Assembly: GCA_010015585.1 (NCBI GenBank)
Contig: ML975152.1
DNA: 64,000 bases
Reading direction: 5' to 3' (one strand)
Source of the DNA: Eremomyces bilateralis CBS 781.70
Taxonomy: Eukaryota
The position numbers and the translations under genes were made by a program. The notes below the pieces were generated by a model, which was not told the origin of the DNA, ran no database searches, and was given only the letters and a program-made list of their open reading frames with translations. Positions 1-64,000 of the stretch are shown here, piece by piece (position 1 is the first letter of the stretch; each line of letters starts with the position of its first letter).

Positions 1-705
1 ATGGCCCAATCAAACACCCCAGGCGGCGCGTCTGATCTCCCCCCGCCGCGAAACACCTCCCGCCGCGCTCGCATCGAAGACATTGAAGAGCTCATGATGA
101 TGGAAGCCATCCGCCTCTCACTTCAAGCCGAAGAAGAGCGCAAGAAGAAAGAAGAGAAAGAGCGCGAGAAAGACGCCAAGAAAGAAGAGAAGCGACGCAA
201 GAAGGAGGAGAAGAAATCCCGCAAATCCTCCGGCGGTTCCTCCTCCTCTGTGAACCTATATGCCACCCCCGTCCACAACGCCAGCACCGCCTCCGACCTC
301 GCCTCGGCCCCCTCCGCCCCCTCCGCCTCGGGAACCACCATCCCCAGCGCCACGCTTCCCGGCAAGGGAAAGGCGCCCGTCGGAGGCGATCCATCGCGAA
401 GCATCAGCGTCGAGAGCGCCACGTCCTCTTCGGCCCACGACCTCGCCGCGTTGTCCAGCGGCCCGCAAGCGCATCTAGAGCAGTCGCGCGCGACGCTTGC
501 TGCGCACAACCACCTCGGCGACGTCCATATCCCGCAGCCGAGCTTGCTAGCGTCGCATCAGGGGATGTTAGAGGGTGCAGAGGCGGATGCGCGTGGTGAG
601 GAGGTGGGAGATGAGGCGGAGGGAAGGGTGGAAGGGGAGGGGAGGGGAGAAGATGGTGCTGTGGGAGAGGGGAATGGGGAGGAGGTGAAGACATCGATGG
701 TGTAG
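1..705 (+). CDS. SIP5: 3' portion of Sip5-like protein (Snf1/Glc7-Reg1-interacting), truncated by window start
   Basis: [26 protein letters not shown] followed by a K/E-rich coil resembles the conserved C-terminal block of filamentous fungal Sip5; stop TAG at 703-705. Confidence 0.7.
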
Positions 706-1104
706 GGTTTGGATGCAAGGCGATCCTTCGTAGTCGCCAAGGGACATGTCAGGCCGACTTTCCAATTAGGCTGCATTGCTGGGTGGGTTCGTTTTTAGAT
801 GTGTTATATGATCGGAGTCGGGCATTCTCATTGCCGCGAAGGAGGCTTCATTATGTGTTACGGAGCATACGAAATCAACGGTATAGACCAGGTGTCTCAT
901 CACTAAATCAGATATAGACAAGGCGTTTATTTCCCATGGGCGAAAACCCGGTCGCCGATCTTGTCGTCCCCGAGTGATCGATGGATCTATACCGTCCAAA
1001 TCCACAATGATACTAACTAGACTCCCATTCTCAGACTCCGAAACCCGCCAAATCCCTCAACGCCCGGCTTTCCAAGACATAGGATACTTGCATTCAGAAG
1101 GCCA

Positions 1105-3372
1105 TTACCGCTCCCCCATCCTCCCACTCCCCATCCTCTCCAACTGACTCATCATCCGACTCTTCCCGCCACTCACACTCCTCACCAACCCAGGCGCCGC
1201 CGTCGCCACCGGCGCTGCGGGCACCCCAATCCTCCCAATCCTCGATTTTTCCCCTCCCTGCCCCTTGGCCCCAAATCCAGGTCCCCTCAACCCACTCGGC
1301 CGCGCAATACTCTTCCGAAAATCCTCCACGGCCTCGACGGGCCCGACCTCGGTCTGCAGCGCCAACAACTCGTCGACGGCGGCAACCAGCTCGCCTTTCT
1401 CAATGCGTTCCTGCTCGAGGTCCGCATGCAGCGCGTCCTGCGCGGTGCGCAAGGTGCGCAGCTCCTGGGTGAGGCCTGCGAGGCTGGCGCGGGTGGCTTC
1501 GAGTTCAGTTTGCTGGGACTCGAGACGGGAGAGGTCGGCAGCGCGGAGGGAGGCGAGCTCGGAGGCGGGGATGGCGCCGGAGGGTAGGGCGATGGGGCCG
1601 GAGAGGGTGGCGTCTTTGGAGGATTGGAGGTCTTCGACTTGGTGGGTGAGGTGGGCGACTTGCTGGTGGAGGTCGTCGGTGAGCTTCTTGGATTTTTCCT
1701 CGAAGCCTTTCTTAAGGCCAGCGACTTTGGTAATGTGTTTCTTTTTGTAAATCGCGTGTAGCTCGGCGGAGAGCGCGTGGACCTTCTCGTCGATCTGCCG
1801 CTGCACCTGCTCTGCGGTAAACAGGCCTTTTTCTCCTCCCTCCTTATTCCCTTCTACCGGCGCCACGACCGTCACTTTCTTCGCCGCCTCCACCGCACGC
1901 TGCTCTGCCTCCGTTGCTCGTGTCTCTGCTTCCTCCACTCGCTTCTCTATCTCTTCCCGCTCCTTCTCCGCTTTCATCACCTCATCCCGCACGCTCCGCA
2001 GCACGCTCTCCACCTCCTCACGCTTCCGCTCCCACGCCTCCTTCTCCTGTTCGACGTGCTCACGCGCCCCTCGCTCGTCCCGCAGCGACTCGGCGGCTTC
2101 GCCGACACGGCGCTCCGCGTCGGCCACCGCGCGTTTGAGCGAGGAGACTTCGGCGTCACGGCCAGAGAGTGAGGCGGTGAGGCTGCTGATTTGGGATTGG
2201 TAGGTGGATTTGAGGGATTCGAGCTCACGGACGGTGATAGTAGGGATGGAGCGTGGGGTGGGTGCGGGGGGTAACTCGAAGTCCAGGAGGTTCAGAAGCG
2301 TCGATTTACTAGGAGTGGCGTTTGGTGGTGCTACGGAGGGTTTCTGGGGGGAGCGCTGCTGGTTGATGTATGAGAGGAGATGGGGCTCGGTCTTAGTTGG
2401 TGAGCCGTGTCCGGTGGGAGTGCGCATGGAGCTTTTGGAGAAGGCTTCGAATTGTTGAGTGAAGTCGAGAAGAAGGTTGGTGGTATCTTCGGAGGAGACG
2501 TGCATGGAGATGTCCCGTTGGCGGGGGGTGGGCGAAGGGGAGCTGAGATCTGAAGGGCGGGTACGGCGAGAAGTGCTCGGCGTCATGAAGTTGAGAGCAC
2601 GAGGAGTCTGAGTCTGAGTCTGTATCAGTATAGTGAATTGGGTCATGCTCTAGAAAGTTCTTACCTGGATGGAGAATGTCTTCGTAGGGCTTTGGCCTAG
2701 TTTAGCGAAAGCAGTCATGTCCGTGTTCGGGATTTCCGAGAACATGCTGAAGCAGGTATCGTCTATGGCAGGATCTTCATTCTCGTCCGGCAGCGTCATG
2801 TCAATATCGTTAGATATGACAATGGTTTCTTGACGCTTAGTCTCACGGCTAAACGATGAACTAGTCGTGACTGAGCTGCGTTGGGAAGAATCGGAATGGA
2901 TCTCAAACTGGTCCAGTTGGCGCTTTTTGGGCGATGACCGCCGTGACGATGGAACAACCGTATCGACTGTATCTATCGCGGCAGATCTTTGCATTTCTTC
3001 CAGCAGTTGATCACCGGGCTGCTTTTCCGGGGATGTCACCGTCGGCGTAGTAGACAGCTTCTGAGTCGGTTCGTCGCTCCAGTCAATGATATCTTCGTCC
3101 TGGAGGTCTGGAGCCGTCTTGATCGGGGAAGGATTCTTCGACTGAGGTTTTGTCGGGTTCAGTTCGAAGAGCAGGTTGAGAGTATTCGGATCTCGATTTT
3201 CCTGCTCGATCTCTGAGACGAATGGTGATGAAGCTGGAGTCTTCCAATCCAGGAACGTCTCCTCTCCAGGCTCTTGGTGAGACTTTTGGGGCGTGGAGGT
3301 CATGGTGGAGTCTAAGATGAAGAGTCGAGAATTGAGATGACTTTGCGAACTCGGAGAAAGAGGAGTCGCCAT
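1105..3372 (-). CDS. Coiled-coil protein with Slk19-type central kinetochore-associated domain; 2 exons
   Basis: ORFs 2650-3483 and 1105-2646 are in the same frame, joined by a 45-bp GTAAG...CAG intron (2620-2664); ATG at 3372; motif ELHAIYKKKHITKVAGLKKGFE resembles Kinetocho_Slk19. Confidence 0.7.
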
Positions 3373-3776
3373 GGCAATTGAAATAATAGGAGCCGTTTGT
3401 GCTGATGCTCTGCAGGCTTGTGATACGCAAATTGTCGATGGATCCCTTGTGAGGAGATGTTTGGTGTTTGTAAACAATGGCACGTGACCTGGCCGTTGCT
3501 ATTGACGCTCGGACCAACTGACATTCAACTTTCATTTTGAGCACTGATATAAATCCTGTCGACTCTCAAATTTCACAGCATTACAGATTCCTAAGAGTTT
3601 AGCATTGTACGGATTATGGAGTCAATACCTCGAATGTATTTATTCATTCGTGCCACGATATTCAGCTTTCCCGAAGTTCGATGGATGCCAGACCGCAGAC
3701 ATTCCCGGAGACATTCCCTCTGAGATTGAGGCTGGAGCAAAGACGCCAACCGTTGGACAGGGGGTTCCGCCAACAT

Positions 3777-4072
3777 TAGGGGTGTGTAATGTAAGATGTT
3801 GTAAAATAGATTTGCCGGTAATTACGGGTCTTGGCGTAAAATAGATTCTACCTTACCGGGCCCACTTTACATACAAATTGTATAAGATCTTAGCGCAAAT
3901 GGCCTGTTGCGGCTTTGAGTTCAGCCGGCAGTGGAAGATCTTTTTTCCGATAAACCCTAGGCCGTACTAGGTTTAGCGCATAATACGTATTTTACGATAA
4001 AATTGGCTACTTTTCATTACTGGAGGCTATGTTACGGTAACATGCTCATAATACCCATTTTACACACCCCTA
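3777..4072. mobile_element. Non-autonomous hAT-type MITE, 296 bp
   Basis: 13-bp terminal inverted repeats TAGGGGTGTGTAA / TTACACACCCCTA flanked by an exact 8-bp direct repeat GCCAACAT (3769-3776 and 4073-4080); AT-rich interior without an ORF. Confidence 0.85.
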
Positions 4073-4873
4073 GCCAACATTCCCTCCATTTTGATACATC
4101 TAACTTAACTCGGTTAACTAGTTAGTTACTCCGATTCCTGACTTAGTTCCCGGCAGCAAAAGCGTAGTGAAACGGCAGTCATTATTGGTCATTCGAGCCA
4201 CAGTGCTCGATAGTCGATTGATTACCGTTGACGCAAGGACTCAAATGAGGCCTGTTCGCATCGTGTTTTGCTTCAGGCCTTCAGCCTCACAGTTATGCAA
4301 GTCAGCAAGTGTGACTCTGAGAGACGGGATCCTGGAGGCTGGAAGGGCTCAGTCTTACCTGGATAGAACATCATCCCAGTTTCCAAGCCCAAAGGTGGTT
4401 GAAATGCTCCGAGCTGCCCCGTTTGTCATTCCGTAGTCCTGTCTGTCATACGTGATGGAGCCCCTATCCACAGCGGCTATTCACCTTGCCTTTTCAACTT
4501 CTCTACTACTGCCAGGATGGGGACAGCATGATGTTGAAATGGCTGCACCGATGAATTCGGTATTCCCAGCATCCGTTGACACTACGTCTCGAAACTAGGA
4601 CAGATCAGAGGCTCGTTTTAAATGAGCGTCAGAATCCCACACGCCAAAACACGGCCTACGCCTTCTTCTCCCTAGGTACCTGGCGTGCTGGGCATGGCTT
4701 TGGCGATGCACCAGGTTAGACGAATCGAACGCTTAGATCAGATGTCAGACCACTAAAGCAAGTGGCGCATATATGTCACACATTTTGAGTCAAGCGCCCC
4801 ATTTCCACAGTTTTGTTCAGTTGTTCAGCTCGATTGATACTCCAGCTGACCTCGCTTTCTCTCCGAAGATAAC

Positions 4874-4880
4874 TATATAA
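4874..4880 (+). promoter_or_regulatory. TATA box upstream of calpain gene
   Basis: TATATAA about 250 bp upstream of ATG 5128. Confidence 0.4.
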
Positions 4881-5127
4881 GGTATTGCTGGTTTCAAGGT
4901 GAATCCACCTAGTAGTGTTCGTTGTAAAGCATTGAATAGCTGGGCACAGCAAATCACAGTGGTGAAGAGAGTTCAGGCTGATATTTGCATCAAATTCAGT
5001 TATTTAGCTTCTGCATTATTGCAATTGTTCTTCCTAGTCAACTTCGTTCGATCTCCAAGTTCATACATTTTTGCTTTCTGCCGATAAAATTCCAGATTGG
5101 TCTTAGATTGCCGCAGTCACCGACACA

Positions 5128-7653
5128 ATGGCAGATGAACAGCCACGCCATAAGTACCCTCGAATGCCGCCACAAGAGGCAATAACCTTGTTTTGGTCCA
5201 GATTCCTTTCGCAGACACCATCCACAGCACACTGCATTTTCCCTCCTACCCTATATGCCGACCTACTACCGCCCGAGACATCGCCATATGGGGCATCGTC
5301 CAGTCGAAATGCCGTGGAGAGCTATGAAGAAGCAGCCGCAGCATGCAGAGCGCGCGTGAGAAGCATAGTCCGAGAATGCGAACGCACCAACGAGAAGTTC
5401 ACCGATGCCGAGTTTGACATCGAGGACGACTTTGCTGAGGCGCGCCACAACTACCTTTATGGTCTGCTTCATAACCCTGAATTCAATGGCGGGAAAGCCG
5501 AAACTGAAGAGACGAAGGTCGCCTCCACTTCCTTGGAGAGGGGCCTGTCCTCTCGACTGGGAACTGGAATCCTTGGGTCCAATCCTACTCTTGGGCCTCG
5601 AGACGTAAAGGCGTCGCGAAAGGGCCTCGTCCGAGAATCGGACTCTCTAGACAAACCAGAGAGCGTCCACAGGATCGATTACATATTTGAGAAACCGCAG
5701 TTCAAGCGCGGAGAATTCTCCAATATGGATGTCCAACAAGGCCGCCTGGGTGACTGTTGGTGGCTTGCTGCAGTCGCCACTCTCTGTGTCAACGGACTCA
5801 TCGACAAGGTTTTCATTGAGCACGACGAGGAATGCGGTGTTTACGGCTTTGTATTTTACAAAGACGGCGAGTGGATCTGGACAGTGGTGGATGACAATCT
5901 TTACCTCAGCCACGCCGACTATTCGTCAAATGATTACGATGCCGGTGGGAAGCTAGAGAAGCGGTACAAGAACTGGCTCCAGACTGGCTCGGAGGCATTG
6001 AAATTTGCCAAATCTGTGGATGAGAATGTTACATGGCTTCCGTTGCTAGAGAAAGCTTATGCGAAGGTCCATGGAGACTACGAGGCAATCGATGGTGGAT
6101 GTTGTGGCGAAGGCGTTGAAGACCTGACTGGGGGTGTTACTACCTTCATTTTCACCAGCAAAATTCTTCGAAAAGAGCGACTCTGGAAGGAAATGCTCAA
6201 TCCGAACAAGGAGTTCGTCTTCACCGTGTCGTCCTCGAGTCCAACCCCGGAACAGGACCATTCAAGAGGAATACCAACCTGCCACGGTTATTCCATCCTA
6301 CGCGCAACGGAAGAAACGTCCGACGATGGCGAAGTGTTCCGTCTCGTCAAAGTCCGCAACCCGTGGGGCCATCGAAGCCATGACGGGAGCGGCGAGTGGG
6401 ATGGCGCATGGAGCGATGGTTCCAAAGAATGGAACTTGCACTGGATGCAAAAGCTCGAGCATGAGTTTAAAGACGACGGGATTTTCTGGATTTCGTACGA
6501 AGACCTTTTGAAGCGATTCAGAGCGATCGAGCGCACCCGCATCTTCGGAAAGGAGTGGCACGTCACGCAGAAGTGGACATCAGTCAGCGTGTCGTGGATG
6601 ACCGGATTCCTCAAAACAAAGTACGAAATCACGATCGAGGAAGCTGGGCCGGTGGTAATCGTCCTTTCACGACCCGATTCCCGATACTACAAATCACTGG
6701 GGGGTCAATACAAGTTCGGACTTCAATTCATCCTCAAAAACGTTGACAGTCAAGAGCAGTTGGTCCATGTACGCACGGTAGACGACGAATTCCGATCTGT
6801 GAGTGTTGAGCTTCAACTCGAGCCAGGTACCTACGAAGTCATCCCTTGCATCGCTGCTGCAAAGGTATCTGATTATATGGCTGTTGAAGACGTGGTCAGG
6901 AAGTATGCGGGGAAAAATCCATCCAAATTGAGGCAGCTAGGGATCAATCACGACGTAGCTTACGCAAAGGGCCTGAACCAAGCGCAGGTCTCGGAGGCTT
7001 TGGGTCTCAGAGCTGAAGAGGCGACATTGACGAAAGAAGGCGCAACGACTGACAATACCAAGGAAAAACCGGTCCGCAAAGTGAACCTCGAAAATTCGAT
7101 GACGGCCGACATTGCCCGAAGGCCCAAAGTCACAGTTGACGAGAAAGAGACTAATTCTGCCTCCGAGAAACATGGCAGTGCAAGCTCAGCGAGCCGAAAG
7201 AATGGCACGAAATCGGGCGATTCAGAGGCGAAAGTCAAAGCCGGATGCACTGATTCTCGTTCGCATTCGTTCCCCACTCAAAAGGGCAGCTCAACCCGAA
7301 TATCTTCCATGGAAGTCTCAAAGGGCCCTACAGTTGCTAAGAAATTCGTAAAGACGATGGAAAGACAGAGTGGAGCTAATGATCAAGGCGACAAAGCGGA
7401 TCCTACAGTAAATGAGGATGCAGAGGAACCGGTTGGTGACGCAGAGGAACCAGCTAGTGATGCAGAGAAACCGGCTGGCGATGCAGAGAAACCGGCTGGT
7501 GATGATGAGTTTGAGGAGCCATGGAATGCAGTCTGTGTGATCGGATTGAGAGTCCATACTAAGAACTCGGAGAGCACGGTGAAGGTTATTGCTCACAAAG
7601 GCAGTGGTGACGTTGCAACTGGTCAGAACCCTGACGCCAAGTTGGTGGTTTGA
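5128..7653 (+). CDS. Calpain-family (CysPc) cysteine protease, intronless
   Basis: 841-aa ORF with catalytic motifs QQGRLGDCWWL (Cys), CHGYS (His), RNPWG (Asn) and LLEKAYAKVHGDY. Confidence 0.93.
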   Translation: MADEQPRHKYPRMPPQEAITLFWSRFLSQTPSTAHCIFPPTLYADLLPPETSPYGASSSRNAVESYEEAAAACRARVRSIVRECERTNEKFTDAEFDIEDDFAEARHNYLYGLLHNPEFNGGKAETEETKVASTSLERGLSSRLGTGILGSNPTLGPRDVKASRKGLVRESDSLDKPESVHRIDYIFEKPQFKRGEFSNMDVQQGRLGDCWWLAAVATLCVNGLIDKVFIEHDEECGVYGFVFYKDGEWIWTVVDDNLYLSHADYSSNDYDAGGKLEKRYKNWLQTGSEALKFAKSVDENVTWLPLLEKAYAKVHGDYEAIDGGCCGEGVEDLTGGVTTFIFTSKILRKERLWKEMLNPNKEFVFTVSSSSPTPEQDHSRGIPTCHGYSILRATEETSDDGEVFRLVKVRNPWGHRSHDGSGEWDGAWSDGSKEWNLHWMQKLEHEFKDDGIFWISYEDLLKRFRAIERTRIFGKEWHVTQKWTSVSVSWMTGFLKTKYEITIEEAGPVVIVLSRPDSRYYKSLGGQYKFGLQFILKNVDSQEQLVHVRTVDDEFRSVSVELQLEPGTYEVIPCIAAAKVSDYMAVEDVVRKYAGKNPSKLRQLGINHDVAYAKGLNQAQVSEALGLRAEEATLTKEGATTDNTKEKPVRKVNLENSMTADIARRPKVTVDEKETNSASEKHGSASSASRKNGTKSGDSEAKVKAGCTDSRSHSFPTQKGSSTRISSMEVSKGPTVAKKFVKTMERQSGANDQGDKADPTVNEDAEEPVGDAEEPASDAEKPAGDAEKPAGDDEFEEPWNAVCVIGLRVHTKNSESTVKVIAHKGSGDVATGQNPDAKLVV
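7417..7500 (+). repeat. 4 x 21-bp coding minisatellite (DAEEPVG/DAEEPAS/DAEKPAG/DAEKPAG)
   Basis: Units of the form GA(T/C)GCAGAG(G/A)AACC(G/A)G..(G/A)G(T/C) read directly from the sequence. Confidence 0.9.
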
Positions 7654-7838
7654 GTGACGACAAGCCACAGAGTGGTTTGCTCATGGCGGAACAGCGTTTA
7701 TCTTCATTTATGCACAGCAGATGGCGTCGTTTGACATCTCTACTCAGATACAGTTCCTGCTACTCAGGTCTCAATATCAATTAACTCTTCTCATGTACGA
7801 CGTTTCTGTCCTTCGTCATAAACGTGCTTCGAGTCCAC

Positions 7839-8925
7839 CTACGCACCGACTGCCTTCAGGGACTTGACTGTGTCCACCACGCTCTCCTCCAGCGATCGGA
7901 ACTTAACCCCGAGAATCTCCCTCACACGGCTATTATCATACTGATAAATCCCTTCTGCGGGGTAGTCTCCCTGGCCCTTCGCCTCCGGTGCCGGCAGCTG
8001 ATCCTTATACTCCGGGAAGTTCTTCCGGATGACCTCGACGATCTCCTTGTTCGAGAAGTGCCCAGCCGTGGTGAAGAACCGACCGGGCTTCTTGCCCGCC
8101 TCCGCTACTTCCAGGGCTTGGACGTGCGCGGTGGCGACGTCTCGGACATCAACCCAGAAGAACACCCCCGAGTACGGAATCTCGTCTTTGGCTTGGCCTT
8201 GGATGAAATTGAGGATGCGCTGGTTGGACGTGTTGGTGGCGGCGAGAGAGTTCATCCATGGTGCAACGGGCCCGAGAACAGCCGGCGGGTTGATCGTTAC
8301 GATGTCGAAGTTCGGCTTCTCGTTCTCCAGGAACGCCCAAGCTGCCTTTTCGGCAAATGTTTTTGAGGCGGTGTAGCCTGGTGTGGGGTTAGATAGCGCC
8401 TCTTCCAGGGTCAATGGACACCAGTCCGCTTCAGAGTAGGTATGCTCCGGCCAAGCGCCCTTTGAGCGGTCGATGAGCGATGCAAAAGATGATGTTATGA
8501 CAATCCTCTTGACCGTCGGAGCATACGCCTTGACGGACTTCAGGATTCCGGTGGTTCCCTTGATGGCAGGATCCAAGAGCTCCTTCTGGACGTCCGTAAC
8601 ATCGTAGTGGAACGGACTGGCCGTGTGAAACACCGCCTCAAATGGCGGATCTGATTTCACGGCTGTGTCGAACGCATTTTCGGCGGCAATATCTTCAACA
8701 ATGACATAATCTAGCTTGTCCTTGCCGTACTTGGCATGCTCTTTAAGGATTTTCTCGCCTTTCTCCGAGCTACGCACTGTGGTGACAATTGAGTATCTAT
8801 TCGCATGTCAGTACGAAGTAGTTGTAAAACAATGGCATACATCAGGCATACCCCTTCTCAAGAAGTTGGTCTAGCAAATAGGCAGCGATAAACCCGCTTC
8901 CGCCAGTTAGCAAAACTCGAGCCAT
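7839..8925 (-). CDS. NADPH-dependent ketoreductase / methylglyoxal reductase (GRE2-like extended SDR); 2 exons
   Basis: Exon 1 MARVLLTGGSGFIA (Rossmann), intron 8797-8851, then HTASPF, TSSFAS, YTASK catalytic motif and VDVRDVA. Confidence 0.9.
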
Positions 8926-9512
8926 GTTGAATTTCTGGGTCGCCAAAGCGTGTGATGGTATTGCTAAATGTTTGAGGGTATGGGTTCTGCGGCTTGGTAT
9001 TTAAAGGAATATAGGCTTTTGTTAATAGAACTTAAATTGAGGAAGTACCATCTATTTATTGTTTGAATCGTGTTCAATGGCGCAATCGGATACTGATACG
9101 GGTACGTTCGTACGAAATGCGGATCGAAGTGTTCCTCTAGCGGTCACGTCACTCATCCTCATTCCAGTGCGGGGAATGGCGATAACCGCTATTAAGTCCA
9201 TTATCGCCGCCCAGCGCTGCTAACTACTATCAGTCTTCTCGATGCCATCATTGCAAATTCCGCTCCATGAACTAAATATCTGGCGATACATGGATAGCTG
9301 TAGCAATCGAGTCACATTTGTTATGGAATTACTACCAGCTTTAACTCCATTCAAGTCCGACATAAGGTTGGGTCTCAAGCCATAGGAGGTGGGACATTGT
9401 CCCAGCTTAGATTTCGCTCTATGGTCAATTCTTCCTGGGCTCAGGGCTAGAGACTTGCGCCGAATGGATTAACAACGGTGCTTCCCCGATTGATGGTCCC
9501 GCATTCATGTCT

Positions 9513-11394
9513 CTACAGCTTCGCTTTTACCGCAGGCGTACCGGCCATCTCCTTTGCCTTTTCAGCAGCCCAGGTTCGCATTGTCATACGCTGTATCTTT
9601 CCGCTTGGTGATTTTGGAATTATATCGACAAAGTAGACACCTCCGGTGAGATGCTTGTGTCTTGCAACCTTTGCGTTCACCCATTCTCGTAGCGCTGTCT
9701 CGGACAATTTTCCCAGCGCTTCTGTCTTTAGGGTAACGTATGCCATGGGCTGCTCTTCGTGTTCTCTGTACCATATTGTTAGCCGATATGTTGCATGGAC
9801 AATGCAGCCGAGGACATGTTTTGTAGGCACTTACCCCTTAAGTCCAACGACAGCCGCATCCGCAACGCCAGGATGTTCAAGCAGTACGGCTTCAAGCTCC
9901 GCTGGAGCAACCTGAAAGCCCTTCACCTTGATCAACTCCTTGATCCGATCAACAATCCAGTACCACCCTCGGTCGTCTCGTACGGCCACATCTCCGGTTC
10001 TCAAGAACCCGTCGGAATCGAATGTCTCGGCATTCGCCGTGGGATTGCGCCAATATCCCATGCACACGTTTGGTCCACGAACCCACACTTCTCCTCTTTC
10101 ACCCATGGCGACTTCGCGCCCCTGGTTATCCAGCAGTTTCACCTCATCATTGGGGTCGATAAGGCCAACACTTCCGCTTCGGTCGTCCAAGTTACCCGGT
10201 ACGTGGAGGGTCGAGCAGGTGAGCTCGGTCATGCCATATGTCTGGACGATCCTCAGGTTGTATTTATCCGATACTTCATTTTGCAGCGTATTTGCTAAGG
10301 GCGCTGCTCCGGACACTATGTTCCGTAACGAGCTGAGATCGAAAGAGTTGCATTCTGGCCGCTTTGCTAGCATAACTATAACAGGAGGTGCTGTCTGCAA
10401 ATGTGTGATTCGGTACTTCTGGATGTTAGACAAGAAGGCCATGAGGTCGAATTTGGACATCATGTAGCACGGTGTCTGCATTCGACAAGCGGCTAGGATT
10501 GTCCAGAGTTGACCATAGGCATGATACAGTGGTAAGAATCCCAACCAGCGTTCATCCTGTTGTCCTGCTGTTGAAGATTCCGGGAGGTTCCGCATGAATA
10601 TCGACTGTTCGACATTGGCTATGAGATTTCGGTGACTAATCATCACACCTTTTGGAAGGCCGGTGGTTCTATCTCTCCGTATCAATAAAGAGTGCCTTGT
10701 TTCCGTGCTAGGAAACAAACTTACCCTGATGAATAGTTCAGGACTGCAACAGTGTCGGCAGAACATTTCCCCGTCAAAGGAGGCCATCGCCATGATTGAG
10801 CTTCTCGTGTGTCTGGCAATGCCGTCTGCCAGTCTAGGAGCCCACTTTGGGAGTCACAAGGCGCATCGGAGAAAAGAAGGATGTTCTTAGTCGGAAATGA
10901 TGCCGCTTGAGCTGCTTCAAGCGCAACGCCTGAGAGGCCAGGCTCGACCAGGATGATTTTGCAGCAGCTATCAGTAATCTGCCTGGCAATCTCTTTTAAT
11001 AGAGCAAGCCCGTATGTTAACACTGAAACACTGACAACAAGAACTGGACAAGTTGGCGTCATGAAAATAAGGTACCTCTTGTGGTGTAGGACGGGTTGCA
11101 TCCACTAAAGATCAACCCAGCGCCAGCGACCCCCAAGTATGCCACGGGGATAAAGATATGGTTATTTGACAGCATAAGCACGAGATCGCCATCTTGAAGT
11201 CCATAGCGCGATCGCAGGCCATGGCCGACTCGCTTACACCAGTAACGGAGCTGCTTTGGCGACAAGGACTTTGAATTGGGGTTGACGGAGTCGATCCATA
11301 GTGGCTTTTCGGAAGGGATGGAGTTTTCCGGAAATAAATAGGAAAGGATGTTCGTCGATGGTATGTCGATGTTATATTGAGATCTTTGAGGCAT
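9513..11394 (-). CDS. 4-coumarate/phenylacetyl-CoA ligase-like AMP-binding enzyme, peroxisomal; about 4 exons
   Basis: Motifs YSSG-TTGLPKGV (split by an intron), YGMTE, LRTGD, DRIKELIKVKGFQVAPAELE, IPKSPSGKI; C-terminal AKL matches PTS1. Confidence 0.9.
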
Positions 11395-12039
11395 GGCTGC
11401 TATCGTCTAATCATGATAATCCTTCTTATATATTATAGGAGAGGACAACACTGGCGGTTAGCACATTCGATCGGAATATCAGAAGGGTCTAAAAGTCATG
11501 GATTTGGTATCGGCCATGGAATACCACTGCTACTGCCACACGAAGAGCTTAAAACGACATCGCGAGTGCGATGCCGACGTCAGAGGTATTCGGTATTGCG
11601 GAACTCCGCATCGCGTCGAGCAATCGGTCTATCCGAGTTACATAGAACCGAGCTTAGGTCCTAGCGGTGGGAGGGGCACACGCGGATCGGTTTAGCAGAG
11701 CCAAAGCATGTTTTAAACATCGCTTGAACATAAACTTGGGTAAAAAAGAAAATGCCAGAATTATACTTACCTTATCTTGCTGTATGTACCTTAACATGTG
11801 CGCTTTTCTGGCTCCGCCAGAAATAGTGAGAGAGAGATTCATACGCCCGTCAGGCCTCTCTGCGAGGCCCATGCGCCAGAAATAGTGAAGGGACAGGAGG
11901 TGAGAAAATGGTTGGATGCATCACGTGGATTTGGTACATACCATAGACGTGCCGTCTGACCAGAGCGACTTTGATGCTTCGACTTCTCATGAGGTCTTTC
12001 CTTTTTCGAACCACCTGGAATCAACTCACTTTGGTCTGG

Positions 12040-12590
12040 GCCTGTTGTATCTTAGACGGGCTGTAAAGATCATTCTCTCGCGTCGCGTGTTTTTCACCAT
12101 CCAGAGCCCACCCATGGAAACCGACTTTCGAACCCAGTTCGTACCCTCCTCGCTTTCATGAATCAAAGTCAATAATTGCCGGAGTATCTCCATCTATCAC
12201 GATGTTTGATGGGTCGAAAATCGTTATGACCAAGTCCCAAATTATGCATATGACTTGTACCAGCCTGAATCCCCTGCAGACAAGCACTCCTGTTAAACGA
12301 CATCCCATCATTTAACATCTGCGAGAGAGTCGTCGGATCTTTGACCGAACCAAGCCTTATGATCCGACCGTCCCGAACAACACTGACTAGGTATTGTGCA
12401 ATATTGGGATGCCGATGCTTTCTCCAAATCTCGCACGCTTCCGCCTCTGTCAAAATCTGACGATGGTGGAATAACAGGACGGAGGAACCTGAATCCATTC
12501 AGGGGCTGGGTTTGAGAGGTCAGATACCACTTGCTGGGAATGATCGCGTTATACCAGTTTCTTATTCTACGTTGGTAGCAAACAGTGGTC
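12040..12590 (-). pseudogene. Degenerate fungal protein-kinase-like gene
   Basis: EAEACEIWRKHRHPNIAQYL...HMHNLGLGHND, then a frameshift to SNIVIDGDTPAIIDFDS followed by an in-frame TGA, then GW...ENDLY. Confidence 0.7.
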
Positions 12591-13015
12591 AATACAATCG
12601 AACAAACATGATCCCTAATATGTAAAACGGTCTCTCTTCTTTTCTATCCTATCTTACTTACATCCCTAATTCTGTCGTTTGCGTTTCGGGGATGCCTGTG
12701 GACGAGTTCGACGATGGCCCACTGATAGCCTCAACGGTAAACCTTACCCATTCCATTGGAAGCGTGATCCTAACCTTCGAAGCACTTTTACCTAGGGTCG
12801 CATCGGATTTCCGCATCATCTTCCGAGCGTCTCGATGATCGTCGAACTGCCTTTCGCTTAGCATTTAAATGCTCTGCTTGCCGTACGATCCTGTACGGTC
12901 TCCTGCCATGTCTTCCGCAGACAATTCGGATGTGGCTTATTGAGCATTGGCCTCAGTGGTGGTGCCTTCCTGGGATTGTAATTATAGAGCAGAAAAAGAA
13001 TAATAGGAACATACT

Positions 13016-13400
13016 TTTCGAAAACGAGTTGCTTGCATACGAGCGGCTATGGACTTGCAAGGACATCTGGTACTACGTTTATATGGCGTAGGACTTTATG
13101 GCGGAAAACCTGCCGTGGTCCTTTCGGAGGTCCACGGCCGAACATTTTATGAATGCATAATAGATGACTGCTTTAGAGATGGGGGGTTAAGGGCGAAAAT
13201 AACTGATGTAGTCCGCTCTATCTACGAGTCGAGGGTGAGCCATGTAGACCTGAAATCGGATAATTTTTTTTAGATCCGCAGGTTGTTGTGGTGGGTTTTG
13301 ATTAGGTCGAGTTTACTGATGAGCATGATTGGGAGAACTTCCCGAATAAGGGTGATGTCAATGACATTATGGAGGAGTACGAGTGGAGCATCTTCCTACA
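13016..13400 (+). pseudogene. Second degenerate kinase-like remnant
   Basis: FENELLAYERL (frameshift) DLQGHLVLRLYG...SHVDLKSDNFF, stop, then VVVVGFD* in another frame. Confidence 0.6.
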
Positions 13401-15436
13401 GGAAGACCGGACAGACTTTTTGAACTCAGCCTCTCCATTCAATTACTGCATGAAGTCGCCATATGCCAACGAAAACAGGGATGAATTCGAAAGAGAAATG
13501 CTCAAAGGAAAAGACCAAGCATCGTACAGATGATGATGGGAAGAGACTGCTAAATTGGCGATGTACGATAGCAAGCAACGTAGTGATCGATTGACCTACC
13601 ATAAGTACCAGCTCAAAACATACCATAACTTGAGGAACGCGAAGTCCGGAGGCTCCTTACTATCCATCGTATCTCTGAAATAGCAAGAGGATCCTAATTA
13701 GGCCACGATCAGCTTTATCAGACTCGATCAGTCCGATTCTATTGATACGTTCTTATTCCTTAATCGATTTCCCAAACCGGAGTCCCATCGTCAGGCTATA
13801 AGAAAAAATTCACCTAAGACATCCCCATCATGATGCGTCCGAAAAGGTGACAAGTTCGTCCGCTTCGACTCGTTACAAACATAATCTAATAATGGAATAA
13901 AGGACTGTAGGCCTTCGTGAACGCGTGAGACATATTAATCAGGGAAATTACCCCCCATTCCCCTTTCTTCAACTAGGTATAAGATAATATCTGTTTCTTT
14001 TGCTTCGGCACAAACTTTTTGGTTGCAGATGATTTAGATCCGGCAACTCTCGAGGCTTGTGTACTTCCCATTTTCTGTGAACTGATAATCGCGAAGTTGG
14101 GCACCGGAAAGTACAACTAAGCACTATTGTTGCACTTCCCGCAACAAATTCTAGAGAAATTAGATCAGATGCCATGGATTCATCCGGCCTGGAAGCTGTG
14201 ACGTCTGCACAACAGAAGTCTCCGTATTTTCCAGTCAGATTGGCTAATCGTTCGTAGCAGCAGAGTCCGGTCTCGGAGAGAAGAATACACCACATGGATT
14301 GAAGACGTTGACTGAGCGTGCAAATTACGAGAAACGAGTCATGCGAACGATTTGGAAATTGTCCGCCCACGCGGTCGACAGTAGATGCCGCTCGATCCTG
14401 CAAGTCCAACGGGCCGAGACGGGACCATGCCTCCATGCCTCCATCGACGTAAGAGGATCGAATATCCCTGATACCTTGGGATGTTGGGAACCCAGAAGTT
14501 CAATGGGTTTTCAAGTTTTATCTTATCGATCGATCTATCCAGTGTCTCAAAGTAGCGGAATAATTCCAGTCCGGACTAGGCTAGTGATACTGGTGCGAGT
14601 GTGCGACGGATAACTCCAGGACCCAGGCGGATCAGTCCATGGAACCTGGAATCCAGAACTTACCAGATTGGTTTTGGAAAATCTTTGCTCTGCCGTAAGT
14701 TAGGCCCGATGGAAGGGGTTAATACTCAATAGCCCATACAATTGGATTTTTTCTCTTGCCTCCTTGTCAGTGGAGCTCATTTTGTCTTCCCGAAATCCCA
14801 AAATCATCGCCAAGCAGCGGTCCGCAGGGCAGCCTCACCCGTGTCTAGTCAGACTGGTTGCTGAAGAGCACATGCGTATTGCATTCATAGAGACTAATCC
14901 TGGAAGAGAGCGTGGAATCTAGGAACTTTTCGGATCAGGTGCGTTACCTAATAATCCCGCGTCTGCCTGCATCATCGCTGGGCGGATCACATTCGAGGAA
15001 AATGCGACGCGGGATAACTAGCGGGATGTTGCCTTTTTACGGGCCTTGCTCCTTGGAATCGCAGGGTTGAGAATTCCAGGATCATTTACCCATGATTGAG
15101 GCGAGCAAAACCTGCTCAGTCTCTCCATAGACCACCGTCCATCGTCCATTCGAGAATCGAGATGGCGAACTCTATCGACAAAATCACCAGATGTCCTTCA
15201 ATTGCAGGCAGAAAACTAGAAATTGGACTAGAAAGGCCGGGATGGATGCGACAGAATTTTTTCTAGAGCTCCGGCTTGTTGAATATTGAAGCAGCGGTAG
15301 CCTCTGAGAAATGAAGGGTGTTCAGATGTTCCTTAGAACAGAAAAGTGTGATGTTGCTCTCGACGCTAAAAGAATAGTCAAGCCTCATCACCCACCGGCT
15401 CACGATTTGACGAACCAAATCGTCGTGTCCCACGCC

Positions 15437-15484
15437 ATCTGATAATCAACTACTGTGATGATCAGATAAAATTTTATCTGATCA
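15437..15484. promoter_or_regulatory. Cluster of three SreA-type GATA iron-response elements (ATCWGATAA)
   Basis: ATCTGATAA 15437-15445, ATCAGATAA 15461-15469 and its reverse complement 15474-15482; about 650 bp upstream of a siderophore transporter. Confidence 0.8.
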
Positions 15485-16114
15485 AGCAGGGATTCCTTGC
15501 AAAATAAGCCGACTAAGCTCCCTTGGCTCCAATTAAAACCTCCCGGACGTTTAACGCCTTTTCTGGACTTTCCCACTGCTGCAGCAACCATGACATGTCC
15601 ATTTGTCCCAACACCATCGCTTGGATCCTTTCCGCTCTTGCACCAGTCCTCCTTGCAGTCTGCTTCAGCTATCCTGCCGACGCATCCCGCCGACGCATAA
15701 AGAGGGTAAATCAAGATGATCCGATCATTCGCTCATGCGAATGATGCTTACCCAGTGCCTACATGCGGGTTCCCGGAGTCCATACCCCTCGTGGCTAGAG
15801 GGCCTAGGGTTGGGCGCGATTGGCTAGGAGCCATACACTGCTCATTCTTTCCGAAGAATATGGGCCGACTGTCGGAGGGCTCCACAAGGCTAAAGTAGGA
15901 TTTACTTCCATGCGGCGTCAAGGTCATGTAACCGAAGGTGCCCTGAGGCCGGAGCACGACATATATCCAGGTAGGCTTGCCCCGAGGGGTTCGTAGTTCG
16001 TACAGATCTTTCAAGTTTTAAGCGATCTTCTCGGGGTCGTCAACTTTTATCTCTCTTGTTTCGCAAGAGGTGGAACTTGGATAGTCATTAGATATATCCC
16101 AATTCCGACCCAAG

Positions 16115-18289
16115 ATGAGCGCCCTCTTCGCCAAATTTAAAGGCGATTCTAAAGACGATTCCGCGCATGTCGCGGAATCGTCGGCCTTCGAGAAAGACGC
16201 CGAGACGACCGTTGTGCCTCAAGATCATGAATCTCACGAGCATGCGTCTCACGGCCATGTGTCGGACAGTGATGAAGACAGCATTGACAAGAAGGCTCAG
16301 ACCGGTGTTCAAGATATGGAAGCCACCACGAAGATCTGGACCTTCTCGAATCTCGTCATAGCATACGTGATGTACGAGCGATTCCAACACCATTTGGCCA
16401 TTGGGTACTGATGATTCCCAGGATCTGGTTGATTTACTTCATCGATTCCATGCAGTCGGGCGCAACCAACTCTTTGACCCGTGAGTTTTGTTGGACATAA
16501 CCGATTATGCCAATGTACTGACCTTGCGAAGCCTATGTTACCAGTTCCTTCTCGCAGCATTCCTTGACGGCTACGACGTCTATCCTGTCCAGTATCATTG
16601 GTGGTCTGACCAAGCTTCCATTGGCGAAGATCGTCGATGTCTGGGGCCGCCCGCAAGGTTTCCTCCTCATGATCTTTATCTTGACGGTCGGTATCGTCAT
16701 GATGGCCGGATGCAACAACGTCAAAACCTACGCTGCGGCGCAGGTGTTCTACTGGGTCGGGTAAGCCACTGGAGATCGCACTATTCTGCCGAAGCTTCGA
16801 AGTAGCTGACCGAGCCCAGATTCAACGGCGTGGGATATTGTCTCTCCATTTTCATTGCCGATACATCGTCCCTCAAGAACCGATCCCTCATGCTCGCCTT
16901 TGCCAGCAGCCCCTACATCGCGACGACGTGGATTGGCGGTCCGATGGCCAATGCGATTCTCAAAGGCCCTGGATGGCGCTGGGGCTTTGGAATCTTCTCT
17001 ATCGTGACGCCAGCTGTGACGCTTCCGTTATATGCGCTGTTCACCTATAACCACATGAAGGCTAAGAAGGCCGGATTGGCACCTAAGCGGAATAGCGGAC
17101 GAACACTTGCTCAATCTTTGAAGCACTATGCCATCGAGTTTGATCTCGCTGGTCTGATGCTCCTAATCACGGGCTTTTCACTCTTCCTTCTCTCCTTTGC
17201 GCTCTATAGCTACCAGAAAGATCAGTGGAAGAGCCCTTTGATTATTTGCTTCATCATCTTTGGCGTACTCCTCCTCATCGGCTTTGGTCTGTACGAAAAG
17301 TACCTGGCCCCTAAGACATTCATTCCATTCGAGATTTTGGTCGACCGTTCGGTGTTGGGAGCGTCGATTCTCTCCGGCGTCCTGTTTGTCAGCTTCTATA
17401 TCTGGGACAGCTACTTCATCTCCTTCCTTCAAGTGGTCAACGGTCTCTCTGTGACGGAGGCGTCTTATGTCGCCAATATTTATAGCATTGGGTCCTGCTT
17501 CTGGTCGATCGTCGTCGGCGGTCTTATCCGCTGGAGTGGGCGCTACAAATGGCTCGGTCTCTACTTCGGACTGCCACTGAACGTGCTCGGCATTGTATGT
17601 CTCCCTTCTTGAACATGGCTGGCCGCACTTTCTAACCCTCCACAGGCTCTGATGATCCCCTTCAGATCGGCAGACAGCAAAATCGGATTGATCGTGATGT
17701 GCCAGATTTTCATTGCCTTCGCTGGAGGCACGTTGGTGATCGTCGAGCAGATGGCAGCAATGGTAAGCGGATTCTGACCGCCTTCGAGAGACATAAAACT
17801 GATATGTGAAGGCTGCCGTGACCCATCAACACGTTGCCGTCGTGTTGGCCATCGAGGGCATGTTTGCGAATGTCGGTGGAGCCATCGGCCAAGCAATTGC
17901 AAGCGTACGTGGATTGATTTCCTCCTGAAATATATTGTACTGATGGATGTCATAGGCTGTATGGACTGGTGTTTTCCCGGTACGACTTGCAGAGTATCTG
18001 CCGGAGTCATCTAAAGCCGACGCGTTGACCATCTACGGCGACATCGAGACGCAGCTATCATATCCCATGGGCTCTCCGGAGAGAATCGCAATTCAGATGG
18101 CATATGCCGATGCACAGAGGTATATGCTCATCGGCGGCACGGCCATTTTGGCGCTCGGATTCCCCGCGATCATGGTTTGGCGCGATATCAAGGTCAAGGA
18201 TGTGAGTAAAACCCTGTTCAATCGACTTCCGTACAACATGACTGACAATGAACCAACAGTTCAAGCAAACCAAGGGTCTGGTTGTCTAA
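16115..18289 (+). CDS. mirB: Siderophore-iron MFS transporter (MirB/SIT family); multi-exon
   Basis: [69 protein letters not shown], ending FKQTKGLVV* after several canonical introns. Confidence 0.9.
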
Positions 18290-18714
18290 TGTTTGGAATC
18301 ATTCGGTGTGATATACCAGGAGAATGGATGGAGGAAAAGGTAGGTTGGTATTGGCGTCAAGCATCAGCAGGGGACGCTCTTCGGGTAGCCCAAACATTGT
18401 ACTGCATAATGATGATGACTTGTCAGTTCAGTAGCATCCAATCCAGAATCTATGGACTCGTCTTATCTTCTCCTTGTATTACCTCACCTTGACCTCACCT
18501 TGTCTGGTCGTCAATGTTAAGATGTTCCGCCCATGCAGCATAATTGAAATTGATAGACACAACCTTGACAACATATCTCTGATGAGCAAGAATGAAAAGC
18601 ACCTGGATATCTAGAATAGAACACGTCAAGGCCCAGTGATAGGTATATATAGTTGAGTTCTGGCAATCAATGCCATCACGATTGCAGTCCAACGGATGTG
18701 AAGGTCACAAGACC

Positions 18715-18756
18715 ACGCGTCATGATTGGTTGGCGCGCCACCCCACCGCGACGCGT
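18715..18756. promoter_or_regulatory. Two MCB (ACGCGT) elements upstream of NSE1
   Basis: ACGCGT at 18715-18720 and 18751-18756, about 140-180 bp before the ATG of an Smc5/6 subunit gene. Confidence 0.6.
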
Positions 18757-18892
18757 CTTTATCAGATTCAGTGCGACAGCCGAGAAGATGCCCTCCACCA
18801 CACATGTATCAATGGTACCGACATTGATGCTCAATTCCTGTGTCCATATCTAGAAATTATAGCCTCTCACTTGATTAGAGGTCATGGTCACA

Positions 18893-20069
18893 ATGTCGGA
18901 CGACTACGGCGATGTTGACCGCGGCTACGACAACTCTCACAAAGCTTTTCTGCAGGCCTTCCTCGCCCGAAGCGTGATGACGCTGGATGAAGCGAAACCC
19001 ATCCTCGCCAAGATATTGTCTGCTCACGGTATTATAATGGTCTATATACCCTGATGCTCTTCCCTAACTCGCTTCGCAGACGACCGGGAGACCCTCCCCG
19101 ACGACATCACCGCCACCGACATCCAATCCTACATCGCAACAGTAAATGCTGCCATCTCCCCCCTCGACTACGAAATCCGCCACACCCACCGCCAAACCGC
19201 CTCCCCTACCACCAACCACCCCACCTCCACCCAGCAACCCTCCCCACGAACCCTCATCTACGCCCTCGTCAACACCGTCTCCGACCTCTCTACCCAACTC
19301 GCCACCACCCACTCTCCCGACGACATCGCCTTCGTCAAGCGTGTCCTCGACGACATGTTCGAGAAAAACAACACCCCGAAACGCGAGACCATGGCCGTCA
19401 AGGGTATCGATGCGCTGCGCAACCGGCGGCCGCCGAACGCGCCGGAGACGCAGGCGCAGACGCCGCGGCGGAGCGAAGGGGGTGAAGGGGCGATGACACA
19501 GATGGCGAACGGGGTGGAGGCGGGGGGCGCGGGGGCAGAGACTCAGGGGAGCGGGGGAACGGCGTTGACGGTGGATCGGGCGGAGAAGGTGTTGCAGGGG
19601 TTGGTGGAGGAGGGGTGGTTTGAGAAGAGTCGAGCGGGGTTTCTGAGCTTGAGTCCGAGGGCGTTGATGGAGTTAAGGGGGTGGTTGTATGATACGTATA
19701 ATGAGGCGGTAGAGGGTGAAGAGGAGGGGGAGAGGTGGGTGAGGATTAAGGATTGTGAGGGGTGTAAGGATATCGTGACGATTGTAAGTGGTGGTGGCTC
19801 TGATAGATAGGGGTTTACTCGCTAACGGATGGTAGGGCCAGCGGTGCGCGAATCCCGATTGTCTGGTTCGGTTTCATAACTTCTGCGCGCAAGGGTTCTT
19901 TCGGAACGGGGCGGCGAAGAACTGTCCGCGGTGTCAGACCGAGTGGACGGGGCAGGACTTCGTGGGACAGGAGGCGGCGAAGGGGATGGCGGCTCAGAGA
20001 AGGCAGAGAGGACAGCGAGTGGGACGGGGTCAGGCGAGTGCCGAGGCAGTTGAGAGTGAGACCGAATGA
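18893..20069 (+). CDS. NSE1: Smc5/6 complex non-SMC subunit Nse1; 3 exons
   Basis: YDNSHKAFLQAF, GWFEKSRAGFLSLSPRALMELRGWL, RING-like CEGC...GQRC...C...H..C...CPRC. Confidence 0.9.
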
Positions 20070-20460
20070 AGTGGGCTATATGGATGACATGAAGATTATG
20101 ACTTGCGGCTTAGGCATGGTCAGGACGAGCATGCTTTACAGCACCTCAATCCCTGAGCGACGAAAGGCTCGATGGCCTACATAAGAAGGGAAAGTAGGCT
20201 GGAGGTGACCTGGCTCATGCGATTATATATACGTTACCGAGAGATTTCGAAATCAGAATCACTCATTCGAGGGTCGGGTCACAAATTGAAGGTAGCGGCA
20301 GATAATTGGCGGTGAAGAATTGAAGCGGTCATGATATTTTTCGTGCAAAAACACGTTAACTCGCCTTCCGAGCCGTAGCTAGTTATAATGAACCGTGACA
20401 CCGAACCATAATAAGAGCTTTTCCACGCTGAACCTCCCCACCTCGTCCCGTGTCGAGCAT

Positions 20461-21309
20461 CTATTTCTTCTTCGCGCTCTCCTCGTCCGCCTTGGCCTTC
20501 GCACGCTTCTCCCGCACGCCGACATAGCGCGCCTCCGATCGGGCCAGACGCAGCTTCCTGTACGCGTTCTCCTCGGTCGGGTAGTCCGACAGCTTGCCCT
20601 CGGTGATGGCGGCGGCGTGGACGATGGGGATGACGGCGGAGGTGGCGCTGGCAACGCCCTCGCCGTTCTTGGCGGCCTTGACCTCCTCGGCGGAGGCGTC
20701 GCCCTTGGTCTGCTTCCCGTTGCGGCGGGGGAAGAGGATGAGGCGCTGCTGGTATTCCTTGAGACGCGCGACGTTGGCCTTGAGGGACTCCTCGGAGAGG
20801 TTCTGGCGGCGGGGGTCGACAGAGATACCGATGGTGGGTGCCAGCTTGCGGGGAATGCCAGCCTCCTACGAACGATTAGTGCTCTGTTCAACGAGAATTC
20901 AGTAGGGCATCTCATACCTTCAACTCAGCGAGAGAGAAGCCACGGCCAGCGCGCACACGGCGGTTGTACTTGATGGTCGGGCATCGCACAACGGGTCGCA
21001 GCTTATCGAGCGGTCGCGGGGCGATCTTGGCGGCCTTCTCGACACGCGCCTGACGCCTGCGGGTTTTCCGTCCCGGCTATCATCGACAGTTAGAGGCATG
21101 ATTTTTCGAAGGATGGTGTCCGCTTTGATGATCGCAGGCGCCACTGCTCTCACGGGACTGAGAGGGGAATTACCTGATCAAAGTGCGTGCGCACACGGCG
21201 CTGCCAATCCTTGCGGAAATCTTTGCGATCGGTTAGTTGATGGGCTTCATAAGCAGGAGGAGCAAGGCTTACGGTTGTTGGGGACGGCGTTGTTATGCTT
21301 GATCGCCAT
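20461..21309 (-). CDS. RPL13: 60S ribosomal protein L13 (eL13); 4 exons
   Basis: [32 protein letters not shown]...[23 protein letters not shown] across introns 21221-21272, 21077-21173 and about 20866-20918. Confidence 0.96.
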
Positions 21310-21751
21310 TTTGAACGAGACAGCCTAACAAAATCGATGGGTGTGAAGTGTGCAAGTCGGAGGAGGTGGAATCTCGAATGGAAATTTGGTGTTGGTGAAA
21401 GCTTTGGCGAGCCTCGCTTGTGGAGAACTGAGCTAAGCTTAAACGGGTCTAGTGGGATTGTTCACGTGACAACTACCACTTCAATCCTTCCTTTGCAGTA
21501 AAGAATCGGAAGTACTCTTGCTGTTACCGCTGACAGACAATATCAAAAGGTCTAGAGGCTGGAACATCTCGGCTATTCAATTGATTTCGTCCATAACTCA
21601 TGCCATACGTGGAGTCGTGGCCTTGTACCTGTAAAGTCTCAAGCCTTCATCGGCCAATTTGTGGCTAACACACCCCGGTCAAAAATTTAACCGCGGAATC
21701 GGAATCAACATTTCATCACTCCGATTGATAATTGATCGGAGATTCGAGATC

Positions 21752-21758
21752 TGAGTCA
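21752..21758. promoter_or_regulatory. Gcn4/CpcA site upstream of LYS2
   Basis: TGAGTCA about 80 bp before the ATG of an amino-acid biosynthetic gene. Confidence 0.6.
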
Positions 21759-21834
21759 TTATTGATGCCATAAAGTCTTCCGTCCCGCCCTATCCAATGT
21801 CATTATAACCGATTCTTTTTATTTTGCTTCAAGT

Positions 21835-24800
21835 ATGTCTTCAACTACGAATGGAAGCGTGCTTCCGGATCCCACGGCGGATCTGAAGTGGTCTGATTTC
21901 AGAGGTGCTATTCAAGACATCTTCGCCGAAAATGCTGCCAAGTTCCCGGAGAGACTATGCGTGGTGGAGACGGCATCGAACACCTCGACGAGAAGAGAGT
22001 TCACGTATCAGCAGATTTTCCAAGCTTCCTGCCAATTAGCCCATAAGCTCGTGTCAGATGGCATTGAACGAGGGGATGTGGTTATGATCTTTGCGTACCG
22101 AGGCGTCGACCTCGTTGTTTGCATCATGGGAACCCTCATGGCAGGTGCAACATTCTCGGTCCTGGACCCTCTATATCCTCCTGATCGGCAACAGATCTAC
22201 CTTGAAGTATCCCGACCAAGAGCTCTGGTTACTATTGAACGGACCATAGACGAAGCTGGGCAGTTGTCGGATCTGGTCCGTACCTATGTGGACAACGAGC
22301 TCGAGCTCAAAACCGAGGTGCCTGCACTGAGGCTTCTAGATGACGGCACTTTGCTCGGTGGTAAAGTGAACGGGGCAGATTGCCTGGAACAATATACTTC
22401 AAGAAAGGCAGAGTACCCGGGGGTCGTTGTCGGTCCCGATTCGATCCCTACACTGAGCTTCACCTCAGGATCAGAAGGGAAGCCAAAGGGGGTCCAAGGC
22501 CGACATTTCTCTCTTGCTTACTACTTCGACTGGATGTCGGAGCAGTTCAATCTGACCGAGAATGATCGATTCACGATGCTCTCAGGTCCGTCCATCCCCT
22601 TCGCATGCACTTACTATTGACTGATATTTGTAGGCATCGCACATGATCCGATTCAGCGTGACATTTTCACCCCCCTGTTTCTCGGTGCTCGTATCGTGGT
22701 CCCAGCGAAAGAGGACATCGAATACGAGAAGCTGGCGGCATGGATGAATCGCGAGGAAACCACCGTGACTCATTTGACGCCAGCTATGGGACAGATCCTC
22801 ATCGGAGGGTCTAATGCTCAGCAATTCCCGTCACTGCATCATGCCTTCTTCGTAGGCGATATCCTGATCAAGCGAGACTGTAGAAGGTTGCAAGAGCTGG
22901 CTCCTAATGTCCACATTGTCAACCTTTTCGGCACGACGGAGACACAACGGGCGGTGAGCTTCTTTGAAATCCCAAGCCGAAACGCAGATCCGAAATATCT
23001 CGACACACTCGGTGACGTCATCCCTGTTGGGCAAGGCATGAAAGATGTCCAACTGCTCATTGTCGATCGAGAGAACAAAGACCGCCTCTGCGATGTTGGT
23101 GAGACGGGGGAGATCTATGTCCGCGCTGGCGGATTAGCCGAAGGGTATCTCGGACTCGAAGATCTGACCAAGCAAAAGTTCGTTGACAATTGGTTTGTGG
23201 ATCCGAAGAAGTGGGTTGTCGAAGATGAAGAACGAGTCAAAGCATTGAGTCAGCCGGAACCCTGGAGACAATTCTACAAGGGGCCACGAGATCGAATGTA
23301 TAAATCAGGAGATCTGGGAAGGCGACGAGCTGATGGCAACGTGGAATGCACGGGGCGAGCGGACAATCAAATTAAGATCCGAGGGTTCCGAATTGAGCTG
23401 GGTGAAATTGATGCTCACGTCACATCTCATCCGCTTGTGCGCGAAAATGTCACCCTCCTACGAAGGGATCCGAACGAAGAGCCGCAACTCGTCAGCTACA
23501 TTGTCCCCGACATGAAACGATGGGAGGCCTGGGCGAAGGAGCAAGACAAAGGCCGCAGCCTGGAAGTTCAGGCGAGCGAAGATAGCATGGTCGACCGGCT
23601 CCGGCGCTTCCGACAACTGCGAGACGATGTTCGAGATCATTTGAAGACCAAGCTCCCCGTATACGCCGTCCCGACAGTCATCGTCCCTCTCTACCGCATG
23701 CCGCTGAATCCGAACGGAAAGATCGACAGGCCCGCCCTCCCGTTCCCCGAGCCCCACGAACTAGCCCATTCCATGCCGAGGAGGACATCCCACACCACGG
23801 CCGCCATGTCGACGACGGAAAGGACTCTTGCGAAGATCTGGAGCCAGGCGCTGCGCACGCCTGTGAACGTCATCGGACCGGAGAGTGACTTCGCCGACTT
23901 GGGTGGACACAGCAACCTGGGGCAGCAAATGCTCTGGCGGGTCCGAAAGGAATGGTCGGTCGACCTTCGTTTACCCGCTATATTCCAGTTCCCTACCCTT
24001 CGTGGTCTCGCCGGGGAAATCGACCGAGCTTTGGATCCAGTTGGTCTGCGACTAGATACGGCGGAGAGTCCTAGCGGACCGGGCTCGCAAGATATCGACT
24101 ACGCTGCGGATGCGGAGGAGTTGAAGTCCGGCTTGCCTAAGAAGTTCGAGACCGCGCAATTGGATCTCACGAAGCCGCAGACAGTCCTCCTCACCGGTGC
24201 AACGGGATTCCTCGGCGCGTTCCTCCTGGGCGATCTCCTGCAACGGAAGAATATCGAGAAGGTCATCTGCCACGTCCGAGCCAAGAGCGAACACATCGGA
24301 CAGTCCCGAGTGATCGAGAACTGCCGAGTCTACGGACTCTGGCAAGAAGATTGGTCCTCCCGAATCGAATGCGTCACCGGCGACCTCGCCGCTCCCAACC
24401 TCGGCATCTCTCCCGACAAATGGACCCAACTCGCCGACCAAGTCGATATCATCATCCACAACGGCGCCCGCGTCCACTGGGTCATCGGCTACTCCAACCT
24501 CAAGCCCCCCAACGTCCTCAGCACCGTCTCCCTCCTCCAGCTCTGCGCCACCGCCAAACCCAAGCACCTAGGCTTTGTCAGCTCCACCAGCGTCCTCGAC
24601 ACCGACTACTACATCGGCCTCTCCGACGGCATCCTCTCCGCGGGCGGCCGCGGCGTCGCCGAGAAAGACGAGCTCCACGGCTCCAAGCGCCGCCTCACTA
24701 CCGGTTACGGCCAGAGCAAGTGGGCCAGCGAGTGCCTCATCCGCGAGGCCGGGCGGCGCGGGCTCGCCGGCTGCATCATCCGCCCAGGTTACGTCACCGG

Positions 24801-25437
24801 GCACCCGACGTCCGGGATGACCATCACCGACGACTTCTTGGTGCGCTTGCTGAAGGGGTGCGTGCAGGTGGCGTGTCGGCCGCATATCGAGAACACGATC
24901 AACCAAGTGCCGGTGACGCACGTCGCGCGGGTGGCGGTCGCCGCAACGATGAACCCGCCGGTTGCGCCGCTGGGCGTGGCGCAGGTCACGAGCCATCCGC
25001 GGTTGCGGTTCGACGAGTTCGTGGGCGCGTTGGAGACGTATGGATATGTGGTGCCGGAGGTGGCGTACGAGGAGTGGCGGACGGCGGTGCAGGGGTACGT
25101 GGAGGGGGCGGAGGCGGCGGAGGAGTTCGCGTTATTGCCGTTGTTGGATATGGTGACGTCGGATATGCCTGAGGGGACGAAGGCGCCGGAGTTGGACGAT
25201 ACGAATGCGGAACGGGCGCTGAGGGCGGATGAGAGGTGGACAGGGGAGGATTGGTCGAAGGGGGGGGCAGTGACGGTGGAGACTGTGGGGGTGTATCTCG
25301 CGTATTTGGTCGCGATCGGGTTCATGCCGGCGCCGAGTGAGAGTGGGAGGGCGTTGCCGAGAATCGCGTTGACGAAGGAGCAGAAGGAGGGGTTGGCGAG
25401 GGCGGGTGGGAGAGGTACGAAACCGCAACCACTCTAA
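21835..25437 (+). CDS. LYS2: L-2-aminoadipate reductase (A-T-R domains); 2 exons
   Basis: PDPTADLKWSDFRGAIQDIF, LSFTSGSEGKPKGV, intron 22586-22633, IAHDPIQRD, carrier motif LGGHS, reductase LTGATGFLG and GYGQSKW. Confidence 0.97.
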
Positions 25438-25674
25438 TACTGGTTCAAGACAAAAGTTCGTTCTTTTCTGGAGGCGAATGGTGGATTTATTAGACGTTAT
25501 TACAATATATACATCGCTAGTCATACAATTTGACCGCTCTTAGATGAAACCGAACTCCAAAGCAACAAAAACTTTTCATCACTTCGTAATGACTAGCCAA
25601 GTCAATGCTATCAGTCTAGTAGCACGTGGCTTTGCCCCTGGGTGCTTCTCACCGTCATCCCTGGTCCACCAACC

Positions 25675-28095
25675 TCAAAAATTTAAATCCGGAGCCAACC
25701 TCCCTCTCAAATCCTTCTTAATCTCCTCTGCCCCCATCGTCAAAAACTTCCGATCCCTCAACGGATTCGCCGCGACTCTCAAGCTCACCAACGCCTCCAT
25801 CAACCCCACCTCCTCGTCAATAACCCGCAGATCATTCCCGGTGAAGTCCGCGCTCTTCAGCCGTGCCAGCGCCGTGAACCCGCGCGGCAACTCCGTGAGC
25901 TTGTTATCTTCGGCCAGCAGCGCCGTGAGCTGCGGGCAGGCGGCGAGGTCAGGGAGGGCGGTGATGCGGTTGACGGAGAAGTCGAGGGTGGCGAGGGAGG
26001 GAAGGGCGAGGGTTGGGAGGGGAGTGAGGGAGGTGAGGGAGTTGCAGGAGACGACGAGGCGCTCGAGGCGAGGGTGGCCGGGGACGGAGGGGGGGAAGAG
26101 GGTTCCGGCGAGGGAGTTCTTGGTGGCGAGGAGGTCCCGGAGGGGGCAGGATTGGAGGATGGAGAGGGAGAGGGAGGTGAGTTTGTTTTGGGAGACGTCG
26201 AGGATGCGGAGGTGGGTGAGAGATTGCATGGAGTCGGGGAGGGCGGTGAGTTTGTTTCCGCTTAGGTCAAGGGTCTTCAGCGCATGGAGCTGGCCGATTG
26301 ATTCCGGCAGTGTGCCGGACAGGGAGCATTCTGAGAGTTTGAGATCTCGGAGCGGCTTAATTTGGGAGATGACTTCGAAGACGTTGTCGTCCAAATTATT
26401 TCGCGTCTTCACAAAAGAATTAGCGTGTGTTCGATCGATTTAGGATCGTTGACTAGAGGTAGCACTTACTAGATTAAGCGACGTGAGTCTCTCCAACCGC
26501 CGCAGTCCCATCGGCAACGTCCGCAACAGATTCCCATGCAGATCCAACACTTCTATCCCCCCGAATTGAGGCAGATCGACCTCCTCGTTATTGTCGACAT
26601 TCGCCATATCAACATCCGGAAACAGCTCGTCGGGGATGGCTTTCAGATCGTTATCCGCCACGTTGAACCGCGTCAGGTCCACCGCCTCACCCCAGGGAAC
26701 GCTGCTGTCCGCATTGGCCTCGAAATCGTACATCTTCAACACTTCCGGCGGGAACTCCTGCAGGCCCATGGCGATCAGGTTTAAGCGGCCATCCGTGCGA
26801 GCCATGTCGATGCGCCGTTTCAACAATGAGGTGCCGAGTTTCGGGAGCTGGTTGAACGGATCCGATTGCGCGTCCGTAGAGTACCCGGATGCTACGGTCT
26901 TGCTTCCTTGGGTCGACGCTACATCTGACTTCCGCGCCGCCTTTGCCTTCCGGATCTGATCCCTGAGCGCCGCGGACGACTTCGAGGTCTTGTCCGGGGT
27001 GTTCGAGGCGATGTTCTTGGTTGCGGAGAGCTTCGGTACCGGTGGGATTGCGTTGTCTGTCGGTGGGTTGAACATCTCGCTGATTGCGGGACGCGGCTTC
27101 CGCGGGGTCGCACTCATACTCTTACTGCCGTTCAGGATGGGCGGACGTCGAGAAGTAGACGCTCCCGCCCTGTTCGCTGGCAAAGGCGACCCGGTGGGAT
27201 AGTTCAGTTCGGTTCGAGCTGCGGGTCGTATACCCCCTCGCAAAACAGCGGTGTTGAACTTCGTTGTTGGTGTCGTGTTCGTGCTCTTGGCAGCCCTAGT
27301 GGGAAAGTCCAGTTCAGTTCGTGTCGCGGATCTCAACCCTCCTTTCAAAACGGCGGTGTTGAATTTGGCCGTCGGTGTTGTATGCGCACTCTGGACGGTT
27401 CTGGTGCTGAAATTCAATTCGGTTCGCGCAGCGGGTCTCAACCCTCCTTGCAAAACCGCCGTGTTGAACTTCGTTGGGGTGGCATGTGTGCTCCCGGCTG
27501 CCGCTACTCTCGGGCGAAGAGTTTCATCGCTGGTCCCTGGTCGAGATGTCGTCCTTGACGCAGAAGATCCTGGACGCGGAACGGCTAGACTCCCAGCGGG
27601 ATCAAAGAAATTGGACTTCCTCCTACGAATGGGGGATGGGGGGATCAGGGCTAGACTTTCGATGGTGCGGTCAGACAGCGACGGGCGAGGCTTTCGTGCA
27701 GGCCCAGCGGCCTTGTCGGACGGGTTCGTGTGCACGGGAGACCTCTGCGGAGAATAGGTGGAAGTTGGGCTCCTGGAGGAATTGGACCCATCAGATCTCC
27801 TGAGGGGGGCTACAGTTGGATTTCCTTGCTCTTCCTTGGACCGTACTGCACTAGCAGCGGTCGATCTAAGATACCCGGCGGTCTTTGGTTGGTGAGAGGA
27901 TGACTTTAAGAATAGGGGTGGTGGTCGTTCCATTGAAGGTTGTGGTCTTGGTGGATTGACAGCCGGTTGACCGTTCGGATGGGATCCTTGACCAGTCCCA
28001 GGTCGAGTGAACGTCTTTGGAACGGGCAAGCGAGATAGGCGAGGAATTGCAGAAGCCCTTGCAGGGACGGGGGTTGGAAGTGAGGGATTATCCAT
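25675..28095 (-). CDS. Leucine-rich repeat protein with long disordered N-terminus; 2 exons
   Basis: LxxLxLxxNxL repeats in both ORFs, joined by intron 26407-26469. Confidence 0.85.
27195..27490 (-). repeat. About 3 x 105-bp (35-aa) coding tandem repeat in the LRR protein
   Basis: Peptide TPT(x)KFNTAVL(Q/K/R)GG(L/I)R(P/S)A(A/T)RTEL(N/D)(F/Y) three times; DNA anchors at 27206, 27311, 27416. Confidence 0.9.
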
Positions 28096-28757
28096 ATTTA
28101 CGATTCGTTAAGGGTTCAATGACGGTTATAGGATGTTTGTTGTTGATACTAAGGGCTGAACCATTCAAGACAGCCCAGAATGAATAGGGCTGCTTCAAGG
28201 CATAAAATGATATAAGAACGAAGACTTGCCTTGCCTGAAATATCCGGATGTTTATCGTCGGGGTTGATCTGACGATCGTGGTGGAGTGATGATCACGAAG
28301 AACGTCGGATAGGAGACAGGCCGGGGGGAGTCAGGCAGCCAGGCAGTCAGGCACGCATTTGGTTACGGCGGAAACGGCGCTAATCCCCAAACGGCTTGGC
28401 GGAAACACCAAGCGCGCCTTCCCCGCCCAGCCTCCAGCTTCCGCCCCGGCCACCCACTCGAAACATTCCCCAGTCAGGCAGGCACCACCCAACGCCGGCG
28501 CACCACCTGACGCCGCGTCAACCTTCGTTGGACAATTGACTCCAAATCCCACCCACCTTCTCCTCACTCACTCTATATACTCCATACTCTATACTGCATA
28601 CTCCCGCGCATCTCGGCCTTTGGATATTGTCGCATACCTTGGTTATTGTTTATCGTCCTGATCTCTTGCGCGATTTCCAACTCGAGCACCAATTGCGACC
28701 CCACCCACTATCTCCCAATTCCGAATCCAGGTACCGTCGTTATCTGCGCATCCAACC

Positions 28758-30326
28758 ATGGTCTCAACTTCTCCCCCCGACCCGCCTGCGTCCCAGGAAA
28801 GCATCGTCACAGAGTCGGACCTGGGTGAGCCTCTATCGCAACAATCGACATCCTCCAAACTCGATGTCGCGACATTAACCGCGACGTCTCCGCCGCCGAC
28901 GTCGCGAGGGAAGAGAGCGAAGTTCGCGTCGCCCGCTCCGTTCGGGTACTCATTTACGCCTCCTCCGTCTTCTCAAATTGCTCCACCACCCCGAAGAACA
29001 CTGCAAAGGGCATCGTCGAGCGCTACTTCTCAGTTATCGTCTCCTCCGCCCACTATCAAGCCGATGGATGCTCAAGTCGCATCCGACCAGACGCCAACAG
29101 CCGACGATATTGATGCGCTTCCTACCGCCGACTTGCGCGTACTGGCAAAGAACCTATCAGGCAGCCTACGCGAATCACGGACGACCGCAGCGCATTACAA
29201 GCTGCAGTACAACATGCTCTGTCTCGACAGCTCTGAAATCTCGAACCGTATGGCCGTCGAACTAGCCATGGTTCAACGCGAGGTCGACGTGCTGCAAGAA
29301 GCCGAAGAACGGCGTCGCGAAGAAAGCACAAGTCCCCAGCAAGCCCAAAAGTCGTCCGCCGCCACCGTCGCGCTCGTCGATGAGATGACCCAGCAATGCA
29401 CCGTCCTGCGAAATGAGAACGTCGAGCTCCGCGAGCTCCTCAACCAAGAGCGCAAACAGTGCGAGGGCTTCGAGACGCGGACGGCCAGTCTTCAAGAAGA
29501 AAACGACCGACTCCGCACCCGCATCAAGAAGAACCGCGAACACATAAACGGCCTCCTCGACTCCATGAAAGACCACCCCACCTCCTTCTCCGTCTCCACT
29601 ACCCCGCACGATCACCGCTCCACCCCTCGCAACCATCCCCGCCACTCTACCCCCCTCCGCCCCTCCCAAGGCCAACCCTTCGAAGCCCTCCTTCTTGCCG
29701 ACAAAATGCTCTCCCAAGAAACCACCACCACCACCGCCCCCTCCACCCCCCACCGCCGGCCCCCTGCCCACCACCGCGCCTCCCAATCCCTCTCCTCTCT
29801 CCCCTCCCCCCGCCGCGCCCCCCTCCCCCTCCTCCACACCCCTCCCAACCCCTCCTTCCGCCCCGTCTCCCTCGCCCCGCAATCCGCCCCCGAGCGCGCC
29901 TACCGCCGTCGCGCCGGCAGCAGCGACTCGACCATCAGCGCTTCAAGCGACTGCATCGCGGGCGCGACCGACGGCGACGAGGTGCCGGAGTCGCAGGCGT
30001 CGCGCGCGGCGACGAGCATGCTGCGACGGACGCCGGTGCAGTCATTTTCCCGTTCTGCAAAGCTCCCCGGCGTCTCGGGATCCGCAGTGGCGTTCCCATC
30101 GGAGCCCCACCCCGCATCCGGATTGGGGTCGCGCACGTCGGTGTCGCAGCCGTTGGTGCAGGCGAAGTTGTTCGGGCATGTGAAGAAGCCGCGGGGCGAC
30201 GGGGGGTATGGCGGGAAGCGGAAGTTCTACGACTCGGTCCATGAGGCGGCGGAAGGGGCGAGTAAGCGGAGTAGGGGGGATGGGGTGGGGTTGGGGATTG
30301 GGCTTGCTAGGACGCCGCAGGTGTAG
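28758..30326 (+). CDS. Conserved fungal hypothetical coiled-coil protein
   Basis: 522-aa intronless ORF with AAHYKLQYNML coiled-coil block and FEALLLADKML motif. Confidence 0.75.
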   Translation: MVSTSPPDPPASQESIVTESDLGEPLSQQSTSSKLDVATLTATSPPPTSRGKRAKFASPAPFGYSFTPPPSSQIAPPPRRTLQRASSSATSQLSSPPPTIKPMDAQVASDQTPTADDIDALPTADLRVLAKNLSGSLRESRTTAAHYKLQYNMLCLDSSEISNRMAVELAMVQREVDVLQEAEERRREESTSPQQAQKSSAATVALVDEMTQQCTVLRNENVELRELLNQERKQCEGFETRTASLQEENDRLRTRIKKNREHINGLLDSMKDHPTSFSVSTTPHDHRSTPRNHPRHSTPLRPSQGQPFEALLLADKMLSQETTTTTAPSTPHRRPPAHHRASQSLSSLPSPRRAPLPLLHTPPNPSFRPVSLAPQSAPERAYRRRAGSSDSTISASSDCIAGATDGDEVPESQASRAATSMLRRTPVQSFSRSAKLPGVSGSAVAFPSEPHPASGLGSRTSVSQPLVQAKLFGHVKKPRGDGGYGGKRKFYDSVHEAAEGASKRSRGDGVGLGIGLARTPQV

Positions 30327-31298
30327 GACGTTGCTGGTGTATGCACGGCGGTACGGCGAGATCTGTTTGGCTTTCGTCTATGTGGGCTGTGGGATTGGGT
30401 TGGGTTATTTGGGCGATATTTATTCGGGTGGAGGGACAATGGCTTGAAGACATATGGACGATTTTATGAGAGATATGATTGTAATGGAAAGCAAGCTGGA
30501 TGATAGCGCCTGGAAGGGTAACCTGTGGCGTCGTGGTTTTCATGTATATAAATAAGGACACAGAGACATCTCTGGTGTTCCAATTCCACTATAGTAAGTG
30601 AACTGATTTATTATGGAATATACAGTATTTAGAATCCAGTACCTATCAAACAAAGGCAGCGTTGATTTATCCAGTGTCTGGCAAATACATGCAGGAGTAG
30701 TCCATCTAATTATTGTCTCATTGATCGATCATTGATATTCCCAAAGCCACCAGGTATCATCAACGTCACATTCTCATCACGTGCCGCCAGCTCAGCTCCC
30801 CTTTCACTTCGGACCGGAAAAAGTGACGTCCCGGCGCAGGTCCCGCTCGCTCCTTCCCCCCCCGTCCAGCCTGCAAGCCACAGCCTGCGCCACCATCATC
30901 ACCCCAGAACGCCCCCCCCAGAACGACGTCCAGTTCGATCCCAAGTCCCAACATCGAAACGTCGTCAACCCTCCACTCCACTACACTCCAATCCACCGCA
31001 TATCGATCCATCGCCGTCCACCGATCTCATCCGACCATCGCATACGATCCTCGATACAGCGAAGAAGTGGGAGATCCCAATCTCGCTGACTGTCTCCGTG
31101 TCCATATCTGTCTTCGACGACGCAACTGGTCAGCCTGAAAGACATATCAATCCCGTCGTCATCACGAACGCCAGGTCCCTTCGTTGTCGACAGCAGCACT
31201 TGACTGCTACTCCGTGACAACTTGACGACCTATCCGGTCCTGACTTGACTCCTCGAATCCCATATCTCTCCCGAAGCTCCCTTCCCCCATACTCCACC

Positions 31299-32119
31299 AT
31301 GGCAGGCACACGGAACTATGATTTCCTCGTACGTTCCCCCTCCCCTTTCCCCATCACCTCGCCTCCCCCGCCCAACCCTATCTAATTCCTCTCCCCTAGA
31401 TCAAACTCCTCCTCATTGGCGACTCAGGCGTCGGCAAATCCTGCTGCCTGCTGCGCTTCAGCGAGGACTCGTTCACGCCGTCCTTCATCACGACGATCGG
31501 CATCGACTTCAAGATCCGGACGATCGAGCTGGACGGGAAGCGAGTGAAGCTGCAGATCTGGGATACCGCGGGCCAGGAGCGGTTTCGTACCATCACGACG
31601 GCGTATTATCGGGGCGCCATGGGCATTTTGCTGGTGTATGATGTCACGGATGAGCGATCGTTTAACAGTGAGTGGCTGCCTCTCTTTCCTTTCGTCGGGT
31701 CGCTCGGGATATGTGGTGGAGATGTTGTATAGAATTATCCATCTCCCATATGCCTCTGCAGCCCACCCATCCACCCACCCACAACTAACCCCTCCCCACC
31801 AGACATCCGCACCTGGTTCTCCAACGTCGAACAACACGCCACCGAAGGCGTCAACAAGATCCTCATCGGCAATAAATGCGACTGGGAGGAGAAGCGCGCC
31901 GTGTCCACCGAGCAGGGCCAGGCCCTCGCCGACGAGCTCGGCATCCCCTTCCTCGAGGTCAGCGCCAAGAGCAATATCAACATCGAGAAGGCCTTCTACA
32001 GTTTGGCTACGGACATCAAGAAGCGCATCGTCGATACCCAGTCATCAGCGCCGCAGGCGCAGAATGTGGCGATTGGGGAGAAGCAGCAGGGGGGGGGGTT
32101 GGGGAAGAATTGTTGTTAG
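31299..32119 (+). CDS. SEC4: Rab GTPase Sec4/Rab8 (SrgA/Ypt2); 3 exons
   Basis: [74 protein letters not shown]-terminal CC. Confidence 0.96.
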
Positions 32120-32990
32120 GGGAGGAGGGGCTGTGGAGGAGGGAGGTGGATGTTGGGGGGGTAATTACGGTGGGGTATGATACTGTTACCCAGGAAGGGA
32201 GATATCGCGGGGATACGAGAGCAGACATCTAGCCATTCTCGCGACCCGCTGTTTGACTACGACATAGACAGCGACGGTGTCTTTCGCCTCGCTACCACAC
32301 CCTCCCGTCTCTCGCGCCGATTCCGTTGTTTCTCATGCTGTCGACTGCTACTACACCAACACTTCCGGGTCCGGCGTCAAAGAGGTTTTTTCGCCTGACT
32401 TAATTTCATATTTTTCCCTGCATTGGTTCGGCACCCGGGATTTTTATTCACGTTTCCGAGGGTTTCACGCTGCTACTGATTCGCTTTTCATTCGTGTTTT
32501 TTCTTCTCTTTCTTCCGCTTTTGGTTTGCCGGGAAAGAGGCTGTTCTGTGCCAATTTGTGGAGGGATGGATGGATGTGCGAGGTTCGGGTTTCTTGTGCA
32601 TCCTTTTTGGGGGGTGGGGGGGTGCCATTCATAGGTTCGGGATTAGATAGGGGAGGGGAGGGTGTTGTGCATGTGGACATGTAGCATACTGCAACAGCTC
32701 GATTGATTGGCATCTTTGAGGCAATGAGACTAGATGAACGGTTCGCAGGTTGGGTTGAGAATATAGTAGTGGTGTCCTGGTGTTCGTGCTGGTGCTAATA
32801 TTTAAGGAATTGATTCAAGGAAGAGGTCTATCTTCCGAATGACCCATGCTGAGCTAAGAGGAAGGAGTAGAAATCCGAATCGGCCCCAGGGTACACCGTG
32901 TACACCCATAACTGCGAAACATCGTCAAGTAGCATTTCATCCGACATCGAAGCGTATAGCGCCATCCTCCAACTCCCCATCCCAACCCAT

Positions 32991-34336
32991 TCATTTCTTA
33001 ACCCCTTGCACCTCCGCCCTCCTCACCATCGCCACCGCTGACCCCGTCCATTCCCCCCGCTCCTCCCCATCCTGCATCCAAAAATCAGACCTCCCCCACT
33101 CCTCCTCCCGTCCATCCGACCGCCCCCGGCCCCTCCTTGTTGGGTACCCATCCCCGCCGAAGCCTTTAAAGCGGTCGAGGAGGGGGCGGCACGCGGCGAG
33201 GCAGACGGCGGAGAGCCCGAGGCCGGGCTCGACGGCGCTCCAGATGGCGAGGTCGGTGGTGGCGTCTGGAGGGGTTAGTTGAGGTTCGTGGGGGGGGAAG
33301 GGGGCGTACAGAGGAAGTCGAGGGGTTGGTCGACGGAGGCGATGTATGGGATGCGGATGATGGCGGCGGTGCTCGCTCTGTTTCCGTGACGGAGAGTTAG
33401 AGAGATGTTCTAGTTGCGACCGCCTAAACCGGCGTTTTCTGGTCGTTGAGGTTGCTTACATGGCGCCAATGCCCATCAACACCCCCACGGCTATCTTCTT
33501 CTTCCGCCGCATCTGCAGATCCCACAGCATCGCCACCGGGAGCAGCGCGAATGCCCAGTCCGTAGCCGCGGCTATGCTGGCTTGCGCGTACCTGTTGATA
33601 GTCAGAGGGGTACACAGAGTAGGGGACGGGACTTAATGGAAGGAACATACGTCATGCCCTTGTTGATCCCGGCGTCTATACACGTCCCCTTCGCGCCCAT
33701 TAAATGGTTCCAGAAAAACGACGGCGGAAAACACGTGAAAATGGAGATGAACAGATAGGAGACGTTGAAGACGATCTGGATGGTCATGAGGGTATATATA
33801 AACTTGCGATGCACTGTTTGGGCACATCAGCGATGTTTCTCGTAGCGTGGAGGTGGGAATGCGTTAGTCTGCGTACCTTTTTTGACGGCAACGCGAAGGA
33901 GGAATGCAGCGAGTGCGAGGCGGAGGAAGGACGAGTTCAGTACGTAGAATATCTCGCTGAAGTACCAGTCCTGAGGACACGCATATCAGTGCCAGTCGGC
34001 TTCCTCGTCAGCAACGACAAGCATACCTTCAGTCCTTCCCGGATCTGGTCTCTCGATAAATCGGCATGGTGCCGCCCACCACCATGCCCTACGCTATCCA
34101 GCCCGAATCCGCAAAACAAGGTATAGAGGACCTGGAGAGATCACATCGGTTCAATCATCCCCTCGCACTAAGGATGAGTGAGTGGGACCTACCAGAGTCG
34201 CGACAGCAAGCCAGTCATCCAGGGCGAATAATCGGACAATGCGTAGGCGGACATAGCATCGGAGGCTGACGCTGATCCAGGTGAGGGCTAGGAAAGTAGT
34301 GAATATGACGACGACTTGAGGGCCGCGGTCTTCCAT
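32991..34336 (-). CDS. Pth11-like (fungal rhodopsin-domain) integral membrane protein without CFEM; multi-exon
   Basis: MEDRGPQV...VSLRCYVRLRIVRLFALDDWL, FTCFPPSFFW...C, DWAFALLP, IWSAVEPGLG...CRPL. Confidence 0.85.
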
Positions 34337-35800
34337 GGTCAACGTGGGATAGACGAGGTGGTCATGTCATCTTTTAGTGGTCACTGCTCGCGGGATTCCA
34401 GTTCCACACGTCCGTATAGCGCGAAGACGTGGTAGATATGTGGGGGAAACGAGCTTTAACAGATCGACCGACGCAAAATACAGAATTTAGAAGTACGATG
34501 TATGCCATGGAGCATCTGCGAAGGAATGGAGTACGATGTATATTTCAGAGAAACGCGGAGGATGCGGGAAGGAGTTGCAACCCAGAACCCAAAGCGTCGG
34601 ACTCGATGCAATTCATCAGCCCATCCTTCGGCTCGAACCTAGAATCTAGATACATGGACCTTTCGGGGCTGAAAATAGTTCAGGTCGCTTTCATTCTGGG
34701 GTTCGAGACTGGAGTACCTCTGGAGGAAGCCAGAAAACACGACAGGCACCCTGTAGACTGTACATGGTAGGACATGTCCAATTCGATCGAAACGAAGTCT
34801 CAGACCAGCCCAACGCCACAAGCAACGCTCGAAAGACTTGGATAAAAAAGAAGCGAAAGGGAGGATCGACTACCCTGTACTCAGCACGACCCCTACGACT
34901 CCTACGACTTGCAGAAGCGAAGAGAACAATATCAATAGATTGACATAGGACGGATTATGGGAAATGCCGAGTCTATGAGATGCGATATCATGCACGAATC
35001 TCTCGCGAGAACCGTGCCGTCGCTTCATCTGAAACACGGGGATCGGATGAACGCATGCCTAGTTGTCGATGGCGGATATTTATATATCCGCCTGGAAACG
35101 CCCCGGGTTCCCTTGGCTGTTGGGCGGGAGAATCAGTTCATCGTGGTTGATTTGTTGGGGCGCGAAAGGGAGTTGAGGTCGAGATCTGGATTGTCCACTT
35201 GTTGGAGCGGTTTCGCACGTGCAGAGGCTGGGGTCAATGAGGTTGATCAGGGGTATTCTTCCGTCAACCAGACAGGTCCGGACTGGACTCCTGGGTCGAG
35301 AGCACCGGAATCGCGAATCCTAGCCGTTTAATATATCTCCCATTGCATTACATGCTCATACCGGTATGATCAGAACTCATGCTCGAGAACACCGTACCAC
35401 TCCGGTTCGTTGAAGAACAAGTCTGTGCCCTACATCCCTCCCTCGATACATTGGCAAGTGGCATCTAATAACTTCAAGGAAGTACAGGATTCCTGAAATG
35501 CGTATCACCGAAGATGAGAAACGAACACCTGAAAATCGCTTCAGTTCAGTTCATTCACTCCACACCACAGAGGCGCCATCAGTGTGCCGCGGAGCACGAA
35601 TAGATGGACGGGCAAAGAGCAAGTGTATTGAAGCGTTATTCATGTGTCCGCCAAAAACGGACCCTGAGCCATCATGACGGGACCTCTTCCTTGCCAAATA
35701 AGTAGTGCGCAGATCCCGTGGTCGTTGTTCGTTTCCATCTGGTCAGTCCATCAGTCCGTCAATCAGCCAGTCAAGTCAGTCACACCGCTCGGGCGACGTC

Positions 35801-35870
35801 GACATCGTACTCATCCAGGTCCACACCGTGCTTATCCGCGTCGGACTCGTCCACATCGTACTCATCCACA
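35801..35870. repeat. Degenerate 15-bp minisatellite in the SRPK 3' region
   Basis: Minus-strand units GGATGAGTACGATGT, GGACGAGTCCGACGC, GGATAAGCACGGTGT, GGATGAGTACGATGT. Confidence 0.6.
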
Positions 35871-35943
35871 GCAGCGCACGAACACCAGCCCCAACAATCG
35901 CAACCACGCACCGAACCAAACGCATCCGTTCCCCCTCCCTAAA

Positions 35944-38213
<2,270 letters not shown>

Positions 38214-39254
38214 CTAGCCTGGAATCTGGACGGTTGACGAGGTGGAAATGCGGTGATAACAGGGAAACGAAGAGGGGCGGATTTCGATGATGTGCGGAGT
38301 GGCCACTCAGGGCTAGCTAGTGGTGGTATCGGTCGGACATTTGGTGGTGGAATGGGTGGTGGGTTGGATGAGATGGGCCGGTTGGATGGACGATGGGTGT
38401 AGCGGGATGAAAGGGAATTAATCTGGAGAGGAGGTGGATAGATGACGGTGCAAGGCAGGATGGGTTCAGGTCCGAGTGGTGAGAGTGAAGAGTGATGGAG
38501 AAGTCGTAAGTATGAGGAACTGGTTAGACAAGAGAACTGAGAAGGGAAGCTTGCTGGGTCACTTGGTGGGTGGTTCGGACTGCGCGATCGATCGGAAAAC
38601 GGTGCGAACTACGAAACATCTCTCTCCAACTGTCTAACTCGTCCAACAATCCACCGTAAGACGGAACTGAGGGGTTTCAACTTGCTGGAGAGATGCCACT
38701 CTGTTGACGCTTGTGGTGAGGCGCTTCCATTGGGCGGTTAATCGGGTGATGATGTCGACTATCACGACTCAGCCACCATACCACCACTAAGACATTGCGA
38801 ACACACGACCACGGCTGTGAATAATTAATATGTGATGGGTCGCTCAAGGTAGTGCATGGCTGTAAATTCATATATCTAATTCATTGAATTTGTAGTTTTG
38901 CCTTGGGGGATAACAATGACACACTATGCTAAGGATATACGGAATATGTATTATACCGTGTATGTGTTGTACTGCAGCATGCCGTGTCACAGTCACCACT
39001 AGATCATGATCATCATCATCATCGGTACGTACCTTAAGACCTTGTCTACGGAGTACATGGGATTTATATTGTAAGACATCAGGAGAAAATGGGGATTCGA
39101 GCTTGATAATACAAATGGTGCCTGTATTAACCATACTGCTCTATTGTCAGTCATACAAGTACCAGTCCCTATCAATCACCACCACCCTATGACCAAGTAC
39201 TCCATCACCACCACCCCCTATCCCTTCAACGCCTCCACCACCATCCAAAGGATC

Positions 39255-42200
39255 TCATTTCGCAGTGATTGCCGCAATCCACTTCTGCTCATCTTGCCTG
39301 TGAACAATTAGCCATCGCAAACCCCAACATCCCAAACAACCCTAGACTTACCCGTCGAAGTGCAGAATCCTCCCAAGCACTGGCACCATCTGCTTCTGAT
39401 AGTTCTTATCCTTCTGCTCCAAAAACTGCAAGAACACATTCTTCAAATACACATAGTCCATCGCCGCTGCCTCCGCCTTCCCTCCCGCCGGTGACGCGAT
39501 CCGCCCCCGCGATGGCGACGGCGACCCCGCGTGTCCGTGATCGACTGACGCCCGCGACGACCGCCCGCTCGTCTTCAAAGTGACCGCCTGCAACGCCTTC
39601 AGTTCTTCCGCCAGACGCTTTCCCTCCCCCTGCAACCGCTCGCACCGCCCCCTCGCCTCCTCCGCGCTTTTCCTCGCCGCCCCGCGCTCCCGCTCCAGCA
39701 CCCCCGCCTGCCTCTCGCTCTCGTCCAGCGCTTCCCGCAACTGCGCCATCGCCGCACGCACCTGCACCACGTCCTCCGCCGCGCGCGCCGCGCGCTCTTC
39801 TTTCTCTGCCCATGTCGCCCGCTCCCACCCCACCGCCTTCTCTACCGCCTCCCGCGCCTCCTCCGCGCCACGCATCCCCCGCTCCGCGTCCCTTACCCGC
39901 TCTTTTAGCTCCTCTACCTCCCGCGCCCGCCGCCGCCCGATGGTCCCCGCCTGCTCCTCCGCCCGATCGCGCTCCTCCACCGCCATCTCCCACTTCGCCT
40001 TCATCTCGCGCACCCGCGCCTCCGCCCGCCCCTCCACGTCCGCTAGCAGCCGGCGCATCGTCTCGCCCTCGCGCGCCCGCTCGGACAGCAGCCGGTGCGC
40101 GTCGGCGAGCTCCTCCTCGAGGGAATCGCAGCGTGCGGACGTCTCTTTCATCTGCGCGGAGAGCTCGTGCGACTCGGATTCGCGGCTGTTCATGAGGCTT
40201 TGGGCGCTGGCGTATTGGGCGGTTTTGAGGGAGATGTCGTCGCGAAGCGCGGTCGTGTCGGCGGTGAGGTGGGACACTTGGGATTCGAGGCTGGTGATGC
40301 GGTCGCGGGCGGATTTGAGGTCATCTTGGAGACCGTTGGAGGTTTGGGATTGTTTGTCGCGCGCGTCGATGGCGCTGGTGCGCTCGGATTGAGCGCGTTG
40401 GAGCTCGCGTTGCGATTTTCGGTTCGTTTCTTCAATCTCCGAGCGGGATGAGTTGGCTTGCGCCAATTTCTCATTCAACGAGCGGAGCTCGGTGTCTTTG
40501 GACGTTAATCGCTTGGTCAACGCGCTCACCTCGCTCCGGAGCTCTTTCTCCTTCGCTTCCAGGTTCTGTAGTTCCGTGATTTTCAAACCCAACGAACTCT
40601 TGGTTTCACGCAGTTCCGCAACATCTTTCCGCAACGATCGGAGTTCCGGTTGAGCTTTTTGTAGGACATCCCGAAGCTCGGTCAGGTCTTTGAACCGGGC
40701 CGCAGCGAGCTGTTGCGCTGCCTTCAGATCCGTTTCCAGAGTGTCACGTTTCAGTCGAAGATCCTCGAATTCGGCGGCCAAGGATTTCGACTTTTCAGCG
40801 GATTTTTGGCCGGCGGAATGCTCAACCTTAAGCTCAGCGAGTTCCTTCTCGATGGATTGAATTTGCTCCTGGAGAGCGGATTTCTCGGCTCGAAGCTTCT
40901 TGATGTCATCCTTCGCACCGACATATTCGTTACCGATGTCGGACAACTCGTCGCGCAGGTGGTCGATCTCTTCTTGCATATCGTCTTGGTCTTTCAACTT
41001 CTTTAGGATCGTATCCTTTTCTTTCTCGGCTGTTGCTGCTCTTTCCTCGTTGGAAGACACAGCCTGCTCAAGTTCAACCAACTTCTGTTGCGCTTCTTCA
41101 AGTTGCTGCTGCAGAGCACCTGTACTCGACGTCTCGGCTTTGCTTCCGGATTCAGTGGCTGTCGGCGTTGAAGTACCCTTTCCACCTTTCTTTTTCTTCT
41201 TATTTTTCTTGGAGGCAGTCTGGGTCGGACCTTGCTTCTCGCTCCCACCAGTGCTCTTGGACTCTTGCTCTGCAACCGTTTTGCTTCGTTCAAGGTCTTC
41301 GAGGACTTTGGATTTTTCGGCTTCGGCGTCATTGACCCTGCCACGAAGGGTGTCGACCAGATTGTTCAATGTCGTATTACGCTTATCTAATTGACTCTGC
41401 TCACTCCGCAGTTTAGAAAGCTCTTCCTCAAGCTGTGCAATCTGATCTATATCCTCCTTTCGTAAACCTTCGGAGAGTTTGGATGATTCGGAGGATTGAA
41501 GCTCCTTTAGCTTTCGATCCGACTCCGCAAGTTTAGATTGCAACTCATCCACCTGGCGTTGATGTGCCTCGCTGGCGGAATTGCTTTCTTGCAAATCTTC
41601 CTGTGCCTTCTGTAATTTCGACTTCAGGTCCTCGGCGTCAGATTGGATATTGCGCAATTGGCTATCCATCTCTTCCTGGAACTTGACCTTGTCATCTCGC
41701 AAGCTCTGCAAGTCGGTGGTGGCGGTCTCTAAGTTTTGGACTAGTTGTTCCGCCGACTCCTTGGCAACCGCGAGATCTTTGCTGAGTTGCGAGTTGTCCG
41801 ACTTGAGGGTTTCGATTTCTTGTTCCCGTTCTTGGACTTCGGCTTGGAGTCGAGGTACTTCACCCTCGACGGAGAAGAATTCCTCACTTTCAACAATGTC
41901 GGTAGGTCGTTCGGATGTCGAATTGCGAGGGGAAAAAGCATTCATCGCGGAGAAGATTGACTTTGGTGACTTTGCCTGCGACGGCGAGGATGACCGAACG
42001 TCCTTTGCTTCCATCTTCGGGCTTTGTGCGGTTCCGTCGGTAGGCTCCGTCTCGCCGTTCGCCTGATCGGATGCTTGGCTAGTACTAGTTGTTGTCTCCT
42101 TCAGGTGATCTAGGACCTTCTTCGCAGCTTCAGCTTCTTCCTGAGCTTCATCAAGCTTGTGCTTGAGCGATTCGTTCTCTCCCGAAACGCGCTTCAACTC

Positions 42201-42920
42201 CTCCATAATCAGATCGCCTTTCATATTGACTTGGTTAAGATATTCGACCAATGCGCCTGGGTCATTGATGGATGTAAGTGGTGTATTCTCGCGAAGACAG
42301 GCTTCGAAAGGCTCGATAGCCGAAACTCTTGCATGCGCGATGCGATAGGAGCGGAGGAGTTCTGTAGACAGTTTAGATCACCTTCCAAGCCATCGGATAC
42401 TGCATTGACGTACCAGAATATTTCGATTCATATTTCTCCAGCCTCCGAAGCTTCACCCGGACCTCCGCGGGCAGCTCAATAGGAGCGGGCTTCGCTTCCT
42501 CCTCGCCCTTTTCACTTCCTCCATCTTTGTCTACAACCTCAGCCTTCGGCGCGTCTGACTCTTTTGATTTTGTAGCGTCCTCTCCGCCCGTCTCGCTGGG
42601 TACCAGAGTCTCCGCTAGGCTCATCGTCTCCTCGTCCCCAATGACGAAGCTTGACGGGTCCGGACCGCGAGTCGGTGGCTTATCCGATCCATCGCCGGAC
42701 TTCCCGGGTTGGGTCGAAGGAGATTGATTTCGTGAGTTTGCCCTTCTGCGAGACGAAGGATGTCTGGAGGGTGACGCGGTCGGTGGAGGGGATTGGCGAG
42801 ATTGCTCTTCGGCGATTCGAGCATCAATCGCGTTCTTGAAACGCTGTTAAGGTAGACAGTGGTTAGGGATTGGGAAGATTGCAAGCTTGGGAATGGAATA
42901 TGGAACTGTACTTGAAACAT
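39255..42920 (-). CDS. IMH1: GRIP-domain golgin (Imh1-like); 4 exons
   Basis: MFQ|RFKNAIDARIAEEQ start, long coiled coil, GRIP domain DYVYLKNVFLQFLEQKD...LHFDG|QDEQKW. Confidence 0.88.
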
Positions 42921-43450
42921 GATGTTCTATTGATGCGCACTCAAATGGTATAATGGCTTCGACATCAAGACCATCATTCTGTCATGGCGATGACCATCTG
43001 TCTATGATGACAAGAATCAATATCAATGAAGGGTTCTGGTTCGGTCACGGAATACAAGAAGCAGTTGCTGATGGAGTCTAGTCACTGTACAGAATAACTT
43101 CAGTTGCTCGAGGATCACAGCACAGCCACTCAACCCTTTCTTTTCACTGACGCTTTGTGCCAATTGAAGGAGTGACGTGCAGCTACAAGGATCATTTACT
43201 AATAATACTGTGAGGACTGACGCTCTGCGCTTTGCGACTCCTCCGCATCGGCGCATCCTTCAGGAACAGGAATCAGGCAACACAATTTACACATCATATC
43301 TTCCATCCTTATTATTGCACAAGAAATAAGAACACCTGTTTCTTTCTCACCTCCTTCTCGTTGTGGCTCACTTCTATTTTTCCTCCCTTTGACCTGCATA
43401 TAACGCCTGCTTAGCTCCGTCCTCCTGAACATGCAGCTATAGAAATCACC

Positions 43451-44739
43451 ATGGTCTCATTCTGGCCCTTCAAGGTATCCCTCATTCCTCGCCATGTATG
43501 ACTGATTACTGAATGTCCGTTCTGCAGGCCGGCGAGAAGTCCGCCGCATCCTTCGAAAAAGAGCTGGCCGAACTCGCGAAGAAGATTTCCGCCACCACCG
43601 CTCGACAAGAACGATTGCGACAACAGGCAAGACGCGCGCGAGTGTCCACCGTCCTCTATGGCGGGTTCGCGTACACGCTCGCAGCCCTGATCTTGATATT
43701 GGTGACGGGATGGCGGAATTGGGGTCCGGGGGAATACCAGGTGGTTTGTGGAGGACCGGTGATGTATGTGATCTCTCCGTAGGTTGGTTTTGATCATGCT
43801 AAGCCAGCGAACAGGCTGTTCGGTCTTACATGGACCGTGTCTTACATTTTCAATTACCGGATTTCCACAACGGCCGATCAGCTCGAGAAGCTCAACCATG
43901 AACGAGAGACGACTATCGAGATGCTCAAGAAAGTTACCAACTACAACTCTACGAAGCAATTATTGGATAAATACTCGGGAGAGAAGCCGAAACCTGGCCC
44001 GTCTCAACCAAAGCAGCCTCAGCAGACGCCTCCGAAACACGGCAGAACTAGAATGCCACCTCCAAGAACTGCGAATATCCAGAGACCCCAAGAGGTACCA
44101 GCGTATGTTGGAACGCCGCCCCCGCCCGCTTCTCCAAGCGATCAGCTTCGCAGAGGACCACCTCCCGGCGACCCTCGCATGCCAACCCCGACCTCCCTCG
44201 AACAGCAACAACTACCCATCGGCGAAGAATTCGCTCCGAACGCCTTCAACGTCCAACAATACACCACGACCCCGCGAGTCTTCACCGAGCCGCGCTGGTA
44301 CGACCGGATCCTCGACGCGCTCCTCGGCGAAGACGAAACGCAGGCGAAGAACCGGTTGGCGCTCATCTGTCAAACGTGCAGGCTGGTCAACGGCCAGGCG
44401 CCTCCGGGCGTCCGACGATTGGAAGACGTGGGACGATGGCGATGCCATGGTTGCGGGGCGTCGAACGGGGTGGAGAACGAAGCGACTGCGATCCTGCGAG
44501 ATATGGGGGAGAGTGTGGTGAAGGAGGAGGCAAGAGCAAAGTCGGCAGATGATGAGGTGGGGGTAAGAAGCAGCGCAGAGGATACGCCATCGAGTGACCA
44601 TGGTGAGGAGTATATTGGAGAACATTTGTTGCTTGGAGATGGACCGGCGGAAGACGCGGAACCATCGGGGACGGGCAGGGAGCGACCACCGAATGCTAGG
44701 AAAAGATCGAATAAGAAAAAGGGCTCTGGTAAACAATAG
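43451..44739 (+). CDS. LNP1: ER junction protein lunapark; 3 exons
   Basis: MVSFWPFK, SFEKEL, two TM segments, WYDRILDALLGEDE, zinc ribbon LICQTCRLVNG...WRCHGCGASN. Confidence 0.92.
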
Positions 44740-45000
44740 CGTAGAGAACGGTCATGAGAATTGAGAACGGTCATAATATCAATCTACCTACACGCAAACC
44801 ACCTATCAAGTATGTCACCCTTCAGTAGTGAGCAGTCCAGGGGCATCAGAGCCTAACAGTTTACAGTAGACAGCCTGGTGTGTACTATATTGGTCTCTAT
44901 AGTCCGCTGTAGTTATGGTGGCACACCTTACCAACGCCATGATTACGTAACCCTTGTTTACCCTGAACGGGCAGCACCACCAGCCTCACGCCCAGGTCAC

Positions 45001-46250
45001 TCACACACTCTGCCAGCCCTTCTTCGTGTGCCGTCCACGACCACGACCTCTCCTCCGGCTCCGATCCTCCAAATCCGAATCCGAATCCGAGTCATCCGAA
45101 TCCGAATCATCCGAATCCGAGTTACTATCCCAATCCGTCTGCGACAACTCCTCATACCTATTTTCCCCCTTTACCCCCAACCGCCCCGCCATCCCCCCCG
45201 TCGTCCTCAACAAACCCCTCGCCATCTCTCCCCCCCCTCCCGCCGCCGTCCACACCAGCACCGCGGCCCCAACGTCGATGCTCGCCTTTGTCGAGAGCGC
45301 GACGTCCTCCGCGAGCTCCTGCGCGTGCTGCAGCGCCGCGCGGGGGTTGGCGAGGGTGAACTGCGCGGTGTCGACGACTGCGTCTTTAGTGCCGGCGACG
45401 CGCTCCGCGGTGGCGTGGACGGCGTAGCGCAGGTCTTGGTATTTGCGTTCGTTGGGGCCGGGGAGTTGATAGTGGGGCGCTTTGAGGCGGTATTGTTCAT
45501 CCTATGTGTTGCGTTAGTGATCGTAGGATTGGTAGGTCGGGATGCTTGGCACTTACTTCCGGCGTGTCGAGATCATACACGTCCTCGTAGTCGCTATCGA
45601 TCTTTTCTTTCCGTTGACGCGCGTGCTCGTTTCTGGCCGCCCGTGCCGCTTCGCTGAAGGGCTGGCAGCTGGCCTCGATCAGGCCCTCGAGGGCTCGCTG
45701 GCCTTTCGCAATGGGCCGCTCCTCCGTCACGTTGTCGGGGAGTGTCGCCCTTGGAGGAGGCTGGCTTTGCGAAGGTCCTATTGATTTTGAGTCTGTTAGT
45801 GACTGTCCCAGCACCATTTCCAGTCTTTTACGTCTTCTGGGTCTGCGAAAGCAAGTTGATCATGGGTCTTCAACTTACGGCCAAGATACCCAACGGGCAT
45901 GAATTCAGATTGCTCGCCATTCCACCCCAGTGTATTTCCCTTGTTGTTAGATCGTTCGTCATCAGGGTTGGTCGACCGTTGAAGCGGCCGACTTGATGAG
46001 GGTCCCGGCCGATTTGACGAGGAGGGCCACGGCCGACTTGACGATGGTCCTATTTTCCCGGTCTATCAGTAATAGCCCCAAGCCATTCCAGTCTTCTACA
46101 CCTTCAGAGTCATATAAAGCAAGTTGTTCATCGCGTTTCCAACGTACCAGCTACAGTCCCAACTGGCGGCGCCCATTCAAACTGGTCGGGGGTCCTCTCC
46201 CGCTCCTTTCCTTTTCTGCTGGGCCGTCTGTCTTCGGGCGGACCGTCCAT
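45001..46250 (-). CDS. Orphan hypothetical protein; 4 exons (possibly one more 5' exon near 46342-46365)
   Basis: Continuous open frame MDGPPEDRR...GWQSV* after removing introns 46050-46147, 45778-45878 and 45502-45556; SD-rich C-terminus. Confidence 0.65.
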
Positions 46251-47609
46251 CTTAGTTGATTCCTGTACAGAGGTTGAGTAGCGTTTCTATTGGTGAGGAA
46301 CTGCGATTCAAGGTGGTGGTGAGAGAGATGTGACAGGTCACCCAGTCATCATCTGTGAATCCCATGCAATCCACGAGTCCCTTACTCAAAGAGGTGTGAA
46401 CTGACACATGCAAGTCGCAGCGATATGAGGCAGCGATCTTGTTCGTCTCACAGATTTGGCTACTGAGCTGTTGACCTTCACGGTGGTGGTAAGGGACGCA
46501 GAGCTGTGATGATGCCTCACATTCCCGAACGGTGTTGAACCTACCCGGGAAGCATGCTCAGACTGCCAAAAGAATCTCCATGTTGAAGAAATGGGGGTGC
46601 GCTTTAATCCCCCAAAATTGCCAATTTCCTGTGGGCGGTTGAGATTTGGCTCAACCGTTATATACTACCATAACCAAACTTGCCATTTTGAATCACGAAT
46701 ACTGGTTCGTATAAACAGGTCGTCGCCAACCACGTTTGAGAAGAACATGGTTTTGATTGTCTTTTGTTTCCATCACTTTGTTTGACAGCGCCTATTATTA
46801 TATTGCAATCAAACGAAATGGTTCTACGAGGGGTTAAACAACACGGGCAGTTGCATCGCTATGCTCTTGGATTTCGTGTAACTTGATGGTTTGTAAATAC
46901 CTGGTAGTACTTGGAACGGTATTCCTCCCAGAGATTCCTTGGGAATCGCGTTCCAACCTTCCAATACGCGGTCTGAGCCTTGGGTCGTGTATCCAGCATG
47001 CCCACATCTGGATAGGACATTTCTGTGATCCGAATTTCCTTATGCCCTCGTGGTGAATTTATGCACGTGATTTTTATTAGAACAATCGTAAGCATGCGAT
47101 TGCTCGTACTTTCACCCATGTAAGTAGCGCCACAGGTTGATTTTTAGGTGCTGTGATAACAGAAGTCGAAATTAATGGCAATGAGATGAGCTACTGCGAG
47201 ACGGGTAGGCCGCAATAAGACGGGCGGACTGCATCAAGACAAGCAGGCTGCAACAAGATAAGCTGAGTACAACAAGACAAGCTGATTACAAGACGCGGAA
47301 TCTACACTAGAGGAGAAGTCATAAATATAGGCCTCGTCGACCATCTTAGAATTGCACTATGCTATCTGCCATAGTCCCTAAGTTATACCCCTCGTACCCC
47401 ACTGATTGAATTCCATTAGTTTCATCGAGAAACTCCTGTCACTCCTATAGGTAGTGCGGGCAACGCCATTTAACGCCACTCATGAAGATGCATCTACGAC
47501 AGCAGATACGGATCTGTTCCGTTTCGTAAAAGAAAAAACGCCGTGGTAGGTGGGTGGAAATCGTGCCTTTGTTGAAGGGGTGTATTCATATGATGGAGGG
47601 TAACAGTGC

Positions 47610-48894
47610 TTAATGGGACGCGGCTCCGTCGGTTGCTGGGTGGCTGTTAGTCGCCGTCGGCTGTGGTGACGAGACGAATACCAGGAAATAAGTTAAAAAT
47701 AGACTTACCATCATCCGACTCCTTTGCATCAGAGAACTCACTCGCCTGAGCAGCTGCCGCCGCCGCCTGCAACTGCTCTGCCGCCGCTGAGGACATGGCG
47801 TGCTCCGCAAGCACCTCGGAAGGATGCTTCGGAGCCTGAGTCAGGTCGAGATCCGCTGGGGTCGGAGGGACTTCAATCGAGGTCTCAATGAGCTTGGACT
47901 GAAGGGCGATGATGTAGTTGCGGAGGCGATAGTTCTCAGTCACGACATCGCGGTAGCGGAGATCAAGAGTGCCGAGCGCATCGACGCGGTCTTTGAGAGA
48001 CTTGATGTATTCTTCCTTGCGTTGACGGAAGGCACGCTGGTTGATGAGTCAGAATCACTGATACATATTACATCCTGGCATATGAATATGCCAAAAGGAT
48101 ATAAACCAAAGGAGTGGATGTAAACGTACCTGTGCAGCACGGTTCTGAGCCGCGCGTTTAGTGTTCGACAGCTCACGTCTGCCCTTGCGACTGGAAGGGT
48201 CTAGAGAGGCAGCGTCACTCACGGCAACACCAACATCTGCAGCAGCCATACTGGGATAGGAGGGAGGTCCGGAGATCGCAGGATCAATGGCGTGCTCAGG
48301 TTGAGCTGATGTTGTTCCGGTGACCTGTTGCTGAACTTGCTGCTGGGCGGCTTGTGCTGCAAGAAGGTGTTCACGCAGGCCTGAGTACATCAGTGAGAAG
48401 ACGTTCATGGTTGCAGATGCCATTGCGATAAGTGGAACGTGTTGCGACAGGGAGATGAAATGAGTAGGATGATGGCGGAAATAGACCAGTAGGGCAGTTA
48501 CAGACAGGCGTGAAGTGGATGAATAGTTTCCGTGGAGGAAAATCAAAGCGACAGGAGGTGATGACGACAAAGGATCAGACATTCTTCAAGGATCGTGATA
48601 ACCCAATTTGGCAGTGAGGACGAAACCCTCCAATACCCTCGCGCCGTGCAGGGTTTAACACGGCAACACTCGCCCAATGCAGGCAAGTCGAGATGCTGAA
48701 GTAAAATAGGAATATAAGATGACTTACTCATTTCAATATTATTGTCCTGCTTGGCCGTCATTGTATCAACACTCTGTACACACGTTATCGTCAAAACTGT
48801 ATCACAGAAAAGAGATAGAGATCATCTAGCTTACCCGTTGCATTGCGGTAACCGGTGGTTTCTTGAGAGGGTTCGCGGAAAAGATAGTCTGCAT
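47610..48894 (-). CDS. kapC: bZIP transcription factor KapC-like; about 5 exons, 5' exons inferred
   Basis: Basic region RELSNTKRAAQNRAAQ|RAFRQRKEEYIK, ENYRLRNYIIALQSKL; predicted introns 48774-48834, 48381-48727, 48037-48129 and a final short one keep frame. Confidence 0.8.
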
Positions 48895-50684
48895 GAAGAT
48901 GCGGAAGAGAAGGGCTGCTGCCAATGGATCGATAAGGTGAAGGTCGGTAGAAAGTAAGTGAAGTATGACGTGGATGCGTCGGACCGCTACGCGATTGAAA
49001 GAGCGAGGACTGTGGATAACGACCAGTCGCAATTGCGCTGAGACGGGCGGTCAGTCGCCAGCCTGTCTATACTGTAACGACCAGGCAAGGTTCTGTTGCT
49101 TGAAGGCAATAAGGTACATGCAGTGGTGCACAGCTGGTGCTCAAGGTTCGGGCTGATATGCATGTTAGTCAACCTTGCCCGAATTCCGACATCGTCGATA
49201 CAGATATCGACAATACTAGCCCTGACATTGAACGATGCAGGAACAAGCGCGATCACCAGGAGAGGCTGGGGAGAAGGCGCATGCGGGGAAAGGAACCATT
49301 TTCAAATCCTGTGACGAAGACAGGATCCAAAAACATATTCGACAAATTCTCAACCAGGGACGCACGATGATGAATGAATTGGATGCTACTTACAGGCTTG
49401 GAGGGGACCTGACATGTAGAGGGATCTCATGAGAGGGACTCGGTCGCTGACTGATGTCTGAGTCAGAAATCTGGAAGAGGAGTAAAATGAGGGGACGTGA
49501 GAGGTTTAAAAGAACGGAAGGTGCTTGGCATGCTGATGGACGCCTCAGGCAACGGAGGCGCCACCGAGCCAAAGGAAGCGCAATTTACTGGAGCATACGG
49601 GAAATGGCGATCACGTAATCACGTAATCGGACGCCGTTCGGGTCATTCTATTGCTGGCAGCCGCTAACCTCAGCGTCCAAGTTAGGCAATGACTCGGGGA
49701 TAAGGGCAGGGCTTGAAGAGGCGAGTCAATAGGCTTTTGAGTACCATTGCTCGACTATCCATGACTTTGACAACGTCGGGTAGTCATCAATTACTTTATA
49801 TTATCGGACTTAGTCAAGGGCCGTCCCCCGGCCATGCACAGGAAACGGCACGTGCCGGTACATCTGATGGAAGATGGCAGGGTTTATCAATGGTCGACAT
49901 CTTTGATCGGTAGTCCCATCGTTGTTGATTATTTTTCGTCCAGCAAAGGGCTGACAAATCGAGTCGCCATTCACCCACGCTGCTTTGAAGGGCGGGTTCT
50001 TGTTGCCGGACGTACGGGATCGAACACCGCAACGTAACTCCGACACGCGAGGACAGAGGATCCACAAATGGAAACACGCGGATCTCATCAGTGGGAGAGG
50101 CGTTGGAAAAACATTGGACTTTAGGAAGAGGAGTAGGGCTCTAAGCTAGGGGCCAAGAACAGGACTCTCAAATCTCAATGTAAGTAGTGGATCTCATAAG
50201 TTCGTATGTACGGAGCACGGCGCTTTCATTTAAACCTAAATGCTACCATACGATATTGAGGAGACTTGGTCATGGACCGCTCTCTGGAGATGTTCGGACA
50301 AAACACGGATCTACCAAGTACCAAGTCGAACAATTGAGCCACAATTGTATCATGGCTGCGCTGCATAAACCCCTCGTGTACTGTTCGAGCTAATTTCACG
50401 ATCTTCCATGGCAAGACGGCAACGTTGCAGGGGATGTTCGCATACTTTTTGGACTTCGATTGACATCGAAGACCGAGTCATTGCTGACCGGAGGCTTCGG
50501 AAATATTAGATCATCACCATCACCAGCCCCTCAATTATCAACCCTACTAACTAATAATTCGTAATTACTAATTATTATCAAAGTGCTTGAAGGGGTTAGA
50601 TCGGATTGGGTCCATATCGAACCAACGACATAATCAGCCCGGGTAATCTTTCCGAACTATTGCATCCACCAAGATTTCCTCGAT

Positions 50685-51287
50685 ATGCTGGCCTCTCCCA
50701 CGAGACGGCTCGCGTTCATGCGAACCATTCTGACCCCGACATCTCACGGCCACATCTCATCGACCTCCTCCCTCCGCTCCGCTCCAACCCACCACCTCTA
50801 CGCCTCCCCTTCCTTCCCTCGCACCATGACTACCGCCTCCTCTCCAGCCGACTCCTCCCCAACCGACCCTCTCACCACCTCCATCCACTCCCTCACCACC
50901 CAAACCCCCTGGACCCACCACGCCTCCCCACCCTCCCTCACCCGCACCTTCCTCTTCCCCACCTTCAAGTCCGCCATGTCCTTCATCACCCGCGTCGCCG
51001 ACCTTGCCGCCCGCGAGCGCCACCATCCCGAGTGGGCGAACGTCTATAACCGCGTGATGGTGCGCTGGGTGACGCATCGACCGCGCGATGGGCCCGAGGG
51101 TCCGAGGGTCACGGAGCTGGATGTCCGGGTGGCGAGGGAGTGTGAGGAGATTGCGGGGGATGTGGGGTTGTCGAAGAGGGATGGGGCGAGGGGGGGAGGA
51201 GGGGAGGAGGGAGGGTTGGAGGGGTTGGTGGGGAGGGTGGTGGAGGATGCGGGAGGGGATTGTTGCGTGCCAGAGAAGAAGAGTTGA
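50685..51287 (+). CDS. Pterin-4-alpha-carbinolamine dehydratase, probable mitochondrial presequence
   Basis: LTRTFLFPTFKSAMSFITRVA...HHPEWANVYNRV..W.TH...TELD. Confidence 0.9.
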   Translation: MLASPTRRLAFMRTILTPTSHGHISSTSSLRSAPTHHLYASPSFPRTMTTASSPADSSPTDPLTTSIHSLTTQTPWTHHASPPSLTRTFLFPTFKSAMSFITRVADLAARERHHPEWANVYNRVMVRWVTHRPRDGPEGPRVTELDVRVARECEEIAGDVGLSKRDGARGGGGEEGGLEGLVGRVVEDAGGDCCVPEKKS

Positions 51288-51508
51288 TTTAGGGTGATGT
51301 GGGTGAGGATATGTCGATGAATTCGGTGATGAGCGGTCTACTTCCTTCTATTTACCATGGACGGGAAGGAAAGGGAGGATTGCGTCTCCCGTATGTCGGA
51401 AGGTCGGAAAGGAAATATACCCCGATTCTCATCGTCCCCTTGCTGATGGGTTTCTCGTACAGCCTCGAAATGCCACTCCTAAATCCGATGTATTCTACTC
51501 CGAACTCG

Positions 51509-53062
51509 TCACCAGGTTGCCAGTGCCAACGGCGTGATATTCACCGATATCTTCCTCCCTTCGACCAACTCCGCCAGAACAAGTCCTGTACCCAAACATT
51601 GAGAGATACCTACCACAATCCGTTAGTGCTGGATCCTCGACCAATCTCGGCAACGTACCCCATGCGCCATGACCAGCCGATATGAACACGCCTCCATCCC
51701 CCCCTCCCCTCGTCCACAACCCATCCCCCAACACCCGATCCGGAACCTTACAAAGCAACGGCCGCCCACTCGCCGTCACCGGCCGAAAACACTATCGAAC
51801 ATCAGCACCCACCTCCAACAATCTTCACTCTCACTCACCATAGAAGCTCTCACCACCTCCACCTCCTCCCCACCCAACATCCTCCTCCCCACCCCCCTCA
51901 TCCGCTCCACCGCCACCCTCATCTTCTCCCCCTCCCCTACCCCCACATCGTTCACCTCTTCCGGCAACCTCTCCATCGTACTATTCAGCCCCGCCACGTA
52001 AATCCGTCCCCCCCGTCGACTAAACACCTCCGGCGAGAACCCCAGCGTATCCGTCGCGAACACCGCATGGCACCCCTCGTCGCCCTGCGCGGCCGTCCAG
52101 CGCGGCGAGCGCACGAGGAGCGCGTGGCCCGCGAGCGGGGAGATGGGGATGGCGGCGGGGGAGTGCGGGAAGAGGGTGCGGAAGACGCGGGGGGTCCAGG
52201 CGCCGGCGGTGAGGATGAGGCGGTGGCAGGGGACTAGGGAGGGTTAGGAGGGGCGGGTGGGGAGAGGTGGATGGGGGACTTACGGTCTGTTTCGACGCCG
52301 TCTTTCTCGCGGATACGCACGCTCGAAAGAGTGTCACGGACATCTTTCGCGACGGAGATGGCGTGGGCGGGATTGTGGACGTGGACCCCACGCTCCTTGC
52401 ACTTACTCAGGAGCCATTCGCAGAGTTTCCACGGGTCGCTAATTCACATCCACGGGTCAGCCATCTCATTCCCCAATCGAACACATCAGATCTCAGAGCG
52501 TTTACATCTGCGCCACACTCCCCTTCGTACTAATCACCTCCACACTCACCCCCTCCCCCCTCGCCAACCACGCCGGCTCCCCCCCCTGTAACCCCTCGCT
52601 CCCCGTCGGCTCGGTCGCCGCCCGCGCGCGGCTCGTCCCGTCGCGCAACCAATCTTCCCCACTGCCGCCGATCGCCGACTCGCTGTCGCCGGACATCGAC
52701 ACCGCGGTGCTGCGGCTGTAGTCCCAGTGCGTCTTCCCATCGTGGGCCTCGGCGAGCTCACGGTGGAGGCGGAAGGAGAGGACGCCGAGGGGGGCGACGG
52801 AGGGGGCGAACCCTGTGATTGTTGGACGGGTTCATGAATGATAGGAGAGGGAAGATAGGGGGAGAAGAAAAGGGAGGAGGGGGGACTAAGACATACAATC
52901 TTCGGCGAGAAATCCACCCGCGAGACCGGAGGCGCAGTTGAAGAGTTCGTCGGCGGGGTCGATGAGGTGGATGGATTGGGCGAGGGTGTGGGAGGGTTCG
53001 GAGAGGTAGTAGGCGGTTGAGACGCCGATGATGCCGGCGCCGACGATGACGGTGTTGGACAT
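51509..53062 (-). CDS. FAD-dependent oxidoreductase (DAO family, TDA3-like); multi-exon
   Basis: MSNTVIVGAGIIGVSTAYYL, CASGLAGGFLA, GFSPEVFSR, GRPLL, AGHGAWG|ISQCLGTG. Confidence 0.88.
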
Positions 53063-53828
53063 GGCGATAACAGAATATCGGTTTTGTACACGAGGGGCTC
53101 AACTGAACTCTACTATTCCAGGAAATCGCGGGAAGAGCGACGGTGATATGAAAACAACTCAATCCCCCAAGCTACTTAGCTAACCATCGACCATTAAATT
53201 CCCATATTACGTTAGTCTTCTTAATATCATGATGTCCCCAGTGGCCCAGTCTCGTGTCCGATGCCTCACCTCTCCCCCCTGCTCCGTGCATCGATCGCTC
53301 ATCGCATCACGCCCCCCGGCGCCCAAAACATTCGACAATCGCCGTTTATCGTATGATAGCGTCCGCATCAGGTAAGAGCTATTGTAGAGGGTAGGGCGTG
53401 GGTCCCCGCCTCGCCTTTCCCACCTGTTAGCGATCGATCAATTCCGATTTCGAATGCCCCGTCTTCTTTGGAGGGAATTTTACCGGAGCGAAAGATGGAA
53501 ACGAGTGGTGATAATGATAGTAGATAATGATAACCAAATAATAAATCAAATAATAATAGATACCTGTATATCTAGTTTGTTTCAAAAATGGCGTGAATAT
53601 TTGGGGAAAACGCCGAGACAGTGACACTACCGGCAAGGGAGGGGTTGATTGTGTGGTCCGACCACCGATGATGTCGAAGGATCTGGAACGTGTGGGTGCG
53701 ACTTCTGTCGGGCGGGATTGGTTCACGGTTAAGGAATTGGGGCCTTCGGTGGCATTGCTTGTCGGTTTCATGTAACACTGGCCTGATTCCTACATGAGCA
53801 TTAAATTGACACGAAGCCACTCTCAGAG

Positions 53829-54797
53829 ATGACGTCGAAAGTTATTATCGTCACTGGTGCATCTAGAGGCACGTTTTGGACTTTCCTATCATTGGTCTCT
53901 CCTTACCGATCCACGCATCCATTGGATAATTTGCATTGCACGTCGCATCAGCCTGCTTACACACCCCAGGGATTGGTGCCGCAGTCGCCCACCACCTCGC
54001 CCATCACCACCACCTCGTCCTCATCGCCCGCACCCACGACGCCCTCGCCCGCGTCGCCGCCACCTTCCCCGCCGACCGCGTGCGCATCGTCGCCGGCGAC
54101 CTCAGCGACCCGTCCGTCGCGCAGAAGGCCGTCGACGTGGCGATCGCGGCGTGGAAGCGCGTCGATGGACTAGTGGTCAATCATGGGGTGTTGGATCCGA
54201 TTAAGCGGGTTGGCGAGGCGGAGGTAGGGGAGTGGCGGGCGGCATTTGAGGTGAATTTCTTCTCGGCAGTGGGAATGGTACGTATGGGGCTCAATTGGGA
54301 TGCAATTGGGATGGAGTGGGTGGATGCTGACGATGTGTAGATTCAGGCGGCGTTGCCAGCGCTTCGGGAGTCCGGGGGGAATATCGTCATCACGTCGTCG
54401 GGGGCGGCGGTGGGTGCGTACAGCACCTGGGGCGCGTACGGAGCGAGCAAAGCGGCGCTGAATCACCTGGCCATGACGCTGGCGGTGGAGGAGCCGAGCA
54501 TCACGACGGTGTCCATCCGGCCGGGCGTGGTGGATACGGAGATGCAGCGGGAGATACGTGAGGTGCATCAGACGATCATGGATAAGAAAGACGCGGACAA
54601 GTTTGCGGCATTGAAGATGGAGGGCGGGTTGTTGCCCCCGGAGAAGCCTGGACATGTCATTGCGAAGTTGGCACTGGGGGCACCGAAGACGTTGAGTGGA
54701 GGATTTATGAGGTACGGTTTCCTGAGGTTGTATTTGACTAATCTACTAACATGCAAGCAGTTGGAATGATACTGCGCTTGCGGAATTCCAGGACTGA
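53829..54797 (+). CDS. Short-chain dehydrogenase/reductase (YIR035C/benzil reductase-like); 4 exons
   Basis: IVTGASRG|IG, VVNHG, TSSGAA, YGASK, RPGVVDTEMQ. Confidence 0.92.
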
Positions 54798-54885
54798 TGT
54801 CTACATGGACTCAGAGATCTAAACAAGCCAGATGTCAGCGAGCGGCCACTGACAGATTTGGTTCAAAAGGCTGTTAGGTAGGTAG

Positions 54886-54980
54886 GAGATCAGACGAAAG
54901 ATGAAAAGCTTTTTACATTTGTTTCAGCATGAGGGTAAACCCTTCAGCCTTAGCATGGAATGTTTGGGTTCATCAGGAGA
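54886..54980 (-). ncRNA. snR53: Intronic box C/D snoRNA, snR53-like, dual guide
   Basis: C box (C)UGAUGA 54970-54976; guide AUUCCAUGCUAA (54950-54961) + D' CUGA; AGGG/CCCU stem; C' UGCUGA; guide GCUUUUCAUCUUUCG (54895-54909) + D CUGA 54890-54893; inside intron 54819-55011. Guides complement recalled 18S UUAGCAUGGAAU and 28S CGAAAGAUGAAAAGC. Confidence 0.88.
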
Positions 54981-55288
54981 GGTGGACGTGAGAAGGAGAG
55001 TTGAGACGTACCCTTTGAACTTCTTAGATAAAGTAAAGATAGAGTAGATACATATCGAGATACACATCCAGATGCAGAGCCCATTGAAGATATCAACCGA
55101 GCCAGCAGTATCCTACACTCGCTAAACATTTCATGGTACTCATCCCACAGCCGATATGTTCAACATTATTCGGCCTCAACAAAGGTCTTGGGCATCGGCA
55201 CTACCAGAGGATTGCAAGTCGAACCTAGAATTATCGCCGTTAGCGAGAAAGTCCTCATAGCAGATTGAGAGCAATATTGATGAGAGAA

Positions 55289-55392
55289 TCCAAATCAGAC
55301 AGTCCTTTGGCTTTGGACAGGAAAATCGGCAGCTGCGTGACTTAAAAGCCACACTCCTAAGATAGGGGCGACACGAAAATTCATCATTTGGA
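55289..55392 (-). ncRNA. Intronic box C/D snoRNA, probably snR67-like
   Basis: Terminal stem UCCAAA/UUUGGA enclosing C box AUGAUGA (55381-55387) and D box CUGA (55295-55298); guide GUGUCGCCCC(UAU) + D'-like CUUA; internal hairpin GUGUGGCUU/AAGUCACGC; inside intron 55225-55421. Confidence 0.8.
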
Positions 55393-55847
55393 AGGGGAAA
55401 AATAGAAGAGTATCGACTTACCAGGACATCATAGCTCGACTGCAGTCCTCTGTCGAGACGGCTGCAGTTGTTGGGGATAGAAGAAAGGAATTAGAAAAAT
55501 TCTGCGAGAAGATAAAGTGTCCCGGGCCCAGTAAAAGCACAGGGCACTTCAGCGGAGCGGTTCCTGTATCACTGGATCGGAGCTGTAGTGAACACCCATG
55601 TCATCAATCGCTGTTCATCATCTATCCATTCCTCTCCAAGCCAGAAATTCCATGTTCCTACAAATGGCTCGCACATTCTCTTTCCATCCCCTTGTACCTA
55701 CATGTGCGTTGTGTATCTGTGCCTCTAATGGTGGATGAACCTGAATCCTGAAGAACTGCAACCAAGGAACCAAACCGCGTCAATCAATCGTCCCACGGGA
55801 AGACGCAGCTGCTTTGTATCTGAGATTCCATCCGCAGAAACGGGAAG

Positions 55848-56467
55848 ATGTCGGACCGCGAGTTTGGAGGTAAATACCCTCCGTTGGAAGGACGCAGTCC
55901 AGAGACGCTATATCGGCTAACATGGTGACTTATACAGGGAGCGACGACCTCTCCCTCCCCAAGGGTAATCCCCCCATCTCCCCCATTTCCCCCCATCTCC
56001 CACCACCCAACTAACCCCCCTAGCCACCGTCCAAAAGATCATCAGCGAGATCCTCGCACACGACAGCGGCGCGACGTTCGCCCGCGAGACGCGCGACCTT
56101 CTCATCGAATGCTGCGTGGAGTTCATCACGCTGGTCTCCTCGGAGGCGAACGAGATCGCGGAGAAGGACGCGAAGAAGACGATCGCGTGCGAGCACGTGC
56201 AGACGGCGCTGGAGCAGCTCGGGTACGGGGAGTACGTGCCGGAGATCTTGAAGGTGGCGCAGGACCATAAGAATCAGCAAGTGGTATGTTTTCTGTTGAG
56301 TGTGGGGGTGTTGGGTGGTGGGGGCTAATGGTGTGTAGCATCGGGAGAAGAAACATAGCAAGTTGGAGCAGAGTGGGTTGTCGACGGATGAGCTCATTCG
56401 GCAGCAGCAGGAGCTGTTTCGGTCCGCGACGGATAAGTTCAACTCGGCGCCGCAGGATGGGGAATGA
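55848..56467 (+). CDS. NCB2: Negative cofactor 2 beta subunit (NC2beta/Dr1); 4 exons
   Basis: MSDREFG..DDLSLPKATVQKIISEIL, RDLLIECCVEFITLVSSEANEIAEKDAKKTIACEHV. Confidence 0.95.
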
Positions 56468-57292
56468 ATTATCGAAGCTGATGGATTGCGCTGGGAATTC
56501 TACGTTGCGTGGATGCCGGGACACTGTACGAGATACCGCAAAACCGAGAGCGACACCGACGATTTCCTGAGGAGTGAGATCTCTGGCGCTGCGGTCGACA
56601 AGGACGGTCGCTTGGACGAGAGGTGGTCAAGGTCTGAAATCCTGCTCTGTCCGCTCGGTGGCACCATCCTTCGATCCTAGCAACGTCCGATTTATCGTCT
56701 ACGGACATTCTCGATGGGCTAGGCGGGGGGATGTAAGAGTTGACATGGTCCAAGTTAGAGAAATGGAATGACTTGAACGGTATCACCTATTCTCCATGAC
56801 CTGATAGCCGTCATCCTGTATTCGTGCTTGAAGGCACAGCTTGCGCTGAACAAGACAACAACCCCTTCGTCCCTCCATATTTCCACCAATATCATTCTCC
56901 CAGAAACAGCAGAACAAGAACAAGACCCAGCTCAATTTCTTATCCCCAACAAGCCTCGTGGCACATGCACGGCAACATTTAATCTCAGCGTCCTCCCGTG
57001 CCACAGGGCGGAACAAGGATGCAGCCCAGACCCTTGCATCGCCGATCTTCACTGCGCGAACTACGAAACCGTCAGCCATCACCGTGAAAAGAAAGGGGAC
57101 ACATCGTGCGTCCATAAGGCAGTTCTGTTCCAGCACTCGGGACATTCTCAACATCAACCCAATCCCTTCACCCTCGTCCCTCGTTCATATACCTACCAGC
57201 CGGGGATCCCATATGCCACGCCCTCGATAGCCACGTCCAGCTGCCTACCTCCCTACACTCAACACTCCTCCGTCCGCATCACATCTGCCAAC

Positions 57293-57919
57293 ATGCCGTC
57301 CATGTGGTTATCCGACGCCCAAAGTCCGTCTCCTCCAACACATTGAAACAAGACCATGCTAACGTACTTCATAGAGGTGGGCGTCGCGTTCTGCTCCGGA
57401 GGTGTGTAACCTATCCCACTCCACTCCATCGCCTCCATCCCCAGTCCTACCCAACTTGCGAAATCCAACCCGATCTAACCCCCCCTCCTTCCAGGCACAT
57501 TCTTCCTCCTCGGCGGCCTCCTCATGTTCTTCGACCGCGCCATGCTTGCCATGGGAAACGTACGTCCCTCCCCCCTCTATTCCAAACCATAGTCCTCCGC
57601 ACCATACTAACCCCCTCTCCAACAGATCCTCTTCCTAATCGGCCTTCCCCTCCTCCTCGGCCTCCAAAAAACCTTCTCCTTCTTCGCCCGCCGCCACAAG
57701 CTCCCCGGCACCGCCGCCTTCACCCTCGGGATCCTTTTAATCCTCTTCCGCTGGCCGCTGATCGGGTTTTTGGTGGAGTTATATGGAATCGTGGTGCTGT
57801 TCGGGGACTTTCTAGGGACGTTGGTCGGGTATGCCGGGCAGGTTCCGGTGGTGGGGCCGGGGATTCGCGCGATGGGGGAGAGGGTGGGGTTGGCGGGGGA
57901 GGGGGGTTTGCCGGTGTGA
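57293..57919 (+). CDS. GOT1: Golgi vesicle transport protein Got1; 4 exons
   Basis: MPSMWLSDAQKVGVAFCSG, FFDRAMLAMGN, ILFLIGL, WPLIGFLVELYG, QVPVVGP. Confidence 0.93.
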
Positions 57920-58332
57920 TGGTAAGAAAAGAGATGGGGTGAGGGGAGGGGAGGGCGTTCGTCGGTTTTGCGCGGGGAGTCGGGAAAACATACCACGCTT
58001 GTTGCAGATCTGTGGACATTGGTGGATGGGACTTCATGTTATACGGTTCGTGGAATAGATCGAGGGTTGGCACGGAGCGTTCGCGAGCGAGGGTGTCAGT
58101 GTCACATAATGTACGATCGAGCGATGGATTATAGATTGGGAAAATGGAGCCGTTGGACCAACGGCGCAAGTCATTGGATTTCATGAACGACGTTCGCTCG
58201 CTCGCTAATTAATGCAGTGAAAGTATGTCCCTATCAGATATCTTCTCCTGTACCCCAACGCCACCTGATCATCTCCTATTCGTTTCCTGCCACGGAACCA
58301 AGCAAAGTCATATCGCAAGTCATCCTCATCCA

Positions 58333-59524
58333 TTACACTCCCATCGGCAAAAAATGACTAAAATGCCCCGGTATCTTCGCCTGGCATTTCTCACACTCCT
58401 CCCGATACCCCATCGCGATCCTCTTCCGCTCCATCAACGCCCCGGCCCTCGCCCGCCCCCGTCGCGCCAGCAGACCCGTGTTCTCGACGCTCGACAGGTC
58501 CACCACGTCGATCTGCGCGTCCGGACGGAGAGCAGGGAAGGCGTGGGAGGAGCGGTGTCGGTGGTGGGTTGGGGGGGACCGGGGTGGGGCGGTTGATTCG
58601 ATGCTGGCTGAGTTGAAACTGGCTGACTCGAAACTGCCTGAGGAGCCCGAGAAATTCGAAGTTGGCGGGTCAGATGGTTGGGGGGCAGCGAAGTACGTCG
58701 ACCGCGGCGACACCTCGGTCCCCTCCATATCCATCGCGCCGCTGACGCTCAACCGCGCCAACTCATTCCCCACCAGCAGCCCCGTTGGCGTCTCGGGCGC
58801 GTCCTCGGCGATGGGCGAGGCGATGGGCCGGTCGTGGACGAGGTGGTGCGGGAAGAGGTGGAGGGGGGGGAAGGCGATGGTGCGGTGAGGGAGGAGGGAG
58901 TCGTGGAGGATCGGGGTGAGGTTGGATGGGAAGGAGGAGGCGATAGGGGTGGGGATGCGAGGGGTGGTGCGGGTGGGGTAGGAGACGGGGCGGGTGCGGA
59001 GGAGGGGGGGGCGTTTGAAGGGGGAGGAGGGGGGTGGGGAGGAGGGGAGCATGGTGTTGGTGGAGGGGGCGGAGGGAGGGTCGTCGAGGTCCATGGGTAC
59101 GTCGTCGCCTGGGGGCTCGGCGCTGGGTTCGCGGATGTTAATGGCGGAGAAGTTGGCCCATTCATTGGGGGGTTGGGACGTTATGGTGGGCATTGGGTGG
59201 TCGGGTTGCTCTAGTTCCATGTCGTAGCTCGCGATGCTCGATGCTTGGGAATGGGACGGGGTGAGGAGATGGGGAACGACGAAGTGGGAGGGGGGGCTCT
59301 CGCTGGTCGAGGTGGTACGGTATTCAGCGTGGTTGAAGGGAGTGAAGAAGGTGGCTTTGTTGTCGTTCACGTTGAGGTTGAAGCGGAGTCGCTATGGATA
59401 TGTGGTTAGCATCTATCCTGTGTCGAGGGAGCTATGATAATTGGTAGTAATATACCTTCTCAGGGGTTCCCCAAGGAGAGACGTCCTCATCCTCGAAATC
59501 ATCTCGCTCTCTCTTTCCAGGCAT
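58333..59524 (-). CDS. Conserved fungal hypothetical protein, P/S-rich with C-terminal CxxC...HxxH motif; 2 exons
   Basis: MPGKRERDD start, intron about 59392-59454, ends MGYREECEKCQAKIPGHFSHF. Confidence 0.8.
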
Positions 59525-61196
59525 GGTGAGTTGAATTATTGTTCTTGCAAAATCTCCAGTCCTCGTTGTGTGCAATAGCCAATATCCAGCATAGGACGCA
59601 GTGGCTCAGTGATGGACCCGTCCGAGCGTGTCAAGCCGCGCTGACCTCATTCAACCCCTTCTGATCACAAGCTGCCGACCAGCGACGAGTCAATTCGATA
59701 GTTTTGAATGGTAGGTAAGATGGAAAGCAGTGCGAAGGATGTCAAGGAGCACACAAAAGGATGAAAATTGAAAAATCCAAAGTGCAAGAGAAGAGTGTCA
59801 GATAAGGGGAGGATAAGCCAAGTGATCCTGATGAAATGTCGGTGATGTCGGAGAAGTGACGAGGTGGGGGTTTTGAAGTGAACTTGAAATGTGTTGAAAT
59901 CGGTGGCTGCGACGTGGATGGGTTTCAAAAAGCCACAGATTCAAGAAAAACCCAATCACGGAGACTGAAAGACCCGAAAGAAGTGATAGATGTCTTAGAT
60001 ATCCTTCATCGCGGATGATGAAATGTGAAGTGATCAATCCCTTTTCAGCGGCTCCAATTCCATCTCATGCAACCCCCTCGTTCGTACTGATCAACGTCTC
60101 CTCACCTACGATCTTCACCATTCGTCCGTCCGCTCACCTAGTCAAAGTAGTCAAAAGGCAAATAAAGTAACATAAGATGATAAGAACCACTCGACCCCGG
60201 ACAAACACAATCTCTCCCAAGTCCCAAGTCCTAACATATCCTTTCCCGAATGCCACCAAGACCTAATGAACTGTCCTAGACCTCCAACTGGCCGCCCCTC
60301 CATCCTCCATCCACCAACCCAGCAGCGGGAACGCCGGACATAGAGTGCGGACGTGCGCGTTCGGTCGTCGGATCGTGCTGCGGCGATCCGGACACCCGGT
60401 CGGGTTCATCTATCGGACGCCGCTATCGATGTGTGGCCGCTATTTTTACGTACAGTGGTCGTTCCGGGGTTCCGTCGCGTGGTGCCTGGTGCATATTGGC
60501 TCGGGGGGAATATGTACTGTAATATCGCGAAGGGTGAGGAATCTACCATTCGCATAATTTGCGTGTCCGTTCATAGGATTGGATGATATGGAGAGTGGTA
60601 AAAAATTCGAATTCTTATCCAGCGCACCGATTCAGTCGTCGTTGTAGCCGCCTCAGCTTTACAGCCCCGAAGCCTGAAACGACCCCAAGACCACTGAGGC
60701 ACTGACAGCGGCAGCCCCACGATGGGACGCAACCTCAAGCTCGATGCTCCTGTCATCTGCTTTTCGACCAGTCCAATGCTCTAGATCGAGAAGATGAAAC
60801 CCGATGGTCAGCACTGCATCGCTCGGTTCCGAGAGATGGCTCCTTGAGTGTCGGTAACGGGGGCTCCGTGCATATGATTGCATGAAATGCATCGACCGGG
60901 AATCTGGATATTCGTACGTATTACTGACACTGCAGCCTGTAGGCACATGGCGGTGGTCGAAGAACGATCCAGCCTGATCGTGGTGCAGCCGCTCAATGAT
61001 GAGAGGCTTTGAGGGCCTTCGATTTTATACTTACGACTCGATCAAACAATATCCTATCATTGCCGAATGCTACCTATATCGGTATTCGAGATAGGGATTC
61101 TTCCCAAACACCCATCTAAACCTAACCAGTAACCCCAACTTTTGAGTTCCACACGCCCCTCTAATACCCGAGGACTGATTTATGTCGACTCAACGC

Positions 61197-62629
61197 CTAC
61201 GCCTTTTCCACCAACCCCTCCGGCAACGTCGCCACCTTCTCCCGATACAACCGCTCTGCATCCGCCCACACCTGATTCGCGCGCCAATCCCGCAACTCTT
61301 TCAGATACGGCAACAGCGCCCCGGAGAAAGCCTCGCTCGCCTCCCGCGGCAGCAAGCTCGGCAGATGATCGATGCTAATGACGCGGACGGGGGTGCCGGC
61401 GACGCCGTCGACGGCGATGGTAGGTTGGGTGAAGGTGCTGGTTTCAGTGTAGACTGGGACGGGGTTGTTGGGGTTGGTGTTGTCGGCGCTGTGGTGGGAA
61501 GGTGAGTGGGTGGTTCATAGTTACAGGAAAGGGAGACGTACCTGACGTCGCAGATAACTGTGACATTGCGGTTGGGGGAGGAAAGTTTCTCGGGGGTGAT
61601 GAAGGGGGCGATTTTCTCGGTTAGGTAGATGCAGTTGACGAAGATATCGGCCTCGGCGATTTCTAGAAGATATCAGCGGTCCATTCCCGTTCCCAATGCT
61701 TCTTGTCGACTGTAAAAACTCACCATCAAACGGCCCCCCCTTCGCCGTCTCCGCCATATCCCACTTCACAATCTGCTCCTCTGGTACCCCCACCGCCCGA
61801 CACAATTCCACCGCTCCGCTCCCACACCGCCCCAGCGCCCCAATCACCAACACCCTCGGCGCCCTTCCAACTGCCTTAATATCTTCCGTCACCTGGCTCA
61901 CCAGCTCTCCCTCCGTCGGATAATACCCCTTCCCCCCTGTATACTCATCCACATTCTTCAGCACCCCCCCGTCCTGCTGTGCGCGCCACGCCTTGATCGC
62001 GAGCGCCGCGCCGGCGAACCCCGCGTGGTAACCGAAGGCAGCGACGCGACGGCCGCCGGTGGCGAGGAATTCAAGGTCGAGGAGGGTGCCGTCGGCGCGG
62101 GCGTAGCGGGCGAGGGTAGGGGCCCAGGCGTGTTGGTTTTTGAAGACGTGGGCGAATTGGATGTGGGTGTGGGGGAGGCGGGCGGGGAGATCGGGGAGTT
62201 CTTTGAGGCCGATGATGATCTGGAGAGCGTTAGGGGTGGTGAAAGGTAGCAGTATGGTTGTTTGGGAGCAAGTTGGGAGATGGGGAGGAGGGGGTTTACC
62301 TCGTCGGTAGGGGCGGTGAGCCAATAGCTCTTTTCGACTAGTTGGGCGCCGATGGAGGAGAATTCGTTGTCGTCGAAGATGCGTTGGTCGCTTCGTTCGA
62401 CTTTGATGGTGTAGCCGGAATCGATGAGTGCTTTGGCTGTGGTAGGCTGAGAGAGGTTAGCCGTCTTCCTGAATTGGGAACTCCAAGCTTCACAATTGAT
62501 CGCGAAAATGGAGATATGAATCAATTGACTCCAGAACAAGACTTAGACAAGATGGGATGGACGTACAGTCAAAGCACTCCGATGCTCCATCGGCTTATCC
62601 TCCCCACGTAGAACGAGTGTCGTCGACAT
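61197..62629 (-). CDS. LYS1: Saccharopine dehydrogenase (NAD+, L-lysine-forming); multi-exon
   Basis: [86 protein letters not shown]. Confidence 0.96.
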
Positions 62630-62770
62630 GATGCAGCTACCAACAAATCTAAAAATTCAATGACAAGAAAAGTGACAGTCCGGATATTTCTCTGGATTCT
62701 GGAGATTCCTTCTCTTTCGAACTCGAATTTATACGTGATATACTATCAAAGATTTCTATCAAGGGTTACG

Positions 62771-63316
62771 TGACTCACTGGTGACTGGACTCATCGGCGG
62801 TGGGATGAAGTCACGGAAATTTGATATGCTACGGCGGACGACAGGAGCTCGAAATGCTTCGCCTCCATTTTCGGGGAAATTTCGAGACTGGTGTCACTAG
62901 ACTCCCACCACAATTGACAGAGGTAAAGAAGTCATTGGCCTTGCAAAATCGTTGGCCACAATGGGAGTTACAATATCTTTACATTAAACTCTTAAAAGAG
63001 TCGAGAGCGGTAACATGGCATGGCCATCCGATGCTTCGCTTGATGCTGTCCTGCGCCACCAAAACCCAGTACAGCTCGTGACTCCTATGCGATATTGAAC
63101 GAAGCTTGAATTGATCTAAGGACCGATTCTCGGAGGAAGAAGGGAGACGCCAAAGCCAATTACAATGCATCCTTTCCAATCTATCCGATGTCCTGGTCAA
63201 TATCCTGGTCAATGCAGCCAGCAGACATAGATTCACAGTTTGTCGGGCGCGTAGTTACGCCACGAATTGATCGTCTGGTTCACTTGCTCCGTCTGCTCCA
63301 GAATTCTTTTGACTCA
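62771..63316. promoter_or_regulatory. Gcn4/CpcA sites in the LYS1-ARO divergent promoter
   Basis: TGACTCA at 62771-62777 and 63310-63316, plus TGACTC near 63079. Confidence 0.65.
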
Positions 63317-63470
63317 CCGCCAGCATTACAGCTTTCTTCAAATTCTTTCAGCTTTCGTCTTTTCCTTTCTTCAGTCCACATCTCTATCCTAACATTCCCT
63401 TCGACTCCTCCCGAATTCATCAATTTCTAGTCTCGTTTCTCTAATCCCCACGCGCAACGCACTCACCATC

Positions 63471-64000
<530 letters not shown>

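Follow-up and report, generated by a model that had tools for sequence, protein, structure and literature searches.

The window analysed here is a stretch of 64 kb from the Dothideomycete Eremomyces bilateralis, and the locus of interest lies on its minus strand between two plus-strand protein genes. One of them encodes a short-chain dehydrogenase (SDR; PF00106, E 3e-16) and the other an NCB2-like histone-fold protein (PF00808, E 8e-16), in agreement with the names that an earlier sequence-only reading had given them. The unit proposed between them comprises three exons and two introns and runs away from the NCB2-like gene, whose ATG at 55848 lies on the opposite strand at a distance of 427 nt from the first splice donor, so that the divergent arrangement described earlier is present. 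The first exon is delimited in its 3' part at 55422..55540, where the GTAAGT donor at 55421 sets the end and the upper bound is arbitrary; the second occupies 55012..55224 (213 nt); and the third is given as 54700..54818, with 54818 as its first base and an arbitrary lower bound, antisense to the final intron and final exon of the SDR gene. The SDR stop codon at 54795-54797 on the plus strand, which agrees with the public protein P0001, is only 20 nt from that first base; this geometry makes the proposed last exon overlap the SDR gene in antisense, as had been claimed for the 3' end of this gene.

The two introns, both on the minus strand, were found with consensus splice signals and with one box C/D snoRNA in each, as had been read from the sequence earlier. 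Intron 1 extends from 55421 to 55225 (197 nt), with the donor GTAAGT at 55421-55416, a CTAAC branch site at 55243-55239 (branch A at 55240) and a TAG ending at 55225. Intron 2 extends from 55011 to 54819 (193 nt), with GTACGT at 55011-55006, CTGAC at 54838-54834 (branch A at 54835) and a TAG ending at 54819; it also holds an alternative pair of signals, CTAAC at 54877-54873 with AG at 54850-54849. Both are about four times as long as the neighbouring SDR intron of 49 nt. The internal spacing of intron 1 and intron 2 is closely matched, with 34 and 35 nt from the 5' splice site to the C box, 55 and 55 nt from the D box to the branch A, and 15 and 16 nt from the branch A to the 3' splice site, respectively. 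Processing of mammalian intronic C/D snoRNAs works best when they sit some 50 nt upstream of the branch point, a figure to be compared with the 55 nt seen for both snoRNAs here, and the matched spacing offers a clean example of positional constraint on intronic snoRNA processing.

The rarity of this combination was assessed by a motif scan of both strands of the window for [A/G/C]TGATGA followed by CTGA 55-130 nt on, with intron flanks defined as a GT[AG][AC]GT donor upstream and CT[AG]AC...YAG downstream. The scan returned 21 C/D-like motif pairs, and only the two described here (2/21) carried the intron signals. In 100 dinucleotide-preserving shuffles the mean number of intron-flanked pairs was 0.02, and two were reached in 1 of the 100. 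A C/D-like pair at 18974-19054 with a stem of at least 4 bp crosses a coding exon and was dismissed as chance. Another with a stem of at least 4 bp, at 43004-43071, is without splice signals or a recognisable guide.

The exons offer little coding capacity. Exon 1 contains a pyrimidine-rich run and the ATG (55433-55431) of a 19-codon ORF, MMSWFDLQSSGSADAQDLC, which crosses the exon 1/exon 2 junction as previously noted. Two ORFs of 41-42 codons begin in exon 2, and no ORF longer than 42 codons was found in the spliced exons (exons 1 and 2 together with the first stretch of exon 3, before the part antisense to the SDR gene). Exon 2 contains no CTGA D box and gave no Rfam match at E<=10. Two hallmarks of a UHG-like host are found at the locus: each intron has canonical splice signals and holds a single snoRNA, and the exons are free of any long ORF.

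The snoRNA of intron 2 (snoRNA 2; 54886..54980, minus strand, about 93-95 nt) belongs to the snR53 / Neurospora crassa CD11 family. Its C box CUGAUGA lies at 54976-54970, its D' box CUGA at 54947-54944, its C' box UGCUGA at 54929-54924 and its D box CUGA at 54893-54890, with the D' guide at 54963-54948 and the D guide at 54908-54894. No terminal stem is present (stem length 0) and the C box starts with C and not with a purine, two features that it has in common with N. crassa CD11; a 4-bp hairpin AGGG/CCCU is visible by eye between D' and C', and the predicted fold pairs three of these four. When set by eye against the N. crassa CD11 sequence given in supplement 1 of PMC2780460, the two RNAs have ACAUUCCAUGCUA and CUUUUCAUCUUUCG in common, that is, 13 and 14 identical nucleotides at equal positions relative to the boxes, and each string occurs once in the window. 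The D' guides differ at their ends, ..CUAAGG here and ..CUAGUC in CD11.

The guides of snoRNA 2 were paired by hand, as were all target pairings in this work, with the N. crassa target strings (supplement 4 of PMC2780460). The D guide gives 14 contiguous pairs with the 26S-Am356 string; for the D' guide the contiguous pairs number 11 against 18S-Am793 and 9 against U6-Am47. As a guide for the 18S adenosine that corresponds to A796 of yeast, the D' guide is identical in ACAUUCCAUGCUA to that of CD11 and has the D' box at the same offset. PMC5824354 equates CD_11 with snR53 and predicts the 18S, U6 and LSU D-guide targets throughout Pezizomycotina; the U6 target is predicted there only outside Saccharomycetaceae, and the LSU D-guide target in Pezizomycotina, Taphrina and Yarrowia but not in S. 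cerevisiae.

The snoRNA of intron 1 (snoRNA 1; 55290..55391, minus strand, about 102 nt) belongs to the snR67 / N. crassa CD26 family. The C box AUGAUGA is at 55387-55381, the D' box CUUA at 55361-55358 and the D box CUGA at 55298-55295; the D' guide covers 55377-55362 and the D guide about 55316-55299. The minimum-energy fold contains a terminal stem of 6 bp, CCAAAU/AUUUGG. Immediately behind the C box, 17 identical nucleotides, UUCGUGUCGCCCCUAUC, are common to snoRNA 1 and N. crassa CD26 (by eye, supplement 1 of PMC2780460), and this string too is found once in the window. The two RNAs differ in their C boxes, with the canonical AUGAUGA here and AUGAGGA in CD26, and in length, about 102 nt as against 77 nt; their D guides have only AAGCCAAA in common, and there the registers are offset by 1 nt.

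In its D' guide, just downstream of the C box, snoRNA 1 carries the CGCCCC core that characterises the snR67 family (U31 class). By hand pairing with the N. crassa 26S-Gm888 string of supplement 4 of PMC2780460 it forms 10 pairs, one of them G-U, and the G opposite position 5 is the same as with the N. crassa CD48 guide. Position 5 faces the reported nucleotide of the N. crassa strings in all four pairings (LSU A356, 18S A793, U6 A47 and LSU G888). The portion of PMC5824354 that treats these families equates CD_26 with snR67 and gives 25S-1898 (yeast G908) as its D' target in Dothideomycetes, where the guide for G2619 is reported lost and the D' target switched; it reports the U2724 D-guide target of the family in Saccharomycotina only. 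The D guide of snoRNA 1, which ends in AAGCCAAAGGACUGU, is by eye unlike the N. crassa CD49 D guide for the site equivalent to yeast U2724. The name snR67 can be retained at the level of the family only; the yeast snR67 sites (G2619 and U2724) are not the predicted targets in this lineage, where the D' guide is predicted to direct methylation most likely at the LSU guanosine equivalent to yeast G908.

The core of the snoRNA 1 D' guide recurs as CGCCCC in the SNORD31 consensus and as UGUCGCCCC in the snoU31b consensus, at an equal distance from the C box and followed by a UCUUA / UCUGA D' box; SNORD31 is a member of clan CL00053, to which a 2012 comparative table assigns snR67 as well. The three nucleotides of the guide closest to D' read UAU in snoRNA 1 and AGU in the SNORD31 / snoU31b consensus, a difference that fits the reported Dothideomycete target switch.

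No Rfam match at gathering score was obtained in the 64 kb window, so the lack of Rfam C/D hits, which had been named beforehand among the outcomes speaking against the snoRNAs, was what this search returned; C/D matches did appear, all of them below threshold. Run in E-value mode on segments of 901, 112 and 106 nt, the search gave snoU31b (17.1 bits, gathering 37) and SNORD31 (13.0 bits, gathering 40) for snoRNA 1, and Afu_455 (15.6 bits, gathering 48) for snoRNA 2. No family named snR53 or snR67 was among the matches at E<=10, and snR53 was absent even in the 106-nt search. An orthology of Afu_455 with snoRNA 2 was rejected: inspected by eye, the Afu_455 consensus matches N. crassa CD9, and not CD11, over its 3' two-thirds. 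The plus-strand matches to leuA-Halobacteria and sR1, and a match to P26, were regarded as noise. Fold energies were no better than those of shuffled sequences (z -0.57 for snoRNA 1 and -0.23 for snoRNA 2) and are uninformative, C/D snoRNAs usually folding no better than shuffles.

The order of the two families, snR67-type and then snR53-type, had been proposed earlier and is supported by the N. crassa guide identities, by the family equations and by a bioRxiv methods passage in which snR67-snR53 is listed as one polycistronic cluster of yeast. The S. cerevisiae cluster has the same families in the same order on a single strand, and the function of snR53 at 18S A796 is conserved; it differs in being unspliced, where spliced introns are predicted here, and in the sites of snR67. 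The precedent invoked for filamentous fungi is likewise published. For clusters I-V of N. crassa, Liu et al. (2009; PMC2780460) describe conservation with yeast. These clusters reside in UHG-like hosts that have ORFs of only 159-267 bp and were judged non-coding, and whose splicing was confirmed by RT-PCR; the host here likewise has short ORFs only, and its splicing is predicted. CD26 and CD11 are given there as intronic and on chromosome I, and probably belong to one N. crassa cluster; these are the two RNAs whose guides recur at the present locus, over 17 nt for the D' guide of CD26 and over 13 and 14 nt for the two guides of CD11. A further published description has three other snoRNA clusters with the same intronic pattern across fungi. 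In the comparison drawn by Liu et al., mammalian UHG and GAS5 also place one snoRNA in each intron, have non-coding exons and yield stable products from the introns; such host genes are far larger than the present unit with its two introns of ~195 nt, and there is no sequence kinship between the hosts. Regarding promoters, PMC4138321 reports for N. crassa and for A. fumigatus no motif common to the snoRNA genes and the genes of ribosomal proteins.

Taken at a probability of roughly 0.78, the locus is a minus-strand non-coding host gene of three exons and two introns of ~195 nt with one C/D snoRNA per intron, and, at the same level, it is the snR67-snR53 cluster of fungi as carried by E. bilateralis, in the arrangement usual for filamentous species. 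The transcription, splicing, co-transcription and processing of this unit, and the stability of its small RNAs, are predicted from sequence. In such a scheme, RNA polymerase II would transcribe the short non-coding host from the 427-bp gap that it has in common with the divergent NCB2-like gene. After splicing, the lariats would be debranched and exonucleases would trim them as far as the snoRNP formed on the C/D boxes, which would leave RNAs of about 100 nt (snoRNA 1) and 93 nt (snoRNA 2), and the spliced exons would have no coding role. The D' guide of snoRNA 2 would then direct 2'-O-methylation of the 18S adenosine corresponding to A796 of yeast, probably also of A47 of U6 snRNA, and its D guide that of the LSU adenosine corresponding to N. 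crassa A356, with the predicted G908-equivalent left to the D' guide of snoRNA 1.

The least improbable of the other explanations, though unlikely, is that the snoRNAs come from two separate transcripts, or that only snoRNA 1 has an intronic position while snoRNA 2 belongs to the 3' tail of the transcript, in which case no exon would be antisense to the SDR gene. The short distance of 20 nt between exon 3 and the SDR coding sequence is awkward for a terminal exon, and intron 2 does contain alternative signals; moreover, the snoRNAs of N. crassa cluster V each have a putative promoter, though co-transcription was shown for them (PMC2780460). Against this, the D box to branch A spacing of intron 2 equals that of intron 1, which would be hard to explain if its 3' half were unused, and the 213-nt exon 2 gives little space for a second promoter.

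Slightly less probable still is that the snoRNAs are real but are cut from an unspliced polycistronic precursor by an endonuclease and trimmed, with the splice signals unused or vestigial. Yeast snR67-snR53 is processed in that manner; relatives of Saccharomyces are described as having lost the splicing signals of clusters of this kind, and one N. crassa cluster contains an exon-encoded snoRNA, according to PMC2780460. This explanation nevertheless has to contend with full-consensus donors, branch sites and acceptors at matching spacing in both introns, with Euascomycete clusters that reportedly keep most snoRNAs in individual introns, and with the RT-PCR evidence of splicing in the N. crassa hosts.

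It is very improbable that the host is protein-coding, the snoRNAs being passengers of a micropeptide gene: the ATG-initiated 19-codon ORF over the exon junction and the two 41-42-codon ORFs from exon 2 would be its candidates, but none of the four minus-strand ORFs tested had a Pfam match, including two stop-to-stop ORFs spanning most of exon 2, and the candidates fall short in length of the ORFs in the N. crassa hosts that PMC2780460 judges non-coding. A chance combination of motifs from which no snoRNA is made, with which the Rfam result at gathering score and the shuffle-level fold energies would agree, is effectively refuted by the guides, of which three strings (17, 13 and 14 nt) recur unchanged in two cloned N. 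crassa snoRNAs, in the right place relative to the boxes and with the families ordered as in yeast, and is opposed also by the two intron-flanked pairs observed against the shuffle mean of 0.02.

With the spliced host gene as the preferred reading, the genome map of E. bilateralis gains a non-coding host gene and a pair of snoRNA genes, the apparently empty 1-kb gap between the SDR and NCB2-like genes is explained, and the snR67-snR53 linkage reaches an early-diverging Dothideomycete order. The forced convergent overlap also calls for caution when antisense RNA-seq signal at the SDR gene is read. The sequence-only reading had termed the spliced host hidden; its sequence features are indeed present, but the word overstates the novelty, as such host genes had already been published for fungi. 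The finding is correct but ordinary: the arrangement is well known in filamentous fungi, and snoRNA biology is unchanged by it beyond annotation.

A more tentative and rather doubtful proposal is that the single D' guide of snoRNA 1 serves more than one target, holding old and new specificities together, such that the ancestral target in the peptidyl-transferase region would not simply have been abolished in this lineage, contrary to what has been reported. Over all 17 nt of this guide region a Dothideomycete and a Sordariomycete agree exactly, and the duplex with the LSU G908-equivalent takes only the 10 nt closest to the D' box; the remaining 5' part shares UGUCG with the U31-class consensus, and the 5' guide part of N. 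crassa is shown paired with U2 snRNA over 11 bp in supplement 4 of PMC2780460. The orphan D guide of snoRNA 1, partly conserved through AAGCCAAA, may direct a further, undescribed modification.

Direct reading of the minus strand of 54300-56200, with motifs placed by script, delineated two introns of near-equal size, each enclosing one box C/D unit, with the coordinates and features that the sequence-only reading had ascribed to them. Intron 1 (55421-55225, minus strand, 197 nt) opens with the donor GTAAGT, has its branch site, CTAAC, at 55243-55239 and closes with TAG; in intron 2 (55011-54819, minus strand, 193 nt) the donor is GTACGT and the branch site CTGAC (54838-54834), again with a TAG acceptor. 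Both are about four times as long as the last intron of the adjoining SDR gene (54712-54760, plus strand, 49 nt). The donor lies 34 nt from the C box in intron 1 and 35 nt in intron 2, the D box 55 nt from the branch adenosine in both, and the branch adenosine 15 and 16 nt, respectively, from the acceptor. An alternative signal pair is also present in intron 2 (CTAAC at 54877-54873 with AG at 54850-54849); the near-same spacing in both introns favours CTGAC as its branch site and argues for splicing-linked snoRNA processing.

The unit in intron 1, snoRNA 1 (approximately 55391-55290, minus strand), comprises a C box AUGAUGA (55387-55381), a D' box CUUA (55361-55358), a D box CUGA (55298-55295) and a terminal stem of 6 bp seen in the minimum-energy fold. 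Its counterpart in intron 2, snoRNA 2 (approximately 54980-54886, minus strand), is without a terminal stem and comprises a C box CUGAUGA (54976-54970), a D' box CUGA (54947-54944), a C' box UGCUGA (54929-54924) and a D box CUGA (54893-54890), D' and C' being separated, by eye, by a hairpin of 4 bp, three pairs of which recur in the predicted fold. Across the whole window, C boxes with CTGA lying 55-130 nt downstream were sought on either strand, giving 21 motif pairs. Only two of these, snoRNA 1 and snoRNA 2, also have intron signals around them: a donor of consensus form upstream and, downstream, a branch site with YAG. Intron-flanked pairs averaged 0.02 in 100 dinucleotide-preserving shuffles, and a single shuffle reached two. 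On the plus strand, a C/D-like pair with a 4-bp stem at 18974-19054 extends over a coding exon together with that exon's splice donor and was judged a chance occurrence. A 68-nt C-box/D-box pair at 43004-43071 (plus strand) has a 4-bp terminal stem, no splice signals nearby and no recognised guide, and may likewise be chance.

Against Rfam the whole window gave no match at gathering score, and in E-value mode both snoRNAs gave weak alignments below threshold. In a 112-nt search snoRNA 1 aligned weakly with plant snoU31b (17.1 bits, gathering 37, E 0.33) and, in the same mode, with SNORD31 (13.0 bits, gathering 40, E 1.5), both alignments covering the guide and D' box. The weak alignment of snoRNA 2 with Afu_455 (15.6 bits, gathering 48, E 0.87) was not counted as homology, the 3' two-thirds of that consensus being, by eye, of the N. 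crassa CD9 (snR41) type. The D' region of Afu_455, ACAuGCuAAGG, is close to the snR53-type guide CCAUGCUAAGG of snoRNA 2 (54948-54958, minus strand), and the guide may be common to, or have moved between, families in Aspergillus.

Family identity was deciphered from the guides, compared by eye with the N. crassa snoRNA sequences in supplement 1 of PMC2780460. Immediately after the C box, snoRNA 1 and N. crassa CD26 carry the same 17 nt, UUCGUGUCGCCCCUAUC, and snoRNA 2 shares with CD11 both the 13 nt before the D' box, ACAUUCCAUGCUA, and the 14 nt before the D box, CUUUUCAUCUUUCG; none of these strings recurs elsewhere in the window. Since both guides of the cloned CD11 stand in order and in register within a 93-nt candidate, chance is not a reasonable account. 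In 'The fungal snoRNAome' (PMC5824354) CD_26 is treated as snR67 and CD_11 as snR53; snR67-snR53 appears as one of the five yeast polycistronic clusters in the methods of a bioRxiv preprint, and a yeast genome paper names the snR53-containing cluster as cluster 4. The proposed identity, snR67-type followed by snR53-type, is supported by the guide identities together with the listed yeast cluster.

Target pairings were done by hand against the N. crassa target strings in supplement 4 of PMC2780460. snoRNA 2 pairs through its D guide with the 26S-Am356 site over 14 contiguous positions and through its D' guide with the 18S-Am793 site over 11 and the U6-Am47 site over nine, the reported nucleotide standing opposite position 5 at all three predicted sites. 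Predicted 18S, U6 and LSU targets across Pezizomycotina are ascribed to the CD_11/snR53 family in the text of PMC5824354. For the snR67 family, the same text confines the yeast D target U2724 to Saccharomycotina, and reports that the D' target G2619 is abolished in Dothideomycetes, Eurotiomycetes and Leotiomycetes and replaced there by alignment position 25S-1898, equivalent to yeast G908. In snoRNA 1, the D'-proximal 10 nt of the guide can base-pair with the 26S-Gm888 string of N. crassa (one pair being G-U) and place at position 5 the same G as the N. crassa CD48 guide. As a predicted pairing this fits the reported switch from G2619 to the G908 equivalent, and the family name snR67 needs correction for snoRNA 1. 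The D guide of snoRNA 1 bears no resemblance to the guide assigned to the U2724-equivalent site in N. crassa, shares just AAGCCAAA with CD26 and is an orphan. In PMC2780460 the D' element shared with CD26 is paired with U2 snRNA through its 5'-terminal 11 nt, and the fully conserved 17-nt D' guide may serve more than one target.

According to the relevant parts of PMC2780460, 45 of the 55 N. crassa C/D snoRNAs are intronic and five snoRNA clusters are conserved with yeast, with hosts that resemble mammalian UHG/gas5, contain ORFs of just 159-267 bp and yield spliced products confirmed by RT-PCR. CD26 and CD11 are both listed there as intronic on chromosome I, and they are inferred to form one cluster in N. 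crassa. Passages of PMC3596301 describe the pattern of one snoRNA per intron of a non-coding host for three other clusters across fungi and attribute the unspliced yeast form to lost splicing signals. Among the papers listed by full-text searches, none described the snR67-snR53 cluster in Dothideomycetes; the PMC5824354 supplements may cover it. As far as sequence and literature reach, the observation is confirmed and its interpretation supported: we consider both snoRNAs real (probability about 0.95), likely intronic and, a degree less firmly, probably carried on one transcript. The pair belongs to a kind already known and is not a new kind. The main value of the locus is annotation, with modest interest left in the identical intron spacing and in the conserved guide with its possible multiple targets.

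The spliced host model, a scripted join of exons 1, 2 (55224-55012) and 3, contains the 19-codon ORF noted earlier and no ORF exceeding 42 codons ahead of the part antisense to the SDR coding sequence. A 118-codon open frame farther along is wholly antisense to SDR and needs an exon 3 far longer than likely. Four minus-strand ORFs of the interval gave no Pfam match, and exon 2 has neither a D box nor an Rfam match. Animal snoRNA host genes have 5'TOP starts, of which a pyrimidine-rich run, TTCCTTTCTTCTATCCCC (55471-55488, minus strand), in the likely first host exon is reminiscent.

Pfam confirmed the flanking plus-strand genes, a short-chain dehydrogenase (SDR) on one side and a histone-fold protein (NCB2-like) on the other. 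SDR exon 54341-54709 is 100% identical to an Eremomyces bilateralis CBS 781.70 protein, the next matches being 74% and from other Dothideomycetes. The public SDR protein (P0001) ends in SWNDTALAEFQD, which fixes the stop codon at 54795-54797, 20 nt from the first base (54818) of the proposed host exon 3. On the strand opposite to the host, the NCB2-like coding sequence begins with MSDREFGG at 55848, leaving 427 nt to the donor of host intron 1. If transcription and splicing of the host go as modelled, the predicted divergence from NCB2 and antisense last exon follow from this geometry; the last SDR intron and last SDR exon (54761-54797, plus strand) would fall wholly inside exon 3, and the SDR 3' UTR must continue in antisense across host intron 2 with its snoRNA 2, so that SDR and host overlap convergently. 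Within SDR itself, P0001 reads IIVTG|IGAAV (53829-53979, plus strand), implying a GT donor at 53857, and is without the ASRG of the cofactor motif TGASRGIG present in relatives P0002 and P0003. A GC donor, GCACGT (53869-53874), with the same acceptor AG (53968-53969) would restore TGASRGIGAAV, and the public model probably overlooked a GC-AG intron.
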